Of a stretch of 64,000 nucleotides of DNA, positions 1 to 64,000 are shown piece after piece. This stretch comes from Dehalococcoidia bacterium (lineage in GTDB: Bacteria; Chloroflexota; Dehalococcoidia; Lucifugimonadales; QGNO01). How positions within the stretch are numbered: position 1 is the stretch's first letter; each line of letters starts with the position of its first letter. Made by a program: the position numbers and the translations under genes. Location of the stretch: NCBI GenBank assembly GCA_965116555.1, contig OZ220698.1, forward strand, positions 1,778,160 to 1,842,159, in the 5' to 3' direction. The notes below the pieces were generated by a model. The model was not told the DNA's origin and searched no databases. It worked only from the letters and a program-made list of their open reading frames with translations.

Positions 1-687
1 AAACTGCTGGCCGCGGAAGGCGCCAAGGTCGCCATTGGGGACGTGCTGGAGGAAGAGGGCAGGAAGGTAGAAGCTGAAATCAACGAGCTTGGCGGAGAGG
101 CGTTCTTCATGCCGCTGGACGTCACCAAGGCAGATGACTGGAATGCAATCATAGCCGAGACCGTATCGCGCTTTGGCAAGCTGGACGTCCTGGTCAACAA
201 CGCGGGCATCGGAGGGCGCGGCGGACTTGAGGACATGACCGAGGAGGAATGGGACGAGGTAATGGCGGTGAACGCCAAGGGCGTGTTCCTCGGCACCAAG
301 CTGGCGATGCCGGAGTTGATGAAAACCGGCAACGGCTCCATCGTCAACATATCGTCGCAGATGGGCATAGTGGGCAGTGATACCAGCAACCCCGGCTACC
401 AGGCATCCAAGGCGGCGGTGCACGTCTTCACCAAGTCCATAGCTCTCCGCTACGCCACACAGGGCATCCGCGTCAATTCGGTGCACCCCGGCCCCATCGA
501 CACGCCCATGCTCCAGGCCGGCTTCATCGACCCTGAACGCATGAAACGGGTGATGAGCAAGGTGCCCATGGGCAGAGTGGGCCAGCCTGAGGAGATAGCC
601 TACGGAGTGCTCTTCCTCTCATCCGACGAGTCGTCTTTCATTACGGGCGCAGGCCTTGTCATAGACGGCGGGTACATAGCCCACTGA
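1..687 (+). CDS. SDR family NAD(P)-dependent oxidoreductase (5' partial, runs off window start)
   Basis: Frame is open from base 1 (KLLAAEGAKVAIGDV...); motifs LVNNAG, catalytic YxxxK (YQASK), IRVNSVHPG, VIDGG. Confidence 0.9.
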   Translation, partial: KLLAAEGAKVAIGDVLEEEGRKVEAEINELGGEAFFMPLDVTKADDWNAIIAETVSRFGKLDVLVNNAGIGGRGGLEDMTEEEWDEVMAVNAKGVFLGTKLAMPELMKTGNGSIVNISSQMGIVGSDTSNPGYQASKAAVHVFTKSIALRYATQGIRVNSVHPGPIDTPMLQAGFIDPERMKRVMSKVPMGRVGQPEEIAYGVLFLSSDESSFITGAGLVIDGGYIAH

Positions 688-717
688 TTCTAGTCGGTAT
701 CAAGGAGTTGCTTTAGC

Positions 718-960
718 ATGGCCGAACAAGAAACCGCAACGCTTCCCATTGTCTTCACGATTCACGGCTGCGACGCCTGTGTAAAGCTGTTGAACAAGTG
801 GAACGCGGAAGGCGTACAGTACGAGGAACGCCGCGCCGACCTCAGCCAGGAGGTCCTGGACGAAGCGCGGAAGTACGGCGACGTCGTCCCCATAGTGGTC
901 TACCCGGATGGCCGCGTGGAGGAAGGGTTCGAAGGCGGCATCGGCTGCCACATAGGCTAG
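718..960 (+). CDS. Small glutaredoxin-like protein
   Basis: SD-like AGGAG upstream; CxxC (GCDAC), cis-Pro motif VPIVV, C-terminal GIGC. Confidence 0.75.
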   Translation: MAEQETATLPIVFTIHGCDACVKLLNKWNAEGVQYEERRADLSQEVLDEARKYGDVVPIVVYPDGRVEEGFEGGIGCHIG

Positions 961-970
961 CGCTACCCCG

Positions 971-2119
971 CTACTCTATGACGGTCATCGTCTCCGTGTT
1001 GGTGTAGTCGGAGAGCATCTCGTAGCCGTCTTTGGTCACCAGGATGGTATCCTCTATGTGATACCGCTCGTCGTATGGCTCCTCCGTGCTGCCGTTCTCG
1101 ATACAGAGCACCATCCCCTCTTCCACCACCCACGGTTCGCCGGGAGCGGCCACGGGCCTCTCGTGGATGGTGACGCCTATGCTGTGCCCAACCATGGTGC
1201 GTGAACCCAGGCCCAGGTCAGTGTGCGCCTGTATGGAAACGTCGAAAAGCTCTTCACCGGAGATCCCGGGACGCGCCGCCTGGATGCTGCGCTGCTGCAC
1301 CTCGTAGAACTTGGCGTACGTATCCTTCTGCCGCTGCGACGGCTTTCCCACTACCGCCATCCTGGCCAGGTCGGTGAAGTAACCGCCGAAGTTGGCCCCG
1401 AAGTCGCAGCGCATGATGGTCCCTCTCTCTAGCGGGACGTCCGCCCCCAGGAAATGCCCGCTGGTGCTGCGAATGCCGGAGGCTATGATGTTGAACGTGA
1501 CTATGTCCGCTCCGTTCCGCATCACGTTGTGGCTCATGGCGTCGCCCACCGACTTTTCGGTGTCGGTCGGTCTGGCGCGTGCGTAGGCAAGGAAGATGGC
1601 CTTGTCGGTGGCGCGGGCCGCCGCTCTCAGCAGCTCGACCTCCTTGGGAGTCTTGATGAAGCGGGTGCGCTCCATGACATCGCTGCCGTCCGCCCAGTAG
1701 ACCTCGGGCAGCTCGTTGTTAATCACATCCCAGTAGTGCGCGTTGAGGTACCTCTTCTCCAGGCCCACACGCTCTCCGCTCAACCCCTTCTCCTTCAGGA
1801 TGTCCACCAGCGTCCAGAGCGCCGTGTCCACCTCCGAGTAGCCGGGGAAGCGACGCACGTCCTTGATGAAAGTACGGAAGGGGTTCCTGCTCTCGTAGAC
1901 CACGAAGGTAGGTTCGCCTTCTAACGGCCAGATCACGGCGTGCATTATCTCAGGAAGCAGGTGCATGTCCAGGTTGTAGTAGCCGGACAGGTAGACCACG
2001 TTGGCCGGAGAGAAGCCCACCACGGCGGAGAGTCCTTCCTCCTTCATTAGCTGCTTCAACCTGGCCTCGTTGAACAGGTCCTTGTTCTCTATGGAGATTT
2101 CAGACATCACATCGAGCAT
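971..2119 (-). CDS. M24 family (Xaa-Pro) metallopeptidase
   Basis: Creatinase-type N domain then pita-bread ligands: CDFG...YFTDLAR, GHSIG..IHE, CIE, HIEDT. Confidence 0.9.
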   Translation of the reverse strand: MLDVMSEISIENKDLFNEARLKQLMKEEGLSAVVGFSPANVVYLSGYYNLDMHLLPEIMHAVIWPLEGEPTFVVYESRNPFRTFIKDVRRFPGYSEVDTALWTLVDILKEKGLSGERVGLEKRYLNAHYWDVINNELPEVYWADGSDVMERTRFIKTPKEVELLRAAARATDKAIFLAYARARPTDTEKSVGDAMSHNVMRNGADIVTFNIIASGIRSTSGHFLGADVPLERGTIMRCDFGANFGGYFTDLARMAVVGKPSQRQKDTYAKFYEVQQRSIQAARPGISGEELFDVSIQAHTDLGLGSRTMVGHSIGVTIHERPVAAPGEPWVVEEGMVLCIENGSTEEPYDERYHIEDTILVTKDGYEMLSDYTNTETMTVIE

Positions 2120-2237
2120 AGCAATCCCTCCTCTACAAGCCAGCCTAGGTTACCACGACGCTATTCAGCCAACAAGAGCGCGCTTCCTTACCAAGCTATA
2201 CAGCCGTATCTACCCGTAGACCACGCACACAATGGCG

Positions 2238-2417
2238 CTACCAGCTTGGGTGTCTAATGTCCAATTTAGCCGCGATATCCTTTACCTTCGTGAAGTCAGA
2301 CTCCCTTGTATAGTGCCGCAAGACTTGTTGAAGTTCCTTTCGCATCTCTGATCGTAGGAGTTGTAGTTCTCTCTGTAGCTCTGCCTTGGTGACGTAACGC
2401 TCCTTTTCCGTTGCCAA
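2238..2417 (-). CDS. Small coiled-coil hypothetical protein, 59 aa, TTG start (not in ORF track)
   Basis: GGAGGAGG SD 6 nt before TTG; reads MATEKERYVTKAELQRELQLLRSEMRKELQQVLRHYTRESDFTKVKDIAAKLDIRHPSW*. Confidence 0.6.
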   Translation of the reverse strand: MATEKERYVTKAELQRELQLLRSEMRKELQQVLRHYTRESDFTKVKDIAAKLDIRHPSW

Positions 2418-2471
2418 CGTTGGCCTCCTCCCTGTGTTATAGACATCCTATCACCCACAAGAGAAGAGCCT

Positions 2472-2528
2472 CCGCTCATGGTGAGCTTAGAGTTATCCTG
2501 AGCCTGCCGAAGGGAACCATATGAGCGG
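2472..2528. repeat. REP-like palindrome (CCGCTCA..TGAGC..CGAA..TGAGCGG family), nested copy
   Basis: ccgctcatggtgagc...aaccatatgagcgg with an internal cctgagcctgccgaagg; matches copies at 22457, 37764 and 37820. Confidence 0.75.
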
Positions 2529-2571
2529 GAAGATGGCAGGTGTAGTTGCCCTAGCCTACCCGCACGTCCGT

Positions 2572-2600
2572 TTGACCCTCTTTCCCCTCTATGCTACGCT
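2572..2600 (+). promoter_or_regulatory. Sigma70-type promoter for the T-box/ileS leader
   Basis: TTGACC-17 nt-TACGCT with extended -10 TG. Confidence 0.6.
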
Positions 2601-2609
2601 TTCATGCCA

Positions 2610-2860
2610 AAGGCTATGACGGAGACGAGTACGCGTTGCGCAGCGGCACAGCGAGTCCGGAACGGTGGAAGCGGACGCCCAGGCACACGCGGAATATCAC
2701 TCCCGAGCCGCCGGCTGAACAGCACCAAGTAAGCCAGGACGGCCTTGCCGACCGTTATCGACGGCAGAGGCGTGATTGCGCCTCACAGAGTGTTCCAATA
2801 CCGGAAAACAAGGGTGGTACCGCGGCAGAAAGTCCCGTCCCTTAGGGGGACGGGTTTTTT
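2610..2860 (+). ncRNA. T-box riboswitch (Ile), transcriptional type
   Basis: T-box motif AAGGGTGGTACCGCGG (2810-2825); antiterminator aaggg/ccctt; terminator cccgtccc/gggacggg plus T6; stem I AGCGAG and GGTGGAAG elements; CCGTTA box; Ile specifier ATC at 2696-2698; lies upstream of ileS. Confidence 0.92.
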
Positions 2861-2885
2861 GTTAGCCGAAGATAGAGGAGCCGCA

Positions 2886-5800
2886 ATGGCAACAACTGAA
2901 GAGAAAGAATCGACCGTGTTCAAGCCGGTCTCGCCCAGGGTGAGCTTCCCCAGAATGGAGGAAGAGGTCCTTGCCTTCTGGAAAGAGACCGACATCCTCC
3001 GGCGAATCGACCGGGCGCGAGAAGGCTCGCCCTTGTTCACCTTGTACGAGGGGCCTCCCACTGCCAACGGAGCGCCGGGCATTCACCACGTGCTGGCCCG
3101 CGTGTTCAAGGACGTGATCCCTCGCTACAAGACCATGCAAGGCTACCGGCCAATACGGAAGGGAGGATGGGACACTCACGGACTCCCCGTGGAGCTTGAG
3201 ATAGAGAAGGAGCTGGGCATCTCCACCAAGGGCGAGATCGAGGAGTACGGCATCGAGAAGTTCAACGCCCTCTGCCGTGACAGCGTGATGCGCTACGTCC
3301 AGGAATGGGAATCCCTCACCGACCGCATAGCCTTCCTCGTGGACATGGACGACCCCTACGTCACCTTCACCAACGACTACATAGAGTCCGGCTGGTGGAT
3401 TCTCAAGGAGCTCTGGGACGCGGGGCTGCTGTACCAGGACATGCGGGGTACGCCCCATTGCCCCCGCTGCGTCACCAGCCTCAGTTCCCACGAGGTTTCC
3501 CTGGGCTACCAGGAAGATACGCCCGATCCTTCAGTGTTCGTGAAATTCCAGCTAACGGGATACGATAATACCCGACGACGCAGAGACGCGTTCCAGGACT
3601 CCTACGGCCGACTCACGAAGCACGGCGAACCAGTCTATTTCCTCGCCTGGACCACCACTCCCTGGACCCTTCCAGGCAACACTGGTCTTGCCGTGGATGC
3701 CACCGCCGAATACAGCCTGGTGGAGGTGGACGGAGAAACAGATAAAGAACGGTTGGTGCTGGCAACAGCCCTTCTAGGCAGAGTTATCCAGCAGCCATAC
3801 AAAGTGCTTTCTACGTTTGGTGGCAGGGAGCTGGTCAGACTTACCTACAAGCCACTGTACAATCCTTCGGAATATGGCGTTGAGATCAGGAAATTCGGCG
3901 GGCCTGAACTCGACCGTAAAGACTGGGGAGTATTAGGGCCAGCAGAATCTCTGAACTTTCTGATAGTCGATGGCCAATTTGTCTCCATGGATGACGGAAC
4001 CGGCATCGTTCACATCGCTCCGGCATTCGGTGATGAAGACCTGGGGCTGGGTCGTTACGAGGGCCTAAACTTCGTCCAGCCGGTTGACCTGCAGGGGAAC
4101 GTGACAGGCACTTATCCCTTCGCCGGAAAGTTCGTCAAGGACGCCGATGAGGACATCATGCGTGACCTGGAGCGGCGCGGCCTGCTCTACAAACGTGACA
4201 TATACAGGCACACCTACCCCTTCTGCTGGCGCTGCGACACTCCCCTGCTCTACTACGCCAAGTCCTCCTGGTACATTCGCACCACCGCCAAGCAGCAGAA
4301 GCTGGTCTCAGGCAACCAGCAAATCAACTGGTACCCGGAGCACATCAAGGATGGTCGCTTCGGAGAGTGGCTGCGCAACAACATAGACTGGGCGCTGTCT
4401 CGCGAGCGCTACTGGGGCACCCCACTGCCCGTGTGGCACTGCGACAGCTGCGACGAATACGATTGCTTTGGCAGCGTGGCCGAGCTCAAGGAACGCGCCC
4501 TGGGTGAGCACGGAGAGTCGCTGGACATAGAGAATTTCGACCTGCACAGGCCATACATCGACGCCGTGCTGGTGTCCTGCCAGAAGTGCGACGGGACCAT
4601 GAGCAGGGTGCCGCACGTTCTGGACGCCTGGTTCGACTCGGGAGCGATGCCGTACGCGCAGCATCACGTGACCTCACAGGGCGACCTGCAAGGGTTGCGC
4701 GGCGGTCATCTCTTCCCCGCCGACTACATATGCGAGGCCATAGACCAAACTCGCGGCTGGTTCTACACCCTGCACGCCCTGGCTACCCTGGTTGCGGATG
4801 AGCCGTCTTACCGCAACGTCATCTGCTTGGGACACATCCTGGACAACAAGGGCGAGAAGATGAGCAAGTCCAAGGGCAACGTGGTGGAACCCTGGGAGGT
4901 GATCAACGCCCACGGCGCCGACGCCATACGGTGGTACATGTACACCGCCGCTCCTCCGGGCAACTCCCGCCGGTTCTCCGCGGATCTCGTCAGCGAGTCG
5001 GTGAGGCGGTTCTTGCTCACTCTGTGGAACGTATACTCGTTCTTTGTCACCTACGCCAACCTGGACGGCTACGACCCGACGCAAGCCCCCCAAACAAAGC
5101 CGTCCTCCGACCTCGACAGGTGGATACGCTCCGAGCTTGAGCAGCTAACCGCCGAGGTGACGCGGCTCATGGACGAGTACAACGCCACCGACGCCGGACG
5201 CCGCATCCAGGAGTTCGTGGAGGTGTTGTCCAACTGGTACGTACGGCGCAGCAGACGGCGCTTCTGGAAGAGCGAAAGCGATGACGACAAGGCATCGGCC
5301 TACGCCACCCTCTACGAGTGCCTATCTCGTTTGTCCAAGCTTCTTGCTCCCTTCACGCCGTTCGTCGCCGAGGAGATGTACCGCAATCTGGTCGTCTCGT
5401 TGGACCAAAGCGCGCCGGATAGCGTGCATCTGGCGGATTTCCCCGTGGTGGATGAGTCCTTGATAGACAATGAGCTATCGGAAGGAATGCGCCTGGCAAT
5501 GCGGGTGTCCAGCCTGGGCCGGGCGGCGCGCAGCAAAGCCAAGATACGGGTGCGGCAGCCCCTGGCCAAGGTGCTGGTGAAGCCGCGCTCCTCAACTGAG
5601 TCGGAGGCGCTGAAAAAGCTGGCGTCGCACGTAATCGATGAACTGAACATCAAAGAGGTGGTCGCTCTTCAGGATGAAGGCGACGTGGTGGAGTTCACCG
5701 TAAAGCCCAACCTGCAACTGCTGGGGCCCAAGCTGGGCCCTGAACTGCCCAAGCTGCAACAGTTGCTTGGGGAGGCCAGCGCTCCTCAAATAGCAGGTTT

Positions 5801-6212
5801 GGTGAACAGCAACCGGCAAGTCCAACTAGACGGCTTCTCCTTAGAACCCGCAGAACTGCTAATAGAGACCTCCGATAAAGAGGGGTACGCCTCTGCTATG
5901 GAAGCCGGCTATCTGGTGGCGATTGACACCAACCTCACGCCTGAGCTGGCCGACGAGGGCATGACCAGGGAGCTTGTACACCTTGTGCAGAACATGCGCC
6001 GCTCGGCGGGCTTCAACATCTCCGACAGGATATTGACCTGGTATCAGGGCGACGACCGGATTGCGCAGGTGATGGAGAAGCACGGCGGCTACATCAAGGA
6101 AGAGACCCTTTCTCTGGACCTGCAATCCGGTGAAGCGGAAGACGGCGCTCACGTGGAAGAGCACCGGATTGACGGCGCAGCGGTCAAGCTGGGCGTGAAG
6201 CGGGCCTCCTAG
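2886..6212 (+). CDS. ileS: Isoleucine--tRNA ligase (type 2 IleRS)
   Basis: GPPTANGAPGIHH, GWDTHGLPVE, WTTTPWTLPGN, DWALSRERYWG, KMSKS; start at MATTEE after GAGGAG SD (ORF-track extension overlaps the T-box). Confidence 0.97.
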   Translation: MATTEEKESTVFKPVSPRVSFPRMEEEVLAFWKETDILRRIDRAREGSPLFTLYEGPPTANGAPGIHHVLARVFKDVIPRYKTMQGYRPIRKGGWDTHGLPVELEIEKELGISTKGEIEEYGIEKFNALCRDSVMRYVQEWESLTDRIAFLVDMDDPYVTFTNDYIESGWWILKELWDAGLLYQDMRGTPHCPRCVTSLSSHEVSLGYQEDTPDPSVFVKFQLTGYDNTRRRRDAFQDSYGRLTKHGEPVYFLAWTTTPWTLPGNTGLAVDATAEYSLVEVDGETDKERLVLATALLGRVIQQPYKVLSTFGGRELVRLTYKPLYNPSEYGVEIRKFGGPELDRKDWGVLGPAESLNFLIVDGQFVSMDDGTGIVHIAPAFGDEDLGLGRYEGLNFVQPVDLQGNVTGTYPFAGKFVKDADEDIMRDLERRGLLYKRDIYRHTYPFCWRCDTPLLYYAKSSWYIRTTAKQQKLVSGNQQINWYPEHIKDGRFGEWLRNNIDWALSRERYWGTPLPVWHCDSCDEYDCFGSVAELKERALGEHGESLDIENFDLHRPYIDAVLVSCQKCDGTMSRVPHVLDAWFDSGAMPYAQHHVTSQGDLQGLRGGHLFPADYICEAIDQTRGWFYTLHALATLVADEPSYRNVICLGHILDNKGEKMSKSKGNVVEPWEVINAHGADAIRWYMYTAAPPGNSRRFSADLVSESVRRFLLTLWNVYSFFVTYANLDGYDPTQAPQTKPSSDLDRWIRSELEQLTAEVTRLMDEYNATDAGRRIQEFVEVLSNWYVRRSRRRFWKSESDDDKASAYATLYECLSRLSKLLAPFTPFVAEEMYRNLVVSLDQSAPDSVHLADFPVVDESLIDNELSEGMRLAMRVSSLGRAARSKAKIRVRQPLAKVLVKPRSSTESEALKKLASHVIDELNIKEVVALQDEGDVVEFTVKPNLQLLGPKLGPELPKLQQLLGEASAPQIAGLVNSNRQVQLDGFSLEPAELLIETSDKEGYASAMEAGYLVAIDTNLTPELADEGMTRELVHLVQNMRRSAGFNISDRILTWYQGDDRIAQVMEKHGGYIKEETLSLDLQSGEAEDGAHVEEHRIDGAAVKLGVKRAS

Positions 6213-6224
6213 CCCAACGTCATC

Positions 6225-6941
6225 TCAGCTAAGGCTGCTTATCGCTTCTTCCTGTACCCGAAACAGGTAGTCGATGCCTTCCTTGCCCAAGGCCAAGAGG
6301 CTGTCCGTGGTCTCGCGGGAGAAGGGCACGCCTTCAGCGGTGCCCTGAAGCTCCACGTATTCACCTCTATCGGTCATCACCACGTTGAAGTCGACCTCTG
6401 CTCGTGCGTCTTCTTCATAGCAAAGGTCAAGGTAGGGGACGCCTTCCACCACCCCAACGCTGGTGGCGGCCACGGCGGCTTTCAGCGGCACCGACTCCAA
6501 AGCGCCCTGTCGCACCAGGTGAAGCAACGCCTGATACAGCGCCACGTAAGCGCCCGTGATGGAAGCGGTGCGAGTGCCGCCGTCGGCCTGAAGCACGTCG
6601 CAGTCGAGCACCACGGTACGCTCTCCAAGCGACCTCATATCGGTCACTGCGCGCAGGGAACGCCCTATGAGCCGCTGTATCTCCGATTCTCTTCCCCCGG
6701 GACGCCCGTTGCCTCTGGGCGTGCGTGACAGGGTGGACCTTGGCAGCATGGAGTACTCCGCGGTGACCCAGCCCTGTCCGCTTGATCTGAGGAAGTTGGG
6801 CACGCGCTCCTCTATGGAAGCGGCGCAGATCACCTTGGTCTTGCCCACCTGAATCAGGCAGGACCCCTCGGCGAACTCCTGGTATCCCACAGCTATACTC
6901 GTATCCCTGGCCTGACTGGGGCTACGTCCGTCTATTCTCAT
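6225..6941 (-). CDS. rph: Ribonuclease PH
   Basis: MRIDGRS..., GWVTAEYSMLP, EIQRLIGRSLR, DCDVLQADGGTRTASITG; GGAGAG SD before ATG at 6941. Confidence 0.97.
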   Translation of the reverse strand: MRIDGRSPSQARDTSIAVGYQEFAEGSCLIQVGKTKVICAASIEERVPNFLRSSGQGWVTAEYSMLPRSTLSRTPRGNGRPGGRESEIQRLIGRSLRAVTDMRSLGERTVVLDCDVLQADGGTRTASITGAYVALYQALLHLVRQGALESVPLKAAVAATSVGVVEGVPYLDLCYEEDARAEVDFNVVMTDRGEYVELQGTAEGVPFSRETTDSLLALGKEGIDYLFRVQEEAISSLS

Positions 6942-6976
6942 TGACTCTCCATATTGGGTTGGGCGCTTGCCACGCC

Positions 6977-7015
6977 ACCCCCATCTCAATCTTCCCCCCA
7001 TCGAGGGGGGAAGAG
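6977..7015. repeat. REP-like hairpin (cccccatctcaatcttccccc...gggggaagag)
   Basis: Perfect 10-bp stem tcttcccccc/ggggggaaga (6990-7014) in the comEC-rph spacer. Confidence 0.55.
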
Positions 7016-7063
7016 GTTTTGCAAAGCTCACTGCAGCAGCGGATAGTGCATCCGCAAGAAACC

Positions 7064-9487
7064 TTAAACTTTGGTGTGCAATCTGACAACCGTTCCGTCT
7101 GAGACAAGGGTTATATCGCCCAGCTCGGAGGTGAGCAGGACGCGGTCGGGACCTCCCGCCACGTCTTGCAGCCTGCCCATCACCTCGGCGTTGGGATGGC
7201 CGTAGCTGTTGCCTGCTCCTACCGATACAACGGACAGCCGCGGGTCAACCGCTTCCAAGAACGACCTGCTGGAAGATGTTCCACTCCCGTGGTGGGGGAC
7301 TTTGAGCACGTCCGCTTCCAGCTCGATGTCCCTGGACAGCATGGAAAGCTCGCCCTCTCTGAAAACGTCGCTGGCAAAGAGAAAGGAGACATCGCCATGG
7401 TTGAGACGGAGCACGGTGGCGTTGTTGTCTATGTCGGAAGACGTCCCCCTTAGCTGTGGCTGCGGCGGGTTCAGCACCTCTATCGTTGTCTCTCCGCCCA
7501 GCACCAACTCTTGTCCCTGCTCCGCCTGGATAACCGTGGCGCCCTCCAACTCCAGGGCGCTGAGCCACTCCTCTCGTGCGGAAGACAGGTGCTCGTATCC
7601 GTTGTCCAGCACCGCCGACGCTTGGTAGCGGCGCAGCACCTCAGGCAGACCGCCTATATGATCAGCATGCGAATGAGTCAACACTACTAGATCCAGGCTC
7701 CTGTCCCAGAACGGCATACTCTCTCCCAAGGCGCGCAATACGGGGCCAGGATCCCTGCCTCCGTCTATCAGCACCTGCTCGCCGCCGGGCGTCTCAATGA
7801 AAACGGCGTCTCCCTGTCCAACATCTATGAAAGTGACGTACAGCTTGCCATCGGGAAGGGTGAGGTTGGCCAACCAGATGAGAACCGCAACAGCCGCCAG
7901 CGGTGCCAGGCTGAACAGACGAGAGGGTGCGTTGACATGGCCGGGAGTTTCCCTGCGTACGGCGGGAGCAAAGTGGAACGGACGTCTTCTCAGCCGGAAC
8001 CAGGCCAGAACGGCAATGAGCGTGCCGTAGTAACCCCACACCAACATGTATGGCACACCGTCCATCTCTATGGTCCATTCGGGCAGGGCTTGCACTATCC
8101 CTAGTAGGTAAGTCAGCGGCAGCCAGGCAAGCCAGCCTAAAGCCTGTCCAAGTATGGGAAGAACCAAGCCGGCCATCGCCGTTGCCATGGACGTTGCCAG
8201 TATCATGGGCAGGGCGGGCAGAGCTATCAACGTGGCCGGAATGCTCAGCAAGGCAACCTGGTGAAAGTAGAACGCGAGTATGGGCAGCGTAGCTGCCACG
8301 GCGGCGGCGCTGACCGCAACGGAGGCTATGGCCCAGTAACCCAACCCTTCCAGCCAGCCGTTGCCCGGCGCTATCTTTGCAAAGAGGGTTCTCATCGCAG
8401 CTTCCAGCGGCGGCCAGAGGGTAATGATGCCTGCCATAGCGGCAAAGCTCAGCTGGAAAGAGACGTCGTACACCACCTGCGGGTCCAATGCCACCATGAG
8501 GGCAGCCGCAAAGCCGAGCGCCGGTAAAGCGCTGCGCTGTCTGCCCAGCGCTACCGCGGCCAGATAGAGGCTGGCCATGATTGCGGCCCGCTCCGCTGAA
8601 GGAGATAGGCCGCTGAGAAGGACGTACAGCCAGATAACTCCCAGCGGGAGCAAGAGGTACAGGCTCCGTCTCCTGCCGAACAGACCCGCCGCTGCCGGCA
8701 AGACCAGCCCAAGGACTACGCCAACGTGCAGCCCTGAAATGGCCAGCAGATGAGATGTCCCCGTGTTGCGAAAAGCCTGGACAACGTCTGATGGCATCGT
8801 GTCTCGGATTCCCAGAAGCACGGCCTTGGCAAAGGAAGTCTGCGGCTCCGGCAGAGACGCGTCCAGCGCACCGGCCAGCGAACGTCTCAGGCTATGCAGA
8901 AGGGCCAGCGGCCTGGAACCCTGGCCCTCCTCCAACCATGCTACCTCCGGCTCGAACATGAGGGCGTTTATCCCGCGGCGGGCCAGGTACTCCTTGTAGT
9001 TGAAATCGGCGAAAACGGGCGCTTCCTCCAACTCTCCATCCAGCAAGAGGCGATCTCCATAGTGGAAGAAGGGCGCATCCCGCTGCCGGGTCAGATCCAA
9101 TGAAGGCGAAGCGGTGACCAGCACGCCGCCCGATACCTCTCGCCAGCCCGAACCGTCGTTTATGCGTTCCAGGTGAAACAGAAACCGTGAAGCGGCGCCT
9201 CTGGCTTCAGGGGTCTCCTCTATCACTCCCTCCACTGCCACGCCGCCCTGTCCCAGCCAGGAGCCCAGCTCCGGCGACGTCGACGGCAATACGCCCACGC
9301 GCAGGATGCCGAGGATCAGCGCCGCCAGCGCAACTGGAATCAGCAAGCTCCACTTCCTGATCCATGAGACCAGTATGAGCAGCCCGGAAGACCCCAGAAA
9401 CAGCACGGCGGAAACAAATAGGACGTCCCATTGCAGGGCCAGCGCCACGCCTGCGACCCATCCTACGGAAACGGCAAGGAGTTTCAA
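7064..9487 (-). CDS. comEC: DNA internalization competence protein ComEC/Rec2
   Basis: OB-fold N part, HLLAISGLHVG competence domain, SFQLSF, metallo-beta-lactamase domain LTHSHADHIGG, LKVPHHGS, YGHP. Confidence 0.95.
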   Translation of the reverse strand: MKLLAVSVGWVAGVALALQWDVLFVSAVLFLGSSGLLILVSWIRKWSLLIPVALAALILGILRVGVLPSTSPELGSWLGQGGVAVEGVIEETPEARGAASRFLFHLERINDGSGWREVSGGVLVTASPSLDLTRQRDAPFFHYGDRLLLDGELEEAPVFADFNYKEYLARRGINALMFEPEVAWLEEGQGSRPLALLHSLRRSLAGALDASLPEPQTSFAKAVLLGIRDTMPSDVVQAFRNTGTSHLLAISGLHVGVVLGLVLPAAAGLFGRRRSLYLLLPLGVIWLYVLLSGLSPSAERAAIMASLYLAAVALGRQRSALPALGFAAALMVALDPQVVYDVSFQLSFAAMAGIITLWPPLEAAMRTLFAKIAPGNGWLEGLGYWAIASVAVSAAAVAATLPILAFYFHQVALLSIPATLIALPALPMILATSMATAMAGLVLPILGQALGWLAWLPLTYLLGIVQALPEWTIEMDGVPYMLVWGYYGTLIAVLAWFRLRRRPFHFAPAVRRETPGHVNAPSRLFSLAPLAAVAVLIWLANLTLPDGKLYVTFIDVGQGDAVFIETPGGEQVLIDGGRDPGPVLRALGESMPFWDRSLDLVVLTHSHADHIGGLPEVLRRYQASAVLDNGYEHLSSAREEWLSALELEGATVIQAEQGQELVLGGETTIEVLNPPQPQLRGTSSDIDNNATVLRLNHGDVSFLFASDVFREGELSMLSRDIELEADVLKVPHHGSGTSSSRSFLEAVDPRLSVVSVGAGNSYGHPNAEVMGRLQDVAGGPDRVLLTSELGDITLVSDGTVVRLHTKV

Positions 9488-9489
9488 TG

Positions 9490-10035
9490 CTACGTTCCCA
9501 GGGTGACCAGGTCTCTGATGCCTTCAAGCGTGGCGCTTCCTATGCCGGGCACGTCCAGAAGCTGATCGATGCTCTGGAAGCGGCCCACCTCTGTCCTGTA
9601 GTTCACTATGGCCCGCGACCTGACCTCGCCGATACCTGGCAGCGCTGTTAGCTGCTCCGCTGAGGCCCGGTTTATGTCAATAAGGCCGCCCCCGGGACCG
9701 GAAGGAGGGGCCTCGCCGGCAGAGGAAGCGAGAGGAGCCTCGCCCACAGAGGAAACGTATACCTGGTCTTCATCGGAGACGCGTTTGGCCAGATTGACGG
9801 ACGTCATGTCCGCCTCGGGCAAAGCGCCGCCCGCTGCCTGAACAAGGTCGTTCAACCTGCTCCCGGGCTGCAGAGTATAGACACCGGGACTTGCCACTGC
9901 GCCCGTAATGTAGGCCTGAATGGGACCGGCCTCAGTGGGAGAGGGCGCTATCACGGTTACGCCGCTGTCTGAAGGCCTGTTGAGCAGGAAGAATACGGCG
10001 CCGGAAAGGGCCGCGCCTATCAACAGCCAAAGCAA
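9490..10035 (-). CDS. comEA: ComEA-type DNA-binding protein (SLBB plus helix-hairpin-helix)
   Basis: N-terminal TM helix, ITGAVASPGVY, IDINRASAEQLTALPGIG, LLDVPGIG; start codon uncertain. Confidence 0.92.
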   Translation of the reverse strand: MLWLLIGAALSGAVFFLLNRPSDSGVTVIAPSPTEAGPIQAYITGAVASPGVYTLQPGSRLNDLVQAAGGALPEADMTSVNLAKRVSDEDQVYVSSVGEAPLASSAGEAPPSGPGGGLIDINRASAEQLTALPGIGEVRSRAIVNYRTEVGRFQSIDQLLDVPGIGSATLEGIRDLVTLGT

Positions 10036-10172
10036 CGGTTGGATAGCTTTATCCGTGGGTGCACCCTGAGATTAAAGGAATGTGCGCAAGTCTATTGGGA
10101 AGCTACCAAGGGGTCAAGCAGAGAATCCGCCTGTCCCTCTGCCGTCTGCCCGCTTGCCAGTTTGCCCCCCCA

Positions 10173-10201
10173 TTGTGCCTGTTGACTTAAAGAAATATAA
10201 T
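10173..10201 (+). promoter_or_regulatory. Sigma70-type promoter for ilvE operon
   Basis: TTGTGC-17 nt-TATAAT. Confidence 0.55.
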
Positions 10202-10237
10202 GCCTCCACTGCTGACCAATTGGGATAGGGAGAACAT

Positions 10238-11173
10238 ATGCCAGGAATCGCTTTTCATAAGGGTGAGTTCATACCTCTGGAGCATGCCACGATAGGGGTA
10301 ATGACCCACGCCCTCCACTACGGTACTTCTATCTTCGAAGGCATTCGCGGCAACTGGAATGAGGAAGACGAAAAGCTTTACCTGTTCCGCTTGGAGGAGC
10401 ATTACGAACGCCTGCTGGCCGGCTGCAAGATAATGCGCATCGACCTGCCCTACTCCGTCAGCGAACTCTCCGGCATCACCACCGATATGGTGGAGCGCAG
10501 TGGATACAGGCAGGATATCTACGTCCGCCCCATAGCCTATAAATCAGAGGAACGGGTAGCCACCCTCAACCTGAACCATCTGGAGGACGGGTTTACAGTG
10601 TTTGCCATTCCCTTTGGGGCCTACCTGGACATTGAAGCGGCGGCGCGGTGCTGCACTTCATCCTGGCGCCGCACCCAGGACAGCGTGATCCCGCCCAGCA
10701 TTAAAATAGGCGGCCTCTACGTGAACAGCATCCTTGCCAAAACGGAAGCGGTTAAGAACGGCTTTGACGAGGCCATCCTGCTCAATGACAGGGGACAGGT
10801 CAGCGAGGGCTCCGGCGAAAACCTGTTCCTCCTCAAGAACGGCAAATTGTCTACGCCGTCCATAGCGGACAGCGTCCTGCCTGGCATCACCAGAGACACC
10901 GTCATTGAGCTAGCCCAGAACGAATTGGGCATCGAAGTCGTGGAGCGCAGTATCACCCGCAGCGAGCTCTACCTAGCCGACGAAATATTTCTCACCGGCA
11001 CCGCGGCGCATCTAACCGCAGTCGGCTCGATCGACAACATAGATGTTGGCCAAGGGACAATGGGGCCGGTAACCCGTCAGTTGCAGGATATGTACTTTGA
11101 CGTGGTGCGCGGCAAGAATTCAAAGTACCTGCACTGGTGTACTCCGGTTACGCCCAAACTCGTAGAGGCCTGA
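10238..11173 (+). CDS. ilvE: Branched-chain amino acid aminotransferase (class IV PLP)
   Basis: ALHYGTSIFEGIRG, PLP lysine in KIGGLY, EGSGENLF, LPGITR, FLTGTAA. Confidence 0.93.
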   Translation: MPGIAFHKGEFIPLEHATIGVMTHALHYGTSIFEGIRGNWNEEDEKLYLFRLEEHYERLLAGCKIMRIDLPYSVSELSGITTDMVERSGYRQDIYVRPIAYKSEERVATLNLNHLEDGFTVFAIPFGAYLDIEAAARCCTSSWRRTQDSVIPPSIKIGGLYVNSILAKTEAVKNGFDEAILLNDRGQVSEGSGENLFLLKNGKLSTPSIADSVLPGITRDTVIELAQNELGIEVVERSITRSELYLADEIFLTGTAAHLTAVGSIDNIDVGQGTMGPVTRQLQDMYFDVVRGKNSKYLHWCTPVTPKLVEA

Positions 11174-11189
11174 TTGGCCGCATCGCAGA

Positions 11190-11567
11190 ATGCCTGAATT
11201 TGCCCTCGACTACTTTGTCTTGGTCTTCCTCTCGGCGCTGGGCTTATTGCTGTTCGTCACCGCCTACTACCGTTTTTATGGCCTGATGCTCTTCCCCAGG
11301 CTCATCTCCTTGGCGCTGGGCGCGTTGCTCATATCCGGCGCCATGACCTGGTTCTTCGCGTCAGAGTACAGGAACGTACCCGACACAGCGGCAGGCCTGG
11401 ACGGCAACGAGCAGACTTTGCTCTTCGCCGCCGGCGCTGTCCTAGCAATCATCTTTCTATTGGTCGTCTCCTCTTTGCGCAACTGGTCTATGAAGGGCAA
11501 ACCGAACGCAAACGGCTTGGATATGCTGCGCCGCAGCAACTACTGGCGACTGATATTAAAGCGTTGA
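11190..11567 (+). CDS. Hypothetical membrane protein (about 3 TM helices)
   Basis: Hydrophobic segments; co-directional between ilvE and the PAP2 gene with short spacers. Confidence 0.7.
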   Translation: MPEFALDYFVLVFLSALGLLLFVTAYYRFYGLMLFPRLISLALGALLISGAMTWFFASEYRNVPDTAAGLDGNEQTLLFAAGAVLAIIFLLVVSSLRNWSMKGKPNANGLDMLRRSNYWRLILKR

Positions 11568-11574
11568 GGCAACA

Positions 11575-12165
11575 ATGGGATTCCTGGAAAGAGCGGACGA
11601 ATCAGCATTCGTCTGGCTGAACGGCTGGATAGGGCGATTCCCCCTGTTCGACGCCGTTGTAGAACTAACGGTCAGCGATTATTTTGTGCCTCTGACCATG
11701 TCCTTGCTGCTGTTGGGCCTCTGGTTTGCCGGCCATAGCAGCGCCCACAGGGAGAAAAACCAGCTCAGCGTAATGACGGCCATACTGTCGGTGGCCGTAG
11801 TGAACCTAATCGTTGAGCTGCTCAATGACTTCTTCTACCGTCCTCGACCCTTTGAGGATTTGGACGTGAATCTCTTGTTCTATATGCCAACCGATTCGTC
11901 ATTTCCGGCAAACCCTGCCGCCTTCGGCTTCGCCCTGGCCTTGGGTGTGTGGGCTTGGAACAGAAAGGTAGGGTGGGTGCTGCTGGCGCCGGCTGTAGTA
12001 TTCAGTCTATCCAGGTTGTACGCCGGTGTTTTCTATCCGCTGGACGTGATTGGTGGGGCAGCCGTTGGGGCAGCCTCCGCCCTATTGTGCGGCTGGCTTA
12101 TGCACATCTTCAGGCCCATCCCGTTGCTGGTGCTGCGATTAGCCAGGGCAGTGTATCTTGCCTAG
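11575..12165 (+). CDS. PAP2/BcrC-like membrane protein with degenerate catalytic motifs
   Basis: RPRPF, DSSFPANP (vs FPSxH), SRLYAGVFYPLD (vs SRxxxGxHxxxD). Confidence 0.8.
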   Translation: MGFLERADESAFVWLNGWIGRFPLFDAVVELTVSDYFVPLTMSLLLLGLWFAGHSSAHREKNQLSVMTAILSVAVVNLIVELLNDFFYRPRPFEDLDVNLLFYMPTDSSFPANPAAFGFALALGVWAWNRKVGWVLLAPAVVFSLSRLYAGVFYPLDVIGGAAVGAASALLCGWLMHIFRPIPLLVLRLARAVYLA

Positions 12166-12872
12166 CTGCGGAAGGTGAGCTTGTGGAACGCTTCAGCGTA
12201 CTCCAGACCGGCTTGTTCTCCTAACCGTCTGGCCCCCTCCACAACAAACCAAGCGAGCTCTCTATTGGGGTCACGGCTGGGCCTATCTACAAACTGGCTG
12301 CGGTGTTGCAGCATTGCCTGTCTCTTCTGCTCCACTGTCCGGCTTATGTCCACGTATTCATTGGGTGTGGACGAGCTCCACAGAAGCGCCGTGCCGACTT
12401 TGTGCGGTTGATATCCCTGCTGCGTAAGCTCGGCAAAGTGGAGGGGGTCGCGGGCGTAAGGAAAGATTGCATCCAGCGTTGCTGTGCCGCACATGCGGTG
12501 ATCCCGGTGGGTGTGCCTCATGCTGTTCAGCGGCGAATGGGTGAACACCACGTCCGGCCTGAAACGTCGTATCTCCCGCACAATCTCCATACGCAGCTGC
12601 CTGGTGTCCTCCAGTTCGCCGTCCGGGTATCCCAGGAAAACAACGTCGCTTACGCCTAGTTCACGGCAGGCGTTCCTCTGCTCCTCCTCTCGGATCTTGG
12701 CCAGCCTATCAGGCGTCATTTCCGGGTCTTCAGTGCCCTTGTTGCCGTTGGTGCAGACTACAAACGCAACCTCCGTGCCCTGCCCTGTCCAGAGGGCAAC
12801 GGTGCCTGCGCAGCCTATCTCGTCGTCTGGGTGGGCGGTCACCACCATAGCTCTAGCCGGTCGCTCTATCAT
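12162..12872 (-). CDS. PIG-L/LmbE family deacetylase
   Basis: AHPDDE, CTNGNKG, R..EQ..AC..LG, HRDH, HRSQ. Confidence 0.92.
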   Translation of the reverse strand: MIERPARAMVVTAHPDDEIGCAGTVALWTGQGTEVAFVVCTNGNKGTEDPEMTPDRLAKIREEEQRNACRELGVSDVVFLGYPDGELEDTRQLRMEIVREIRRFRPDVVFTHSPLNSMRHTHRDHRMCGTATLDAIFPYARDPLHFAELTQQGYQPHKVGTALLWSSSTPNEYVDISRTVEQKRQAMLQHRSQFVDRPSRDPNRELAWFVVEGARRLGEQAGLEYAEAFHKLTFRS

Positions 12873-13021
12873 AGGGACGTGCTCTCAACAAGAATGAACA
12901 GGAAGGTTACCATACGGTTGTCCGGTTGAGAACGCATCTAATTTCTCTCTTTACAAAAACCGGCTGCGGGTCCGCAACATTCTCCTCCACGAGCGCGCTA
13001 TAATGCTATAGGTCGCTGATC

Positions 13022-13981
13022 ATGCCTTACGAACATCGAATCTTTCCAGAGTTCTCCTGGTCGCATAGCCGCCGGGACGTCTTCCGAGAGTGCCCTCGCA
13101 GGTACTACTTTCGCTACTACGCCTCTCACAACGGGTGGTACGACGACGCTCCCGATGATGTCCGCCTGGCCTACCGGCTCAAGAACCTGACCGGCCTTGC
13201 GCTGGAGATCGGCGCGGCGGTGCACGAGGGCGCATCCACCGCCATCCAAAAGGCTCGTATCGGGGACAGCGTCCCAACGGCTGATGAGTTGCTCTCCATG
13301 TCACGTAACCGCCTGAACAAGGCTTGGGTCGAGTCGAAAGACGTACCGGCCTGGCGGCGGTCTCCCAGGTGGAGGCGAATGTTCCGAGAGGTCTACTACG
13401 ACACCGGCATCGGAGAGAATCAGTACGCCGAAACGAGGGAGCAGTTGAAGACCTGCTTTGAGAATCTGTTGGCCTCTACCAGCTTCAGGGAGGCGGTGGA
13501 GGCCCCTCGAGTCGAAATCAGAAACAACGAAGAGTTCATCACCTTCGAGGTCGATGAGACGAAAATCCACGCCGTCCCTGACCTCATCTACCGAAGGGGC
13601 GACGACAGCTGGACCATCGTCGACTGGAAGTCCGGGCGCAATGTGACCGATAACCGTGACCAGGCCATGGTGTATGCCTTGTACGTCCGTGAGCGACACG
13701 GCGTGCCCGAGGATAGTATCCTGGCGCGAGTGGAACACCTGGCCTTAGGGCTGCCCGCGGAGGAATACTCGTTTACCGGAGAGGAGTTGGACGGCTGTGT
13801 AGACAGCATCCGCGACAGCATCGTCGCGATGAAGACGTATCTCAGCGATGAGTCGCGAAACCGCCCTCGGGAGAAGCAAGACTTCCCTATGCGGGAAGAC
13901 ACGTCCTTCTGCAGCGCCTTTTGTGAATTCTACGAACTGGACCGAGCGGAGATCGCATCCCTTCAAGAAGGGCCGTTCTAG
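13022..13981 (+). CDS. PD-(D/E)XK nuclease family protein (AddB/Cas4-like C-terminal fold)
   Basis: FSWSHS...CPRRY, G.AVH, PDL...IVDWKSG, QxxxY (QAMVY), C-terminal CxxxCxF. Confidence 0.85.
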   Translation: MPYEHRIFPEFSWSHSRRDVFRECPRRYYFRYYASHNGWYDDAPDDVRLAYRLKNLTGLALEIGAAVHEGASTAIQKARIGDSVPTADELLSMSRNRLNKAWVESKDVPAWRRSPRWRRMFREVYYDTGIGENQYAETREQLKTCFENLLASTSFREAVEAPRVEIRNNEEFITFEVDETKIHAVPDLIYRRGDDSWTIVDWKSGRNVTDNRDQAMVYALYVRERHGVPEDSILARVEHLALGLPAEEYSFTGEELDGCVDSIRDSIVAMKTYLSDESRNRPREKQDFPMREDTSFCSAFCEFYELDRAEIASLQEGPF

Positions 13982-14013
13982 CCACCATCTCTTACGGGGC
14001 CTAGCGGCATACG

Positions 14014-15237
14014 CTAGGCTGCAGGCGTCACGCCCAGCTCAGCGTACACGTCCGCAATCGATGCCGCGGTGGCCTTCCAGCTAAGCCTTTTCGCCAGTTC
14101 GCTGGCCTTTCTGCCCAGGCTCTTGCGCAGAGAGTCATTGCTCAGCAGCACCTCAAGCCTATCGGCGAATGCATCCGGACAGTGCCACGGCACAAGGTAG
14201 CCGGACTGGTTGTCCTTCACTACCGTTTGCAAGCCGCCAACCCGCGACGCCACCACCGGCGTGCCGCAGGCCATCGATTCAAGCGCCACCAGGCTAAAGC
14301 TCTCATAGTAAGACGGGACCACGCACACGTCCGCGGCCTGGTAGTAAAGGGGCAGCGACTCATGCTCCAACGTTCCCAAGAGGTCTACTTTGTCCGCAAC
14401 TCCCAGGGAGCTCACCAGCTCCTGGGCTTTGTTGAACTCTCTGTCCTGCTTGCTGCCGCCTATCACCAGTACCTTGAGGTTACAAGGCGTTTCCATGGAA
14501 GCCACGGAGTGTATGAGAACGTCCAGACCCTTTATGGCGTCCATGCGCCCCACGTAGAGCACTATCCTCTCATCGTTCAAGTTCAGCTTGTTCCTTGCCC
14601 GCCTCCGGTCCCCGGGCTGGAACATATCCAGGTCAACGCCTGCCGGGACCACCCGGATCCTATCCTGGTCCGCCTGGTACAGAGACACCAGGGAGCCGTA
14701 TTCATGCCGCGTCGATGCGATTATCCTATCCGCCGAGGCTGCTATCTTGCGCTCGGCGCAGCTCCGCATGCCGGGTTCGGCGTCTCCGCCCGGTGTCATG
14801 CCCTTTAGCTCCGCCGTGGTGTGGAAAGTAGTGACGTGAGGTACGCCCCATTCCCGCGATAGATCGTTTCCTATCCAGCCGGAAAGCCAGTAATGGCTGT
14901 GTATCAGGTCGTAGCTGAAGCCGTTCGACTCTCTGAACTTCTCCAGTTCATAGGCAAAAGAAGGAAGGCGCCTGAACAAATCCTCTTTGGGAGCGTCTAT
15001 CGGGCCTGCCTGGAGATGGATCACCCTAGCGTACTCGCTGAGGTGCACAACTCCATGGCAATCGGCGCGGTGTTCCCTGGTGAAGATGTCAACCAGGTAG
15101 CCCAGTTCCGCCAGGGCGGAAGATACCTGGCGTACGTAAACGTTCATACCCCCGGCGTCCTTGCTGCCCGGCAGCGACAGGGGACAGCCGTGAACACTGA
15201 GAAAAGCTAACCTTTTTGGCAACTGCGCACCAGTCAA
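14014..15237 (-). CDS. GT4 glycosyltransferase, MshA-like (D-inositol-3-phosphate glycosyltransferase family)
   Basis: SVHGCPL..PG..DAGGMNVYV, IHSHYWLSG, FHT, R...E, GRMDAIKG, PSYYESFSLVALE closely follow MshA motifs. Confidence 0.85.
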   Translation of the reverse strand: MTGAQLPKRLAFLSVHGCPLSLPGSKDAGGMNVYVRQVSSALAELGYLVDIFTREHRADCHGVVHLSEYARVIHLQAGPIDAPKEDLFRRLPSFAYELEKFRESNGFSYDLIHSHYWLSGWIGNDLSREWGVPHVTTFHTTAELKGMTPGGDAEPGMRSCAERKIAASADRIIASTRHEYGSLVSLYQADQDRIRVVPAGVDLDMFQPGDRRRARNKLNLNDERIVLYVGRMDAIKGLDVLIHSVASMETPCNLKVLVIGGSKQDREFNKAQELVSSLGVADKVDLLGTLEHESLPLYYQAADVCVVPSYYESFSLVALESMACGTPVVASRVGGLQTVVKDNQSGYLVPWHCPDAFADRLEVLLSNDSLRKSLGRKASELAKRLSWKATAASIADVYAELGVTPAA

Positions 15238-15254
15238 TCCACCTGGACAGCGAG

Positions 15255-16235
15255 TCAGCGCCGCACCACCATCCTGTACAGCGTAACGTCCTTTGCGCCC
15301 AGATCGTATTTGTAACGTTCATTGCCGCGCAAAAAGTCAAAGTAGTCCATGCCGCCCTCTATGGCGTCTCTAAGGCAGATTGCTTTGAGAAGGAGTCCCA
15401 CGCTCAAAGAGCCGAACTCAGGGTTGAATCCGCTGTTGTACAGGTACCGGATGTTACCTATGTCAAAGCACAAAGCGGCCGCCACTCGTTCGCCGTCTAT
15501 TTCCATGAAGAACAGCCTGAGGAAGCCTGCCTTGGCCATCTCACCGGCCATGCGGCGGAAGAAACGTTCCCGTTCGGAAGTAAGGAACATGGCTTTATCC
15601 TGCCGGCTGCCCCTCATCAGCGCAAAGAAGTCGTCCAGGCTGCCGTTGGTCGAAGCTGCTCCGCTGACTGAGTAGTAGTCGAACGAAGTCTGCGTCTCCA
15701 GCCGCCTCAATTTGCGCCGCAGCTCATGTCTGTCCTTCTTACTCAGAGCCGCCAGGTATTCATCCCAATCGTCGGGAAGCGCCACGCCCGGAGAGACGTC
15801 CTCTTCAGTTAGCTCCACCGTATACGCCGAGGCGCTGGCCATCTCCACGAACTTCTTATACGTGGAAGAGGTCTCCAGAAGCGAACGCAAGTCCAATGTA
15901 GACCACTCTGCTTCCGTCAAATAGCTGAAGAGCGCGTGATAGAACTCTTCCGACTTGGAGCCGTCCACTACGATTTTGTGATAGTCCCAGAGGTCCTCGT
16001 CACCTACAAACATGAGTCTGCCATCGCCGCAGGACATGAACGGCGCCACTCCCACCAGCTTGCCGTCCTCTCTGGCCGCCAGCAGATGGAGCTTGGCGTC
16101 TCCGGAGAATTCATCCCACCATAGCTGATGCCAGATTGGAGTCTGGAACACGGTGGGTTGAACGCAAGAGTCCAGTAGAGCCCCCCACTCTTCCCAAAGC
16201 TCAGGCAGGTTCTCTTCAGATATGTGAAGTGTCAT
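15255..16235 (-). CDS. GNAT family N-acyltransferase, CelD/BcsL (Acetyltransf_6)-type
   Basis: FQTP.W...W, DY, HELRRKLRRL, YLYNSGF, FDFLRGNERYKY.LGA. Confidence 0.88.
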   Translation of the reverse strand: MTLHISEENLPELWEEWGALLDSCVQPTVFQTPIWHQLWWDEFSGDAKLHLLAAREDGKLVGVAPFMSCGDGRLMFVGDEDLWDYHKIVVDGSKSEEFYHALFSYLTEAEWSTLDLRSLLETSSTYKKFVEMASASAYTVELTEEDVSPGVALPDDWDEYLAALSKKDRHELRRKLRRLETQTSFDYYSVSGAASTNGSLDDFFALMRGSRQDKAMFLTSERERFFRRMAGEMAKAGFLRLFFMEIDGERVAAALCFDIGNIRYLYNSGFNPEFGSLSVGLLLKAICLRDAIEGGMDYFDFLRGNERYKYDLGAKDVTLYRMVVRR

Positions 16236-16262
16236 AGACGCTCCATTTGGATTGTTTACAGG

Positions 16263-17354
16263 TCAGTGGACTGCTATGAGACCCAGGGCTTCCTCAACAT
16301 TATGCATCTCGGCAGAGGTCTCTTTGGGTAGGGAAGCGGCCTCTTGTGAAGCTAGCTCCGGCTCTTTGAGACCGGTGCCGGTAATGACGCAGACCACGCG
16401 CTGGCCCTTGAGGTCTAAGCCTGAGGCGGTCATCTTGAGCAGGCCCGCCACTGAAGCCGCCGAGGCGGGTTCGCAGAAGATCCCCTCTCGGTTGGCCATT
16501 AGCTTGTACGCAGCCAGTATCTCATCATCGCTGACAGTGTCAATGGTTCCGCCCGACTCATCGCGGGCCGTGGTAGCCAGTTCCCAACTGGCCGGGTTTC
16601 CAATGCGGATTGCAGACGCCACCGTTTCCGGGTTTGCCACCGGAGCGCCCTTCACTATTGGAGCCGCTCCCTCTGCCTGGAAACCCATAAGTTTGGGCAG
16701 CACCATGGACTTTTCCAGATGATAGTACTCGGTAAACCCCATCCAGTAAGCGCTGATGTTCCCTGCGTTCCCTACTGGTATGAACAGGTAGTCCGGGGCC
16801 TCTCCAATAGCCTCTATCACTTCAAAGGCCGCCGTCTTCTGCCCCTGAAGACGGTGCGGATTGAGCGAGTTGACCAGAGTGATGGGATGATCGGCGGCCA
16901 GCTGCTTGACCAGTTCCAATGTCCTATCAAAGTTGCCGTCCACCACCAGGACCTGCGCTCCGTAAGCAATAGCTTGAGCCAGCTTGCCTAATGCAACACT
17001 TCCCTTTGGCACCAACACCACCGTTCTCAAACCGCAGCGAGCGCCGTAAGCCGCGGCAGAGGCGCTAGTGTTGCCCGTGGAAGCGCAAACTATGGCGGTG
17101 CTCCCCGCTTCCAGCGCCTTGGCAACCGCAACCACCATACCCCTGTCTTTGAAAGAGCCTGTGGGGTTGCAGCCCTCCAGCTTGAAATACAGATCTTCGC
17201 ACCCTGCTTCTTGAGCAACATAGCGCGAGCGCACCAGGGGTGTATTGCCCTCGCCAAGGCTTATCAGGGGCGTCTCGCTTGTAACGGGCAAATGGTCTCT
17301 GTATCTCTGCAGTACCCCATGGTAGGGCCACATGCCGCTATCGCTATTCATCAT
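16263..17354 (-). CDS. thrC: Threonine synthase
   Basis: LGEGNTPL, EGCNPTGSFKDRG, ASTGNTSAS, PVGNAGN, EPASAAS. Confidence 0.96.
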   Translation of the reverse strand: MMNSDSGMWPYHGVLQRYRDHLPVTSETPLISLGEGNTPLVRSRYVAQEAGCEDLYFKLEGCNPTGSFKDRGMVVAVAKALEAGSTAIVCASTGNTSASAAAYGARCGLRTVVLVPKGSVALGKLAQAIAYGAQVLVVDGNFDRTLELVKQLAADHPITLVNSLNPHRLQGQKTAAFEVIEAIGEAPDYLFIPVGNAGNISAYWMGFTEYYHLEKSMVLPKLMGFQAEGAAPIVKGAPVANPETVASAIRIGNPASWELATTARDESGGTIDTVSDDEILAAYKLMANREGIFCEPASAASVAGLLKMTASGLDLKGQRVVCVITGTGLKEPELASQEAASLPKETSAEMHNVEEALGLIAVH

Positions 17355-17381
17355 CTCCTTGTCGTTCTATGGCATTGACCG

Positions 17382-18686
17382 TCAAGTCCACCGCTCAACC
17401 CTGATCAGGCTGCTCACCTCTCTGACCGCCTCCAGTTTCTCCATCTGCCGGATTGCTTCCCTCACGTGTGATTCGCGCGATGTGTGAGTCATCACCACAA
17501 ATTCCGCCGTCCTGCCGTCCGGGTCAGCGCTTTTCTGAATAACCGAAGCGATGCTGATCTCCAGATCTCCCAAGATAGCGGTTAACCTGGCCAGCACACC
17601 GGCGCGATCAGCCAGCGTCATTCTAACGTAATACTCGGTAGCCAGTTCCTCCAACGGGGCGACCCTCAATCCCGGGTTCAAAGCGCCCCGCTGAGGAGGT
17701 TTTCTCCCTATGACAATACCCCTGGCCGCTTCCAGGATATCACCAAGTACGGCGCTGCTGGTAGGTTCAGGGCCTGCTCCCTGGCCATGAAATACCACGC
17801 GCCCCACTAGATCCCCCTCGAATTCGACGGCATTGAAAGCGCCGTCTACCTTGGCCAGAAGATGTTCCTGGGGCACCAGGGCGGGGTGGACTCGCAGGGA
17901 CAGTTCATTGTCCTTGCGGAGTGCTATTCCCAGCAGCTTGATTTCAAATCCAAACTCCCTGGCGTATTGAAAATCTCTGGGAGCCAGGCCTGAGATCCCT
18001 TCCCTGTATATGTCCTGATCAGAGACTTGGGTGTGAAAGGCAAGTGAGGCCAGAACGGCCAGCTTGTAAGCAGCGTCTATGCCTTCAACGTCGTTGGTTG
18101 GGTCAGGTTCGGCGTAGCCCAGCGCTTGGGCGTTGCGCAACGCCGATTCAAAGTCCAGCCCCTCTTGGGACATCCGGGTCAATATGTAATTGGTCGTGCC
18201 ATTTATGATGGCGTGGAGAGAGGTGAATTCATTGGCCAGAAGGTCTTTGCGCAATGGGCCTATAATGGGTATGCCACCCGCTACGCTCGCTTCGTATAGA
18301 AGATTGAGCCCGGCCTTCTCCGCAAGCTGCAAGAGCTCCTGACCGCAGGTGGCCATGACCTCTTTGTTTGCGGTAACAACGTGCTTCCCCTTTTCCAGGG
18401 CAGCCCGTAGGTGTCTGACAGCCGGGTCCACACCGCCCATAAGCTCAACTATTATGTCCACGTCCGGATTGTCAATCAGCGAAGCGGGTTCCGTGGTCAA
18501 CAGTCCGGGTTCTATGGACAAACGCCTCTCTCTGGCGGGATCACGCACCAGGACACCGTGAAGCTCCAGAGGGCGGCCCACGTGTTGCGCCCAGCGCTCA
18601 GGTTTGCTAAGGAGTGTTTGGGCAACCTGGGAACCCACCACGCCCAAGCCAAGCAGACCTATTCCAATTTTGCTCTTGTCGTTCAT
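17382..18686 (-). CDS. hom: Homoserine dehydrogenase with C-terminal ACT domain
   Basis: GLGVVG, VTANK, EASVAGGIP, NGTTNYIL, EPDP..DVEG.DAAYK, ACT domain DRAGVLA. Confidence 0.96.
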   Translation of the reverse strand: MNDKSKIGIGLLGLGVVGSQVAQTLLSKPERWAQHVGRPLELHGVLVRDPARERRLSIEPGLLTTEPASLIDNPDVDIIVELMGGVDPAVRHLRAALEKGKHVVTANKEVMATCGQELLQLAEKAGLNLLYEASVAGGIPIIGPLRKDLLANEFTSLHAIINGTTNYILTRMSQEGLDFESALRNAQALGYAEPDPTNDVEGIDAAYKLAVLASLAFHTQVSDQDIYREGISGLAPRDFQYAREFGFEIKLLGIALRKDNELSLRVHPALVPQEHLLAKVDGAFNAVEFEGDLVGRVVFHGQGAGPEPTSSAVLGDILEAARGIVIGRKPPQRGALNPGLRVAPLEELATEYYVRMTLADRAGVLARLTAILGDLEISIASVIQKSADPDGRTAEFVVMTHTSRESHVREAIRQMEKLEAVREVSSLIRVERWT

Positions 18687-18751
18687 GAGGATGTCAAAGA
18701 GACTTCACTGTCTCTTGAGCTAGAATGACTGCAACCCCAGTATGACAGCGC

Positions 18752-19801
18752 CTAACTGCTCAGGGACCGCGAGATGTTGGTCAACTCTACTATCTTGCTG
18801 ATGACCCAATCGTAGTCGGCCGAATCGAAGTCTACCACTACGTTGTTACTCTCGCGCTGCGCATCAAGCCAGTTTTCAAGCGCCCGGGTCTTCAAGACCT
18901 CTCTCATGTTATCGTTGACTTCAACAATCTCGGGCCCATCGGTGACCTTGAGGACGTGGACACCCGCACGCGTTCTCAGCGGGTGGGAATACACTCCGTG
19001 TTCAATGCTGAACAGCGTCTCCTCCAGCTCGAAGAAAGCGCCTCTGGGCACCCAGCCCACCTTCCCATCGTGGTCCGCCCAGACGGTGTCCTGGTTGTAT
19101 TCACGAGCCACGGCGTCGAACTCCTCACCGGCATCCAGCCTGTCAACGACCTCAGATGCCACTGCTTCGTCGCTGACCCTAATCCAGTGAACGTATACGG
19201 ACTCCTCCAATGAAGGGACTTCCTGGCCTACTATTTCGCGTATCTGCGTGCGCAGGATGTTGGATCTGGCTATTTGTCTATACGTCTCATCTGAAAGCTG
19301 CGAGATAGTCAGGAAGTCAGTGTATCGCTGCTGGAACTCCCTCTCCAAGGCATCGGGATCCTGTTCTTCTCCGGGAGCGGGCCTCGGATAAAAAGTAGAC
19401 CTTATTTCCTGATCAACGTCATCCCTGGTAACCGTCACGCCAACTTCAGGCGCGCCTTGGGTGAGAAGCTCCTCATCCACCAGGCTGGTGAGAACTTCAA
19501 ACGGCACGTTGGCTATCTGAGGTTGGGCGCCGGCCTCGACCTGGGACGCCACTCTTGCCCTGGCGCGGTCCACCATTTCACCCATGGTCCGTTCCACGTC
19601 ATTCACGTTGACGATTACTTGCTGGGGTGGCAACACGAACGTGACGTAGTAGCCCACAGCCGGGATTGCGAGAACCAGCAGCACTACGGCTGCCGCAAAC
19701 ACCAACACACGCCGCTGACGCCGCCTTTCCTGCAGTCTGCGAGACGCTAGCCTTCTACGCGTCGGTACTCTGGCTTCTTGATTGCGGGCGTTTGTAGTCA
19801 T
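18752..19801 (-). CDS. SurA/PrsA-like peptidylprolyl isomerase (PpiC rotamase)
   Basis: N-terminal TM anchor, SurA-like N domain, F..VAREY..D...GKVGWVPRG. Confidence 0.8.
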   Translation of the reverse strand: MTTNARNQEARVPTRRRLASRRLQERRRQRRVLVFAAAVVLLVLAIPAVGYYVTFVLPPQQVIVNVNDVERTMGEMVDRARARVASQVEAGAQPQIANVPFEVLTSLVDEELLTQGAPEVGVTVTRDDVDQEIRSTFYPRPAPGEEQDPDALEREFQQRYTDFLTISQLSDETYRQIARSNILRTQIREIVGQEVPSLEESVYVHWIRVSDEAVASEVVDRLDAGEEFDAVAREYNQDTVWADHDGKVGWVPRGAFFELEETLFSIEHGVYSHPLRTRAGVHVLKVTDGPEIVEVNDNMREVLKTRALENWLDAQRESNNVVVDFDSADYDWVISKIVELTNISRSLSS

Positions 19802-19887
19802 CCAATAACCAACCTGATTCTCTTATCAGCAATACATATCCCGGAGACGGTGCGGGATGCGCGCTGCGCCGGAACGCAACTGCTCAT

Positions 19888-20148
19888 CTAGCCATGTTCT
19901 CCGGTGAAAGGAAGCATAGCCAAGTGCCGGGCGCGCTTCAAAGCCAGCGCCAGTCCCCGCTGATGCTTGGCACAAGTGCCCGTCTTACGACGAGGCTCTA
20001 TCCTAGCTCTGTCCGAAAGATAGCGCCGGATCCTGGAGATGTTCTTGTAATCTATGTACTCCATCTTATCGACGCAAAAAGAGCACACTCTGCGACGCTG
20101 GTAATATCTTGGGCCGTCCCTGCGGCGACCCCTTGCCCTCTGGGTCAT
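19888..20148 (-). CDS. rpsR: 30S ribosomal protein S18 (zinc-binding form)
   Basis: RRRVCSFC, IDYK, RRKTGTCAKHQR, ARHLAMLPF. Confidence 0.97.
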   Translation of the reverse strand: MTQRARGRRRDGPRYYQRRRVCSFCVDKMEYIDYKNISRIRRYLSDRARIEPRRKTGTCAKHQRGLALALKRARHLAMLPFTGEHG

Positions 20149-20175
20149 GCGTTCATTACTCCTGTTACTTTGCTG

Positions 20176-20577
20176 CTAGAAAGGCAGGTCCTCCGGGTCT
20201 ACATGGCCCCCCGGCCCATCCTGTAAGCCGGACTCTTGTGACTGCGACCCTGGAGCCCTGTCCAAGAACAATACCGTGTTGGCAATTATTTCGTTGCGGA
20301 ACCGTGTCTGACCATCCTGCCCCTCCCAACTGCTGCTGCGCAGCCGTCCTTCCACGTATGCGCGGCGACCCTTGGACAGGTACTGATTGACCTGCTCCGC
20401 CAGCTGGTTCCAGGCCACTATTCTAAACCACTCCGTTTCCTCTCTACGCTCGCCGTCGGAAGTGGTGTACGACCTGTTTGTAGCCAAACTAAAGTTGGTC
20501 ACTGCACTCCCGCTGGGTGTGTAGCGCATTTCAGGGTCAGTGCCCAGGTTGCCAATTACCATAATCTTGTTGAGCAT
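20176..20577 (-). CDS. ssb: Single-stranded DNA-binding protein
   Basis: LNKIMVIGNLGTDPEMRYT, ETEWFRIV, VEGRL, acidic tail EDLPF. Confidence 0.97.
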   Translation of the reverse strand: MLNKIMVIGNLGTDPEMRYTPSGSAVTNFSLATNRSYTTSDGERREETEWFRIVAWNQLAEQVNQYLSKGRRAYVEGRLRSSSWEGQDGQTRFRNEIIANTVLFLDRAPGSQSQESGLQDGPGGHVDPEDLPF

Positions 20578-20604
20578 TCCCTATATCTCCGCTTTGCTGC
20601 TGAG

Positions 20605-20892
20605 CTAGTCTTCTCTTTTCATCACAAGATGCCGGATGATTTCCTGGTACGCTCTCAGAGCGTCATCCAATTCCTTGGCCGCGGCGGGTTCCGAGTTGAA
20701 CTGTGTCAGAACGTAATTCCCTTCACGGTAGTCTTGAATGGGGTAAGCCAGCCTCTGAGTTCCCCAGTCGTCCTGATTTGTCACTTCTCCGCCCCGGTCT
20801 GTGATGAACTTGCTCACACGTTCCACCACGCCGGTGGCGGCCTCTTCTTCAACTTCCGGGCTAATTACTATTACCAGTTCGTATTCACGCAC
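20605..20892 (-). CDS. rpsF: 30S ribosomal protein S6
   Basis: REYELVIVI, WG.QRLAYPI, IIRHLV; GTG start assumed; rpsF-ssb-rpsR order. Confidence 0.95.
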   Translation of the reverse strand: MREYELVIVISPEVEEEAATGVVERVSKFITDRGGEVTNQDDWGTQRLAYPIQDYREGNYVLTQFNSEPAAAKELDDALRAYQEIIRHLVMKRED

Positions 20893-21009
20893 TCCGCAAC
20901 TCAACTCCTCTTAATTATTGAGACGCCCTTAGACGCGGCACAGTGCGAGATTATAACACGATTCGCCATGTGCCGCACATTCCGCAAGGCTCCATCAGTC
21001 CCCCAAATC

Positions 21010-22242
21010 CTAAGGCACGGGGAAGCTGGAGGAAAGGCCTTGCACCTCCCTGCGCACATCCTCTTCTATGGCTTCATTCCCCATGTTCGTCAGCGTCTTA
21101 ACAATGAGGCGGCCCACCTCCACCATCTCTTCAGTCCCAAGCCCCCTTGTGGTCAGTGCAGCCGTGCCCAGTCTGAGTCCGCTAGTCACTCGCGGAGGCC
21201 GGCTATCGAAGGGGATAGCGTTCTTGTTGACCGTGATATAGACCCTTCCCAGCGCATCTTCAGCTTCCTGGCCTGTGATGCCCATGGGCGTAAGATCCAC
21301 TAGTATCAGGTGATTGTCCGTGCCGCCCGACACTATACGCAGTCCGCCGTCTTCCAACGACCTGGCCAGTGTCCGAGCATTTTCCACCACTTTGTGCCCG
21401 TAATCGGAGAACTCCGGCCTGAGAGCCTCTCCGAAGGCCACCGCTTTGCCTGCAATGGTGTGCATCATAGGCCCCCCTTGCATCAGGGGGAAAACGGCGC
21501 TGTCTATGGAGCGCGCCAGGTCTTCATTGCACATGATCAAAGCTCCCCTGGGGCCTCTGAGCGTCTTGTGCGTCGTGGACGTGACCACCTGGGCATGGGG
21601 GACGCAGGAGGGATGAGCGCCCGCGGCTATCAAGCCGGCCGTGTGGGCAATATCCACCAAGAGAATCGCGCCCACTTCATCCGCAACAGCCCGGAATCGG
21701 GCAAAGTCTATGGTCCGTGAATAAGCGGTGGCTCCCGTAACTATAACCTTGGGCCTGTGCTCCTTGGCCAGCCGTTCCACCTCGTCATAATCTATAAGCT
21801 CGGTTTCGCGGGTGACGCCGTAGGAGACAAAGTTGTACAGCCTGCCGGAGAAATTCACCCTGCTACCGTGGGTAAGGTGGCCGCCCTGGTCCAGCCGCAT
21901 GCCAAGGACCGTATCGCCGGGCTGCAGCAGAGCAAAGTAAACGGCCATGTTCGCCTGAGCGCCGCTGTGAGGTTGGACATTGGCGTGCTCAGCGCCGAAC
22001 AGCTTCTTCAGACGGTCTCTGGCAAGGTTCTCCGCCACGTCGACATATTCACAACCGCCGTAATAGCGTCGGCCCGGGTAGCCTTCAGCGTACTTGTTCG
22101 TCAGAACCGATCCCTGGGCTTCCTTGACCGCCTGGCTTACGTAATTTTCCGAGGCGATGAGAACCAGGTTGCGCCTCTGCCGCATCTCCTCGTTCTCTAT
22201 GACTTGAGCGATTTCAGGATCGGCCTGTGCGAGAACTCCCAT
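21010..22242 (-). CDS. glyA: Serine hydroxymethyltransferase
   Basis: [54 protein letters not shown]; start MGVLAQ after GGAGGG. Confidence 0.97.
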
Positions 22243-22340
22243 CAGTATCCCTCCCTCACAGGAGCAGAATGAAGGGAGAGCCTGAAGACTCTCCCCATCT
22301 GTTCCTGTAACTAGCAGCACTTAGTACGGCTTATACAAAA

Positions 22341-22369
22341 AGTGTATTGCGCAGGCATGAGCGTGTCAA
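22341..22369 (-). promoter_or_regulatory. Sigma70-type promoter of glyA
   Basis: TTGACA-17 nt-TACACT on the minus strand. Confidence 0.7.
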
Positions 22370-22388
22370 TTGAGCATGCCCACCCCAT

Positions 22389-22492
22389 CCGTCATACCCG
22401 TAACGCTTGCCCCGCACTCGATGCGGGGACAAGTATCCAGGAGTGTCGGGCCTCCTCCGCTCACCCTGAGCATAGTCGAAGGGAGTGAGCGG
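22389..22492. repeat. Two adjacent REP-like palindromes
   Basis: gtcatacc...cttgccccgca/tgcggggacaag...gtatccag, then ccgctcac-cctgagcatagtcgaagg-gtgagcgg. Confidence 0.7.
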
Positions 22493-22533
22493 GCACCCAC
22501 ATTTACCGCGTCCCGAACGACCTAAACCGCCCC

Positions 22534-22956
22534 CTACTGGCCGGAGATTTCGTAGTCGAGCATCCAGCCTATGCCGAACTTGTCGGTGCAGGCGGCAAAG
22601 TAGGAACCCCAGAACATCTCCGCCGCCTCCATGGTCACGGTCCCTCCATCGGACAGCTTGGCCAAGAGAGCGTCGACCTCCTCCCTGCTCTGAGTCGTAT
22701 AGGCGATGGAGAAGTTGCTGCCCATGACCGGGGGCGGGCCAAACATGGACGGTACGTCGCTGCCCATGAGCACGCTGTCGCCTATGGGCAGCGATACGTG
22801 CATTATCAGGTGCTTTTCCGACTCCGGAACGCCCATGTCTGGGGGGCCGCCCTCCATGGTCTCCATGACGGTGAATTCACCGCCAAACACAGAGCGATAG
22901 AACTCGAAAGCCTCGCGGCAGTTGTTGTTGAAGTGGAGATAGGTGTTGAGAGTCAT
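22534..22956 (-). CDS. VOC/PhnB (glyoxalase-like) family protein
   Basis: YLHFNNNCREAFEFY..VFGG, IMHVSL, MGSD, FWG......DKFGI.W. Confidence 0.92.
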   Translation of the reverse strand: MTLNTYLHFNNNCREAFEFYRSVFGGEFTVMETMEGGPPDMGVPESEKHLIMHVSLPIGDSVLMGSDVPSMFGPPPVMGSNFSIAYTTQSREEVDALLAKLSDGGTVTMEAAEMFWGSYFAACTDKFGIGWMLDYEISGQ

Positions 22957-23065
22957 GTATGCCCCCTTGTTCTCAGTCGTTAAGTTACAGAGTAAGGCCG
23001 TCGTTACACAGCGTCAATGCGGAGTTGTCCTTGTGGTCTTGTGTGGTGCAATTGACATCTGCACC

Positions 23066-23800
23066 CTACACCTCCCTGGCCAGGGTCAGGCCCTGCACGG
23101 AGAGCGCTCCCGCCGCTTTCAGGGCCAGCGAGCACGCCTCCAGTGTAGAGCCTGTAGTGCATACGTCGTCCAGTATCATGACGCGTTTTCCGCCTACCAG
23201 GTCCGGTTCCGCCTGGAACGCGTTTGCCACGTTGGCCAAGCGCTCGTCCTCGCTGGATACCGACGCCTGGGAAGGGGTGTTCTGCACTCGGCGCAAGGCG
23301 TCACTGCTTGTCTCCACGTCCAACAGCGCGCCGGTTTCTTTGGCCAGAAGCAGCGTCTGGTTATATCCCCTGCTGCGCTCTCTCCTGGGATGCAGCGGCG
23401 CCGGGACCAGAAGATCTGCCTCTATGGACTGCGACACGACAAAATTAGCAAGGAGACCGGCCAGCACGGGAGCCATCGCCCGCAGGTTCCTATACTTCAG
23501 CGAGTGCACGGCGTTGCGAATCGCGCCCTCGAACCGGTATGGCGAACGGATGCCGTCTATCTGAAGAGGTCGTTCCCAGCATCTAGCGCAGAGGCGCATC
23601 ATCAGGTCCCCCGGCTGGGAACATATGAAGCAGTAGGGAGGTTCCAGCGTCGGCAGGTCGTCATGGCACTCGCCGCACAGGAACGCGCCTTCAACGTCGC
23701 ATCCCACGCACCTCTTGGGAAACAGGAGATCGACGGACTTAGAGACGGCGCTGCCTGCAGCCCGCCTCACGACTTGGATGATTCGACTTCCCTGTTGCAT
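23066..23800 (-). CDS. comF: ComF family protein (double zinc ribbon plus PRTase domain)
   Basis: CVGC, CGEC, CFIC, CARC; RGYNQ; PRPP motif DDVCTTGSTL; start uncertain. Confidence 0.9.
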   Translation of the reverse strand: MQQGSRIIQVVRRAAGSAVSKSVDLLFPKRCVGCDVEGAFLCGECHDDLPTLEPPYCFICSQPGDLMMRLCARCWERPLQIDGIRSPYRFEGAIRNAVHSLKYRNLRAMAPVLAGLLANFVVSQSIEADLLVPAPLHPRRERSRGYNQTLLLAKETGALLDVETSSDALRRVQNTPSQASVSSEDERLANVANAFQAEPDLVGGKRVMILDDVCTTGSTLEACSLALKAAGALSVQGLTLAREV

Positions 23801-23844
23801 AGCCATGGACGAAGCCATGTTAAAATGAGCCTCAGGTAGGCGCA

Positions 23845-24546
23845 ATGGCGATCAAAGCGGTCTTCTTCGACTTTTACGGCACCCTTGCCGGATTTCACCC
23901 TTCCAAGGAAGAGGTGCAGGTCCAGGCCATGGCCAGCATGGGCTTTCACCCCAGTCTTGAAGGGATCACCCAGGGCTATCGTGAAGCTGACAGGCTGATG
24001 TCCGAGGTGAACTCGACCACTTCCCCCATTAGAGGAATGTCGCCACAGGAGCGGCTGGACTTCTTTGCACGATACGAACAGCTCATACTGAAAGGCGCCG
24101 GCATAGAGACCGACCTTGAAACGGCGGGAAAGGTCTGGGCAAAGGTTCAGGGCATCCCCCACGACTTCGCCCTGTTCTACGATACGCTGCCCACGCTTCA
24201 AGCGCTCCGCAACAAGGGGTTGACCGTGGGGCTGATCAGCAACATAGGCGCCAACGCATCCAATTTAACGGCGCAACTGGGACTGACCGGGCACCTGGAT
24301 TTCATAGTCACCTCACATGAAGCGGGCATGGAGAAGCCGCACCCGCCCATCTTCCTTCTCGCGCTGGCAAGAGCGAGCGCCAAGCCGGAAGAGGCGATGC
24401 ATGTGGGCGACTCACCCGTGTCTGACGTGGAGGGTGCGCGCAACGTCGGCATAAAGCCTCTGCTCATTGACCGCGACGGCGTGATGGTAGGCTACCGCGG
24501 CTGCCCGCGCATAACCAGCCTCGCCGAGGTCATGGGACACCTTTAG
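23845..24546 (+). CDS. HAD-IA family hydrolase
   Basis: FFDFYGTL, ISN, EKPHP.IF, HVGDS..SDVEGA. Confidence 0.9.
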   Translation: MAIKAVFFDFYGTLAGFHPSKEEVQVQAMASMGFHPSLEGITQGYREADRLMSEVNSTTSPIRGMSPQERLDFFARYEQLILKGAGIETDLETAGKVWAKVQGIPHDFALFYDTLPTLQALRNKGLTVGLISNIGANASNLTAQLGLTGHLDFIVTSHEAGMEKPHPPIFLLALARASAKPEEAMHVGDSPVSDVEGARNVGIKPLLIDRDGVMVGYRGCPRITSLAEVMGHL

Positions 24547-24561
24547 CAGCCAGCCAGTCGA

Positions 24562-25281
24562 TTATCCCGCCGTGACTAGGTCAAGGACTTCTGTGATCGC
24601 GGACACCGTAGGGCCTCGCCACTCCTTGGCCTCGGGGCGGTGAGGGTCGTCCAGGTCATCGCCGGGCGTCCGGATCAGCACCGGGTGCAAACCCACCGAC
24701 CTCGAGCCCTCCAACTCGTTGCTGCCCCCGTCGCCAACGAACAGACACGTGTCCGCTGCCAGCTCAAGACCCTCGAACGCCAGGTGGTAGATGCGCGGGT
24801 CTGGCTTGGACATTCCTACCTCGCAGGAGAAGACGGGCACGTCAACCAACGGGGCCATCGGCGTCTCTCGCCACAGCTCATCGGTCTGCGCGCTCGCGTT
24901 GCTTACCAGCCCTATCCGGAACCCCGCCGACCGGAGAGCAGCCAGCGTTTCCACGCTCCCAGGCCTGGGAACAAGGGATCGCCGGTAGAGGTCCAGCCGC
25001 AGCTTTGCCGCGGCCTTCACCCGAGAGGCGTCGCGCTGAATTCCAAGACGCTGGCACACGTGCCAAATGTTTTCCTCAATGGTTCGGAATACTCCCCTCT
25101 CCCGGTCCAAGAACGTCTCACGCCACAGCCGCCCAAACTCGTCAACGGCAACATCCAGGGTTGCTGCCATCTCCGCGATGCTCGCTAGGCTTTCTTGGGA
25201 ACGGAAGGAATCGACAAGGGTTCCGTAGAGGTCAAAGATTACTCCCTTGTATTCGCGTGCATCCACGGTCTCTCTAGTCAC
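24562..25281 (-). CDS. HAD-IA family hydrolase
   Basis: IFDLYGTL, VSN, KPDPRIY, FVGDG...ELEG. Confidence 0.9.
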   Translation of the reverse strand: MTRETVDAREYKGVIFDLYGTLVDSFRSQESLASIAEMAATLDVAVDEFGRLWRETFLDRERGVFRTIEENIWHVCQRLGIQRDASRVKAAAKLRLDLYRRSLVPRPGSVETLAALRSAGFRIGLVSNASAQTDELWRETPMAPLVDVPVFSCEVGMSKPDPRIYHLAFEGLELAADTCLFVGDGGSNELEGSRSVGLHPVLIRTPGDDLDDPHRPEAKEWRGPTVSAITEVLDLVTAG

Positions 25282-25283
25282 CG

Positions 25284-26030
25284 CTACCCTGTCTGCTTGG
25301 TCGCCGGCCCAAGCTCCTCTGCCACGGCCAGAGTGCTGCTCGGCTCTTCCTTGTCGGATTGCTCAAGCGCCTCCATCACCTTATCGGCGAAGGCCGCTTC
25401 CGGCACTGCGCCGACGAACTGTATCTTGTTGTTGATCACGGTCTTGGGCACACCGCTTACCATGTACATCCTGGCAACGGCGGGGAACTCCTGCACCTCC
25501 ACAACGTCGGCGGTGATGTTCTTGTTCTCCATGGCCATTGCATGCGCGATGCGCGCCATCTGGGGGCAGTACCCGCAAGTGGGCGTAACAAACACCTGGA
25601 TATGCACCGGCTCCTTGATGCGCTTCAACTTCTTCCGCGTTTCCAGGGAAAGCGGGCTGACCCCGCGCGATACGGTTACAAGGTCTTCGATAATGGTGGC
25701 GAACTCGTATCCCAGTGGAATGCCGTAGAACCTCACGTTGGACTCTCCGTTCTTGGATATGACCATTGCAGGTATTCTCTCCACGCCGGCCTTCTTGGCC
25801 TCCTCCGCCTCAGAATAGAAGTCCTTGATCTCAAGGTGCAGCTTGTTGGAAAGTCCCGTCACCTCCTCCAACAGCTTCTGCGTCTGCTCACAGTAAGCGC
25901 ATTCGCGTCCTGGAATGGTAAGGCCAAAGGTGCGCTGGGTGAACAGGCGGATGGTAACGTCCTGCTTTAGCTCGCGCCTGAACCTGTCCTTCAGCGCCTG
26001 CGTGTCATTATCCGAGAGAAGCGTAGTCAT
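25284..26030 (-). CDS. Protein disulfide oxidoreductase (AhpF N-terminal-like, two thioredoxin folds)
   Basis: CAYC and FVTPTCGYCP motifs, GIPLGYEFATII, VPKTVIN. Confidence 0.9.
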   Translation of the reverse strand: MTTLLSDNDTQALKDRFRRELKQDVTIRLFTQRTFGLTIPGRECAYCEQTQKLLEEVTGLSNKLHLEIKDFYSEAEEAKKAGVERIPAMVISKNGESNVRFYGIPLGYEFATIIEDLVTVSRGVSPLSLETRKKLKRIKEPVHIQVFVTPTCGYCPQMARIAHAMAMENKNITADVVEVQEFPAVARMYMVSGVPKTVINNKIQFVGAVPEAAFADKVMEALEQSDKEEPSSTLAVAEELGPATKQTG

Positions 26031-26088
26031 AGGTTACCCTCCAAATAGCCATGGACAGTCTAGCAAAACAACCACCCGCTGTTCCACG

Positions 26089-26709
26089 TCATCTCTCTTT
26101 TTGCCTCGTACCCCTCCATAGAGCATGCACTCTCTGCGCCGATGACAGAACGGACAGAGCGATCATGACGGACAACGCCGGGACCAGCCAGCCGGTGAGT
26201 AGCCCTATGGTCAGCACCAGCACACGCTCCGTCCTGGTGAACAGGCCGCTCTCCTTCATAACCACTCCCAGCCCCTCGCCGCGGGCACGGAGATAGCTCA
26301 CGGAGAAAGAGGAGACCAGGGCCAGAAAGGCCAGCAGCACTCCGGCGTCGCTATCGAGGTGGAGGAACAAGGCGGCCGCTCCAAGCAATACAACAGCCTC
26401 GCCAAGACGGTCTGCCAGCGAGTCCAAGGCGGCGCCGAAGACGCTTTCCTCACCCTTGAGCCGAGCCACCGCCCCATCTAGCATATCCATGACGCTGGCA
26501 AAGAGGAACACCAGTCCGCCGATGAGAAGCTCGTCTTGGGATACCAGGTAAGCCGCTAGAGCCGTGACCAGCAAACCGGCCACGGTTATGGCGTTGGGGG
26601 GAATCTTCAGTCTAACCAGGAGCCGAGCCGCCGGGGTTTCCAGGTAGCGGCTCAGTGATTCACGGGCCTTTTCTCTAATGGCCCACCGCCGCCACGGATG
26701 AGGCCGCAC
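26089..26709 (-). CDS. CDP-alcohol phosphatidyltransferase (phosphatidylinositol-phosphate synthase PgsA-like)
   Basis: PNAIT, DMLDGAVAR......FGAALDSLADR, SYLRARGEGLG, RTER. Confidence 0.9.
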   Translation of the reverse strand: MRPHPWRRWAIREKARESLSRYLETPAARLLVRLKIPPNAITVAGLLVTALAAYLVSQDELLIGGLVFLFASVMDMLDGAVARLKGEESVFGAALDSLADRLGEAVVLLGAAALFLHLDSDAGVLLAFLALVSSFSVSYLRARGEGLGVVMKESGLFTRTERVLVLTIGLLTGWLVPALSVMIALSVLSSAQRVHALWRGTRQKER

Positions 26710-27823
26710 CGGCGCGGCGGTCTAGGGCGTCCCGATAGATGTCTACCACCTGCTCCGCCACCCTCTCCCAGCGGAAGGTCTGCACCCTTTCCAGGCCGCG
26801 CTTCCCCATGTCAAAGCGTAACTCAGGGCTGTCTATAAGCTGTTTCAGCCCAGCGTAGAGCATCTCATCGTTCTTGGGAGGCACCAGAAATCCTTCTTTG
26901 CCGTTGGTCATCACGCTGGCGAATCCCGATATGTCCGAAGCAACAATGGGCTTCCCCGAGGCCATGGCTTCTCCCAGCACAATGCCGAAGCTTTCCTTGC
27001 CCGTATTGGGCGCGCAGAAGATGTGGGCGGTCTTGAAGTAACGCCGTTTCTGCTCATCTGTGACTCTACCTACAAAGACCACGTCCTGCAGGTTTCGCTC
27101 CGCCATTATGCGGTAGCTCTCCTTGCCGGGATTCCCCGGACCCACCACTATGAGGCGTGTGTTGGGGTATTCCCACTTCAGCCTGCTGAACGCCTGCAGC
27201 AGGTACTTGAGACCTTTGCGTTTCTCCAGACGGCCCACGAAGAGGATGTTCAGCTTCCCGTCGTTGAAGGCGTCGAAGGGTGGCATCTCTTCAGTAAAGA
27301 AATCGACGTCTATGCCGTTGGGGATGATGTGATAGTCGCTGGGAAACGACCCGCTCACGAACTGCCGGGCCGGCTCTGAAACGGCGATTCGCGCATCCAG
27401 CTTTTTGAACCACCGCCTCATTATTCTCTTGCCGAACCAGTACATGTAGCCCCTTCCGTGAAAGGCATGGAAGGTGCCCACGTTCGCCGTGTTGGAGAAA
27501 CGAAGCACGGTCAATGGAAGCACCGGCGCAAGGGGCTCGTGGAGATGAACTACGTCAAAGGCCTCTTCGTTCAAGATGGCCTTCACCCTGCGCTCTCGCC
27601 ACACGGAAAGGGAGATGCGGGCAATGGAACCGCCGCTGGGCACCGGGACAGGCCGCCCTACGGGAATGAGGTTGTCCTGGTCTATGGTGTAAGGAGACTT
27701 GACCGGGGCCAGCACCTTGACCACGTGCCCCATACGTTCCAACTGACGGCTTAGCTGTGAGACGTGGGCGACCACTCCCCCGTGGTAAGCGAAATCGTAT
27801 GGCGATACCAGCCCTATTTTCAT
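26675..27823 (-). CDS. GT4 glycosyltransferase, PimA-like
   Basis: MKIGLVSPYD....GGV..HV, HLHEP, VGTFH, GRLEKRKG, NTGKESFGIVL.EAMA. Confidence 0.85.
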   Translation of the reverse strand: MKIGLVSPYDFAYHGGVVAHVSQLSRQLERMGHVVKVLAPVKSPYTIDQDNLIPVGRPVPVPSGGSIARISLSVWRERRVKAILNEEAFDVVHLHEPLAPVLPLTVLRFSNTANVGTFHAFHGRGYMYWFGKRIMRRWFKKLDARIAVSEPARQFVSGSFPSDYHIIPNGIDVDFFTEEMPPFDAFNDGKLNILFVGRLEKRKGLKYLLQAFSRLKWEYPNTRLIVVGPGNPGKESYRIMAERNLQDVVFVGRVTDEQKRRYFKTAHIFCAPNTGKESFGIVLGEAMASGKPIVASDISGFASVMTNGKEGFLVPPKNDEMLYAGLKQLIDSPELRFDMGKRGLERVQTFRWERVAEQVVDIYRDALDRRAGAASSVAAVGH

Positions 27824-27836
27824 GTGAAGCAGGCTA

Positions 27837-28931
27837 TTATGCTAGCTGATCGTTGGCCGAGCCATCTCCTTCTATGTACGCTTCAACCAAGTCATGGGCA
27901 TCGTCGTCTGTGAACTGAATCGGCGGCGACTTCATGAAGTACGAAGACGGCGCCACCATGGGACCGCCCCATCCCCTGTCCAAGGCCAGCTTTGCGCAGC
28001 GGATGGCGTCGATGAGCACGCCCGCCGAATTAGGGCTGTCCCATACCTCCAACTTCAGTTCCGCGTTCAGCGGCACGTCACCAAACGTCCTGCCCTCCAC
28101 GCGTATGTAGGCCCACTTGCGGTCCGTAAGCCACGGCACATAATCGCTGGGGCCTATGTGGACGTTGCCATCGCCGAGGTCGTATGGAAGCTGAGAGGTA
28201 ACCGAATTGGTCTTGGATATCTTCTTTGAAACCAGCCGCTCGCGCTCAAGCATGTTTTCAAAGTCGGTGTTCCCGCCAAAGTTGAGCTGGTATGTCCGCT
28301 CCACTTTCACGCCGCGCTCATGGAATAGACGGGTCAACATACGGTGTGTGATGGTGGCTCCAACCTGCGACTTGATGTCGTCTCCTATGATGGGTAAGTT
28401 CTTGTCCTTGAACTTCTTCTGCCAGTAGCCTCCGGTGGCTATGAAGACGGGAATGCAGTTGATGAAAGCGGTGCCCGCCTCCAGCACCTGGTCGGCGTAC
28501 CATCTGGTCGCCTCTTCGCTTCCCACCGGCAGGTAGTTGATCACAACGTCGGCGCCGGTATCCTTGAGCACTTGGGCCACGTCCACCGTATCGCCGGGCG
28601 CTTTCTTGACCTTGTCTGAAATGTACTTGCCTATGCCGTCATGCGTCATGCCGCGCATCACCTTTACGCCTGTACGCGGCACGTCGTGGAAGGTTACGGT
28701 GTTGTTCGGCGGAGCGTATATCGCTTTGCCAAGGTCCTTGCCCACCTTGTTTTTATCGATGTCAAAGGCGGCGACAAACTCTATGTCTCCAACGTGGTAT
28801 CCGCCAAGCACGGTATGCATGAGGCCGGGAATGAAGCCGTTTTCAGATGCCTCCCGATACTTGTAGACGCCCTGCACCAGAGACGAAGCGCAGTTGCCAA
28901 CGCCTATGATTGCAACTTTTATCTTTCCCAA
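27837..28931 (-). CDS. ino1: Myo-inositol-1-phosphate synthase
   Basis: [54 protein letters not shown]. Confidence 0.97.
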
Positions 28932-29166
28932 TATGCCTCCTTCCTAGAAAAGAGTGCCATCAACTCAGTATAACTTGCTATGAATTAGCTGCGTGGAATT
29001 CGTCTAGCCCATACGGGTTGTGACTGTAATTTGGTTCAAGTCTTAAATCATGTCATAGAAAATGTCAAGTGCGCAGGCAGGCGGACAGGCCCCCACCATC
29101 ACCCTCCTACTCTCCGTCATTCTCGCCTCCACAAGAATCCAGGCGGGGCGTGGTGACCACCGGCAT

Positions 29167-31233
29167 TTAGCGGGGAAACGCTTCCGCCACGCCGCCGTCC
29201 ACCGTTATCATGCAACCGGTTGTCTTGGCGGAACGGTCGCTGGCCAGGTATAGCGCTGCTTCCGCAACGTCACGGGGAGTAATGTAGTCTTGGAGGATGT
29301 TGCGACGCACGTAGAACTCCTCCAACTCGGAGACCGCTACGCCGTGCGCGGCGGCGCGCTGCTCACGCATCTCCTCCGACCATAGCTTTGAGTCCTGGAA
29401 AACGGAGTCCGGATTTATGATGTTGCTCCTGATGCCGTACCTGCCGTTTTCAATGGCCAGCACCCGGGCAAGCTGCGCTTCGGCGGCCTTGGCGGCGCTG
29501 TAAGCGCCAAAACCGGCGCCCGGCGCCGTAACGTTCTTGGTCACCACGAAGATCAGGCTGCCTCCCATGCCCTGAGCGCGCATAATCCGCACCGCTTCCT
29601 GCGAAACGATCAGATGAGCCGTGGCGTTAACGTCAAGACTCCTTTGCCAGCTGGACAATGGCAGCTCATCCAGCATCCCAGTGGGAGCTATTCCGGCGTT
29701 GGAGACCAGAACATCCAGCCCTCCAAACGCCAGCGCCGTGCGCTGGAATGCCCCGGCTACCTGCTCTTGATCCGTAACGTCCGCGGGCACGCCTATGCAC
29801 CTGTCTTCGCCCAGTCCGGCGTTGATCTCTTGCACCGCTTCGCCCACTCCATCGGCGTCTATGTCAACCAGCGACACCTGCGCTCCTTCCCGGGCAAGAC
29901 GAAAGGCGATGGCCTTGCCTATGCCGCTGGCTGCGCCCGTAACCAGGGCTATGCGCCTTGTCATCTCCTGCTCAGGCGGCAGAAGGCTCAGCTTGTATAG
30001 CTCCAAGGGCCAGTACTCGACGTCGTAGGCCTCCTTGGGCGGCAGGGAGACGTATTCATCGATCGAGTGTGCCCCGGCCATAATCGAGATGGTGTGGTGA
30101 TAAATGTCGGAGACGGTGTTCAGACCCCTGGTGTCTTTGCCCGCTACCCACATGCCCAGGCCGGGCACTAGGACAACCCTAGGATATGGGTCACGCATCT
30201 CGACAGGCCCATGCTTGTGCCTGTTGAACCAGTCGGTATACGTCCTGCGGTACTGTTCTACTCCCGCTTCCAGGCCACGACGCACGTCGCCGGCGTAGGA
30301 TGGGTCCGATACCTCTACCAGCAACGCATTTCTCTTCGTGCTCAGCATGTGGTCGGGCGTGGCTGCGCCAGCTTCCGCGAACCCCCTGACTCTTTTTGAG
30401 CCAGCGAATTCGAGCGCGTCCGCGCTATCTTCGAACCGCACCAGCACGCGTTTCTCCGGTGAAGCGCTGAGCAGCGACCTGAGCACAGGCGTCACCGTAC
30501 CGGCAACACGGCGGCGCTCCGCCTCCTCCAGGGCAGGCGTTTTGACTCCACCGAACGGCACCTTGGCGGACGCTCTCACCTTCAAGAACTGCTCTGCTTT
30601 GCTAATCAGCGCCACGTGGGCCTCATAGCTGGCCTGTGGAGTGAAGCCCCAGGTGATCAGGCCATGGTTGAGGAGCACCAGGCCCCTGGCTCCGGGCCGC
30701 TTCAACACAGCAGCAGCCACCTCCTTGGAAAGGAGAAAACCCGGACGCTGGTACTCCACCACTATGACATCCGGGCCGAAGACCTGCGCCAGCGCCTTGC
30801 GCGGGTTGCGCGTGTTGGTCAGAGAGAGAATGGCGTCCGCGTGCGTGTGGACGACGCTGTTCTGCGGCAGAAAGCCGTGGAGCAGCGTCTCTATGGAAGG
30901 ACGCGGCGAGCCGGGATCCATGACGCAGTGCGACAAGTATTCCACCATCCCGTCATCGGACATCTGGGACAGCTCAAAGAGCGGCAGAACATCGTCCATA
31001 CGCAGAGCGGGGAAGTCCCTGCGCCGCGCCGACTTCATGTCGGAGCCGGACCCCTTGACCAGCATCGCTTTGACCTGCCTGCCACGGAAGTCCGTTCTGG
31101 TCACTTTCAGCGAGGTGTTTCCTCCTCCCCAGAGCACCAGCGACGGCTCTTCCCCGATAAGGCGGCTCTGATAGACAAGCAGGTCCAGCTCATCCAGGTC
31201 GTTGACGTCCTCTGCAGACCAGCGGTTTTCCAT
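29167..31233 (-). CDS. Bifunctional class II aldolase (rhamnulose-1-phosphate aldolase-like) / short-chain dehydrogenase
   Basis: WGGGNTS.K, KGSG.D, PSIETLLH, HTHAD, TPDH; SDR domain TGAASGIG, NAG, YSAAK. Confidence 0.92.
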   Translation of the reverse strand: MENRWSAEDVNDLDELDLLVYQSRLIGEEPSLVLWGGGNTSLKVTRTDFRGRQVKAMLVKGSGSDMKSARRRDFPALRMDDVLPLFELSQMSDDGMVEYLSHCVMDPGSPRPSIETLLHGFLPQNSVVHTHADAILSLTNTRNPRKALAQVFGPDVIVVEYQRPGFLLSKEVAAAVLKRPGARGLVLLNHGLITWGFTPQASYEAHVALISKAEQFLKVRASAKVPFGGVKTPALEEAERRRVAGTVTPVLRSLLSASPEKRVLVRFEDSADALEFAGSKRVRGFAEAGAATPDHMLSTKRNALLVEVSDPSYAGDVRRGLEAGVEQYRRTYTDWFNRHKHGPVEMRDPYPRVVLVPGLGMWVAGKDTRGLNTVSDIYHHTISIMAGAHSIDEYVSLPPKEAYDVEYWPLELYKLSLLPPEQEMTRRIALVTGAASGIGKAIAFRLAREGAQVSLVDIDADGVGEAVQEINAGLGEDRCIGVPADVTDQEQVAGAFQRTALAFGGLDVLVSNAGIAPTGMLDELPLSSWQRSLDVNATAHLIVSQEAVRIMRAQGMGGSLIFVVTKNVTAPGAGFGAYSAAKAAEAQLARVLAIENGRYGIRSNIINPDSVFQDSKLWSEEMREQRAAAHGVAVSELEEFYVRRNILQDYITPRDVAEAALYLASDRSAKTTGCMITVDGGVAEAFPR

Positions 31234-31313
31234 ACCGGTTGCATCCTAACAGAGAGTCCGTGGTTCCTACAGCCACGCCCGCGTGGGGCCGGCGCCGCAT
31301 GAACCACAGATAT

Positions 31314-31343
31314 GCTGCAACGGAGCACGAGCTCCGTTGCAGC
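31314..31343. terminator. Perfect 13-bp hairpin downstream of the sulfurtransferase
   Basis: gctgcaacggagc-acga-gctccgttgcagc; no clear U tract. Confidence 0.5.
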
Positions 31344-31366
31344 GATTGCCTATGTCAAACGGCCGA

Positions 31367-32203
31367 CTACCTCTCCACCGGCACGCCTACTGCTGATCCC
31401 CACTCCGTCCAGGAGCCGTCGTAATTGCGTACGTTGGGATAGCCCAGCAGTTCGCTCAGGACAAACCAGGTGTGGGAAGACCGCTCACCTATGCGGCAGT
31501 AGGCCACTATCTCCTTATCGCCGCTTATGCCCTTCCCGCCGTATATCTCGCTAAGCTCATCGGCGGACTTGAACGTGCCGTCCTCGGCTACAGCGGTGGC
31601 CCATGGCACGTTGGCCGCGCCGGGGATGTGGCCGCCGCGCTGCGCCCCTTCCTGGGGCAGGTGCTCCGGCGCAAGGAGCTCTCCGCTGTACTCGGCGGGA
31701 GACCTCACGTCTACGAGCTCCAGGTTGGATAGATTGCCTGTAATGTAGTCGCGCAGAGCGCGGATGGAACAGTCCGGCTCCTGCGCTGTGTAGCTGGCGG
31801 CGGCAGGGTTTGGCGCATCCGTTGTGGTCGGCCTACCCTCGGCGAGCCACTTGGCGCGACCCCCGTTCATCAAGCGGGCGTCCTTGTGGCCGTAGTATTT
31901 CAGCTGCCAGTACGCCCAAGCGGCGAACCAGTTGTTGTTGTCTCCGTAGACCACCACGGTGGTGTCATTGCCTACGCCGGACTCCGACAATAACTTCTCG
32001 AAGTCTTCTTTGCTGGTCAGGTCGCGGCGTACGCCGTCCTGAAGCTGCGACTGCCAGTTGATGCCCACGGCGCCCTCAATGTGACCCTGGTCGTACGCCG
32101 TGGTGTCCACGTCGACCTCCAGCAGCCGCACGTTCTCGTCCTGGCCGTGCTGGGCCACCCACTCGGTGTCTACCAGGACATCCTGCTTTGCATAATCTGC
32201 CAT
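31367..32203 (-). CDS. Two-domain rhodanese/thiosulfate sulfurtransferase (CysA/SseA type)
   Basis: YDQGHIEGAV, VYGDNNNWFAAW, DVRSPAEYSG, GHIPGA, active loop YCRIGERSS, YDGSWTEW. Confidence 0.95.
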   Translation of the reverse strand: MADYAKQDVLVDTEWVAQHGQDENVRLLEVDVDTTAYDQGHIEGAVGINWQSQLQDGVRRDLTSKEDFEKLLSESGVGNDTTVVVYGDNNNWFAAWAYWQLKYYGHKDARLMNGGRAKWLAEGRPTTTDAPNPAAASYTAQEPDCSIRALRDYITGNLSNLELVDVRSPAEYSGELLAPEHLPQEGAQRGGHIPGAANVPWATAVAEDGTFKSADELSEIYGGKGISGDKEIVAYCRIGERSSHTWFVLSELLGYPNVRNYDGSWTEWGSAVGVPVER

Positions 32204-32229
32204 CGTTCTTTTCCTCCTGAATTCTCTGC

Positions 32230-32268
32230 AAAATAAAAAGCCCCTCGATTCCTAAGTTTGCGAGGGGC
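32230..32268 (-). terminator. Intrinsic terminator in the sulfurtransferase leader
   Basis: Minus strand: GCCCCTCG-13 nt-CGAGGGGC then TTTTTATTTT, between the leader ORF and the sulfurtransferase SD. Confidence 0.85.
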
Positions 32269-32294
32269 CTTGTTGCCTATTGAACAGCCACGTA

Positions 32295-32366
32295 CTACAA
32301 GCGACTATGCCCCACATGGTGAGTACATGTACATGTGCACGTCCGGACTAAGGTCGCATCAGTCAT
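32295..32366 (-). CDS. Cys-rich leader peptide, 23 aa (MTDATLVRTCTCTCTHHVGHSRL*)
   Basis: ATG 10 nt after the -10 box; three Cys codons in TCTCTC; followed by the terminator. Confidence 0.72.
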   Translation of the reverse strand: MTDATLVRTCTCTCTHHVGHSRL

Positions 32367-32376
32367 GGCGGTAACT

Positions 32377-32405
32377 ATGCTAGACGTTTACGTGCAAAGC
32401 GTCAA
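32377..32405 (-). promoter_or_regulatory. Sigma70-type promoter of the leader/sulfurtransferase
   Basis: TTGACG-17 nt-TAGCAT on the minus strand. Confidence 0.65.
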
Positions 32406-32440
32406 GCCGAGGGGTTGCTTCAAGCGGGTCTGCCGTCAGA

Positions 32441-33928
32441 TCAGCGAGGTGGATTCTCACAGCCCAGGGAAGCCGTCAAGCGTTCGGCGCGGCGGGCGAT
32501 CGCTTTTGCAAGCCCGCCAAAAATCCAGGAGTGCAAGGGATACAGCGCGTACCAATAGACCAGGCCGGCCAATCCCTTGGGGATGAATGCCGCCGTTTGC
32601 TCCAGATGGGTTGCGCCATCCTGTGCTTGCCACACCTCGTATTGGAGCCAGGCCTGCCCTGGGAGCTTCATCTCGGCTCTCAGCCGAACCAAGTGGTCGG
32701 CTTCCAGGTCTTCCACTCGCCAGAAATCCACGGCATCGCCGACACGCAGGTCGTCGGGATGGCGGCGTCCTCTCCGTAGACCAGCGCCGCCAAGCAGGCG
32801 ATCCACCATCCCCCGTAATCGCCACGTCCAGTTGGCGAAATACCAGCCGCGAGTCCCGCCTATACCGGTAAACACCCGGTAGACGGCCCAGGCCGGAGCT
32901 GCAACCACGCGGCGCCTGCGCTCGATAATCATCCCTTTCCGAGATTCCAAACGAACCGGTTTCTCTAGCCCTGTGGTCGTGCCAGTGGCATCGCTCCACG
33001 ATGTGTCTATCCTTCCCTCGTCGAGTTCCCTTATCACGCCGCCGATGGCCGAGGCGTAGCCCTGAGGCTCGATATGGGGGAACAGAGCGCCAGCGAGACT
33101 GGTGGTCACTACGACGTCGTTGCGGAGCCCCTCGACGAGAGCTGCGCTGATACCGGCAGGTATGGGAGTCACCCAATGCACCCAGTAAGAGGACAGGCGA
33201 GGGGTCAGGACCGGGACGGGAAGCAGCAGCCGTCTGAGACCTCTTGCCTCGGCATAGCCCAGCATCAGTCCCTTGTAGGTGGTAACGTCTCTACCCCCAA
33301 TCTCGATTATGAGTCCATCGCTTTCCGGAACGTCTAGGGCAGAAACCAGGTATGCCAGTAGGTCATCGACGGCGATGGGCTGGATGCGGGAGTAGATCCA
33401 CTTGGGGCAGACCATGACCGGCAGCCGCTCCACAAGATAGCGAATCATCTCGAATGAGGTGCTGCCTGATCCGACGACTACGGCAGCCCGGAACTCTGTG
33501 ACAGGAACGCCGCCCTCCCTCAGCGCTTCTCCCGTCTCCTGGCGAGAGCGCAAGTGCTGAGAGAGATTGGCTCTCGGGTCCCCCAAGCCGCCTAGGTAAA
33601 TGATTCGGTTCACCCCTGCTTCCCTAGCTTCCTGACCAAACGTACGTGCCGCCTCAATGTCCAACTCGTGGAATTTGAAACCCTTGGACATGCTGTGAAT
33701 CAGGTAGTAGGCAGAGTCCACCCCGGCCAGCGCTTTTGATAGGGCTTGAGGACTCAGAACGTCGCCTACCGCTACCTCGACCTGGTCGGACCAGGAACGG
33801 GAAAGGGCCCGGGCCTGGCTGCGCACCAGAACACGCACGCGGTACCCTTCTTCCACCAGCCGGGGCACCAACCTTCCTCCTATGTACCCGGTGGCTCCGG
33901 TGACCAGAACCGTTTCGGGGCGGGTCAT
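32441..33928 (-). CDS. Atypical SDR/NAD(P)-binding protein with DUF2867 (YbjT-like)
   Basis: TGATGYIGGRL, YYLIHSM, GSTSFEMIRYL, C-terminal DFWRVE, AEMKLPG.AWL; start MTRPET after GGAGGAG. Confidence 0.9.
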   Translation of the reverse strand: MTRPETVLVTGATGYIGGRLVPRLVEEGYRVRVLVRSQARALSRSWSDQVEVAVGDVLSPQALSKALAGVDSAYYLIHSMSKGFKFHELDIEAARTFGQEAREAGVNRIIYLGGLGDPRANLSQHLRSRQETGEALREGGVPVTEFRAAVVVGSGSTSFEMIRYLVERLPVMVCPKWIYSRIQPIAVDDLLAYLVSALDVPESDGLIIEIGGRDVTTYKGLMLGYAEARGLRRLLLPVPVLTPRLSSYWVHWVTPIPAGISAALVEGLRNDVVVTTSLAGALFPHIEPQGYASAIGGVIRELDEGRIDTSWSDATGTTTGLEKPVRLESRKGMIIERRRRVVAAPAWAVYRVFTGIGGTRGWYFANWTWRLRGMVDRLLGGAGLRRGRRHPDDLRVGDAVDFWRVEDLEADHLVRLRAEMKLPGQAWLQYEVWQAQDGATHLEQTAAFIPKGLAGLVYWYALYPLHSWIFGGLAKAIARRAERLTASLGCENPPR

Positions 33929-34091
33929 CTGACTCCTCCGCGCGACTTCAGGAACGACCATGAAACGCACAGCATTATAGACGCCGACACCGAAATGTGG
34001 GCAAGCCGGAGCTGGCGGGTTGGAGTCTACGGTTTTCCCTGCCTGCCTAATTTCTGTTGTGTACAGTCCCTCTACTTACATCCAGTCCCCC

Positions 34092-34145
34092 TTGACCTTC
34101 AACTCCCTCCCATATACACTACCCATACCCCCTGGGGAGGGGTAT
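34092..34145 (+). promoter_or_regulatory. csoR-copA promoter and CsoR-type operator
   Basis: TTGACC-17 nt-TACACT, then pseudo-palindrome ATACCCC-CTGGGGA-GGGGTAT (34125-34145). Confidence 0.75.
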
Positions 34146-34164
34146 CACTCGCAGAGGACTAGAA

Positions 34165-34431
34165 ATGCTGCCTGAAGTAAAGCAAGACTCGCTGAAACGG
34201 CTAAACTATATAGAAGGACACCTGGCCGGCATCCGGCGCATGATTGAGGACGAGAAATACTGCGTCGACATCCTGAAGCAGACCTTCGCCGTGCGCCGCG
34301 CCATCCAGAAGGTGGAGTCCAAGCTGCTGGAAGGCCACCTGCACACACACGTCCTAGAGGGTGTGCGCAACGGCCATGACCAGGATGTCCTTGACGAGCT
34401 CATACAGCTCTACAACCTTTCGGAGAAGTGA
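34165..34431 (+). CDS. csoR: CsoR/RcnR family metal-sensing repressor
   Basis: RLNYIEGHLAGI.RMI, YC.DILKQ, LEGHLHTHV; directly upstream of copA. Confidence 0.9.
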   Translation: MLPEVKQDSLKRLNYIEGHLAGIRRMIEDEKYCVDILKQTFAVRRAIQKVESKLLEGHLHTHVLEGVRNGHDQDVLDELIQLYNLSEK

Positions 34432-34434
34432 CGC

Positions 34435-36738
34435 GTGGCCGTTCAAGACATAGATAACCAGCCCAGGCAGAAGATAGGCCTGAACATAGGGGGCATGACC
34501 TGCGCCGCCTGCGTGTTCCACGTGGAAAAGGCGCTCAAAGAGGTCGATGGAGTCGTCTCCGTCGACGTCAACCTGGCCACGGAGCGCGCTACACTCCACT
34601 ACCTGGACGATGTCGCTACCCTGGACGATTTCGACCGCGCCGTGGCCGACGCAGGCTACTCCGTGGAGGGCATAGCCGGTGAAGAGGAAGAGCAGCGCGA
34701 CAGGGAACGCTTGGCCCGAACCAAGCTCATCAAGGACCAGCGCAACCGGTTTCTCGTCGCTGGCGGCCTTGGTGTCGTCATCTTCCTTGGCAGCTTCAAA
34801 GAGTGGTTCCCCTGGATGCCATCGTTCCTGCAGAACTGGTACGTGCTGTGGGCACTGGCGACTCCGGTGCAGTTCTGGGCGGGCGCTCAGTTCTACAAGG
34901 GAGCTTGGAGCGCGGCCAGGCATCGCACCACCAACATGAACACGTTGATCGCGATGGGCACCGGCGTAGCCTACGTCTTCAGCGCCACGATAACCCTGTT
35001 CCCCGACCTCTTCATCGCTGAAGGGGTGGAGCCCGCCGTCTACTTCGATACCGCCGCCATCATCATCGCGCTCATCCTGCTGGGCCGATTCCTGGAAGCC
35101 AGGGCCAGGGGACAGACCTCCGAGGCCATCCGCAAGCTGATGGGCCTGCGACCCAAGACGGCCCGCGTCCTGCGCGGCGACGCCGAGATCGACGTACCTA
35201 TAGAGCAGGTGGCCGTAGGCGACCTTGTCATCGTGCGTCCCGGCGAGAGCGTGCCCGTGGACGGCGAGGTGACACAGGGCGCGTCCGCCATCGACGAGTC
35301 GATGCTAAGCGGCGAGAGCATTCCCGTGTACAAGGAGGCCGGATCTCCGGTTTACGCCGCCACTATCAACACGACGGGCAGCTTCCAGTTCCGCGCCACC
35401 AAGGTCGGCAAGGACACCGCCTTGTCGCGCATCATCCGGCTTGTGGAAGAGGCGCAAGGCTCCAGGGCGCCCATCCAGCGCCTCGCCGATGTTGTGTCCA
35501 GCTACTTTGTGCCAGCCGTAATCGTCATAGCTGCCGCCACCTTCGTCACCTGGCTGCTGCTTGGGCCGGACCCTGCCTTCACCTTCGCCCTGCTCAACAT
35601 GGTGGCCGTGCTCGTCATCGCCTGCCCCTGCGCCCTGGGCCTTGCCACCCCCACTGCCATCATGGTCGCCACCGGCAAGGGCGCCGAGGGCGGCATCCTG
35701 ATTCGCAACGCTCAAGCCCTGGAGCGCGCCCACAAGGTGGACACCGTGGTATTGGACAAGACCGGCACCCTCACCCTGGGCAAACCCGCCGTCACCGACA
35801 TCCTGACTGAAGGCATAGCGGAAGACGACCTACTCAGGCTGGCAGCATCCGCCGAACGCGGCTCGGAGCACCCCCTTGCCAGGGCCATCGTCGTCGCCGC
35901 GGAGGAGCGCGGCCTCGCCCTTGACCAAGCTGCGGAGTTCCAGGCCCTGCCCGGCCAGGGTATAGAGGCCAGGGTCGAAGGCTCGATGGTCACACTGGGC
36001 AACCTGGCGTTGATGCGGCTCAAGGAGTACGACCTCAACGGACTGGAAACGAAGGCTCCGGAGCTTTCCGACCGGGGCAGGACCCCCATGTTCGTCGCTG
36101 TGGATCGGGAGGTCAAAGGAATCATCGCCGTAGCCGATGCTATCCGCCCCGAGTCGAAACAGGCGGTACAGGCCATGCAGGATATGGGACTTGAGGTCGT
36201 CATGCTCACCGGCGACAACCCCCGCGCCGCCCAGGCTATCGCCGCCGAGGCCGGCATCCAAAGTGTCCTCTCGGAGATGACGCCCGACCGGAAGACGGCG
36301 CAGGTGCGGGCCCTCCAGCAGGAAGGCCGCATCGTAGCCATGGTCGGCGACGGCATCAACGACGCCCCCGCGCTGGCCCAAGCCGACGTGGGCATAGCCA
36401 TCGGCGCCGGGATCGATGTCGCCATGGAAGCCGCCGACATCACCCTCATGCACGACGACGTACGCGCCATACCAAGGGCCGTCAACCTGTCGCGTGCCGC
36501 CGTTCGCACCATCAAGCAGAACCTGTTCTGGGCCTTCTTCTACAACACCGCGCTCATCCCCGTGGCGGCGGGCGTCCTCTACCTGTTCTTTGCCAATGGC
36601 GGCGTGCCCTCCGCGTTGAGCTACTTCCTGGGAGAGTACGGCTTCCTCAATCCCGTGCTCGCCGCCGGAGCCATGGCCGTCAGCTCGGTCAGCGTGCTGA
36701 GCAACTCGCTGCGCCTGCGCCGCTTCAAGATAGGGTAG
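34435..36738 (+). CDS. copA: Cu(I)-translocating P1B-1 ATPase
   Basis: HMA GMTCAAC, TGES-type loop (LSGES), CPC, DKTGT, HP, GDGINDAP, YN, M..SS. Confidence 0.96.
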   Translation: MAVQDIDNQPRQKIGLNIGGMTCAACVFHVEKALKEVDGVVSVDVNLATERATLHYLDDVATLDDFDRAVADAGYSVEGIAGEEEEQRDRERLARTKLIKDQRNRFLVAGGLGVVIFLGSFKEWFPWMPSFLQNWYVLWALATPVQFWAGAQFYKGAWSAARHRTTNMNTLIAMGTGVAYVFSATITLFPDLFIAEGVEPAVYFDTAAIIIALILLGRFLEARARGQTSEAIRKLMGLRPKTARVLRGDAEIDVPIEQVAVGDLVIVRPGESVPVDGEVTQGASAIDESMLSGESIPVYKEAGSPVYAATINTTGSFQFRATKVGKDTALSRIIRLVEEAQGSRAPIQRLADVVSSYFVPAVIVIAAATFVTWLLLGPDPAFTFALLNMVAVLVIACPCALGLATPTAIMVATGKGAEGGILIRNAQALERAHKVDTVVLDKTGTLTLGKPAVTDILTEGIAEDDLLRLAASAERGSEHPLARAIVVAAEERGLALDQAAEFQALPGQGIEARVEGSMVTLGNLALMRLKEYDLNGLETKAPELSDRGRTPMFVAVDREVKGIIAVADAIRPESKQAVQAMQDMGLEVVMLTGDNPRAAQAIAAEAGIQSVLSEMTPDRKTAQVRALQQEGRIVAMVGDGINDAPALAQADVGIAIGAGIDVAMEAADITLMHDDVRAIPRAVNLSRAAVRTIKQNLFWAFFYNTALIPVAAGVLYLFFANGGVPSALSYFLGEYGFLNPVLAAGAMAVSSVSVLSNSLRLRRFKIG

Positions 36739-36748
36739 AGTGTTCTCC

Positions 36749-36817
36749 GTCATTCCCGACTCTGATCGGGAATCCAGAAGGGCGGGGTGTGGGCTCCCGT
36801 CTACACGGGAGCGACGG
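36749..36817. repeat. REP-like palindromes (GTCATTCCC..GGGAATCCAG type)
   Basis: gtcattcccgactctgatcgggaatccag plus ctcccgt-ctac-acgggag hairpin. Confidence 0.7.
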
Positions 36818-36826
36818 TTTTATTGC

Positions 36827-36956
36827 GTCATTCTGAGCGCAGCGAAGAATCCAAGGTGGTTCATCAAATACACCCTAGCTTTGCGGACAGAGGCTTTGGA
36901 TTCTTCATTTCATTCAGAATGACAGTGGACCCGCTACGCTAGGGTTCAGAATGACA
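36827..36956. repeat. Inverted REP-like pair (GTCATTCTGAG..GAAGAATCC / GGATTCTTC..CAGAATGAC) plus partial third copy
   Basis: Arms at 36827-36852 and 36898-36923; extra cagaatgaca at about 36947-36956; same family at 62926-63029. Confidence 0.8.
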
Positions 36957-36970
36957 GACTGAACCATCGT

Positions 36971-37000
36971 TAGACAAGCTTGCCATGGGCGGGCTACAAT
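36971..37000 (+). promoter_or_regulatory. Probable promoter of the selenoprotein gene
   Basis: TAGACA-18 nt-TACAAT. Confidence 0.45.
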
Positions 37001-37043
37001 ACCAACCCAACCCCATGAATCCCCGAACAGAAAGGAGCCGCAG

Positions 37044-37757
37044 ATGACAACCGAGACGCTCCGCATAGGTTCAGACGTTCCCGACTTTACGCTGCCCGCC
37101 CTGGACGGTACGCCCGTAAGCCTCTCCGGCTTGAGGGGTAAGCGAGTCGCGCTCTTCATGTGGGCCTCCTGGTGAGCCTGCCGCGCCCAACTGCCCGTGT
37201 GGCAGGAGTTCTATACCAAGCACAGGGACCAGGGCATCGAGGTAGTGACGGTGGCCATGGACGCCCAGGGCGCCGATAGGGCCCGCCCCTACGTCGAAGA
37301 GGCCGGAGCCGCCTACACAACCCTTGTCGATGAAGACAACCTGTTGAGCCGGCTGTTCGACTTCAAGGCCGTGCCCAACGCCCTTCTCATAGACGAGGCG
37401 GGGCTGCTCGAATACCAGAAGTACGGCGGCTTCGACATCCGCAAGCAGGAGTACGCCGATATCGCCGAGGGCTGGGCGCAGGGCGCGTCGCCGCAGTGGC
37501 TGGCCGATCGTATGCAGGAAGACCCCAGGGGCGGCCCCAACCACAAGGAGGCCATCGAGCACTTCCAGCGCGGCGTCGATCTCTACAAGGAAGGCGACAC
37601 CGCGGGCGCTCTCTTGGCGTGGAAAACGGGACGAGACCTTGAGCCGGACAACTGGGTCATACGCAAGCAGATCTGGGCCGTGGAGCACCCGGAGAAGTTC
37701 TACCAGGGCGAGGTGGACTACGGCTGGCAGCGGGAGCAGATAGAGCAGGGGGTCTAG
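37044..37757 (+). CDS. Probable selenoprotein: TlpA/AhpC-TSA-like redoxin with Sec at codon 44 (UxC) and TPR-like C-terminus, 237 aa
   Basis: AAGGAG SD; [22 protein letters not shown]...FMWASW-TGA(37173-37175)-ACRAQLP continues in frame with track ORF 37197..37757. Confidence 0.82.
37177..37206 (+). promoter_or_regulatory. Candidate bacterial SECIS hairpin
   Basis: cctgccgcgc/gtgtggcagg 10-bp stem (two G-U) starting 1 nt after the UGA; G in the loop. Confidence 0.6.
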
Positions 37758-37763
37758 GTATTA

Positions 37764-37854
37764 CCGCTCATGGTGAGCCTGTCGAACCATATGAGCAGGT
37801 AAACCGCGTTCTTAGACCACCGCTCTCTCCCTTCGACAAGCTCAGGGCGAGCGG
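37764..37854. repeat. Two inversely oriented REP-like palindromes (TGAGC..GTCGAA core)
   Basis: ccgctcatggtgagcctgtcgaaccatatgagcagg and ccgctctctcccttcgacaagctcagggcgagcgg. Confidence 0.8.
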
Positions 37855-37943
37855 TTTGTTTGCAGTGACCAGCACGCCCCGGGGATGCCGACATCTGATG
37901 CCCCTTTCCTAATTGCATGCCGTTGCGTATAATTAGCTTCTGC

Positions 37944-38022
37944 GGCCCGGTGGTGTAGTCTGGTTTAACACACCGCCCTGTCAAGGCGGAGATCGTGGGT
38001 TCAAATCCCATCCGGGTCGCCA
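37944..38022 (+). tRNA. tRNA-Asp(GTC), CCA encoded
   Basis: Acceptor ggcccgg/ccgggtc, anticodon arm ccgcc-ctGTCaa-ggcgg, T loop ttcaaat, 3' GCCA; TATAAT at 37928. Confidence 0.97.
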
Positions 38023-38031
38023 CTCATTTCC

Positions 38032-38451
38032 CTACCCGTCCCCCAGCAGCGCCTCCAGGCCCACCTTGGCAATCTTCTCGTCGTCTTCGGCAGAGGGCAG
38101 GCCGCCCACGCCTATCGCGCCCAGCACCACGCCGTCTTTTCGCGCCACCACTCCCCCGCGCGTCGTGATCAGCTGAGGGTCTCCTATCTCGGCCAGGGTC
38201 CTCCCCTGTGCCGCCAGCCGCTCGGCGAACGCGCCGGTGTCCGACCCCCTGATCGCCGACGTATACGCCTTCCTCATGGCGAACGTGGGACGGAAGCAGC
38301 GATCCATGCGGGCGTAGGCCAGCAGGTTCCCCATATCGTCTACTATCGCCATGTCCACCGGCGAACGACCCGGCTCGCTGTTGAACTCCGCTATCATCGC
38401 GTCGATCGCCTTCATGCAGCTATCCAGGCTCAGCATACTCTTTTCGTACAT
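38032..38451 (-). CDS. GlcG/HbpS family heme-binding protein
   Basis: AIVDD.GNL....RMD, AMRKAYTS, GGV......V.GAIGVGG. Confidence 0.88.
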   Translation of the reverse strand: MYEKSMLSLDSCMKAIDAMIAEFNSEPGRSPVDMAIVDDMGNLLAYARMDRCFRPTFAMRKAYTSAIRGSDTGAFAERLAAQGRTLAEIGDPQLITTRGGVVARKDGVVLGAIGVGGLPSAEDDEKIAKVGLEALLGDG

Positions 38452-38528
38452 ATACAGACCTCGTCTCAGAATCTACGGCGCAGGGATTGTACCGACAGAT
38501 GCGGCGAGCGGCAACCGCTATGGCGTGA

Positions 38529-38897
38529 CTAAGCTAGGCGGCTCCGCCCGTTGTTCTCCGGTGTCTGCGGCGTCGCCGAGAGACTTCCGCCCTTCAACTC
38601 CACAAGGACCTGGTAGTGCCTTATATCCGATACGTTGGTGATGCTGTGCCGGATTCCGCCGCCGACCTCAGTATACTGAACATACCCCTCTTCGAACTCG
38701 CTTACCCGCTCTTCCTCTCCTTGCCTTTTGCTGCTGATCCGGCTCGGCGTTGTGTAGACAAATACGTAGTCGTTGTCGTGCTGGTGGTACGGCGAAGTTT
38801 CGCCGGGCTCCAGCGCCATGCCCCATACCTTGACCCTGTCGTTCTCAAACAGCAGTTCCGTCCCTACTTCTCTGGAAATCTCCTCGCTATTGCCCAT
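38529..38897 (-). CDS. Small cupin-fold protein
   Basis: ELLFENDRVKVW...LEPGE..PYH.H..DY, HSI.N; GGGAGG SD before ATG 38897. Confidence 0.8.
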   Translation of the reverse strand: MGNSEEISREVGTELLFENDRVKVWGMALEPGETSPYHQHDNDYVFVYTTPSRISSKRQGEEERVSEFEEGYVQYTEVGGGIRHSITNVSDIRHYQVLVELKGGSLSATPQTPENNGRSRLA

Positions 38898-39030
38898 GGC
38901 ATTCGCCTCCCTGTGCTTTTGCATCGGATTATACCCTCTCCAGACAGCTCCGCGACCTAAATCGCTGGCAAGGACGTTGTGCAGTCCCAATATCGTGATA
39001 GTATTGCGCCATCAACAAGTGGAGGCAATC

Positions 39031-40692
39031 ATGGCAGACCTTTCCAGAGACGTCATTCGCTCCATTCTCAACATCCAGGGCTTCGACCCGCCCGAACCTG
39101 AATTCACCGAGGTCTTCTACCGCATCAACGCTCTCATAGAGGGACTCGTACAGCTTGACCAGCTCGATGTCTACCATACCGAGCCTTGGCCTGTCCTTCC
39201 CTTCCGCGGCGTGCCTCAGCGTTCTACGGGGGCCGCTGTTTCCGCGCCGGGAAACGTGACGCCTCATACTGACGATGTCCACTTCATGACCATCCGAGAG
39301 CAGGCCAGCCTCATAGAGTCAAAGAAGCTCTCGCCGGTGGAGCTAACTCGCACCTACTTGGAGCGCATCGAAAGGTACGACCCTTATCTATACGCCTTCA
39401 ACCTGGTGCTAGCGGATGACGCCATGGCCGAGGCAAAGCAGGCGGAACAGGAGATCGCCGCCGGAAACTACCGAGGCCCCATGCACGGCATCCCGGTTGG
39501 CGTCAAGGACCAGTTCGATATCAAGGGCCACTTGAACACGGGCGGCTGTGACGCCTACGACGACAACATCGCCGGGGAGGACTGCACCATCATCGCCCGC
39601 TTCCGCGAGGCCGGAGCGGTCATCATGGGCACGCTTGCCACTCACGAGTTCCACATGGGAGGAACGCTGGAGTTCTTCAACAAAGAGACTCCGCGCAACC
39701 CCTGGCGGATAGACCTCACCCCTGCGGGTTCGTCGGCGGGCTCCGGGTCTTCCGTAGCCGCCGGGCTTCTCAGCGGCTCGATGGGCGGCGACACCGGCGG
39801 TTCCATCCGCGGGCCGGGATCGGTGAACGGCATCGCCGGGCTGCGACCCAGCTGGAGCAGGCTCAGCCGCCAGGGCATCTTCACCCTGTCCTGGGAGCTG
39901 GACACCGCCGGCCCCCTGGCGCGGAGCGCCGAGGACACGGCGATCATGCTCCAAGCCATCGCCGGATACGATCCGAAGGACCCCACCACGAGCCGCGAGC
40001 CCGTGCCAGACTACGCCTCGCACCTAACCGGCGACGTCAAGGGGCTGCGGGTCGGCATAGTCCAGCAGATGATGGGCGACCAGGTGGAACCGGAGACCAG
40101 GGAGATCGTGTCCCAGGCCATAGACGTCCTCAAAGGGCTCGGCGCGGTGGTGGAACCGGTGGATATCCCCCTCATGGAGAAGATGTACGGCGTACACACC
40201 GCCATCTGCGACGGCCAGGCGGCCAGCTACCATCGCGGCCACCTCAGGGAACGGTACATGGACTACGACTACAACACGCGAGTCCGACTGCTGGTCGGCT
40301 GCCTCATACCCGCCGGTTTGCAGACGCTGGCTCCCAGGGCGCGGGCGCTCATGGGCCAGACCATGCTTGACGTCTTCGACAAATACGACGTCCTAGTCGG
40401 GTCTACCGGCCAGGGCCCAGCGGGTCCAATCGTTACGGAGTCGCCCGTGAAGAGCCGCGAGGACGCCCGAACCGCGGTCATGTCCCGCGGCGGCGGGACG
40501 GGATCGTTCAGCATGGCCGGCGCTGCCGCCATCTCCATTCCGGCAGGCTTCACCAAGTCCGGTCTGCCCGTGGGCTGGCACCTTGGCACGCGCCCCCTGG
40601 ACGAACATACCCTGTTCCGCGTTTGCCACGCCTACCAGCAGGCAACCGACCATCATCAGAAGCACCCGCCCATGGACTGGGCCGGTTCTTAG
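39031..40692 (+). CDS. Amidase signature family protein with N-terminal extension
   Basis: GGAGG SD; Lys in GVKD, AGSSAGS, GGDTGGSIRGP catalytic triad motifs. Confidence 0.9.
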   Translation: MADLSRDVIRSILNIQGFDPPEPEFTEVFYRINALIEGLVQLDQLDVYHTEPWPVLPFRGVPQRSTGAAVSAPGNVTPHTDDVHFMTIREQASLIESKKLSPVELTRTYLERIERYDPYLYAFNLVLADDAMAEAKQAEQEIAAGNYRGPMHGIPVGVKDQFDIKGHLNTGGCDAYDDNIAGEDCTIIARFREAGAVIMGTLATHEFHMGGTLEFFNKETPRNPWRIDLTPAGSSAGSGSSVAAGLLSGSMGGDTGGSIRGPGSVNGIAGLRPSWSRLSRQGIFTLSWELDTAGPLARSAEDTAIMLQAIAGYDPKDPTTSREPVPDYASHLTGDVKGLRVGIVQQMMGDQVEPETREIVSQAIDVLKGLGAVVEPVDIPLMEKMYGVHTAICDGQAASYHRGHLRERYMDYDYNTRVRLLVGCLIPAGLQTLAPRARALMGQTMLDVFDKYDVLVGSTGQGPAGPIVTESPVKSREDARTAVMSRGGGTGSFSMAGAAAISIPAGFTKSGLPVGWHLGTRPLDEHTLFRVCHAYQQATDHHQKHPPMDWAGS

Positions 40693-40944
40693 CCAGACTT
40701 GCGCAGTAGACAGGAATTAGCTCGTATGCCACACCCGATGGGTCGGGTATTTTAGTTCTGCACTCCCCTACGAGTTTGCGCCCTGGTCTGGCGGTTTCCG
40801 TCGTTTCCGACTATAATGCATGTGCACGTCTGAATAACGCAAAGGTTTAACACAAGAACGGACCGCGCTCCTTTGCTCCTCCTCTTCTTGTCTTCCCCTG
40901 CTGATTCATCTGTTGCCACTATAAAATAGGGAGTCCGTTCTCGT

Positions 40945-42318
40945 ATGACTTATCGTTTTTCGCCTGCGCACACGCGCCCAACCAGCCGCACCCGGCACCA
41001 AGCCGTTTGCGCCGACTGCGGCAAATCCACAACCCTCCCCTTCCGCCCAAGCCGGAACAAGCCGGCGTATTGCCGCCCATGTTTCAATCTCCGCCGCCAT
41101 GGACCGTCTCCTATGGCCAGTACAAACGGAGACAAGTCGTCTACTGCAAGCCAGCCAGCCGTTGACAGCGCCCCGTCCAGTGTTTCCGTGTTTTCCGGAA
41201 TGCCTTTGAAGGCCGCTACCAAAGCTGCGATTTCCCGGATGAACATATCCAGGCCCACACCCATTCAAGAGAAGGCTATACCCCATCTCATGGAGGGACG
41301 AGACTTGATTGGCCAAGCGCGTACGGGGTCCGGAAAGACGCTGACCTACGCAGCGCCTCTGGTAGAGCGGTGCGACCCGTCGCTCCAAAAGGTCCAGGCG
41401 CTTGTGCTGCTACCCACCCGTGAACTGGCCATACAGGTGGCCGGAGTAGTGGGAGCTCTGGCTTCTGCGCAACAGATGCGCGTGACGCTACTGTACGGCG
41501 GCCGGTCTCTGCAACGGGAGTACGCAGCGTTGCGCAACGGAACCCATATAGTAGTTGGCACTCCGGGCCGAACGTTGGACCATATACGGCAAGGGACGCT
41601 TGACCTCAGCTCACTGCAAGTTCTTGTGCTGGACGAAGCGGACGAAATGCTGGATAGGGGGTTTGCTCCGGATGTTGAATCCATCATAGGCCGGACACCC
41701 AGCGAGCGGCAGACGGTCCTCCTGTCCGCGACTATGCCCGAGTGGGTGGCCCGAACCGCCGCGAAGCACCTGCGCAGGCCTGCTAGAGTGGAAGTGGACG
41801 CGGGTCTGCAAGCGCCACCCACGGTGGAGCACCTGGTCTATAGTATTCAGAAGAATGACAAGATGGACGCCCTGCTAACGCTGCTGGACGAGCAGGATGG
41901 TTCGCCGGTTATTGTCTTTCTCAAGACCAAGCGCAGCGTTAAACAGATGGCAAAACGGCTCGATTCGTTGGACTACCCGGTAGGAGCGCTTCAAGGAAAT
42001 CTAAGCCAAAACGCGCGTGAGCGGGTGATGGCGAACTTCCGCTCCGGCGCCGCGTCAATCTTGGTGGCAACGAATGTAGCCGCCAGAGGCTTGGACTTCG
42101 AGGATATCGGCCAGGTTATCAACTATGACCTACCGGACTCGGAGCAGCTATTCACCCACCGCGTCGGCAGGACCGGCCGCATGGGCCGTTCCGGCGAGGC
42201 GGTAACGTTCATTACGGTAGAGGACGAGCGGAAGTGGCGCGAGATCGAGCGAGGCCTCGGCCACCGGCTCATCAGGAAGTCTTGGCGGCCGGTTCGCGGG
42301 GCAAAGACGCTTCGATAG
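40945..42318 (+). CDS. DEAD-box RNA helicase with N-terminal CxxC-x17-CxxC domain
   Basis: CADC-17 aa-CRPC; Q motif PTPIQ, ARTGSGKT, PTRELA, GTPGR, DEAD, SAT, ARGLD, HRVGRTGR. Confidence 0.93.
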   Translation: MTYRFSPAHTRPTSRTRHQAVCADCGKSTTLPFRPSRNKPAYCRPCFNLRRHGPSPMASTNGDKSSTASQPAVDSAPSSVSVFSGMPLKAATKAAISRMNISRPTPIQEKAIPHLMEGRDLIGQARTGSGKTLTYAAPLVERCDPSLQKVQALVLLPTRELAIQVAGVVGALASAQQMRVTLLYGGRSLQREYAALRNGTHIVVGTPGRTLDHIRQGTLDLSSLQVLVLDEADEMLDRGFAPDVESIIGRTPSERQTVLLSATMPEWVARTAAKHLRRPARVEVDAGLQAPPTVEHLVYSIQKNDKMDALLTLLDEQDGSPVIVFLKTKRSVKQMAKRLDSLDYPVGALQGNLSQNARERVMANFRSGAASILVATNVAARGLDFEDIGQVINYDLPDSEQLFTHRVGRTGRMGRSGEAVTFITVEDERKWREIERGLGHRLIRKSWRPVRGAKTLR

Positions 42319-42542
42319 CACTTGATAGCTCCGTTGGGGAGCCCCTAAGTATCCACAGAAAATAGAACATCTGCTGGTTACGCATTCCTTCGTTCTAAAG
42401 CGGCTACTGTTACGTATTCCTTCGCTGCATAACGACTGTAGACTGCCAAAATGGCAAGCAATTCGATATTGACAAACCTGTACAAAGGGGTAACATTGCT
42501 AGATACCGGGAACATATTTTCGGGTTTAGAGGGGTGTGCACT

Positions 42543-44357
42543 ATGAAATACAGTTCCAGTATTCGATATTTTCTTGGAGTAGGTCTAGCCATGGCCTTGC
42601 TGTTTGTTCTTGCCTGCGGGCCTTCGGAAGAAGACACGCCGACTCCGGTGCCGCCGACTCCAACTATACAGCCTCCACCGCCACTGGTCACGGCGACGCC
42701 CACGCCTGCCGCTGTGGACACGCCAACTCCTCCACCTGCTGATGACCAGCCCAAATATGGCGGCAGTGTAAACATTTCCGTGACGTCACAGGGTTCCTTC
42801 GACCCGTATCACCTTGACTCCCAGTTCCGCTGGACCACTCTGGGTTCCGTGGGCAATGTCTGGGGTCAGTTGCTGCGCGTCAACCCCACAGACCGGGTCA
42901 CAGTAGAAGGTGACTTGGTAGAGTCCTGGACAACCAGTGCCGACGGCACTGAGTGGGTGCTCAAACTCCGCGAAGGCGTTACCGACCACGGCGGCGAGCC
43001 GTTCACCGCGGAAGACGCCTTCTGGCAGATCATCCGCATAGTGGAGCGGCCCAACGGAGTCCATGGCAACTACCAGGGCTGCATGCGAACGTTCATCAAG
43101 CCCGTATGGGACGATATGGGTAGTCCTGTAGCCGACGGCGGCGCAGAGATCACCGGGCCCATGGAGCTGACCATAAGGTTGAAGGCCCCTAGAGGCGCCT
43201 TCGTTGCCTGCTTCACCTCCGGATTCCAGTCGGCTCAGCCCAGCAGAATCGTCAAACCTATCGATACCGCTGAGGGTGGCGAGTACCGGGACCTCACCTC
43301 AGAAGAGGTGGTTGGATACGGCCCGTTCATGTTCAAAGATTTCCAGCAGGACAGCTTTGTCACATGGGAGCGCAACGACAACTACTTCAGAGATGGCAGG
43401 CCCTACCTGGACGAAGTAACCATGCTGGTGATTCCTGACGCGGCGACGCGCACCGCCAGCTTCCGCGCCGGACGCATCGACATGTTCAGGATTTTCGAAA
43501 CGATGAGCAAGCGCGACGCCGATGCCCTGGTGGCTGAAGGTGACGCCGTATTCCCCATCGTTCTGGCTATGGGCTGGCGCGGCGCAGAGCTCAACGCCAA
43601 GAAGCCCCCGTTTGGGCCGCTGGATGACCCGGACGCTAAGTTGATACGCCAGGCGGTGCAGATGACGGTCGACCGTGGCGCGGTCAACGACCTGTCGAAA
43701 GACGGGATCGGCCACATCGCCCTTCCCTACTTCATAGGCTGGACCTGGATTCGGACTCCTGAGCAGTGGTTCGAGGCTCTGCCCGGTTTCGACCCTGACC
43801 CCATGGTCAAGGAAGAGCTGATTGCAGAGGCCCAGGGCATAATGGAAGGACTGGGCTATGGCCCCGACAACCGCATCAGCGTCAACTACATAGGCACCTC
43901 CTCCTCCAAGGCCGAAATGGAGGTCGTGGCTCAGCAGCTTGAGGATATCTACATAGACGTGGAAGTGGTTATAGTCGATGGGGCGACCAGGCAATCAAGG
44001 ATAGAAGCGGGCGACTTCAACATGGAGAATGAGAGCAAGGGCGCCAGCTTCCCCGATCCCGACGCCTTCAACGACATCATCTTCCACGACTTTGAAGACG
44101 GCGGCTTCAACTACACCGGCTGGTCCAGCCCCGAGTGGAATGCCCTGCACGAGCAACAGGTGCTGGCCGTCACCGAGGAGACCCGCGCTCCCTTCCTGCA
44201 GCAGATGGCGGACATCTTCTACGAAGACGCCGCGTACATAGGCCTGGTTCGCCCCGGCCTCCTTCAAGGCCACAGGGCAAACTGGAACGGATGGGTCAAG
44301 CCGGAACACCATGCATCCAACTTCACCCTTGAAAACGTATGGTTGTCAGACGCCTAG
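42543..44357 (+). CDS. ABC transporter substrate-binding lipoprotein, family 5 (peptide/nickel)
   Basis: Lipobox VLAC, Pro/Thr linker, DLVESW..S.DG..W..KLR.GV..H.G.PFTAED, GYGPF. Confidence 0.92.
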   Translation: MKYSSSIRYFLGVGLAMALLFVLACGPSEEDTPTPVPPTPTIQPPPPLVTATPTPAAVDTPTPPPADDQPKYGGSVNISVTSQGSFDPYHLDSQFRWTTLGSVGNVWGQLLRVNPTDRVTVEGDLVESWTTSADGTEWVLKLREGVTDHGGEPFTAEDAFWQIIRIVERPNGVHGNYQGCMRTFIKPVWDDMGSPVADGGAEITGPMELTIRLKAPRGAFVACFTSGFQSAQPSRIVKPIDTAEGGEYRDLTSEEVVGYGPFMFKDFQQDSFVTWERNDNYFRDGRPYLDEVTMLVIPDAATRTASFRAGRIDMFRIFETMSKRDADALVAEGDAVFPIVLAMGWRGAELNAKKPPFGPLDDPDAKLIRQAVQMTVDRGAVNDLSKDGIGHIALPYFIGWTWIRTPEQWFEALPGFDPDPMVKEELIAEAQGIMEGLGYGPDNRISVNYIGTSSSKAEMEVVAQQLEDIYIDVEVVIVDGATRQSRIEAGDFNMENESKGASFPDPDAFNDIIFHDFEDGGFNYTGWSSPEWNALHEQQVLAVTEETRAPFLQQMADIFYEDAAYIGLVRPGLLQGHRANWNGWVKPEHHASNFTLENVWLSDA

Positions 44358-44378
44358 TCTAAAGAACCCTCGCTAGAC

Positions 44379-44408
44379 AGTACGGGCGCTCTTGTGAGCG
44401 CCCGTACT
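44379..44408 (+). terminator. Strong hairpin between SBP and permease genes
   Basis: agtacgggcgctc-ttgt-gagcgcccgtact 13-bp perfect stem; may stabilise SBP mRNA or partially terminate. Confidence 0.6.
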
Positions 44409-44428
44409 CAATATAAAACACCGAGATT

Positions 44429-45388
44429 ATGCGTAAATACATTGCAAGAAGGTTGGTGCTGTTTGTCCCCACCTTGCTTGGGGTATCCATTGCCATATTC
44501 ACCCTTCTTCGCGTCATCCCTGGAGACGTAGCCGCTTTGATGCTGGGCGGGGCAGAGGGCGAAGGCTCCTACACGCAAGAAGACCTGGAACGCGTGCGTG
44601 AGCAGCTAGGCCTCAACGATCCCATATACGTGCAGTACGGCACCTGGATCTGGCAACTGGTCAGATTTGACCTGGGAGACTCCATTGCGCTTGGCAGGCC
44701 CATCGCCGGAGAGCTGAAAAGGCAGTTCCCCATCACGCTCCAGCTTGCCATATTCACGGCCATCGTAGTCTCGCTAATCGCAATACCCGTCGGCGTTCTG
44801 GCCGCAGTCAAGCAGGACACCTGGATCGACTACATCCTAAGGAGCATTGCGGTCGTGGGCCTAGCTGCGCCCAGTTTCTTTGTCGGCATGCTGATAATCC
44901 TTGGCCTATCGCTCTACTTCAGGTGGATTCCTCCCATTGCCTTTGTCAACCTATGGGATAATCCTACAGTCGCCTTCCAGCAACTGGTCTTCCCCGCAGC
45001 GGCGCTGGGCTTTGCCAGCCAGGGTCTATTGCTGCGCATGACCCGCACCCAGCTCCTTGAGGTACTGCGAGAGGACTTTGTGCGCACCGCCCGCGCCAAG
45101 GGGCTGGCGGAACGCGCCGTCATTATGAGACACGGCGTAAGAAATGCATTGCTGCCTGTCGTCACCATCGCAGGCGTGCAGATAGGCTTTCTCTTCTCTG
45201 GCACGGTTGTGATAGAAACCGTTTTCAACGTGCCGGGAATCGGCAGAGGACTGATCCAGGCTATGTTCATCAGGGACCTGCCCATGATTCAGGCCTATAT
45301 AATGTACTTTGCGCTGGTGGCGCTAACGGCAAACTTCCTTGTGGACTTGACCTATGCATGGCTTGATCCAAGAATACGGTACGGATAG
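44429..45388 (+). CDS. ABC peptide transporter permease (DppB/OppB-like)
   Basis: YIARRL, PSFF.G, EDFVRTARAKGL EAA loop, VIETVFNVPGIG, DPRIR. Confidence 0.95.
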   Translation: MRKYIARRLVLFVPTLLGVSIAIFTLLRVIPGDVAALMLGGAEGEGSYTQEDLERVREQLGLNDPIYVQYGTWIWQLVRFDLGDSIALGRPIAGELKRQFPITLQLAIFTAIVVSLIAIPVGVLAAVKQDTWIDYILRSIAVVGLAAPSFFVGMLIILGLSLYFRWIPPIAFVNLWDNPTVAFQQLVFPAAALGFASQGLLLRMTRTQLLEVLREDFVRTARAKGLAERAVIMRHGVRNALLPVVTIAGVQIGFLFSGTVVIETVFNVPGIGRGLIQAMFIRDLPMIQAYIMYFALVALTANFLVDLTYAWLDPRIRYG

Positions 45389-45391
45389 AAA

Positions 45392-46309
45392 ATGAGAGAA
45401 CGTACGGACTACATCAGTGATGCAGCCTTGGCTCCACCTCGTCTGGGCCAAGGCATGCTAGTGAAGCGGCTCAAAGGTCTGCAACACTTCGTCACCACTA
45501 AACGGCTCGGTGCTTTCGGCCTCTTCATAGTGCTGGCTACCGCCGTCATGGCTTTAGGAGCCCCCATATTCTCTACTACCGACCCCTGGGACGTTAACCG
45601 CAGGGCTATCCTCCTCGCGCCGGACGCTTCCAACTGGTTCGGTACCGACCGGCTGGGCAGGGACCTCTTCAGCCGCGTAGTCTACGGCTCGCGAATATCC
45701 ATTTACGTTGGCTTGGTATCAATGTTGTCCGCCGGCGCCATAGGATCGTTGATCGGCGTTACCAGCGCCTATTTTGGCGGCTACTTTGACCTGGTGGTAC
45801 AGCGTTTCATCGACGCTACCGCCGCTTTCCCCACGCTGCTTCTTGCCCTCGCGCTCATGGCTGCATTCGGCTCATCTTTGAACAACATCCTTCTTTCGCT
45901 GACCATAGTGTTTACGCCCAGGGTGGCGCGCGTAGTACGTTCCGTATCGCTGAGCATCAAGGAGATGCCCTACGTCGAATCGGCCAGGGCAATAGGCGCC
46001 TCCGACTTCAGAATCATGTTCCGCCACCTGCTGCCCAATACATTTGCGTCTTTGATCGTGGTCGCTACGTCTCTCATAGGCAGCGCCGTGCTCATAGAAG
46101 CGTCTCTCAGCTTCCTCGGAGTGGGCCTACCCGCCGACGTCATCTCCTGGGGCGCCATGCTGGCAGGCGACGTCCTCATTGACTTCGCCAGCGCACCCTG
46201 GGTGGGCATCTTCCCCGCCATGGCGCTCACCATTGCGGTGTTCGGCGTCAACGTCTTTGGAGACGCACTCAGAGACGTGCTCGACCCCAGGATGCGCGGC
46301 ACCCAGTAG
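45392..46309 (+). CDS. ABC peptide transporter permease (DppC/OppC-like)
   Basis: FGTDRLGRDLFSR..YG.R.S, YVESARAIGA, EASLSFLG, GDALRDVLDPR. Confidence 0.95.
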   Translation: MRERTDYISDAALAPPRLGQGMLVKRLKGLQHFVTTKRLGAFGLFIVLATAVMALGAPIFSTTDPWDVNRRAILLAPDASNWFGTDRLGRDLFSRVVYGSRISIYVGLVSMLSAGAIGSLIGVTSAYFGGYFDLVVQRFIDATAAFPTLLLALALMAAFGSSLNNILLSLTIVFTPRVARVVRSVSLSIKEMPYVESARAIGASDFRIMFRHLLPNTFASLIVVATSLIGSAVLIEASLSFLGVGLPADVISWGAMLAGDVLIDFASAPWVGIFPAMALTIAVFGVNVFGDALRDVLDPRMRGTQ

Positions 46310-46334
46310 CGCCGCAGCCAGGTAGACCCTGCTC

Positions 46335-47144
46335 ATGGGCCAGACCATATTCCAGGTAGACGCCTTCACCGATAAGCCGTTTGCGGGAAACCCCGCCGGC
46401 GTTTGCCTCCTGCCAGGACCGGCCGACGACGAGTGGATGCAGCACGTCGCCAGTGAGATGAATCTATCCGAGACCGCCTTCCTCTACCCTCACGGAGACA
46501 GCTTCAACTTGAGATGGTTCACTCCCACCGTGGAGGTGGACCTCTGCGGACACGCCACGCTGGCCAGCGCCCACGTCCTCTGGGAGACAGGCCGGCTGCA
46601 CCAAGACCAGCCCGCTTTGTTCGATACAAGAAGCGGCAGACTGAGCGCAACCCGCATCGGAGAGAGCATCGAGATGGCCTTCCCCGCTGAACCGGAGCAG
46701 CAGACGCCGGAGCCGCCCGGACTGGCCCAGGCCCTCGGATGTAGGCTGCGTTACGTAGGCAGGAACAGGATGGACTACCTGGTAGAGGTGGATTCGGAAG
46801 AGGCGCTGCGCGGCATCAGGCCGGACTTCACCCGTCTGGCGCAGATAGACAGCCGCGGCTTCATAGTGACCAGCCGCTCGGATTCCAACGCCTACGATTT
46901 CGTATCCCGCTTCTTCGCTCCCCGGGTCGGAGTCAATGAAGACCCGGTAACGGGGTCGTCGCACTGCTGTCTCGGCCCGTTCTGGGCAAGCCGACTCAAC
47001 AAAGCGGAGATGACCGCTTACCAAGCATCGGCCAGGGGCGGCGTTGTCGGCGTTAGAATCGGCGACGACAAAGTGTACATCAGCGGACAGGCAGTGACCG
47101 TCTTCCAGGCTGAGCTTCGAGGCCAAGCCCATGAGCCGCGATAG
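46335..47144 (+). CDS. PhzF family epimerase/isomerase
   Basis: QVDAFT..PFAGNPAGV, NLSETAF, EVDLCGHATLA, EDPVTGS. Confidence 0.95.
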   Translation: MGQTIFQVDAFTDKPFAGNPAGVCLLPGPADDEWMQHVASEMNLSETAFLYPHGDSFNLRWFTPTVEVDLCGHATLASAHVLWETGRLHQDQPALFDTRSGRLSATRIGESIEMAFPAEPEQQTPEPPGLAQALGCRLRYVGRNRMDYLVEVDSEEALRGIRPDFTRLAQIDSRGFIVTSRSDSNAYDFVSRFFAPRVGVNEDPVTGSSHCCLGPFWASRLNKAEMTAYQASARGGVVGVRIGDDKVYISGQAVTVFQAELRGQAHEPR

Positions 47145-47730
47145 AGCAGCCGTCGCACAGCCGGAGCAGGTCTACGCCGAAGACCGGCAGGCGTGGCGCG
47201 CCTGGCTGCAAGGGCACCACGACAAGGAAAAGAACGCTTGGCTCATCATCTACCACAAGAAGAGCAAGACGCCCAGCATCGCCTATAACGAAGCGGTGGA
47301 GGAAGCGCTGTGCTTCGGATGGATCGATAGCAAGCCCAACAAGAGGGACGACGAGAGCTACCTCCTGTTCTTCGCCAAGCGCAATCCCAAGAGCAATTGG
47401 AGCAGGCTGAACAGGGAACGAGCGGAGAGAATGCTGGAACAGGGGCGCATGACCCAAGCGGGCTTGGAGATGATAGAGACCGCCAAGCAAAACGGAACGT
47501 GGACAGCACTGGAGACGGTGCAGGATTCGGTCATCCCCCCGGACCTGGAGCAGGCGTTTCAAGGCAGCGAGGCCGCTTGGGAGAACTTCTCGGCGTTCCC
47601 GCCTTCTTCAAAGCGCATCATCCTGGAGTGGATACTGAACGCCAAGAGGCCGCAGACAAGGCAGAAGCGGATCGACGAAACCGTGGAGCTTGCCGCCCAG
47701 AACATAAAGGCCAACCACTACCGCCAGTAG
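47131..47730 (+). CDS. YdeI/OmpD-associated family protein
   Basis: AVEEALCFGWIDS, SNWSRLN, GRMT.AG, WILNAKRP.TR.KRI. Confidence 0.92.
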   Translation: MSRDRAAVAQPEQVYAEDRQAWRAWLQGHHDKEKNAWLIIYHKKSKTPSIAYNEAVEEALCFGWIDSKPNKRDDESYLLFFAKRNPKSNWSRLNRERAERMLEQGRMTQAGLEMIETAKQNGTWTALETVQDSVIPPDLEQAFQGSEAAWENFSAFPPSSKRIILEWILNAKRPQTRQKRIDETVELAAQNIKANHYRQ

Positions 47731-47778
47731 TTCAGTTTCGCGGCTGGCGCTGTTAGAGTCGCTACCGGCTCTTGGGGC

Positions 47779-48711
47779 CTACCGTTGGGCAAGCCCCGTA
47801 AGCTCCGCCAGTTGCTCCAAGTGCTCATCCAGGTCAAATACCGGGTTTAGCAGAATGTGGCTCGCCCCTGTCTCCGCAATTGCCTCGATGCGCTCCACCA
47901 CCCGACCGGCGCTGCCCCAGATCGCAACCTCATTGGCCATGTCCGCTCTGCCGTAATACTGGCCGAACCACTCCCTCAGCCTGCGTTCCGCCCGCGACTC
48001 GTCATCGTCAATCGCCAGGTACAGCCTCTTGGAAATGGTGAACTCGCCGGGATCGCGATCCGACTCCTCAAGGTAACGCCTGACCAGTCCGGCGTGCTCT
48101 ATGAACTGCTCGAAGGGTGAGGAGCCCGCTCCCATCCAGGAATCGCCGTACTTCACCGCCCGGCGCAGCGAGTTGGGATGGCGCGCGCCGAACCAGATGG
48201 GCACGTGCGGCCGCTGAACCGGCTTGGGTTCCATGGAGACGTCGTTGAGCTGGTAGAATGTTCCTTCGTAGCTGGCGCCGCCGTCGCTCCACAGGGCCCT
48301 CATCACCCTTATTATCTCAAGGAATCTGCGCACCCTGACCTCATCGGTAATCCCGAACGCGGGATAGTTGCCCGTTGCGCCGCCCAGTCCTACGCCAAGG
48401 ACCAGCCTGCCCCCGCTCATCTGGTCCATGCTGCTAACCTGCTTGGCAAGCTGTACCGGATTGTGAAGTGGAAGCACAAGCACGGAGACGCCAAGCTCTG
48501 CCCTGCTGGTCAGCGCCGTTGCGTAGGTCAGCAAGCTCAACGGATCCAGTACGGCGGTGGAGCCCAGCACCTGCTCCTGGGTCCACAAACCGTGGTAGCC
48601 CAGGCCCTCCGCCCTGGCGCAGTAATGGCGTATCAAATCCACGTCCACCTTCCCATCGGGAAAGGCCTGCGGTAGAGCAATGCATACTTGCAGCTTGTCC
48701 AGGGACATCAT
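47779..48711 (-). CDS. LLM class flavin-dependent oxidoreductase (luciferase-like, possibly F420-dependent)
   Basis: DPL.LL.Y..A.T, LPLHNPVQLAKQ..SMD.MSGGRL.LGVG.G, PKPVQRPH.PIWFG. Confidence 0.92.
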   Translation of the reverse strand: MMSLDKLQVCIALPQAFPDGKVDVDLIRHYCARAEGLGYHGLWTQEQVLGSTAVLDPLSLLTYATALTSRAELGVSVLVLPLHNPVQLAKQVSSMDQMSGGRLVLGVGLGGATGNYPAFGITDEVRVRRFLEIIRVMRALWSDGGASYEGTFYQLNDVSMEPKPVQRPHVPIWFGARHPNSLRRAVKYGDSWMGAGSSPFEQFIEHAGLVRRYLEESDRDPGEFTISKRLYLAIDDDESRAERRLREWFGQYYGRADMANEVAIWGSAGRVVERIEAIAETGASHILLNPVFDLDEHLEQLAELTGLAQR

Positions 48712-48731
48712 CTCCTCCTTGTAGTCGGGAT

Positions 48732-49547
48732 CTATTGAATGCGCATACGGGCCGCCAGAACCGGCGGAATCTGATGAAACCTATTCCAGGAGAGGGGCCC
48801 CTCTCCGCTCAGGTCAAGACCGGCGGGAAAAGCAGGCTCTTCCATCCTGTCCAGAACAAACCCGTACTTGAAGCAGGTGTTGAACAGGAGACTCACCGGC
48901 CTGTGAAAATAGTGCTGCTGCCGGGGCTGGCCCAGTACGCCGACTCCCATGTGCATATACGGCTCCAGATACCGCGTTACTCGCACTCCGAACTCCGTAA
49001 CCAGTTCCCCGTCCCTATCCCATCGCTCCGCCGTCTGACGGGATGTGCCCGAGTTGAACACGGGGTGCACCACCGAAAAAACGAACCTCCCGCCGGGCTT
49101 GAGCAGCCGAGGCAGGATAGAGATAAGCGGCTCTATCATCGCCATGTCCATGAGAGACATGGTGCACACCGCGGCGTCGAAGCTCCCCAGTCCCAGGGTC
49201 AGCAGAGCTTCCGAGTCCGACGCGTTCACCACCCTGTAATCGACTCTGCCTTCCGCAGTGCGACTCCGCGCCCTGTTTATGAAACTCTCGGACTGGTCGA
49301 TAGCGACGACATCAGCGCCGAGGTCGGCCATGCGCCGGGCGAACCTTCCTGCTCCGCAGGCAACGTCTAGCACCGTCTCTCCCGGCTGCAACTCCAGCAA
49401 TCGTTCCGTCGCCGGCTCTATGAGGACCGTCTGGAAGTCGTTGCCGTCGCCTATCGCATCGTCCCACCACTCGGCGATGCTGTTCCATACCAGGACGGTC
49501 TCGTCCTTGAACTCCGGGAAATCGGGAGAAGGGGCGTCCTCTGCCAT
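48732..49547 (-). CDS. Class I SAM-dependent methyltransferase
   Basis: VLDVACGAG, AIDQS, LLKPGGRFVFSVVHP. Confidence 0.92.
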   Translation of the reverse strand: MAEDAPSPDFPEFKDETVLVWNSIAEWWDDAIGDGNDFQTVLIEPATERLLELQPGETVLDVACGAGRFARRMADLGADVVAIDQSESFINRARSRTAEGRVDYRVVNASDSEALLTLGLGSFDAAVCTMSLMDMAMIEPLISILPRLLKPGGRFVFSVVHPVFNSGTSRQTAERWDRDGELVTEFGVRVTRYLEPYMHMGVGVLGQPRQQHYFHRPVSLLFNTCFKYGFVLDRMEEPAFPAGLDLSGEGPLSWNRFHQIPPVLAARMRIQ

Positions 49548-49562
49548 GACCGCTCCCCCGCG

Positions 49563-50354
49563 CTAGCTGAACGCCTGGCTCAGCATGTTGATCTGCCTTT
49601 CCGACAAGCGCCATCCCGACGCGGCGCAGTTATCCTCAACGTGCACCGCCGAGTTGGCCTTGGGAATGGCCACCACTCCAGGCTGGGAGATGAGCCAGTT
49701 CAACGCCACGTTGGCCTCCGACCTTCCCGTTTCGGCGGCTACTCTGCTCAGCGCTCCCTGGCGGTCTCTGTTGGTTATATTGCGCATGCCCACGGCCAGG
49801 GGGCTGTAGGCAATGACAGTGATGTCGTTCTGCTGGCAGTAGGCCAGCGACTCCCTCTCCACCGCCCTCTTGACCAGGCTGTACTCCACCTGATTGGATA
49901 CTATCTTAGCCTTAGAAAGAGCGGCCTGCGCCGCTTTCACCTGGCTCGCCGAGAAGTTGCTCACCCCTATGTAGCGCACCTTCCCTGCCTTGACCAGCGA
50001 TTCCATGGCTTCCATGGTCTCCTCTATGGGGATGCTAGGGTTGGGCCAGTGCAGCTGGTACAGGTCTATGTAGTCCACGCCCAATCGCGTCAAGCTACCG
50101 TCCGCCGCTTTCAAAACGTCGTCGCGGCGGAAGTGCTCCGGCGATACCTTGGTAGCCAGCAGCACCTTATCTCGCACATCCTTGATGGCGCGTCCCACCG
50201 CCTCCTCCGTGCCGTAGGACTCCGCCGTATCCACCAGATTGGCGCCCAGCTCGATGCCTCTGAGAAGAGGGCCGGGCCCCCCGGTGTAGGCCCAGGTGCC
50301 CAGGCCTATATCCGGTACTAGTTCTTTTGTCTTTCCCAGCTGCTTGTATTCCAT
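49563..50354 (-). CDS. Aldo/keto reductase
   Basis: IGLGTW, DTAESYG.E, ATKV, YIDLYQLHWP, IGVSNF, NQVEY, AIPKA; start MEYKQ after GGGAAG. Confidence 0.95.
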   Translation of the reverse strand: MEYKQLGKTKELVPDIGLGTWAYTGGPGPLLRGIELGANLVDTAESYGTEEAVGRAIKDVRDKVLLATKVSPEHFRRDDVLKAADGSLTRLGVDYIDLYQLHWPNPSIPIEETMEAMESLVKAGKVRYIGVSNFSASQVKAAQAALSKAKIVSNQVEYSLVKRAVERESLAYCQQNDITVIAYSPLAVGMRNITNRDRQGALSRVAAETGRSEANVALNWLISQPGVVAIPKANSAVHVEDNCAASGWRLSERQINMLSQAFS

Positions 50355-50400
50355 GGCTTCCCTAGTCGTGGTGTGGTTGGATGAGCTGCCGCACAACTAA

Positions 50401-50600
50401 TCATAGCATCTTATTCATAGTGCCGTGCCAGTCTTTGGTGGCATTGCATAACAGATACAACCATCTCCGGTTCCTGCTGTTGGCCCAGTTCGGGCCGTCC
50501 GTGGCATGGTATAGCGCCACCAGTGTGATACGGCCAGGCTCGGCAGGCGTCGGTGTGGCAGCCGGAGTCGTGACGGATGTGGGAGTTGCGGATAGAGTCT
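50401..50600 (-). pseudogene. Frameshifted remnant of a Pro/Thr linker plus LRR N-cap-like segment
   Basis: Reads ...TPTSVTTPAATPTPAEPGRITLVALYHATDGPNWANSRN in a different frame just past the stop of 50603..51844. Confidence 0.55.
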
Positions 50601-50602
50601 CT

Positions 50603-51844
50603 CTACCTAACAGACGGCGGTTGCGACGGTGTAAATGTATCGTCTGAGCCGTCGTCGGGTGTGATGTCTCCGTATGCCCCAATCTCACCGTAGTAGTCCG
50701 TGAGGCCGTCGATGCTCTCTATCCTACTGTCTGCGAACACATCGGATGATGCGGCGGCTGTTATCCGTGCTCTCAGGTCGGCGAGGGTCTGTGAGTATTC
50801 CGGATCGTCGATCTCCGCACCGTAACGTAGTGCATTGACTGCACCTTCTTCGTCTATCTGCAGATCCCACTGCTCTACCGCCTGCCACGCCTCGATCGCT
50901 ACATTGCCGTGCGCTCCCAACGGCGCGAGGAAGACTACAGCCGAACGGCCTTCCAGCAGATCCACAAGGATGCTCTGAGGCTCTGACAACTGTCCAGCAA
51001 GTAGCTGCTCGTACTCAGATTCCGTTGGCAATGGTTCGAATCCAAATTGACCAGCCTCGTGCGAGCGTTTGAAGAGGTCATATGACCGTGACTCGGCCAA
51101 GGGGACGTCGTAGGCTACGGTTACATTACCAGGGCCTTCTCCTAGAGCATAGCGACTGACATTGTAGTCGGCGTAGCAGGTCATCTTGAGTATCTCATCC
51201 GAGAACCCTCCACGCCAGATCGGCTCGTACTGTGCCGTCAAGTAGGGCCTATAGCGGGGAGCCGTACCATCCAAATGGGACTTAAACTCGACCTCTAGTT
51301 CGGTTGGTGTCGGCAGAGGCTCGTCATCGTCCTTGCCCAGCCAGAAGCGTATCGAATCCTCGCGCTGGGAGAGCGTCCTGGCAATACCCCGCCAATGACA
51401 GCGCACGGAACCCGGCTGCGCCGTTCCTTCGAGCGCGATGTGGACCGGCGACGCTTCAGCAAGGTAGAGGCCTTTCTCAAGTACATCCTCCACGCTTGGT
51501 GCCGTTACACCTCCATCGTGCATACCTCCTAAGGTAAAGAGTGTGGAATCGCTCACATCCCGGGGGGAACAGGGACGATCCGGATCGTCTAAGCAAGCCT
51601 GTTCTATGGGTATAGGCGTCGGGGTTGGCGTGGGTGTCGGAACAGGCGTGGGCGTCGGTGTTGGTGTGGGTGTCGGGATGGCCAATGGTGTGGGTGTTGC
51701 CGTTGGAGTACGCTGGGGAGTTTCTGTCGCCATAGGCGCAGACCCATCCACTGATGGAGTGGCCGGCTCATTGGAACATCCGACCAGAAGCATGGCAACG
51801 AGTATTGGAGCCGCAACCAGCCAACCTACGATCAATCTCAACAC
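50603..51844 (-). CDS. Hypothetical secreted lipoprotein with Pro-Thr repeat linker (possibly truncated)
   Basis: Lipobox LVGC, (TP)n tract near 51610-51715, acidic domain of unknown function. Confidence 0.75.
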   Translation of the reverse strand: MLRLIVGWLVAAPILVAMLLVGCSNEPATPSVDGSAPMATETPQRTPTATPTPLAIPTPTPTPTPTPVPTPTPTPTPIPIEQACLDDPDRPCSPRDVSDSTLFTLGGMHDGGVTAPSVEDVLEKGLYLAEASPVHIALEGTAQPGSVRCHWRGIARTLSQREDSIRFWLGKDDDEPLPTPTELEVEFKSHLDGTAPRYRPYLTAQYEPIWRGGFSDEILKMTCYADYNVSRYALGEGPGNVTVAYDVPLAESRSYDLFKRSHEAGQFGFEPLPTESEYEQLLAGQLSEPQSILVDLLEGRSAVVFLAPLGAHGNVAIEAWQAVEQWDLQIDEEGAVNALRYGAEIDDPEYSQTLADLRARITAAASSDVFADSRIESIDGLTDYYGEIGAYGDITPDDGSDDTFTPSQPPSVR

Positions 51845-52054
51845 TGCTTCCTCTGTTGCATGTTCAGCACCTCCGCCTGAAAAGCGTCGCCATCTGAGAC
51901 TTTCTATATACGTCTATACGTAGTGGAGGGCCTTTTGGCTTGCCACACCAATGCAAATTGCAAACCAATTCCTGATTGGGGATTCGCAAAACGGGGATTT
52001 GGATGCATACTTGCCATGTCTAGTTCTACCACAAATCCCTGACAAGGAGTAAAC

Positions 52055-53179
52055 ATGGTTGAGAAGATTAGAGTCGGTGTCCTTGGCGCAAGCGCGGCTT
52101 ACGGTTGGGGCGGACGCGCCCATGCACCCGCAATCGAGGCCCTGCCCGAATACGAGCTGGTCGCGGTGGGCACTTCCCGTCCCGAGACCGCGACCCGCGC
52201 CGCCGAGCAGCTTGGCGCAAAGCACGCCCACCACGATTACCGCGAACTCATAGCCAACCCGGAAGTGGACCTGGTCTGCGTCAGCGTGAAGGCGCCGCTG
52301 CACTATGACATGACCATGGCGGCCCTTCGCGCCAGCAAACCGGTGTTCACCGAATGGCCCCTGGCCGCCAACGTGGGGCAGGCGGAGGAAATGACGACGT
52401 TGGCCGTAGAAAAAGGCATCCCCAACATCGTGGGGCTCCAAGCCAGGGTATCGCCGGGGGTTATGCACATGAAAGAGCTCATCGACGAGGGATACGTGGG
52501 CACACCGCTCAGTTGCTCCATGACCATGTTCCTCACCAGTCGAGAGCGCGACAGCGTGAACGCCTGGGAAGGCGACCGCAAGCAGGGCGGCAACGTGCTG
52601 AGCATCCACAGCGGCCACTCCATAGACGCCCTCTGCTTCTGCCTCGGCGACTTTGCCGAGCTGTCGAGCTACGTTCTGACCCAGGTCCCAACCTGGCACG
52701 TCAGCGATACGGGAGAGGACGTCGCCGTGGACGCGCCAGACAATATCCTGGTCAACGGCGTGTTGCAAAGCGGCTGCGTCGTCTCAGTGCACGTCGCTGC
52801 CGCGCCGGGGCCCGCTCCCGGCTGGCGAATGCAGGTCTACGGCACGGAAGGCAGCTTGCTGGCCACCTCCACACTTATGCTCCAGTACGGAGAGGTTGTT
52901 CTTCGCGGGGCACGACGGCAGGAGGTCGGCGACTCCTACAGATACGTGGGCGAAGCGGCTTTCCAAGAGATCCCCATACCCGGCAAGCATACGTTCGTCC
53001 CCGACTCCGTGCCCGACGGGCCGCCGTTCAACATCGCTCAGCTCTACCGCCGCCTCTCGGACGGCATGCTTCACGGCAAACCGGTGCACCCCGACTTTGA
53101 ACACGCCCTGAAGCACCACCGCCTGCTTAACGCCATTGAGATTGCGGCAGAGACGGGCACGGTGCAGAAACTGGGGTAA
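52055..53179 (+). CDS. Gfo/Idh/MocA family oxidoreductase
   Basis: IRVGVLGA....WG..AH, VDLV.VSV..P.H, FTEWPL, GH.IDAL. Confidence 0.92.
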   Translation: MVEKIRVGVLGASAAYGWGGRAHAPAIEALPEYELVAVGTSRPETATRAAEQLGAKHAHHDYRELIANPEVDLVCVSVKAPLHYDMTMAALRASKPVFTEWPLAANVGQAEEMTTLAVEKGIPNIVGLQARVSPGVMHMKELIDEGYVGTPLSCSMTMFLTSRERDSVNAWEGDRKQGGNVLSIHSGHSIDALCFCLGDFAELSSYVLTQVPTWHVSDTGEDVAVDAPDNILVNGVLQSGCVVSVHVAAAPGPAPGWRMQVYGTEGSLLATSTLMLQYGEVVLRGARRQEVGDSYRYVGEAAFQEIPIPGKHTFVPDSVPDGPPFNIAQLYRRLSDGMLHGKPVHPDFEHALKHHRLLNAIEIAAETGTVQKLG

Positions 53180-53211
53180 GAAAGGACATCTCGATACTTT
53201 AGGGACAAGAG

Positions 53212-53331
53212 ATGAGCAAAAAGAAGCCAAAGAAGAAGAACAAGGCCCGCAAGAAGGCCCAGAAGAGCACGGCGGTGAGTAAGGCGGACGCCGTGCAGAG
53301 GTATCTGGACTGGAGAGGCCGGGCCTCTTAG
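53212..53331 (+). CDS. Small Lys-rich ORF, 39 aa
   Basis: AGGGA SD-like site; MSKKKPKKKNKARKKAQKSTAVSKADAVQRYLDWRGRAS*. Confidence 0.4.
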   Translation: MSKKKPKKKNKARKKAQKSTAVSKADAVQRYLDWRGRAS

Positions 53332-53342
53332 GACCTCGACAC

Positions 53343-53378
53343 GGACCGTACGATGTGGAAGTCGTGGACTACCATTGA
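53343..53378 (+). pseudogene. C-terminal remnant of a HigB-type toxin
   Basis: GPYDVEVVDYH* matches the typical HigB C-terminus and abuts higA; no start codon back to an in-frame TAA at 53280. Confidence 0.65.
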
Positions 53379-53392
53379 TGAGGAGTTTAGAC

Positions 53393-53710
53393 ATGAGTGT
53401 GAGCAACGGAATGAGGCCGGTGCACCCCGGAGAGATACTGGGCGAGGAGCTTGAGGAGCTTGGACTATCGGCGAACGCGCTGGCCAAGGCCCTGGACGTG
53501 CCCACGAATCGAGTTACGGCTATCCTGAAGGGGCAGCGCGGGATAACGGCTGACACAGCTCTACGCCTCTCACGCTACTTCGGCACCACGCCCCAACTGT
53601 GGCAGAACCTCCAGAAAGCCTTCGAGTTGCGCGTGGCGGAGATTGAATCCGGGACGCAAATCGAGGCACGGGTGCAACCACGGGAGACGGTGCGGACTGC
53701 TGCGGGATAG
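53393..53710 (+). CDS. higA: HigA family antitoxin (HTH)
   Basis: GAGGAG SD; MRPVHPGEIL.EEL, ALAKAL.V..NRV..IL.GQRGITADTALRL.RYFGTTP..W.NLQ. Confidence 0.95.
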   Translation: MSVSNGMRPVHPGEILGEELEELGLSANALAKALDVPTNRVTAILKGQRGITADTALRLSRYFGTTPQLWQNLQKAFELRVAEIESGTQIEARVQPRETVRTAAG

Positions 53711-53726
53711 ACGTCCTACCGCGGCC

Positions 53727-54842
53727 TCACAGCTCCATTAGACGGGACGTGTCCATGAAATCGGTCACCAGCTCAGGGCCGCTCTCCGTGATGAGCACCG
53801 CATCCTCTATGTGGTAGCCGGCCTGCCCCGGCCAGCGCACCCTTGTCTCCAGGGAAAAGAACATCCCCGGCTGCAGAGGCGTATCGTCGTCCCCGGCGAG
53901 CATGGGAGTTTCGTGGATGGCGTAACCGACGCCGTGCCCGGCAAAGGACAGCGAGAACGATATCTCCGCCCGCTTGTAGCCTGCCACCGCTGCCTTGAAC
54001 ACGTCGCTGGCGAGTGCGCCGGGTTGCATGGAGTCCAGTGTCTCCATGTGCACCTGGTATATGCGCTCGTAGATGGACCTCTGCTCCGCCGTGGCCTTGC
54101 CCAGCACGGCAGTGCGAGCCACGTCGGAATAGTAGCCTGAGAAGTAGCCGCCGCAGTCCGTCTTCACCAGGTCGCCGGGCTGGATGCGATAGTCTGTCGG
54201 ATCGGGATGGGCGTGGCCTGTGTTGGGTCCGGTGGTAAGATAGAGAAAGGCGGGAAGCTCCGCGCCGCCGCGCAGTATCTCGCTGCCCAGGCGGGCCACC
54301 AGGTCCGACTCCACGTCTCCCGGCTTGATGGTCGAGTAGGTAGCCATCAGGGCGCGTTCCGTGGCAATGGCGGCCCTCTTCAACACCTCTATCTCGGAGT
54401 CGCTCTTCACCATGCGCACCCGCTCCAGGAGCTTCTCGCATGCCTGGAACTGCGCCTCTGGGAGGGCGGCGACCATCTCCTTGTGGAAGTCGACGCTGAG
54501 GTAGCTCGGCTCGAAGCCTATGCGTCCCGCCGACAGCCCCTTTTCCTGCAGCACGTCCGCCAGCACGTCTATCGGCGACTTGACGTGCTGCACGTAGCCC
54601 CGGATATCCTCTATCCAGCCCTTCTCCCTGCAGTACCCCTCTTCCTGGGTCGCCACTATCAGGGTGGGAGAGCCCTCCTTGGGCCAGACCACCAGGGCCA
54701 GCCTGTCGCGGATGGAGCGCTGCGTCCAAAGCAGGACGCCGGACGTATAGGGGGCGTTCTCCGGCGACATGGCCACGATTGCATCAAAATCGCTGGCCTC
54801 TACCTCTCGCCTCAGCGAATCCAGGTTGCCTTGTACAGCCAT
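53727..54842 (-). CDS. M24 family (Xaa-Pro) metallopeptidase
   Basis: KTDCG...GYYSDVART, GHGVG..IHE, SLE, HIEDA; start MAVQGN. Confidence 0.9.
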   Translation of the reverse strand: MAVQGNLDSLRREVEASDFDAIVAMSPENAPYTSGVLLWTQRSIRDRLALVVWPKEGSPTLIVATQEEGYCREKGWIEDIRGYVQHVKSPIDVLADVLQEKGLSAGRIGFEPSYLSVDFHKEMVAALPEAQFQACEKLLERVRMVKSDSEIEVLKRAAIATERALMATYSTIKPGDVESDLVARLGSEILRGGAELPAFLYLTTGPNTGHAHPDPTDYRIQPGDLVKTDCGGYFSGYYSDVARTAVLGKATAEQRSIYERIYQVHMETLDSMQPGALASDVFKAAVAGYKRAEISFSLSFAGHGVGYAIHETPMLAGDDDTPLQPGMFFSLETRVRWPGQAGYHIEDAVLITESGPELVTDFMDTSRLMEL

Positions 54843-54849
54843 GTCTAAA

Positions 54850-55299
54850 CTAGAGCGGCACTGTGGCCTTGGCCACGGCAACCGTTTGGCCCATCTGGTT
54901 GACGCCCCTGACTTCAACGTCCACCAAGCGATTGCCCTCTTCCTCGCGCTTGTCGATGACTTCACCGCTGTAGGTAACCACGTCGTTGGCCTGGATGGGC
55001 TCCAGGGCTCGCATGCTGATACTCCCCCGGGTGACGTTTCTTGTGGGGAAAGCCGTCTGCAGGAGCTCCACCATGAACCCGCACGTGCTGACGCCGTAGT
55101 TCACCATCGATCCGAAGATGCCCTGCTCGGCGAACTCACTGTCGACGTGAAGGTTCATGCCCTCAATCTCGCGCTCAGGATCCTCGTTCAAAATCAGGTA
55201 GTTGTCGATGTCTTCCTGCGTCTCCGACTTCTGCATGGTAGGAAGCTGATCGCCTACATTTATGGAATCGAAACTGACTGACGCTGCCTCAACTAACAT
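54850..55299 (-). CDS. MaoC-family (hot-dog) dehydratase
   Basis: NLHVDSEFA...G, G.MV.YG, P...NDVVTYSGEV..K. Confidence 0.85.
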   Translation of the reverse strand: MLVEAASVSFDSINVGDQLPTMQKSETQEDIDNYLILNEDPEREIEGMNLHVDSEFAEQGIFGSMVNYGVSTCGFMVELLQTAFPTRNVTRGSISMRALEPIQANDVVTYSGEVIDKREEEGNRLVDVEVRGVNQMGQTVAVAKATVPL

Positions 55300-55310
55300 T
55301 TAACCCCTCC

Positions 55311-55832
55311 TTAGCTCTGGCGCACCTTTCTGCCCTTAGAGTACTCCCAGATGATGTTGTAAAGATAATCGCACACCTTCTCCCCGCGCTGGTTGTGTCC
55401 CACCACGCGGAACGATACGAACTTGTTGCCTGAGCGGCTCTCCCACGTGCGGTGGACAGAGGTAGTACTTGTCACCTCGTCACCGGGATAGACCGGAACG
55501 TCCTGGAACGTGATCTCAGCGCCCACAAAGGGGGTGCTTCTGGGTTCGCTGGTCTGCTCCGGCAAAAGATAGCCTAGGGAGTTGAACAGATCCCAGCGCC
55601 GCATCGGCGCGTAGGCGAACACCATGGTGGGCGCCGCGACGACGCTGTCGTATCCCTCCGCCTTTGCCGCCTCGTCGTCATAGTAGATGGGGTTGGTGTT
55701 CAGCACCGACTTGGCGTAGTTGGCGATGGACTCGCGGGTCACCGACATAACAATGGGCGGAGATTCCAGGCCCGGTTCGAACATCTCCCAGGTCCAGACC
55801 GGCATCTCGTCTTTGGGCTTTGCCTCTGTCAT
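55311..55832 (-). CDS. MaoC/FAS1-like dehydratase N-terminal partner (HadA-like)
   Basis: I.NYA.SV..TNPIYYD.EAA...GY..VVAAPT, PVYPGD.V, NQRGE.V. Confidence 0.85.
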   Translation of the reverse strand: MTEAKPKDEMPVWTWEMFEPGLESPPIVMSVTRESIANYAKSVLNTNPIYYDDEAAKAEGYDSVVAAPTMVFAYAPMRRWDLFNSLGYLLPEQTSEPRSTPFVGAEITFQDVPVYPGDEVTSTTSVHRTWESRSGNKFVSFRVVGHNQRGEKVCDYLYNIIWEYSKGRKVRQS

Positions 55833-55866
55833 AGCCGCCTCCTAGCTTTGATCTCAGGTCAAACGG

Positions 55867-55895
55867 AGCATATCTTTACGTGGAAGCGGTGTCAA
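55867..55895 (-). promoter_or_regulatory. Sigma70-type promoter of the MaoC-MaoC-M24 operon
   Basis: TTGACA-17 nt-TATGCT on the minus strand. Confidence 0.7.
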
Positions 55896-55959
55896 CGAAG
55901 GTGCTGATGAGACATTATCGCCACGGCGTGTACCGTGGGTGTCATAGGACACCACTAAG

Positions 55960-56000
55960 TTGACAAGGGGCAATTTAAGCTGCGACACTTTAAGCTACGA
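55960..56000 (+). promoter_or_regulatory. Promoter with direct repeat upstream of the Panacea gene
   Basis: TTGACA-18 nt-GACACT; TTTAAGCT(G/A)CGA repeated at 55974 and 55989. Confidence 0.5.
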
Positions 56001-56015
56001 AACCGTGAGGAGATA

Positions 56016-56573
56016 GTGATGACAGTCGACTCTGTCATACAGACTGTATTAGCTAGGGTAGGGGGCGGCGTTCCAGCAACCAAACTAGTCAAGCTGGTTT
56101 ATCTCGTTGACTTCGTGCACTATCAGCATTTCGGGGAAACGGTTACAGGGCTAGAATACCAGTGGGACCATTTTGGCCCCAATGCAGTACAACACCGAAT
56201 CGTCAGAGTGGCTGAAGATCTAGCAGAAAAGCACCAGATCACCTACAGAAAAGTTGACCATTGGCATGGTGGTGTCACGAAGTATTTTGGTGTTGCTCCA
56301 GATTCTGAAATACCAACCCTCTCTGCTACGGCCGAGATGGCGCTGAACGATGTAGTTGCCCGCTACGGAAGACTTTCGGTGAAAGAGATTACGGAAGTCA
56401 GCAAGAAAACCCGCCCGTTCAAGAACGCTTCACAGTATGACATGCTGACCATGGAACAATTGGCGCCTGCGTTAGGCGCTACAGCAGATGACGTTGAAGC
56501 CTATAACCGTGATTTGGCCGAACATGGAGTCCTAACTCTGGAAGAGGTTAAACGTGAGTATGGACTTGAATAG
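56016..56573 (+). CDS. Panacea (DUF4065/SocA/GepA-like) domain antitoxin-like protein
   Basis: KLVKLVYLVDF.HY...GETVTG..Y....FGP, V...YG.LS.KEI.E.S....P. Confidence 0.85.
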   Translation: MMTVDSVIQTVLARVGGGVPATKLVKLVYLVDFVHYQHFGETVTGLEYQWDHFGPNAVQHRIVRVAEDLAEKHQITYRKVDHWHGGVTKYFGVAPDSEIPTLSATAEMALNDVVARYGRLSVKEITEVSKKTRPFKNASQYDMLTMEQLAPALGATADDVEAYNRDLAEHGVLTLEEVKREYGLE

Positions 56574-56861
56574 ATGCGCATTGTATTTGCTCTGTCGGCA
56601 CGGCGGTTCTTGGACGCCGTGCCTAATCACACTCGGAGCAAACTCATCAATGATGCGGTCTGGTTAGCCAGCAACTCGTATCTGACTCCGGATGATACGC
56701 AGATCGTACCGTTCCTTATGCCTCCTCATGTAGGCAAGATTTTCAGAGACGATTTCCATTGGATAATTTTCTATACTGAAGGAGAACGTCTAATAATCGC
56801 CAACATAGGCTGCCTTTCTGAGAAGCCACATTTATGGCGCGCAGAACCTCCCCGAAGCTAA
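56574..56861 (+). CDS. RelE/ParE-like small protein, candidate toxin
   Basis: ATG abuts the upstream stop; MRIVF..SARRFL..., HWIIFY.....LIIANI matches the RelE/ParE secondary-structure pattern. Confidence 0.6.
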   Translation: MRIVFALSARRFLDAVPNHTRSKLINDAVWLASNSYLTPDDTQIVPFLMPPHVGKIFRDDFHWIIFYTEGERLIIANIGCLSEKPHLWRAEPPRS

Positions 56862-56961
56862 GTATCACTCATTGTGCCAAGCCCTTTCTCCACTCTGCGT
56901 AATCCTATAAAGTATTAGAAGCAATATCGGAGCACCCACCAAGCTTTCACAAGGAGGGCCA

Positions 56962-59703
56962 ATGAGTAATCCCGTCCAGGACGTCCAGCGGCTGGGCCAG
57001 TCCATCTGGTACGACAACATACGGCGCGGCCTGCTCGATTCGGGAGAACTGAAACGCCTCATCGAAATGGGCGTTACCGGCCTCACCTCCAACCCGACCA
57101 TCTTCGAGAAGGCGATAGCGGGAAGCACGGACTACGACGAAGCCCTCACCGAGCTGGCCCGCTCCGACAAGTCCGTGGACGAGAGCTACGAAGCGCTGGT
57201 TATAGAGGACATCCGCAACACCGCCGACCTGCTCCGACCTATCTACGACCGCACCAACGGAGTCGACGGCTACGCCTCGCTGGAGGTCAGCCCCAAGCTC
57301 GCCCACGATACGGCGGGCACCACGGCGGAGGCGCGCCGTCTCTTCGGCGCGTTGGACAAGCCCAACGTAATGATAAAGGTCCCCGCCACTGCGGAGGGCA
57401 TCCCCGCCGTCCGCCAGCTTATTAGCGAAGGCATCAACATCAACGTCACCCTCATCTTCTCGCTGGAAGCCTACCGGCAGGTGATGGAGGCCTACATCGC
57501 TGGACTGGAAGAGTACATCGCCGGCGGCGGCGACCCATCTCGCATAGCCTCTGTGGCCTCGTTCTTCGTGAGCAGGGTCGATACGGCCGTGGATGCTCTC
57601 CTGGAAGAGCGTATGCGCCAGGGCGGGCCGGACGTGAAGCCGCTGATGGGCAAGGCGGCCATCGCCAACGCCAAACTGGCCTACCGCGAGTTCCAACAGG
57701 TCTTCGGCGAAGAGCGCTTCTCTGGCTTGAAGGGCAAGCAGGCGCGCCCGCAGAGACCGCTCTGGGCCAGCACCAGCACCAAGAACCCCGCCTACAGCGA
57801 CCTCATGTACGTGGAGGCGTTGATAGGCCCTGACACCGTGGATACCCTGCCGCCCGCTACGCTGACGGCGCTTCTGGAGTACGGCAAGCCCGGACCTACG
57901 CTAGCGCAAGGAACGGAGCAGGCGGAGGAGCACTTGGACGCGCTGGAACAGGCGGGCATCAGCATGGCTCAGGTTACCGACAAGCTCCTGGCCGACGGGG
58001 TGAAGTCGTTCGCTGACTCCTTCGACACGCTGCTGGCCAACATCAGCGAGAAGATGGCCAAGCTCACAGCCCAGATGCCCACGCCTCCAACCTCATCTCT
58101 CGGCGGCCACCTGCCGGACGTAGAGGCCGCCCTGCGCGACCTGCAGGACAGAGAGGTGATCAAGCGCATCTGGTCCAACGACCACACCGTATGGAAGCCG
58201 GAGCCCACTGAGATCAGCGACCGCCTAGGATGGCTCAACGTCACCGAATCGATGGCCGGCCAGGCGTCGGCCTTGCAGAGCTTCGCCGACGAGGTCAAAG
58301 ACGCCGGGTATCGCCACGTTGTGCTACTCGGTATGGGCGGAAGCAGCCTGGGCGCGGAGGTGCTCTGGCAGACCTTTGGCAGTGCGCCGGGTTATCCTGA
58401 GCCTATCACTCTGGACACCACCGTCCCCGACTGGATTCAGGCCGTCAACCGGACCATAGACGTGTCCAAGACCCTGTTCCTGGTCTCATCAAAGTCTGGC
58501 GGAACCTTGGAAACGGTTTCGGGCTATCGCTACTACCGGAGCCTGGTTGAAGAATCGCTGGGCAAGGAGAAGGCGGGGGCGAACTTCGCCGCCATCACCG
58601 ACCCGGATTCCCCACTGGAAAAGCTGGGGCAAGAGGAGGGCTTCCGCCGCATCTTCACCAATCCGTCGGATATCGGCGGGCGGTACGCCGTCCTCTCCTA
58701 CTTCGGACTGGTACCCGCTGCGCTCGCCGGAATCGCGATAGAGGACATCCTGGCATCCGCCGACGTTATGCGCCAAGGGTGCGACTCTTCCGTCTCTGCA
58801 ATAGATAACCCCGCCGCCTGGCTGGGAGCCGCCATGGCTGCGCTGGCCTTGAAGGGGCGCGACAAGCTGACCATAGTCACCTCTCCGTCCATAAGCACCT
58901 TTGGCCTCTGGGCGGAGCAGCTCCTTGCCGAAAGCACCGGCAAGGAGGGCAAGGGCATTGTGCCGGTGGCCGGAGAGCCACTGGCCGAGCCGGAATCGTA
59001 CGGCGACGACCGGCTCTTCGTATATATGCGCGTAGAGGACGACGACAACGCAAAAACCGACGCGGAGATCGAGCGGCTAGAATCCTCGGGGCAGCCGGTC
59101 ATCCGCTTGGGCCTCAGGGACAGGTACGACCTGGGCGCTGAGTTCTTTCGCTGGGAGTTTGCTACCGCCGTCGCCGGTGCCGTGCTGGCGATAAACCCGT
59201 TCGACCAGCCCAACGTGCAATCGGCCAAGGACAAGACGGCGGACGTGCTTCAGGAATACGGTTCCTCGGGAGCACTGCCGGAGATCGAAGCCCCCGGCTC
59301 TCTGAAAGACCTGCTGGCCGAAGCGAAGTCCGGCGACTACCTGGCAATCATGGCCTACCTGCGTCCCACTCCGGAGGTTGAACAGGCCATGGCGGACTTG
59401 AGGCGCAATGTGACCGAGAAGCACAAGATAGCCACAACTTTCGGCTATGGGCCGCGCTTCCTCCACTCCAGCGGCCAGCTGCACAAAGGCGGCCCCGCAT
59501 CGGGTCTGTTCCTGCAGCTCGTCATTGACCACGAGGACGATATTCCAATTCCGGGCCAGACCTACTCCTTCGCCACCCTGGCCGACGCACAGGCCATCGG
59601 CGACCTGCAGGTGCTCCAGGAACTGGGACGACGCGTCGCCATGGTGAAGCTGGGCAAGGATACGGCAGCCGGTATACGCCGTATGATTGAGGAGATTAGC
59701 TAA
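56962..59703 (+). CDS. Bifunctional transaldolase / phosphoglucose isomerase
   Basis: QSIWYDNI, GLTSNPTIF, SLEVSP, MIKVP, LWAST.TKNP; PGI part GMGGSSLG, SSKSGGT.ET, GGRY, QL.AESTGK, PFDQPNV..AK. Confidence 0.95.
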   Translation: MSNPVQDVQRLGQSIWYDNIRRGLLDSGELKRLIEMGVTGLTSNPTIFEKAIAGSTDYDEALTELARSDKSVDESYEALVIEDIRNTADLLRPIYDRTNGVDGYASLEVSPKLAHDTAGTTAEARRLFGALDKPNVMIKVPATAEGIPAVRQLISEGININVTLIFSLEAYRQVMEAYIAGLEEYIAGGGDPSRIASVASFFVSRVDTAVDALLEERMRQGGPDVKPLMGKAAIANAKLAYREFQQVFGEERFSGLKGKQARPQRPLWASTSTKNPAYSDLMYVEALIGPDTVDTLPPATLTALLEYGKPGPTLAQGTEQAEEHLDALEQAGISMAQVTDKLLADGVKSFADSFDTLLANISEKMAKLTAQMPTPPTSSLGGHLPDVEAALRDLQDREVIKRIWSNDHTVWKPEPTEISDRLGWLNVTESMAGQASALQSFADEVKDAGYRHVVLLGMGGSSLGAEVLWQTFGSAPGYPEPITLDTTVPDWIQAVNRTIDVSKTLFLVSSKSGGTLETVSGYRYYRSLVEESLGKEKAGANFAAITDPDSPLEKLGQEEGFRRIFTNPSDIGGRYAVLSYFGLVPAALAGIAIEDILASADVMRQGCDSSVSAIDNPAAWLGAAMAALALKGRDKLTIVTSPSISTFGLWAEQLLAESTGKEGKGIVPVAGEPLAEPESYGDDRLFVYMRVEDDDNAKTDAEIERLESSGQPVIRLGLRDRYDLGAEFFRWEFATAVAGAVLAINPFDQPNVQSAKDKTADVLQEYGSSGALPEIEAPGSLKDLLAEAKSGDYLAIMAYLRPTPEVEQAMADLRRNVTEKHKIATTFGYGPRFLHSSGQLHKGGPASGLFLQLVIDHEDDIPIPGQTYSFATLADAQAIGDLQVLQELGRRVAMVKLGKDTAAGIRRMIEEIS

Positions 59704-59736
59704 GTCCAACGGCGCTCTCTACTAAGGAGGCATGAA

Positions 59737-60645
59737 ATGGAACTGGGCATGATAGGACTTGGCCGCATGGGCGGGAACATGGCCCTGCGGCTCAGCAAGG
59801 GCGGCCACGACATGGTCGGCTACGACCCAAACCAGCAGGTGGTGCAGGACTACGAAAAGCAGGGCATCTCAGGCGCATCTTCCCTGGAAGACCTGGTCGG
59901 CAAGCTGTCCGCGCCCCGCGCCGTATGGAGCATGGTCCCTTCCGGAGATGTAACGGAGGCCACCGTCAACCGCCTCGGCGAGCTGCTGTCGCCGGAGGAC
60001 ACCGTAATAGACGGCGGGAACTCCTACTACAAGGATAGCGTTCGCCGCGCCGCCGTCCTGAAGGAAAAGGGCATCTACTTCCTGGACTCCGGGACCAGCG
60101 GCGGCATTTGGGGGGTAACGGAGGGCTACAGCCTGATGGTGGGCGGTGATAGCGACGCATTCAGTAGGTTGGAGCCTATAATGCAGACCCTGGCCCCAGC
60201 CGCCGACAAAGGCTACGGCCGCGTTGGCCCCGCCGGAGCGGGTCACTTCGTCAAGATGGTGCACAACGGCATCGAGTACGGCATGATGCAAGCCTATGCC
60301 GAAGGTTTCGAAATCATGGAGGCCAAGAAGGAGTTCGAGCTGGACATGGCCGGCATAGCCGAGATATGGCGCTACGGCAGCGTAGTCCGCTCATGGCTCC
60401 TGGACCTGACCGCGGCCGCCCTGCAGGAAGAGCCTGACCTGGCAAGCCTGCAGGCCTACGTGGACGACTCCGGAGAGGGGCGCTGGACTGTCCAGGAATC
60501 GGTGGACCTGGCGGTGCCCGCGCCGGTCATTTCGGCGTCATTGCAGGCGCGTTTCCGCTCGCGGCAGGAGAACTCGTTCGGGGCGCGACTCCTGGCTGCC
60601 ATGCGGAACCAGTTCGGCGGTCATGCCGTGCGCAGGGCCGGGTAA
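59737..60645 (+). CDS. gnd: 6-phosphogluconate dehydrogenase (decarboxylating, short form)
   Basis: GLGRMG.NM, IDGGNS, DSGTSGG.WG, GHFVKMVHNGIEYG, DSGEGRWT. Confidence 0.96.
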   Translation: MELGMIGLGRMGGNMALRLSKGGHDMVGYDPNQQVVQDYEKQGISGASSLEDLVGKLSAPRAVWSMVPSGDVTEATVNRLGELLSPEDTVIDGGNSYYKDSVRRAAVLKEKGIYFLDSGTSGGIWGVTEGYSLMVGGDSDAFSRLEPIMQTLAPAADKGYGRVGPAGAGHFVKMVHNGIEYGMMQAYAEGFEIMEAKKEFELDMAGIAEIWRYGSVVRSWLLDLTAAALQEEPDLASLQAYVDDSGEGRWTVQESVDLAVPAPVISASLQARFRSRQENSFGARLLAAMRNQFGGHAVRRAG

Positions 60646-60677
60646 ATGCAGGTCGGAGGAAGGATTGGGGAATAACC

Positions 60678-62135
60678 ATGTCTGAAGGTACAACCACTAT
60701 CGTGATTTTCGGAGCAACGGGAGACCTTGCGAAACGCAAGCTGGTGCCCGCGCTCTTCACGCTCGCCGTCAAGAACCGGCTCGACGATAACGTCCGAATC
60801 GTGGGGGCGTCGCGCTCCGCCATGTCCGACGACCAGTTCCGTGAATCGATGTGGGACGCCCTGCAGGAGTTCCGGGACCTTAAGAACCGCCGCCAGGACT
60901 GGGACCGCTTTGCCCGCCGTCTCAGCTATATCCCGGCGGACATCTCTAACCCGATGGACTTCGTAAATATGAAGGAGCAGCTTGAAGAGATGGAAGGTGA
61001 CACCAGCCCTGCCAACCGTCTCTTCTATCTCTCCATAGCGCCCTCTCTCTATTTGGGCGCGATTCTCAACCTGGGCGCTACCGACCTGGCCGTGGAGGAT
61101 ACGGGCTGGAGGCGGGTGGTCATAGAGAAGCCGTTCGGCTGGAACCTTGAATCCGCCCAGGCACTCAACCGGGAGGTGCATCAGGTATTCCAAGAGGAGC
61201 AGGTGTACCGCATAGACCACTACCTGGGCAAGGAGTCCGTGCAGAACCTGCTGGTGCTTCGCTTCGCCAATGCCATATTCGAGCCTGTATGGAACCGCAA
61301 CTACGTGGACAACATCCAGATCACCGTGGCGGAATCGGTGGACGTTGCTGACCGCGCCGCCTACTACGACGAATCGGGCGTGGTGAGGGACATGGTGCAG
61401 AACCACCTCCTACAGCTTCTCGCCATGGTGGCCATGGAGCCCCCCAGCGCCGCCGATGCTGAGTCGCTGCGCAGCAAGAAGGTGGACGTGCTCAAAGCCA
61501 TCAGGCGTTGGGAGACCGATGATGTGTCCAAGCACGCCATCAGGGGCCAGTACAAGGGCTACCTGGACGAAAAGGGAGTCGATCCTGGGTCGCTCACCGG
61601 AACATACGTGGCCATGCGTCTCTACGTGGACAACTGGCGCTGGCGCGACGTGCCTTTCTACCTGCGCACTGGGAAAGCCATGGCCAACAAGACGTCGGAG
61701 ATAATCGTCCAGTTCCAGTCTCCTCCGCATCTCATGTTCTACGACCATATGCCGGACGATCTGTCGCCCAATATTCTATCGGTGTGCCTACAGCCTAACG
61801 AAGGCACCCACCTCAGGTTTCAATCCAAAGTCCCAGACCAGGGAATGACGATGAGGCCCGTGGACATGGAGTTCCGCTACGAAACGGCTTTCAGAGACCA
61901 GTCCATCCCGGAGGCCTACGAGCTCCTTTTGGAAGACGCTCTGAAGGGAGACGCGTCCCTGTTCATCAGAAGCGACCACATAGAAGAGGCCTGGCGCATA
62001 GTGGAGCCGCTTCTCAACTGGCACGAGATCAGAGCTCCTTACGAGTACGACCGCGGCTCCTGGGGCCCCCAGGCCGCCGATTGGCTCCTGGCCCAAGACG
62101 GGCGGTCCTGGGTGCTGGTCTGCGGTGGCGTCTGA
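60678..62135 (+). CDS. zwf: Glucose-6-phosphate 1-dehydrogenase
   Basis: FGATGDLAKRKL.P, EKPFG, RIDHYLGKE, RDMVQNH, PFYLRTGK. Confidence 0.97.
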   Translation: MSEGTTTIVIFGATGDLAKRKLVPALFTLAVKNRLDDNVRIVGASRSAMSDDQFRESMWDALQEFRDLKNRRQDWDRFARRLSYIPADISNPMDFVNMKEQLEEMEGDTSPANRLFYLSIAPSLYLGAILNLGATDLAVEDTGWRRVVIEKPFGWNLESAQALNREVHQVFQEEQVYRIDHYLGKESVQNLLVLRFANAIFEPVWNRNYVDNIQITVAESVDVADRAAYYDESGVVRDMVQNHLLQLLAMVAMEPPSAADAESLRSKKVDVLKAIRRWETDDVSKHAIRGQYKGYLDEKGVDPGSLTGTYVAMRLYVDNWRWRDVPFYLRTGKAMANKTSEIIVQFQSPPHLMFYDHMPDDLSPNILSVCLQPNEGTHLRFQSKVPDQGMTMRPVDMEFRYETAFRDQSIPEAYELLLEDALKGDASLFIRSDHIEEAWRIVEPLLNWHEIRAPYEYDRGSWGPQAADWLLAQDGRSWVLVCGGV

Positions 62136-62139
62136 ACCC

Positions 62140-62880
62140 ATGCCCAATGTGCACGTATCAGCCACGGCGGAGGAATCGGCGCGGCAAGCGGCTGAGCTTA
62201 TCGCCGCCCTGTCGGAGCGAGCCGTGCGGGACCGCGGCCGGTTTGCCGTTGCCCTCTCCGGAGGTTCCACCCCTCGACGCCTTCATGCCCTACTCGCCTC
62301 GGAGGAGTATCGCGAGCGCATCTCATGGCCGCACTGGCGCATCTTCTGGGGAGACGAGCGCGCCGTCCGCCCGGACCACGACGAAAGCAACTTCCGCATG
62401 GCAAGGGAGACATTGCTCAACCACGTGCCTTTGAGCCAGGCGCACGTCCACCGCATCCCTACGGAGTTTGACCCCGACCGCGCCGCCACTGAATACGAGC
62501 AGACCATTCGCCAAGCGCTGTTTGCGGATATCCCCGTCTTCGACCTGATCCTGCTCGGCATGGGCGACGACGGACACACGGCGTCTCTCTTCCCAGGCAG
62601 CGAAGCTCTGCAAGAGGATAAACGCCTCGTGGTCTCTGACTGGGTGCCTCACCTCGACGCGCACCGCATCACCTTCACCCTCCCCCTGATAAACCGCGCC
62701 GCCGCCGTAGCGTTCCTGGTGGAAGGAGCGCACAAGGCCAAGATGGTGCAACGCATGCTCCAACCCGGCCCCGCAGAAGAGCCGCTCCCGGCATCCCTTG
62801 TACAACCGACTGACGGCGAGCTCCACTGGTTCCTGGACAGCGCTGCGGCAGAGCGGCTGACGGACACTCCGTCTGGATAA
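62140..62880 (+). CDS. pgl: 6-phosphogluconolactonase
   Basis: ALSGGSTP, FWGDER.V.PDH.ESN, LGMG.DGHTASLFP, RITFTLP. Confidence 0.96.
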   Translation: MPNVHVSATAEESARQAAELIAALSERAVRDRGRFAVALSGGSTPRRLHALLASEEYRERISWPHWRIFWGDERAVRPDHDESNFRMARETLLNHVPLSQAHVHRIPTEFDPDRAATEYEQTIRQALFADIPVFDLILLGMGDDGHTASLFPGSEALQEDKRLVVSDWVPHLDAHRITFTLPLINRAAAVAFLVEGAHKAKMVQRMLQPGPAEEPLPASLVQPTDGELHWFLDSAAAERLTDTPSG

Positions 62881-62925
62881 CCACGCTCTTCACCCGCCCA
62901 CCCTGAGCGAGGGCGTGCCCTCTCG

Positions 62926-63029
62926 GTCATTCTGAGGAGCCAGCGACGAAGAATCCGAAGCCTCTGCCTGCAAAGCTACGATGTATTCGATGAGCCGCTT
63001 GGGATTCTTCGCCTACGGCTCAGAATGAC
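62926..63029. repeat. Inverted REP-like pair (GTCATTCTGAG..GAAGAATCC / GGATTCTTC..CTCAGAATGAC)
   Basis: Arms at 62926-62956 and 63002-63029 between convergent pgl and MFS; flanked by partial copies of the other repeat types. Confidence 0.82.
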
Positions 63030-63079
63030 GACCCCACGCCCCTGGATGCCCGTTGTCGCGGGATACGTTTAACCGTCCC

Positions 63080-64000
63080 CTAGACCTTACGCATCTCCTT
63101 CGAGAAGTATGACCACACCGCGGTCAGCGCCACGCCTGAAGCCGCCATTGCCGCCACCGCCGTGCCAGGGCCCAGCCACTCCGCCAGAACCCCCAGGACC
63201 AGCGTACCCAGCGGCATCACTCCAATGAACATGCTCATGATCCCCATCACCCGGCCCCGCATCTTCTCGTCCGTGGAGAGCAGCACCATCGTCGCCTGCA
63301 TCGACCCGAATCCCGACATCCCTACACCGGCCAAAACCAGGGCAAGAAAGGAGAGCGGGTATGAGGTGGACAACCCGAACAGAGTCAGGAACCCCATGCC
63401 GATCATTGCGCCCCCATAGTAGTAACGCGACTTCAGCCGGATGTTTCTCCGTGACGCTATGAACGACGACCCTATAATGGAGCCTATCCCCTGCGCTGCT
63501 CCTAGCGCGCCCATCGCCGTCGGGCTCACCAGCAGTACCTTCTCCGCGAACACCGGAATAAGCGATCTGTGAGGGGGAAAGGCCAGGTTGAGCAGCACCG
63601 TCACCCCCACCACGCCAATCAGAGCGCGGCTCCCCATGAGAGCGCGGAACCCTTCCGCGGTTACCCTGAAGAATGAATGTACTCCGACCGACACCAGCGT
63701 CTGCTTCCTGGATGGACGTATGAGTGATACCAGGACCAGGGCGGCCAGGTAGAACAGCGCCACCGCCAGGTACGACCAGCCCACGTTCTGGAACCCGTCT
63801 TCCGATGCAACACCCAGTATCACGCCCCCCAGTGAGGGGCCTATCATGACGCCGACTGTTTGGCCCATCTGGTCCAGTGCAAACGCCGTGTGCAGCGACT
63901 CCCTGTTCACCAGGTCCGCTACGAAGGTGCGTCGCGCCACCTGGTCAAGCGTGTGGGATGTGCCAATGAGCAGGCTGAACCCCAGTATGTGCCATTCCAC
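63080..64000 (-). CDS. MFS transporter (5' partial, runs off window end)
   Basis: Multiple TM helices, DQVARRTFV.DLV, RGRVMG; DUF894/EntS-like MFS_3 style. Confidence 0.9.
   Translation of the reverse strand: MEWHILGFSLLIGTSHTLDQVARRTFVADLVNRESLHTAFALDQMGQTVGVMIGPSLGGVILGVASEDGFQNVGWSYLAVALFYLAALVLVSLIRPSRKQTLVSVGVHSFFRVTAEGFRALMGSRALIGVVGVTVLLNLAFPPHRSLIPVFAEKVLLVSPTAMGALGAAQGIGSIIGSSFIASRRNIRLKSRYYYGGAMIGMGFLTLFGLSTSYPLSFLALVLAGVGMSGFGSMQATMVLLSTDEKMRGRVMGIMSMFIGVMPLGTLVLGVLAEWLGPGTAVAAMAASGVALTAVWSYFSKEMRKV

Follow-up and report, generated by a model that had tools for sequence, protein, structure and literature searches.

The stretch of DNA analysed here (the window, 64,000 nt) carries on its minus strand a rhodanese gene, between whose promoter and start codon lie a short open reading frame (sORF) with several cysteine codons and a terminator hairpin. 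This arrangement raises the question whether the gene is controlled by translation of the sORF, as claimed by an earlier note on this DNA, in which a cysteine-sensing, ribosome-mediated attenuator was proposed. The positions given there for the promoter, the ATG lacking a Shine-Dalgarno (SD) sequence, the sORF, the terminator, the SD and the rhodanese gene were correct to the base. The elements are as follows (window coordinates):

32400..32405, minus strand: -35 hexamer TTGACG, invariant in 10 same-genus genomes
32377..32382, minus strand: -10 hexamer TAGCAT, with a 17-nt spacer to the -35, invariant in the genus alignment
32295..32366, minus strand: leader sORF MTDATLVRTCTCTCTHHVGHSRL, 23 codons plus stop, unannotated
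32366, minus strand: ATG of the sORF, 10 nt past the -10, preceded by AGTTACCGCC without an SD
32325..32339, minus strand: sensor codons Cys10, Cys12 and Cys14 (UGC, UGU, UGU; TGC at 32339-32337, TGT at 32333-32331, TGT at 32327-32325), alternating with Thr codons
32297..32313, minus strand: region 2, the antiterminator 5' strand GGGGC...CGCUUGU, in the final six codons of the sORF and reaching the stop (GGGGC at 32313-32309; CAUGUG at 32318-32313)
32261..32280, minus strand: region 3, AUAGGCAACAAGGCCCCUCG, the antiterminator 3' strand plus the terminator 5' arm (32271-32261)
32271-32261 and 32247-32238, minus strand: terminator hairpin AAGGCCCCUCG / CGAGGGGCUU with a 13-nt loop
32230..32247, minus strand: terminator 3' arm and U-run (U-run CUUUUUAUUUU at 32240-32230)
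32213..32218, minus strand: rhodanese SD AGGAGG, conserved in the genus
31367..32203, minus strand: two-domain rhodanese (thiosulfate sulfurtransferase, CysA2/CysA3 type), 278 aa, ATG at 32203

The encoded protein comprises two rhodanese domains (Pfam PF00581, twice), and its nearest solved relatives are the thiosulfate sulfurtransferases 3hwi and 3aax (E about 1e-106), which we take to be CysA2/CysA3 of M. tuberculosis. An NmrA/DUF2867 gene on the same strand ends upstream at 32441, and the hairpin lies about 170 nt beyond its stop codon. A gene for a CsoR-type repressor and copA were observed about 2 kb from the sORF. The host is an uncultured, sponge- or marine-associated Chloroflexota (Dehalococcoidia-like) with a G+C-rich genome of 2.4 Mb, which holds one tRNA-Cys gene.

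The terminator stem, in which 7 of the 11 pairs are G-C, is located 23 nt 3' of the sORF stop and 26 nt 5' of the rhodanese ATG. Within the sORF, three Cys codons fall within five codons, compared to a Cys content of 0.79% in the long ORFs of the genome; these three, none of them adjacent, are the only sensor codons. Both Cys12 and Cys14 are encoded by UGU, which makes up 22% of the Cys codons in the long ORFs. Since the ATG lies 9-11 nt past the -10 in all genomes of the genus, an SD-less 5' UTR of about 1-5 nt can be assumed, and initiation of the sORF is apparently near-leaderless.

The rhodanese leader is probably a leader-peptide transcription attenuator, in which the ribosome senses cysteine via charged tRNA-Cys. 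Transcription would start a few nucleotides before the AUG of the 23-codon leader ORF, the start being deduced from the promoter position. With plentiful Cys-tRNA, the ribosome would reach the UAG and mask GGGGC...CUUGU, so that the terminator with its U-run could form and the RNA would stop before the rhodanese gene. With scarce Cys-tRNA, the ribosome would pause at Cys10, Cys12 or Cys14, shielding the leader upstream of region 2 and leaving GGGGC...CUUGU free to pair with the freshly made ...ACAAGGCCCC; this would sequester the 5' arm of the terminator and allow readthrough into the rhodanese gene. If no ribosome is present, the leader would fold on itself and the terminator would form. The kinetics of these steps, like their dependence on cysteine, are inferred. 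Altogether, the support for the attenuator interpretation of the earlier note comes from comparison and in silico folding.

The folding was carried out with the nascent transcript, i.e. RNA ending before the 3' arm of the terminator, and with a ribosome placed at chosen codons, a check that the earlier note had suggested. With Cys10, Cys12 or Cys14 occupied by the ribosome, the minimum free energy (MFE) structure predicted in silico was in each case the GGGGC/GCCCC antiterminator named in that note (-18.7 to -19.1 kcal/mol), in which 32297-32313 pair with 32264-32280. When the ribosome was moved to the stop codon, where it covers region 2, or was left out, the predicted structure contained no antiterminator and the 5' arm of the terminator was free. 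GCCCC (32268-32264) can pair either with GGGGC at 32313-32309 or with the GGGGC in the 3' arm of the terminator. As for the second pairing that had been claimed, of CACAUG over the Cys codons with CAUGUG, the latter motif is indeed present at 32318-32313, but the pairing is one of several alternatives, and the MFE structure comprises ACGUG/CAUGU and GUCC/GGGC instead. The full-length MFE structure of the rhodanese leader retained the terminator at every ribosome position; the proposed switch therefore relies on a kinetic, co-transcriptional argument.

Taken alone, the leader lies mostly within the range of chance. The promoter match is at the level of shuffled sequence (2 found compared to 1.0 expected in 4 kb), the fold of the whole leader is no more stable than that of shuffled sequence (z-score -0.8), and a short ORF holding at least 3 Cys in 7 codons occurs at 1.24% of random genome positions, with about 150 CxCxC frames in the genome. 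A permissive scan of 2.5 kb with the curated Rfam families gave nothing relevant (riboswitch, T-box or known leader); the top score over the hairpin was ctRNA_p42d with 21.3 bits (E = 0.2), the gathering score being 50. Since a consensus terminator scan is limited to loops of 3-8 nt, the hairpin with its 13-nt loop was absent from its results, and the terminators of the whole genome were found with a purpose-written scan. Among all 245 terminator-like sites, 6 distinct ones had a Cys-rich sORF compared to about 3 expected, an enrichment that is not significant. Three of these 6 were rejected on inspection: the first sORF runs opposite to a NuoI-like ferredoxin gene, the second is the C-terminal end of an IscA/HesB-like gene, and the third lies antisense inside a coding region. 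Among about 66 crude terminator-before-gene sites, three showed the leader context, all of them before sulfur-assimilation genes. It is the conservation of the leader and its recurrence that raise it above chance.

For the conservation, 10 same-genus genomes were compared, whose rhodaneses are 91-100% identical. Together with the two promoter hexamers, the ATG, the Cys codons, the 3' half of the sORF, the terminator and the SD were conserved in all 10. The DNA just upstream of the -35 cannot be aligned within the genus and the upstream neighbour genes differ; in half of the genomes the upstream gene is a different one, while the block of promoter, sORF, terminator and rhodanese is intact and starts exactly at the -35. 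Orthologous leaders, which the earlier note had named as a check, kept the ORF, the frame and all three Cys codons in 9 of the 10 genomes, with variation in the adjacent codons. In the remaining one, a MAG of 210 contigs (L084), a deletion of 1 nt shifts the frame of the AUG off the Cys codons, which reflects either a genuine loss or a fault of the assembly. The other indels of the sORF comprise two 3-nt gap patterns in four genomes, in contrast to the loop of the terminator with indels of 1-2 nt.

Changes in the Cys codons were exclusively synonymous (TGC/TGT), and the Cys residue was never altered. In every genome of the genus, a Thr, Ser or Met codon separates one Cys codon from the next, as can be seen from the peptides MTDATLVRTCTCTC.., MTKAFVWTCTCTC.., MTNAFVQTCSCMC.. 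and MTEAFVQTCSCTC... Since relatives have Ser or Met in place of the intervening Thr codons, the latter stand outside the sensor; co-sensing of threonine was rejected, and of the Thr-Cys repeats named in the earlier note only the Cys codons count as sensor. While the N-terminal codons of the sORF are variable, its 3' half is almost invariant in nucleotides, and region 3 is invariant except for one G/A change. The terminator was found in 10 of 10 genomes, and the U-run in all relatives. In the genus alignment of the rhodanese leader, no covariation was detected; the helices are invariant or changed on one side only. Altogether, the patterns of substitutions and indels suggest that the sORF is translated.

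The same arrangement was found at two further loci of the genome. The sORF MSTIICTCSCMK and a terminator precede a gene for a NirA/Sir-type sulfite reductase, and a second one, ending in DVRTCSCMCSCCFPQGGRTRFA (..TCSCMCSCC..), precedes with its terminator the genes cysH-cysC-sat, being located between the sulfite reductase gene and cysH. Thus, one genome contains three leaders (rhodanese, sulfite reductase and cysH-cysC-sat), which most likely form a small regulon ('ribulon'). The sulfite reductase and cysH leaders are kept in 10 of 10 genomes of the genus as well as in the sister genus, and their indels of 15 nt and 3 nt preserve the frame. In the antiterminator of the sulfite reductase leader, one pair showed a compensatory change from GGGGU/ACCCC to GGGGC/GCCCC, and the full-length MFE structure of this leader changes between antiterminator and terminator depending on the ribosome position. 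Only the cysH leader ends in CC. The tails of the two sister leaders (..CMK and ..CCFPQGGRTRFA, each followed by the stop) are unrelated, and the Cys core alone is common to both. GCACATGTNCNTGTA is common to all three leaders, and UGU accounts for 7 of their 11 Cys codons compared to 22% in genes. A BLAST search with the rhodanese leader against its own genome revealed no second copy detectable at that level, its likeness to the other two being visible only in the short T-C-S-C-M core.

Outside the genus, at least 3 Cys in 7 codons were found at 10 of about 100 orthologous rhodanese loci in sense, compared to 2 in antisense. Among the 10 are loci of Acidobacteriota with the runs CCCICC, CCCCRC and CCCTC, followed by strong terminators with U-runs. 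The Cys-rich sORF of one Dehalococcoidia MAG (L001) was not counted, as it probably lies in a promoter-like spacer and is not followed by a terminator. A pattern scan of metagenomes for further leader homologues gave 0 matches, and the public metatranscriptome contigs comprised parts of the relatives' rhodanese ORFs only, never the leader; DNA contigs of relatives showed the same leader variants as already present in the genus comparison.

The nucleotide conservation of the leader could also be explained by a terminator that is regulated by a protein, a small RNA or a DNA-binding factor at GCACAUGUNCNUGUA or at the 3' half of the leader, the ORF being incidental. Within the genome, this string is confined to the three leaders, each of which contains it. 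Furthermore, Cys12 and Cys14 are always UGU and never UGC, which indicates a constraint on nucleotides and not on residues alone, and in the 3' half of the sORF, conserved at nucleotide level, the sole changes are non-synonymous. However, the string was defined post hoc from three sites, with about 0.85 chance matches expected, and it varies in relatives (ACAUGUUCUUGUAUGUGU, ACCUGUUCC...) in which Cys codons and frame are kept. It is non-palindromic in two of the three leaders and without an Rfam match, the majority of the sORF indels are multiples of three, relatives keep both the start codon and its distance to the -10, and the preference for UGU can be explained by translation as well. We therefore regard regulation by such a factor as improbable.

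A slightly less probable alternative is that the sORF does sense cysteine but acts on translation or mRNA stability by unmasking the rhodanese SD, as in Ms5788A. The sole Cys-sensing sORF dissected by experiment uses SD sequestration (10.1101/834739), and the retention of the hairpin in the full-length MFE structure at every ribosome position would agree with this. Yet the SD (32218-32213) lies 12 nt beyond the U-run and outside the hairpin, its pairing in folds of the whole leader is weak and inconsistent, and no pairing is predicted between it and the Cys tract, from which it is separated by the intrinsic terminator. The hairpin has a canonical G+C-rich stem directly followed by a U5AU4 tract; this tract is kept in all relatives, which masking of the SD would not need, and the sister and acidobacterial leaders likewise end in U-runs.

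In view of the conserved pattern C-x-C-x-C-x-H-H and of the nearby CsoR-type repressor gene and copA, the sORF might encode a functional Cys/His-rich micropeptide (e.g. metal- or persulfide-binding) expressed together with the rhodanese; the hairpin would then be a partial terminator or a stabiliser. This is very unlikely, as conservation is limited to the Cys codons and the RNA-pairing segment while the N-terminus varies freely, substitutions near the C-terminus (H/Q, S/R) are non-conservative, the sister leaders have only the Cys core in common, and one would not expect a peptide gene to be cut off from its presumed partner by a strong terminator. Equally unlikely is a chance ORF beside an ordinary terminator of the NmrA/DUF2867 gene, an explanation that accords with the hairpin lying downstream of a same-strand gene, with the promoter match at chance level and with the frequency of short Cys-rich ORFs, but that is largely refuted by the genus comparison, as the block is intact from the -35 where the upstream gene differs, the hairpin is about 170 nt beyond the upstream stop codon, and three such leaders, all before sulfur genes, are left unexplained.

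Based on the attenuator at the rhodanese gene, a wider reading can be drawn up, to which, taken as a whole, we give even chances: a ribosome-sensed cysteine regulon, genus-wide and possibly much wider, in uncultured Dehalococcoidia-like Chloroflexota. In this joint reading, paralogous, near-leaderless and UGU-biased C-x-C-x-C leaders would co-ordinate, by transcription attenuation, the rhodanese with the entire pathway from sulfate to sulfide, and the leader before cysH would be an intercistronic attenuator, with translational coupling of its ORF to the 3' end of the sulfite reductase gene. Unrelated Cys leaders would have been recruited at orthologous rhodaneses in Acidobacteriota and at the mycobacterial cysA2-containing operon (10.1101/834739), a recurrence by which the rhodanese would stand out as a core cysteine-regulated enzyme of sulfur assimilation, not of detoxification.

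The type of switch is already known, and no new mechanism is revealed; the newness is limited to the lineage and the genes. Cysteine attenuation has been shown only in mycobacteria, where translation is the level of control; for cysS, it has been predicted in a single order of Alphaproteobacteria. The complete classical version with terminator and antiterminator is found here three times in one genome of 2.4 Mb. If the attenuator reading is true, ribosome-sensed cysteine control would be extended to new phyla, and a Cys-codon sORF followed by a terminator would provide a cheap annotation rule for cysteine-regulated genes in MAGs. Moreover, the CysA2-type rhodaneses, whose role is poorly defined, would gain a physiological context in the assimilation of cysteine and sulfur.

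Leader-peptide attenuation is textbook knowledge for Trp, His, Leu, Thr, Phe and Ile/Val. The leader described here resembles the enterobacterial trpL, hisL, leuL, thrL, pheL and ilv leaders (Yanofsky model) in its sensor codons, in a stop next to region 2, in mutually exclusive 2:3 and 3:4 helices, in a terminator with U-run and in 'superattenuation' without a ribosome. Minor codons are used here as in leuL. In contrast to these systems, cysteine would be sensed, the start is apparently leaderless instead of SD-led, the target is a rhodanese instead of a biosynthetic operon proper, and the lineage is Chloroflexota (Dehalococcoidia-like). The sequences are unrelated, and the Rfam leader families gave no match.

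The mycobacterial 'Cys ribulon' (Ms5788A/Rv0815A and others) comprises polycysteine leaderless sORFs, one of which controls a cysA2-containing operon (Canestrari et al. 2020, 10.1101/834739). Common to both systems are an unannotated, SD-less short ORF with Cys codons as sensor, located close to the 5' end of the mRNA or directly at it, several independent loci per genome, all before cysteine or sulfur genes, and a thiosulfate sulfurtransferase of the CysA2 type as target, which is the nearest solved relative of the rhodanese in the window. The mycobacterial sORFs were defined by at least 2 consecutive Cys codons, with up to 8 (10.1101/834739), whereas the rhodanese leader shows C-x-C-x-C alternation and no consecutive pair. 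In the dissected mycobacterial case, control is translational, with a very stable duplex masking the SD (10.1101/834739); unlike Ms5788A, the leader studied here has an intrinsic terminator and a predicted competing antiterminator, of which the SD is no part. The two systems belong to different phyla and share no sequence homology.

The earlier note knew of no description of such a system, which holds true for this lineage and these genes but not for the combination itself, since a Cys-codon uORF with an intrinsic terminator, uORFC-8-2, is among the predictions for Rhodobacterales, where it precedes cysS (Brewer et al. 2021, PMC8632094). Conserved Cys codons in the uORF and a terminator stem with U-run are found in both, and both are based on bioinformatics only. 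The two differ in the position of the codons (tandem Cys codons 14 and 15 inside the first stem compared to alternating Cys10/12/14), in the target (cysteinyl-tRNA synthetase) and in the lineage (Alphaproteobacteria), and no sequence relationship exists between them. In Actinobacteria, candidate Cys leader peptides were described before cys/cbs operons (Seliverstov et al. 2005, PMC1262725). These are likewise short ORFs, with Cys runs near the stop codon. For the actinobacterial candidates, which are without recognisable terminators, Rho-dependence was suggested, whereas all three leaders of the genome described here carry a clear intrinsic terminator.

The leader of the rhodanese gene (31367..32203, minus strand), which the earlier note proposed to be a cysteine-sensing, ribosome-mediated attenuator, was found to comprise all of the parts described in that note, as determined by strand reading and ORF listing.

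Parts of the rhodanese leader and of its gene (window positions)
32405-32400, minus strand: -35 hexamer TTGACG (strand reading and consensus promoter scan)
32382-32377, minus strand: -10 hexamer TAGCAT, following the -35 hexamer after a 17-nt spacer (strand reading and consensus scan)
32366, minus strand: ATG start of the sORF, the -10 hexamer ending 10 nt before it, without Shine-Dalgarno (SD) sequence (ORF listing)
last base 32295, minus strand: leader sORF MTDATLVRTCTCTCTHHVGHSRL*, 23 codons (ORF listing)
32339-32337, 32333-32331 and 32327-32325, minus strand: Cys codons of the sORF (strand reading)
32271-32261 / 32247-32238, minus strand: hairpin AAGGCCCCUCG / CGAGGGGCUU with a loop of 13 nt and the tail CUUUUUAUUUU (strand reading)
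32218-32213, minus strand: SD sequence AGGAGG of the rhodanese gene (strand reading)
start 32203, minus strand: two-domain rhodanese gene, 278 aa (Pfam PF00581, two copies)

Taken alone, each of these features is unremarkable. The promoter match was no better than chance in the consensus scan, the fold of the whole leader showed a z-score of -0.8, and a short ORF with at least three Cys in seven codons occurs at 1.24% of random genome positions. The Rfam scan of the leader region gave no matching family. The closest solved structures of the rhodanese are 3hwi and 3aax (E about 1e-106), deposited as thiosulfate sulfurtransferases, which we take to be CysA2/CysA3 of M. tuberculosis. A perfect 13-bp hairpin without U-run, GCUGCAACGGAGC-UCGU-GCUCCGUUGCAGC (31310-31345, minus strand), lies directly 3' of the rhodanese stop codon, which suggests a monocistronic rhodanese gene; downstream of it follows the gene for a class II aldolase-SDR fusion (31233..29167). 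At 34165-36738 (plus strand), some 2 kb away and with an NmrA/DUF2867 gene in between, a gene for a CsoR-type metal-sensing repressor (PF02583) directly precedes one for a copA-type P-type ATPase; this pair has no link to the leader.

Folding was calculated with ViennaRNA on a transcript stopping just short of the 3' arm of the terminator, with everything from the 5' end up to 12 nt beyond the first A-site base masked as ribosome-covered. Without a ribosome, the sORF is predicted to fold on itself (-34 kcal/mol), which sequesters GGGGC and leaves the 5' arm of the terminator free. Placing a ribosome on the first, second or third Cys codon gives a fold of -18.7 to -19.1 kcal/mol in which GGGGC (32313-32309) is paired to GCCCC (32268-32264) and the 5' arm is sequestered, the helix being extended by GU/AC and by GCUUGU/AUAGGC or CUUGU/ACAAG. 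With the ribosome at the UAG stop codon, the 5' arm has no pairing partner and is free. The GGGGC/GCCCC antiterminator postulated before was thus reproduced exclusively for ribosomes at Cys codons, and the modeled states correspond to the classical 1:2 / 2:3 / 3:4 logic. Owing to its higher helix stability, the terminator is retained in the full-length MFE structure of every ribosome state, which calls for a kinetic switch like that of other attenuators. Control at the level of transcription is favored over translational control, since the SD sequence is not part of the terminator hairpin and pairs only weakly and inconsistently when the whole leader is folded.

The genome holding the window is a single contig of 2.37 Mb. 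The nearest named relatives of the rhodanese were found in Dehalococcoidia and SAR202 MAGs (70-72% identity), and DNA runs containing the sequence of the window came from sponge or marine metagenomes. In the nine other genomes of the same genus the rhodanese is present at 91-99% identity. An alignment of the 260 nt upstream of the gene showed that conservation starts exactly at the -35 hexamer and continues via the -10 hexamer, ATG, sORF and terminator to the SD sequence, while the sequence 5' of the -35 hexamer is unalignable and about half of the genomes have another upstream neighbor gene. This indicates that promoter, sORF, terminator and rhodanese gene form a conserved module, and largely rules out the hairpin as terminator of the NmrA/DUF2867 gene upstream.

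Within the sORF, the N-terminal codons vary freely (MTDATLVR, MTKAFVW, MTNAFVQ, MTEAFVQ) and show two distinct gap patterns, each of 3 nt. The three Cys residues are unchanged, the sole change being a synonymous TGC/TGT at the first, while the Thr codons between them are replaced by Ser, Met or synonymous Thr (TCSCMCT, TCSCTCT). The nucleotides of the final nine codons hardly vary, with just two changes, both non-synonymous (H/Q, S/R), which points to a constraint on the RNA and not on the protein. Indels of 1-2 nt occur in the terminator loop. This pattern of substitutions and indels matches the prediction for a sensor ORF. Cys-rich sORF and terminator are thus both conserved among the orthologous leaders of the genus, except for the reading frame in one locus from a 210-contig MAG (L084, G006:C4). 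Here, owing to a 1-nt deletion in codon 5-6, the Cys codons are no longer in frame with the AUG, and the ribosome would continue through the terminator; the deletion is an assembly error or else a real loss, i.e. a natural constitutive variant. Contigs from other samples showed similar kinds of variants with unchanged Cys codons, but possibly stem from the same species and are hence not independent evidence.

A whole-genome scan for G+C-rich hairpins with a T-run on their 3' side yielded 245 sites, about 66 of them with a long ORF within 200 nt. Listing of the short ORFs ahead of each of these revealed a Cys-rich sORF in leader position at three sites, namely the rhodanese leader and two more, about 1.6 Mb away.

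Additional Cys-rich leaders in the genome of the window (G000, contig C1)
216708-216609, minus strand: sulfite reductase leader, Cys-codon sORF and intrinsic terminator
214809-214625, minus strand: cysH leader, intercistronic between the sulfite reductase gene and cysH

The remaining terminator-adjacent Cys-rich ORFs were rejected upon inspection. Separately, the sORF MAVRRYCCCQI* (G000 C1:573301-573336, plus strand) was observed 43 nt upstream of a gene for a 346-aa protein resembling, by its N-terminal sequence alone, PLP-dependent D-cysteine desulfhydrase/ACC deaminase. It may lie inside a TTGACA-17-GATACT promoter, and a CCCCC..GGGGG hairpin overlaps the putative SD sequence.

The sulfite reductase leader comprises a TTGACA-16-TACACT promoter, an ATG 9-10 nt further on without SD sequence, the sORF MSTIICTCSCMK*, an antiterminator directly 3' of its stop codon (GGGGUAAGCGUU..AACGCUUCAACCCCU), the terminator ACCCCUCUCAG/CUGGGAGGGU with U-run, and the gene for a NirA/Sir-type sulfite reductase of 589 aa. 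In the cysH leader, the ATG, preceded by GGAGAGGG, overlaps the final codons and stop of the sulfite reductase gene; the ORF of 41 codons (MRRLITGYAGLDESFLSSADVRTCSCMCSCCFPQGGRTRFA*, ..TCSCMCSCC..) is followed by GCCCCCUUU..AAAGGGGGC with U-run and by cysH, cysC and sat. All 10 genomes of the genus retain both leaders, as does the sister genus. The sulfite reductase sORF holds three Cys in 8/10 genomes, the first being Arg in the other two, and the cysH sORF shows in-frame indels of 15 nt and 3 nt in relatives. The full-length MFE structure of the sulfite reductase leader itself depends on ribosome position: a ribosome on Cys 1 or 2 yields the antiterminator, and one on Cys 3 or the stop codon the terminator. 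Moreover, its closing antiterminator pair shows a compensatory change from the prevailing GGGGU/ACCCC to GGGGC/GCCCC in three relatives (L115, L116, L121). A core of the T-C-S-C-M type and the string GCACAUGUNCNUGUA, absent from the rest of the genome, are common to all three leaders, which suggests that they are paralogues. UGU accounts for 7/11 of their Cys codons and for 22% in the long ORFs of the genome, where it is the minor codon; it is used without exception at the second and third Cys codons, across the 10 species and in each of the three leaders (32325-32339 for the rhodanese leader). The genome contains a single tRNA-Cys gene, tRNA-Cys(GCA).

Outside the genus, the 300 nt upstream of about 100 orthologous rhodanese loci were checked for a short ORF with at least three Cys in seven codons, which was present on the sense strand at 10 loci and on the antisense strand at only two. 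Acidobacteriota MAGs (L013, L014, L016, L020, L036, L040, L047) provide the strongest cases, with sORFs 120-250 nt upstream of the rhodanese gene that contain the runs CCCICC, CCCCRCSVC, CCCTC or CCC, followed by strong 14-bp terminators with U6-7 (ACCCACCGCCAGAG..GGUGGGU6-7). The 5' arm CGCCAGAG is complementary to the sORF 3' end CUCUGGCG, which encodes the common ..SSGAGRL.. tail. These poly-Cys leaders probably represent a separate, homologous family of Cys attenuators. In the order of the window organism, one locus (L092) carries MYHLRPCCRCTSC*, and Cys-rich leaders were found at the sulfite reductase loci of four further genomes, with none on the antisense strand.

Altogether, conservation in the genus, ribosome-masked folding and recurrence in the genome support the reading of the earlier note, and the mechanism is quite probably classical ribosome-mediated transcription attenuation sensing charged tRNA-Cys. 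All functional steps of the rhodanese leader are inferred, from the transcription start site and sORF translation to termination and the cysteine response.

In M. smegmatis, leaderless polycysteine sORFs act as cysteine-responsive attenuators, among them Ms5788A, which controls a cysA2-containing operon on translation via SD masking; uORF-mediated attenuation for cysteine was stated to be previously undescribed (Canestrari et al., 10.1101/834739). Cys leader peptides without terminators were predicted in Actinobacteria (Seliverstov et al. 2005, PMC1262725), and, in front of cysS in Rhodobacterales, a uORF with Cys codons and an intrinsic terminator (Brewer et al. 2021, PMC8632094). Our literature search found no terminator-type Cys leader for rhodanese, sulfite reductase or cysH, and no Cys leader for Chloroflexota or Acidobacteriota; among described elements, the rhodanese leader has no sequence relative. 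The phylum is new, and the putative three-leader regulon with its intercistronic coupled attenuator and the repeated link of Cys leaders to CysA2-type rhodaneses add to the value. While the consecutive Cys codons and the SD masking of the mycobacterial family are both missing here, the rhodanese leader would be equivalent to the mycobacterial Cys ribulon in physiological purpose and would work in the manner of trpL or hisL.

What the first reader, a model, noticed from the sequence alone, without database searches (positions are those of the whole stretch)
55921..56861. Low-GC islet: Panacea-domain protein with a RelB-like tail paired with a RelE/ParE-like gene
Seen: two abutting ORFs in sequence visibly AT-richer than its neighbours (about 50% GC in two hand-counted lines versus about 58% in one tal-pgi line). 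The first has the DUF4065 core plus an extra tail (ATADDVEAYNRDLAEHGVLTLEEVKREYGLE) that resembles the C-termini of RelB/ParD-type antitoxins; the second is a 95-aa RelE/ParE-fold candidate. The promoter carries a 12-bp direct repeat, with two small hairpins upstream (55921-55953). Established: Panacea domains pair with diverse toxins and some act in phage defence. Inference: a hybrid TA module in which the tail neutralises the toxin and the Panacea domain acts as sensor or proteolytic adaptor.
Basis: partly seen in the sequence, partly recalled or inferred. Interest (0 to 1): 0.65.

Follow-up and report, generated by a model that had tools for sequence, protein, structure and literature searches.

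The report
Panacea antitoxin with RelE/ParE-fold toxin
A small, AT-rich, horizontally acquired two-gene cassette in a Dehalococcoidia chromosome is very probably a toxin-antitoxin pair of a known design: a Panacea-domain antitoxin whose acidic tail resembles the toxin-gripping end of RelB/ParD antitoxins, followed by an unannotated RelE/ParE-fold toxin.

Summary
Two abutting ORFs (56019-56573 and 56574-56861, + strand) lie in the lowest-GC stretch of the window (0.489 against a mean of 0.595).

ORF1 has a Panacea/DUF4065 core (Pfam E 2.7e-11) and a conserved acidic tail of about 46 aa. ORF2 matches no curated family. Its AlphaFold model (pLDDT 86) matches only RelE, YoeB, YafQ, ParE and HigB toxins in the PDB. 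Its family profile aligns to a bona fide PF05016 toxin (hhalign 93%).

The gene pair is conserved in every close relative found, all Dehalococcoidia, and all three parts evolve at dN/dS of about 0.2.

The tail profile aligns to the C-terminal two-thirds of a 71-aa mini-antitoxin that sits upstream of a PF05016 toxin (hhalign 79%, E 1.7e-5). That mini-antitoxin in turn weakly matches the C-terminal parts of solved ParD and RelB chains.

The design is already published: Panacea paired with RelE/ParE-like toxins, and Panacea with a linear neutralising C-terminal add-on.

New here:
- A small Dehalococcoidia-restricted toxin clade that lacks RelE's canonical arginines.
- A RelB/ParD-like add-on on a Panacea antitoxin.
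- The cassette sits inverted between the same flanking genes in a congener, at a site that holds Mrr or DarTG in other congeners.

Verdict: a new member of a known kind, of modest interest.

The parts
55906..56876 (.). Low-GC cassette (971 bp) lying between the MaoC-like dehydratase operon (- strand) and the tal-pgi fusion gene (+ strand). These are the limits of the sequence not shared with the flanks of a congener.
   Evidence: GC is 0.489, the lowest in the window. In the blastn comparison with L006, flank homology ends at 55905 and resumes at 56877, and the cassette is inverted there.
55921..55952 (+). Two short inverted repeats: CCACGG-N6-CCGTGG and GTGTC-N4-GACAC. Function unknown and probably incidental.
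   Evidence: Read from the sequence. Fold z-score is -1.5. Not conserved in relatives.
55960..55965 (+). TTGACA hexamer, a possible -35 element. No consensus -10 lies at 16-18 nt.
55971..56000 (+). Tandem 15-nt direct repeat (13/15 identical) with a 12-mer core TTTAAGCTRCGA present twice. A candidate operator directly upstream of the RBS; specific to this genome.
   Evidence: 2 matches against 0.24 expected. Not conserved in related loci.
56007..56012 (+). GAGGAG Shine-Dalgarno-like sequence, 6 nt before the ATG of panA.
   Evidence: Read from the sequence.
56019..56573 (+). panA: a 184-aa Panacea-domain antitoxin (an alternative GTG start lies at 56016).
   Evidence: PF13274 E 2.7e-11. About 24 homologues, with the window's own protein recorded as 184 aa. 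AF2 pLDDT 82. dN/dS about 0.2.
56088..56420 (+). Panacea (DUF4065) core, residues 24-134 by Pfam. The folded core in the model spans about residues 1-135.
   Evidence: pLDDT about 90 across the core.
56433..56570 (+). Acidic C-terminal tail, residues 139-184 (pI 4.2, net charge -8), with two predicted helices at 156-169 and 174-180. RelB/ParD-like; the proposed toxin-neutralising element.
   Evidence: Conserved in relatives. pLDDT 50-75. hhalign to a mini-antitoxin family gives 78.6%, E 1.7e-5, and that family's profile aligns to residues 138-184 of the whole protein. pI.
56574..56861 (+). panT: a 95-aa RelE/ParE-fold toxin candidate. Its ATG abuts the panA stop. No record of its product turned up for the window's genome.
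   Evidence: No curated family match. AF2 pLDDT 86 with beta-alpha-alpha-beta4 topology. PDB fold matches are all RelE/ParE-superfamily toxins. hhalign to a PF05016 member gives 92.9%. dN/dS about 0.2. The homologue search with ORF2 returned no own-window entry.

Best explanation
This is a type II toxin-antitoxin module of the PanAT kind, carried on a small horizontally acquired cassette.

Shown:
- panA encodes a Panacea core plus a conserved acidic C-terminal tail of about 46 aa.
- panT, which abuts panA and is probably translationally coupled to it, encodes a RelE/ParE-fold protein.
- The two genes are always found together in close relatives and are under purifying selection.
- The tail is related to the C-terminal part of stand-alone mini-antitoxins of RelE/ParE toxins.

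Inferred mechanism:
- The tail is poorly ordered on its own. It folds into two helices on the toxin and blocks it, which is 'linear neutralisation' as in RelB-RelE, ParD-ParE, or the Phd-C tail of C. doosanense PanA.
- The Panacea core is an accessory module. It may control when the tail lets go, acting as a sensor, or it may control antitoxin stability.
- When PanA is lost or triggered, the toxin arrests growth.

My split on toxin activity: about 55% a ribosome-dependent mRNA endonuclease of the YoeB/YafQ/RelE type with a non-canonical active site, about 30% a ParE-like gyrase poison, about 15% something else.

The 15-nt tandem repeat between the TTGACA and the RBS may be an operator for autoregulation. 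This last point is speculative.
For: Domain and fold:
- Panacea domain is above the Pfam cut-off.
- The ORF2 model (pLDDT 86) has beta-alpha-alpha-beta4 topology.
- All 50 best PDB matches are RelE/YoeB/YafQ/ParE/HigB toxins. The best is M. tuberculosis RelE1 9g12_B (E 7e-4, TM 0.74). RelE/YoeB/YafQ matches have TM 0.6-0.74 and rmsd about 3, while ParE matches have TM 0.4-0.55.
- The family profile aligns to a canonical PF05016 toxin at hhalign 92.9%, E 3.8e-7 over 76 columns. 5 of 33 family members weakly hit PF05016.

Pairing and selection:
- Every locus encoding a close toxin relative has a Panacea-plus-tail gene 0-15 nt upstream: the window and the distinct loci among L001-L010, L013 and L014.
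- dN/dS is about 0.2 for core, tail and toxin.

Tail:
- The tail has low pLDDT with two helices and is acidic (pI 4.2), against a toxin pI of 8.0.
- Tail profile against mini-antitoxin family A6, which lies directly upstream of a PF05016 toxin: hhalign 78.6%, E 1.7e-5, 43 columns, 40% identity.
- A6 aligns end-to-end with the C-termini of three different PanA proteins.
- A6 weakly matches the NCBIfam RelB-like model and the C-terminal stretches of ParD 6xrw_B and RelB1 9g12_C.

Precedent:
- Truncating the Phd-C tail abolishes neutralisation by C. doosanense PanA, and the tail fused to SUMO suffices (PMC10440598).
- PanA paired with ParE, HigB-2, YoeB or RelE-like toxins is catalogued (PMC8832971 and its Dataset S1).
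Against: - No experiment and no complex prediction was available, so toxicity, binding and the tail's role are all inferred.
- The tail itself hits no RelB, ParD or Phd model directly. The link is transitive, rests on small alignments, and the mini-antitoxin family was picked up from a weak hit (E 0.005 in one of 401 genomes).
- A second set of mini-antitoxins, next to more distant toxin relatives, showed no significant similarity to the tail (hhalign 1.9%).
- In the alignment to a canonical member, the family lacks RelE's canonical arginines: the R61 position is deleted and the R81 position is Leu. Only L13 and W63 are invariant across the wider family.
- Stand-alone Panacea domains can neutralise toxins directly (PMC10440598).
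- Several relatives carry decayed copies (L010, L014, L041).
Confidence: 0.6

Rival explanations
1. It is a PanAT module, but the globular Panacea core neutralises the toxin directly, as in stand-alone PanAs. The tail does something else, such as dimerisation, degradation tagging or operator binding.
For: Ernits et al. 2023 showed direct neutralisation by the Panacea core in B. choladocola PanA. The tail has no direct hit to antitoxin models. In L016/L017 a Panacea gene faces its toxin tail-to-tail, so the arrangement is flexible.
Against: The tail is as constrained as the core (dN/dS about 0.2). It co-occurs with this toxin clade in every close locus. It aligns to the C-terminal part of a mini-antitoxin of RelE/ParE toxins. 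In multidomain PanAs tested so far, the add-on rather than the Panacea core neutralises.
Confidence: 0.2
2. The pair is a decaying or domesticated remnant. ORF2 has the RelE/ParE fold but is no longer a toxin.
For: The canonical RelE catalytic arginines are absent and few polar residues are conserved family-wide. Relatives include a truncated toxin (L010), one with an in-frame TGA (L014) and a fused PanA-toxin remnant (L041). No called product for ORF2 turned up in the window's genome, L004 or L005.
Against: Here and in most relatives the frame is intact and evolving at dN/dS about 0.2, with a conserved tight stop-start junction. The close clade keeps H62, E83, P85, H86 and R89. ParE, YoeB, YafQ and HigB toxins also lack RelE's arginines (established knowledge).
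Confidence: 0.1
3. The tail is a small helix-turn-helix-like DNA-binding element that represses the operon through the 15-nt direct repeats, and it is not a toxin-binding element.
For: The tail gives weak Pfam hits to HTH_69, HTH_Crp_2 and DnaD_N (E 0.04-0.2). A tandem repeat sits just upstream of the RBS. This PanA has no N-terminal HTH.
Against: All those hits are far below the cut-offs. AF2 predicts no helix for the would-be first HTH helix. The repeat is not conserved while the tail is. The tail is strongly acidic (pI 4.2), which does not suit DNA binding.
Confidence: 0.07

Closest known systems
C. doosanense PanA(Phd-C):Doc, the 'linear neutralisation' PanAT system (Ernits et al. 2023, PNAS, PMC10440598)
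   Same: A Panacea core decorated with two C-terminal helices that resemble the toxin-binding end of a classical antitoxin. There, truncation and SUMO-fusion experiments showed that the add-on neutralises, not the Panacea core. Antitoxin-then-toxin bicistron.
   Different: There the add-on is Phd-like and the toxin is a Doc kinase. Here the add-on is RelB/ParD-like and the toxin has the RelE/ParE fold. Nothing has been tested here.
Predicted PanA:PanT pairs with HigB-2/YoeB/ParE/RelE-like toxins (clusters T14 and T28, and the ParE CDD hits; Kurata et al. 2022, PNAS, PMC8832971, Dataset S1)
   Same: A Panacea antitoxin without an N-terminal domain, next to a small RelE/ParE-superfamily toxin, in antitoxin-then-toxin order. 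All are untested ('notest' in the dataset).
   Different: The toxin here belongs to a small clade (37 representatives among 1.84 billion proteins). Every relative whose source genome was identified is a Dehalococcoidia, and the protein matches no curated model. I did not check whether the catalogued PanAs carry this tail.
Classical RelBE and ParDE type II systems (e.g. M. tuberculosis RelBE1 9g12, P. aeruginosa ParDE 6xrw)
   Same: The toxin fold. An acidic, poorly ordered antitoxin C-terminus that is proposed to wrap the toxin. Tight gene coupling. The tail is linked by profile, through a mini-antitoxin family, to the C-terminal stretches of these antitoxins.
   Different: The antitoxin's N-terminal ribbon-helix-helix DNA-binding domain is replaced by a Panacea domain. 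RelE's catalytic R61 and R81 equivalents are absent.
SocAB of Caulobacter crescentus (SocA is the founding Panacea-domain antitoxin)
   Same: A Panacea-domain antitoxin.
   Different: SocA acts as a ClpXP adaptor that degrades the toxin SocB, which is unrelated to RelE/ParE (my own knowledge, not tested here). Nothing here points to proteolytic adaptation.

Membership tests
PanAT (Panacea-domain antitoxin plus adjacent toxin) | Antitoxin carries the Panacea/DUF4065 domain (PF13274) above the gathering score. | tested here: met
   44.8 bits against a cut-off of 25.7, E 2.7e-11, residues 24-134. It is the single copy in the genome.
PanAT (Panacea-domain antitoxin plus adjacent toxin) | A conserved two-gene neighbourhood with a small partner gene. 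| tested here: met
   Every locus with a close toxin relative has a Panacea-plus-tail gene 0-15 nt upstream.
PanAT (Panacea-domain antitoxin plus adjacent toxin) | The partner is toxic and is neutralised by PanA through complex formation. | not testable with these tools
   This needs expression and rescue assays or a multimer prediction. Both structure-prediction jobs went on the two monomers.
RelE/ParE toxin superfamily | The beta-alpha-alpha-beta-beta-beta(-beta) microbial RNase-like fold. | tested here: met
   AF2 pLDDT 86, pTM 0.78. The top 50 Foldseek PDB matches are all members, with TM up to 0.74.
RelE/ParE toxin superfamily | A sequence match to PF05016 (ParE_toxin/RelE) at the curated threshold. 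| tested here: not met
   The window protein has no hit. Only 5 of 33 family members hit weakly, best E 1.1e-4. At profile level the link exists: hhalign 92.9% to a PF05016 member.
RelE sensu stricto (E. coli RelE-like mRNase) | Catalytic R61, R81 and Y87 equivalents (residue roles from established knowledge). | tested here: not met
   In the hhalign alignment to a canonical member, the 'DWR-IVY' Arg falls in a one-residue deletion ('HW-IIFY') and 'GHR' aligns to 'GCL'. Direct hhalign to E. coli RelE, YoeB and YafQ was uninformative, with probability at or below 1.2%.
ParE (gyrase poison) | Inhibition of DNA gyrase, with closest structural similarity to ParE. | tested here: inconclusive
   ParE structures match less well (TM 0.4-0.55, rmsd 6-9) than RelE/YoeB/YafQ. 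The activity itself cannot be tested here.
RelB/ParD-type antitoxin C-terminal toxin-binding region | Sequence similarity of the tail to RelB/ParD family models or solved chains. | tested here: inconclusive
   The tail gives no direct hit. Transitively: tail against mini-antitoxin family A6 gives hhalign 78.6%, E 1.7e-5. A6 against NF048017 (RelB-like) gives E 1.4e-4, below its cut-off. A6 against ParD 6xrw_B residues 51-78 gives E 0.0075, and against RelB1 9g12_C residues 62-85 gives E 0.036.
RelB/ParD-type antitoxin | An N-terminal ribbon-helix-helix DNA-binding domain. | tested here: not met
   The N-terminal 135 residues are a Panacea domain, so this protein is not a RelB/ParD family member. 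Only its tail resembles one.

The most novel reading that the evidence does not exclude
The RelB/ParD-like tail would be a fourth class of Panacea-associated neutralising add-on, after Phd-C, ZBD and PAD1. The cassette would then be a phage-sensing abortive-infection switch. The Panacea core would sense an invader and make the tail release a RelE/ParE-fold toxin that uses a non-canonical active site. The cassette would be exchanged among uncultured Dehalococcoidia through a chromosomal defence hot spot that holds Mrr or DarTG in congeners.
Probability: 0.25. Interest if true: 0.5.

Novelty: new member of a known kind. Interest (0 to 1): 0.3.

Why it matters
The finding adds a clean natural example to the open question of what the Panacea domain does when it is not itself the neutraliser.

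Here a Panacea core appears to have replaced the DNA-binding domain of a RelB/ParD-like antitoxin. Simple truncation and tag-fusion experiments could separate the roles of tail and core.

It also fixes an annotation gap. No called product for the toxin gene turned up in this genome or in two related assemblies, and the protein matches no curated family. It defines a small RelE/ParE clade without the canonical RelE arginines.

Finally, it documents a variable accessory-gene site in an uncultured Chloroflexota genus. None of this would surprise a toxin-antitoxin specialist.

Tried and rejected
- **Curated libraries for ORF2.** Pfam, NCBIfam, PADLOC, PHROGs and the PDB by sequence all gave nothing. 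Only structure and profile-profile comparison placed it.
- **Fold search of PanA against the PDB.** Only weak PadR/winged-helix matches appeared (E at or above 0.02, TM about 0.3-0.5). I take no function from them.
- **Tail against the four small antitoxins next to distant toxin relatives (L015, L018-L020).** hhalign gave 1.9%, so I rejected this as evidence despite a shared '(S/T)L(D/E)ELKR' look.
- **Tail profile against the PDB.** No antitoxin hits.
- **hhalign of the toxin profile to E. coli YafQ, RelE and YoeB single sequences.** Uninformative.
- **Invertase-type switch for the inverted cassette.** No inverted repeats lie at the cassette boundaries, so an active switch is unlikely.
- **Phage or plasmid origin.** No relatives of the toxin in IMG/VR viral contigs, INPHARED phages or PLSDB plasmids.
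- **Hairpins as a structured RNA or terminator.** z = -1.5, and no terminator or consensus promoter was called.
- **The search for related loci with the wide alignment A3.** It failed for lack of a conserved stretch. A1 was used instead.
Full report
**What is there**

The + strand carries two abutting ORFs. The first runs 56016/56019-56573 (185 aa from GTG, 184 aa from ATG). The second runs 56574-56861 (95 aa). The TAG stop of the first is followed directly by the ATG of the second.

The public protein collection holds the first ORF as a 184-aa protein from a 2.37-Mb contig. The homologue search with the second ORF returned no entry for the window's own product. In two related assemblies the gene lists show no called gene at that position either.

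The stretch 55906-56876 has GC 0.489. The window mean is 0.595 (sd 0.029 for windows of the same size), so this is the lowest-GC stretch of the 64 kb.

Other features:
- The 12-mer TTTAAGCTRCGA occurs twice, 15 nt apart, at 55974-55985 and 55989-56000, and nowhere else in the window (0.24 matches expected).
- The two small inverted repeats at 55921-55952 exist, but the region folds no better than shuffles (z = -1.5).
- A TTGACA lies at 55960-55965, but no consensus -10 partner was found on the + strand.
- None of these upstream elements is conserved before the orthologous cassettes.

**ORF1 (PanA)**

Pfam places a SocA_Panacea domain at residues 24-134 (E 2.7e-11, 44.8 bits, cut-off 25.7). About 24 homologues share the full architecture, including the C-terminal ~46 residues.

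The AlphaFold2 model (pLDDT 82) has a confident core (about residues 1-135, pLDDT about 90). The tail has low confidence (pLDDT 50-75) and contains two helices, at 156-169 and 174-180. The tail is strongly acidic (pI 4.2, charge -8). The PDB fold search returned only weak PadR/winged-helix matches.

**ORF2 (PanT candidate)**

No model in Pfam, NCBIfam, PADLOC or PHROGs matches it, and no PDB sequence does.

The family is small:
- 8 clusters in the 5.8-billion-protein collection.
- 37 representatives at E <= 1e-3 among 1.84 billion proteins.
- Every relative whose genome could be identified is a Dehalococcoidia; a draw of 401 genomes of the window's own class gave matches in 11.
- No relatives in viral contigs, phages or plasmids.

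The AlphaFold2 model (pLDDT 86, pTM 0.78) has the order beta-alpha-alpha-beta-beta-beta-beta. All 50 best PDB matches are RelE, YoeB, YafQ, HigB or ParE toxins. The best is M. tuberculosis RelE1 (9g12_B, E 7e-4, TM 0.74). RelE/YoeB/YafQ chains fit better (TM 0.6-0.74, rmsd about 3) than ParE chains (TM 0.4-0.55, rmsd 6-9).

At sequence level, 5 of 33 family members weakly hit PF05016. The family profile aligns to a bona fide PF05016 toxin found in L022 with hhalign probability 92.9% (E 3.8e-7, 76 columns).

In that alignment the family has a one-residue deletion where the canonical 'DWR-IVY' arginine sits, and 'GCL' where the canonical member has 'GHR'. By established knowledge of E. coli RelE, these are the R61 and R81 positions. 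The clade therefore lacks the canonical RelE arginines.

The close clade conserves H62, N77, E83, P85, H86 and R89. Across the wider family only L13 and W63 are invariant. The fold is settled but the chemistry is not. I lean towards a ribosome-dependent RNase with a His/Glu-type site (YoeB/YafQ-like). ParE-like gyrase poisoning is not excluded.

**Are they a pair?**

Every locus that encodes a close relative of the toxin has a Panacea-plus-tail gene immediately upstream, 0-15 nt away. This holds for the window and for L001-L010, L013 and L014, of which several loci are copies of one place (L001-L003 and L007 carry the same gene pair).

In unsaturated comparisons, dN/dS is about 0.2 for the core, the tail and the toxin alike, so all three are real and constrained.

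Decay also occurs, as is usual for chromosomal toxin-antitoxin modules:
- a truncated toxin in L010;
- an in-frame TGA in L014;
- a fused PanA-tail/toxin remnant in L041.

More distant toxin relatives sit with other partners. Some have small 58-72-aa upstream ORFs (L015, L018-L020). Others have a Panacea gene arranged tail-to-tail (L016, L017) or upstream with a different tail (L021).

**What is the tail?**

The tail alone hits no antitoxin model.

I searched the tail profile across 401 Dehalococcoidia genomes. Strong hits fell only at PanA C-termini. One weak hit (E 0.005) fell on a 71-aa ORF that lies directly upstream of a PF05016 toxin.

I built the small family of that mini-antitoxin (5 sequences) and compared it with the tail profile:
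- hhalign gave 78.6% probability, E 1.7e-5, over 43 columns at 40% identity. This extends well beyond the 21 columns of the initial hit.
- The same profile aligns to residues 138-184 of the whole window PanA (E 3.2e-4).
- It also aligns to the extreme C-termini of the PanA proteins of L016 and L021 (E 7.7e-4 and 3.8e-3).

The mini-antitoxin family in turn matches, weakly:
- the NCBIfam RelB-like model (E 1.4e-4, below its cut-off);
- the C-terminal stretch of P. aeruginosa ParD (6xrw_B, residues 51-78, E 0.0075);
- the C-terminal stretch of M. tuberculosis RelB1 (9g12_C, residues 62-85, E 0.036).

The toxins of those two solved complexes are among the fold matches of ORF2 (9g12_B is the best match).

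The chain is transitive and each link is modest. A second candidate set of mini-antitoxins gave nothing (hhalign 1.9%). Still, the picture is coherent: the tail looks like the toxin-binding half of a RelB/ParD-type antitoxin, grafted onto a Panacea domain in place of the usual DNA-binding domain.

**Mechanism**

The best-supported model is 'linear neutralisation'. The acidic, poorly ordered tail folds on the toxin and blocks it, and Panacea is an accessory domain.

This is what Ernits et al. (2023, PMC10440598) showed for C. doosanense PanA. There the two C-terminal Phd-like helices are necessary, and when fused to SUMO they are sufficient, to neutralise Doc. [quoted passage not shown] For the present locus this is inference. 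No complex prediction or assay was possible.

The rivals are:
- direct neutralisation by the Panacea core;
- a decayed, non-toxic partner;
- a DNA-binding tail (unlikely given its charge).

**Genomic setting**

The cassette lies between a MaoC-like dehydratase operon (- strand) and a 913-aa tal-pgi fusion gene (+ strand).

In a congener (L006/L029), the same flanks are 89-91% identical by blastn, while the cassette is 83% identical. There the cassette lies in the opposite orientation and carries an extra ~390 bp. Cassette dS (0.52-0.60) is somewhat higher than flank dS (0.24-0.48). No inverted repeats lie at the boundaries. The likely history is an old inversion or two independent insertions, not an active switch.

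In other congeners the same site holds different content:
- an Mrr restriction endonuclease;
- a DarT-DarG module;
- an IS3-family transposase;
- unknown genes.

In another Dehalococcoidia the PanAT pair sits inside a type I restriction-modification operon. In another, it sits next to a weakly IS1-like transposase ORF.

This is a variable accessory and defence hot spot, consistent with the low GC.

**Comparison with what is known**

Kurata et al. (2022, PMC8832971) list ParE among the toxin domains paired with Panacea. Their Dataset S1 has untested PanA pairs with HigB-2/YoeB/ParE/RelE-like toxins (clusters T14 and T28). Ernits et al. describe Phd-C, ZBD and PAD1 as the neutralising add-ons of Panacea, with no RelB/ParD-like add-on mentioned.

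The locus is therefore a new member of a known kind. It has a new toxin clade and a probably new add-on within a published design. Earlier notes of this scan report similar PanA plus RelE-fold pairs in other genomes. I treated those as leads only.

**Limits**

- Residue roles in RelE, YoeB and YafQ come from my own knowledge of the literature, not from a tool.

Noticed in passing
window 55906-56876 compared with L006 3044-4298 (same as L029): The whole PanAT cassette lies in opposite orientations between the same two flanking genes (MaoC-like and tal-pgi) in two congeneric genomes. Flanks are 89-91% identical and the cassette 83%. The congener's copy carries about 390 extra bp with a 40-codon ORF and its own promoter-like sequence. 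No boundary inverted repeats were found.
   Followed up: partly
L024-L031 (site upstream of the MaoC-like gene in genus mates): The same chromosomal site holds different cargo in different species of the genus: an Mrr restriction enzyme (L025), DarT/DarG (L027), an IS3-family transposase (L026), a 430-aa unknown protein (L028, L030) and a 186-aa membrane-like protein (L031). It is a defence and accessory-gene hot spot.
   Followed up: partly
window 56574-56861; L004 4556-4843; L005 4574-4852: No called product for the RelE/ParE-fold toxin gene turned up in the window's genome, and the gene lists of two ENA assemblies show nothing at that position. This is a likely systematic annotation gap for this low-GC small gene.
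   Followed up: yes
L041 1432-1863 (-); L010 4001-4225; L014 1483-1767: Decayed copies exist in relatives: one ORF that fuses the end of PanA (core plus tail) to the last ~20 residues of the toxin, a truncated toxin, and a toxin with an in-frame TGA.
   Followed up: partly
L016 and L017 1501-2394: A distant member of the toxin family lies tail-to-tail (convergent, 6-nt overlap) with a Panacea gene whose C-terminus also aligns to the RelB/ParD-like mini-antitoxin profile. A ribbon-helix-helix-like ORF lies on the other side. An earlier scan note (e1-2191079) described a similar tail-to-tail family.
   Followed up: partly
L001/L002/L007 1433-7040: In another Dehalococcoidia the PanAT pair is inserted inside a type I restriction-modification operon, between hsdR and the hsdS/hsdM genes.
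   Followed up: no
L045 978-1707 (-): Two tandem copies of a 71-aa RelB/ParD-like mini-antitoxin, each followed by a ParE/RelE (PF05016) toxin gene. The first toxin appears split by a frameshift.
   Followed up: partly
window 53375-53710 (+): An XRE-type HTH protein (PF01381, E 3.4e-10) that by eye resembles HigA antidotes. Only about 196 nt separate it from the upstream gene, and no ORF of 50 aa or more fits there, so it may be an orphan antitoxin-like regulator.
   Followed up: no
No terminator was called between them, so read-through from the cassette is possible. I ran no family search on it.
   Followed up: no
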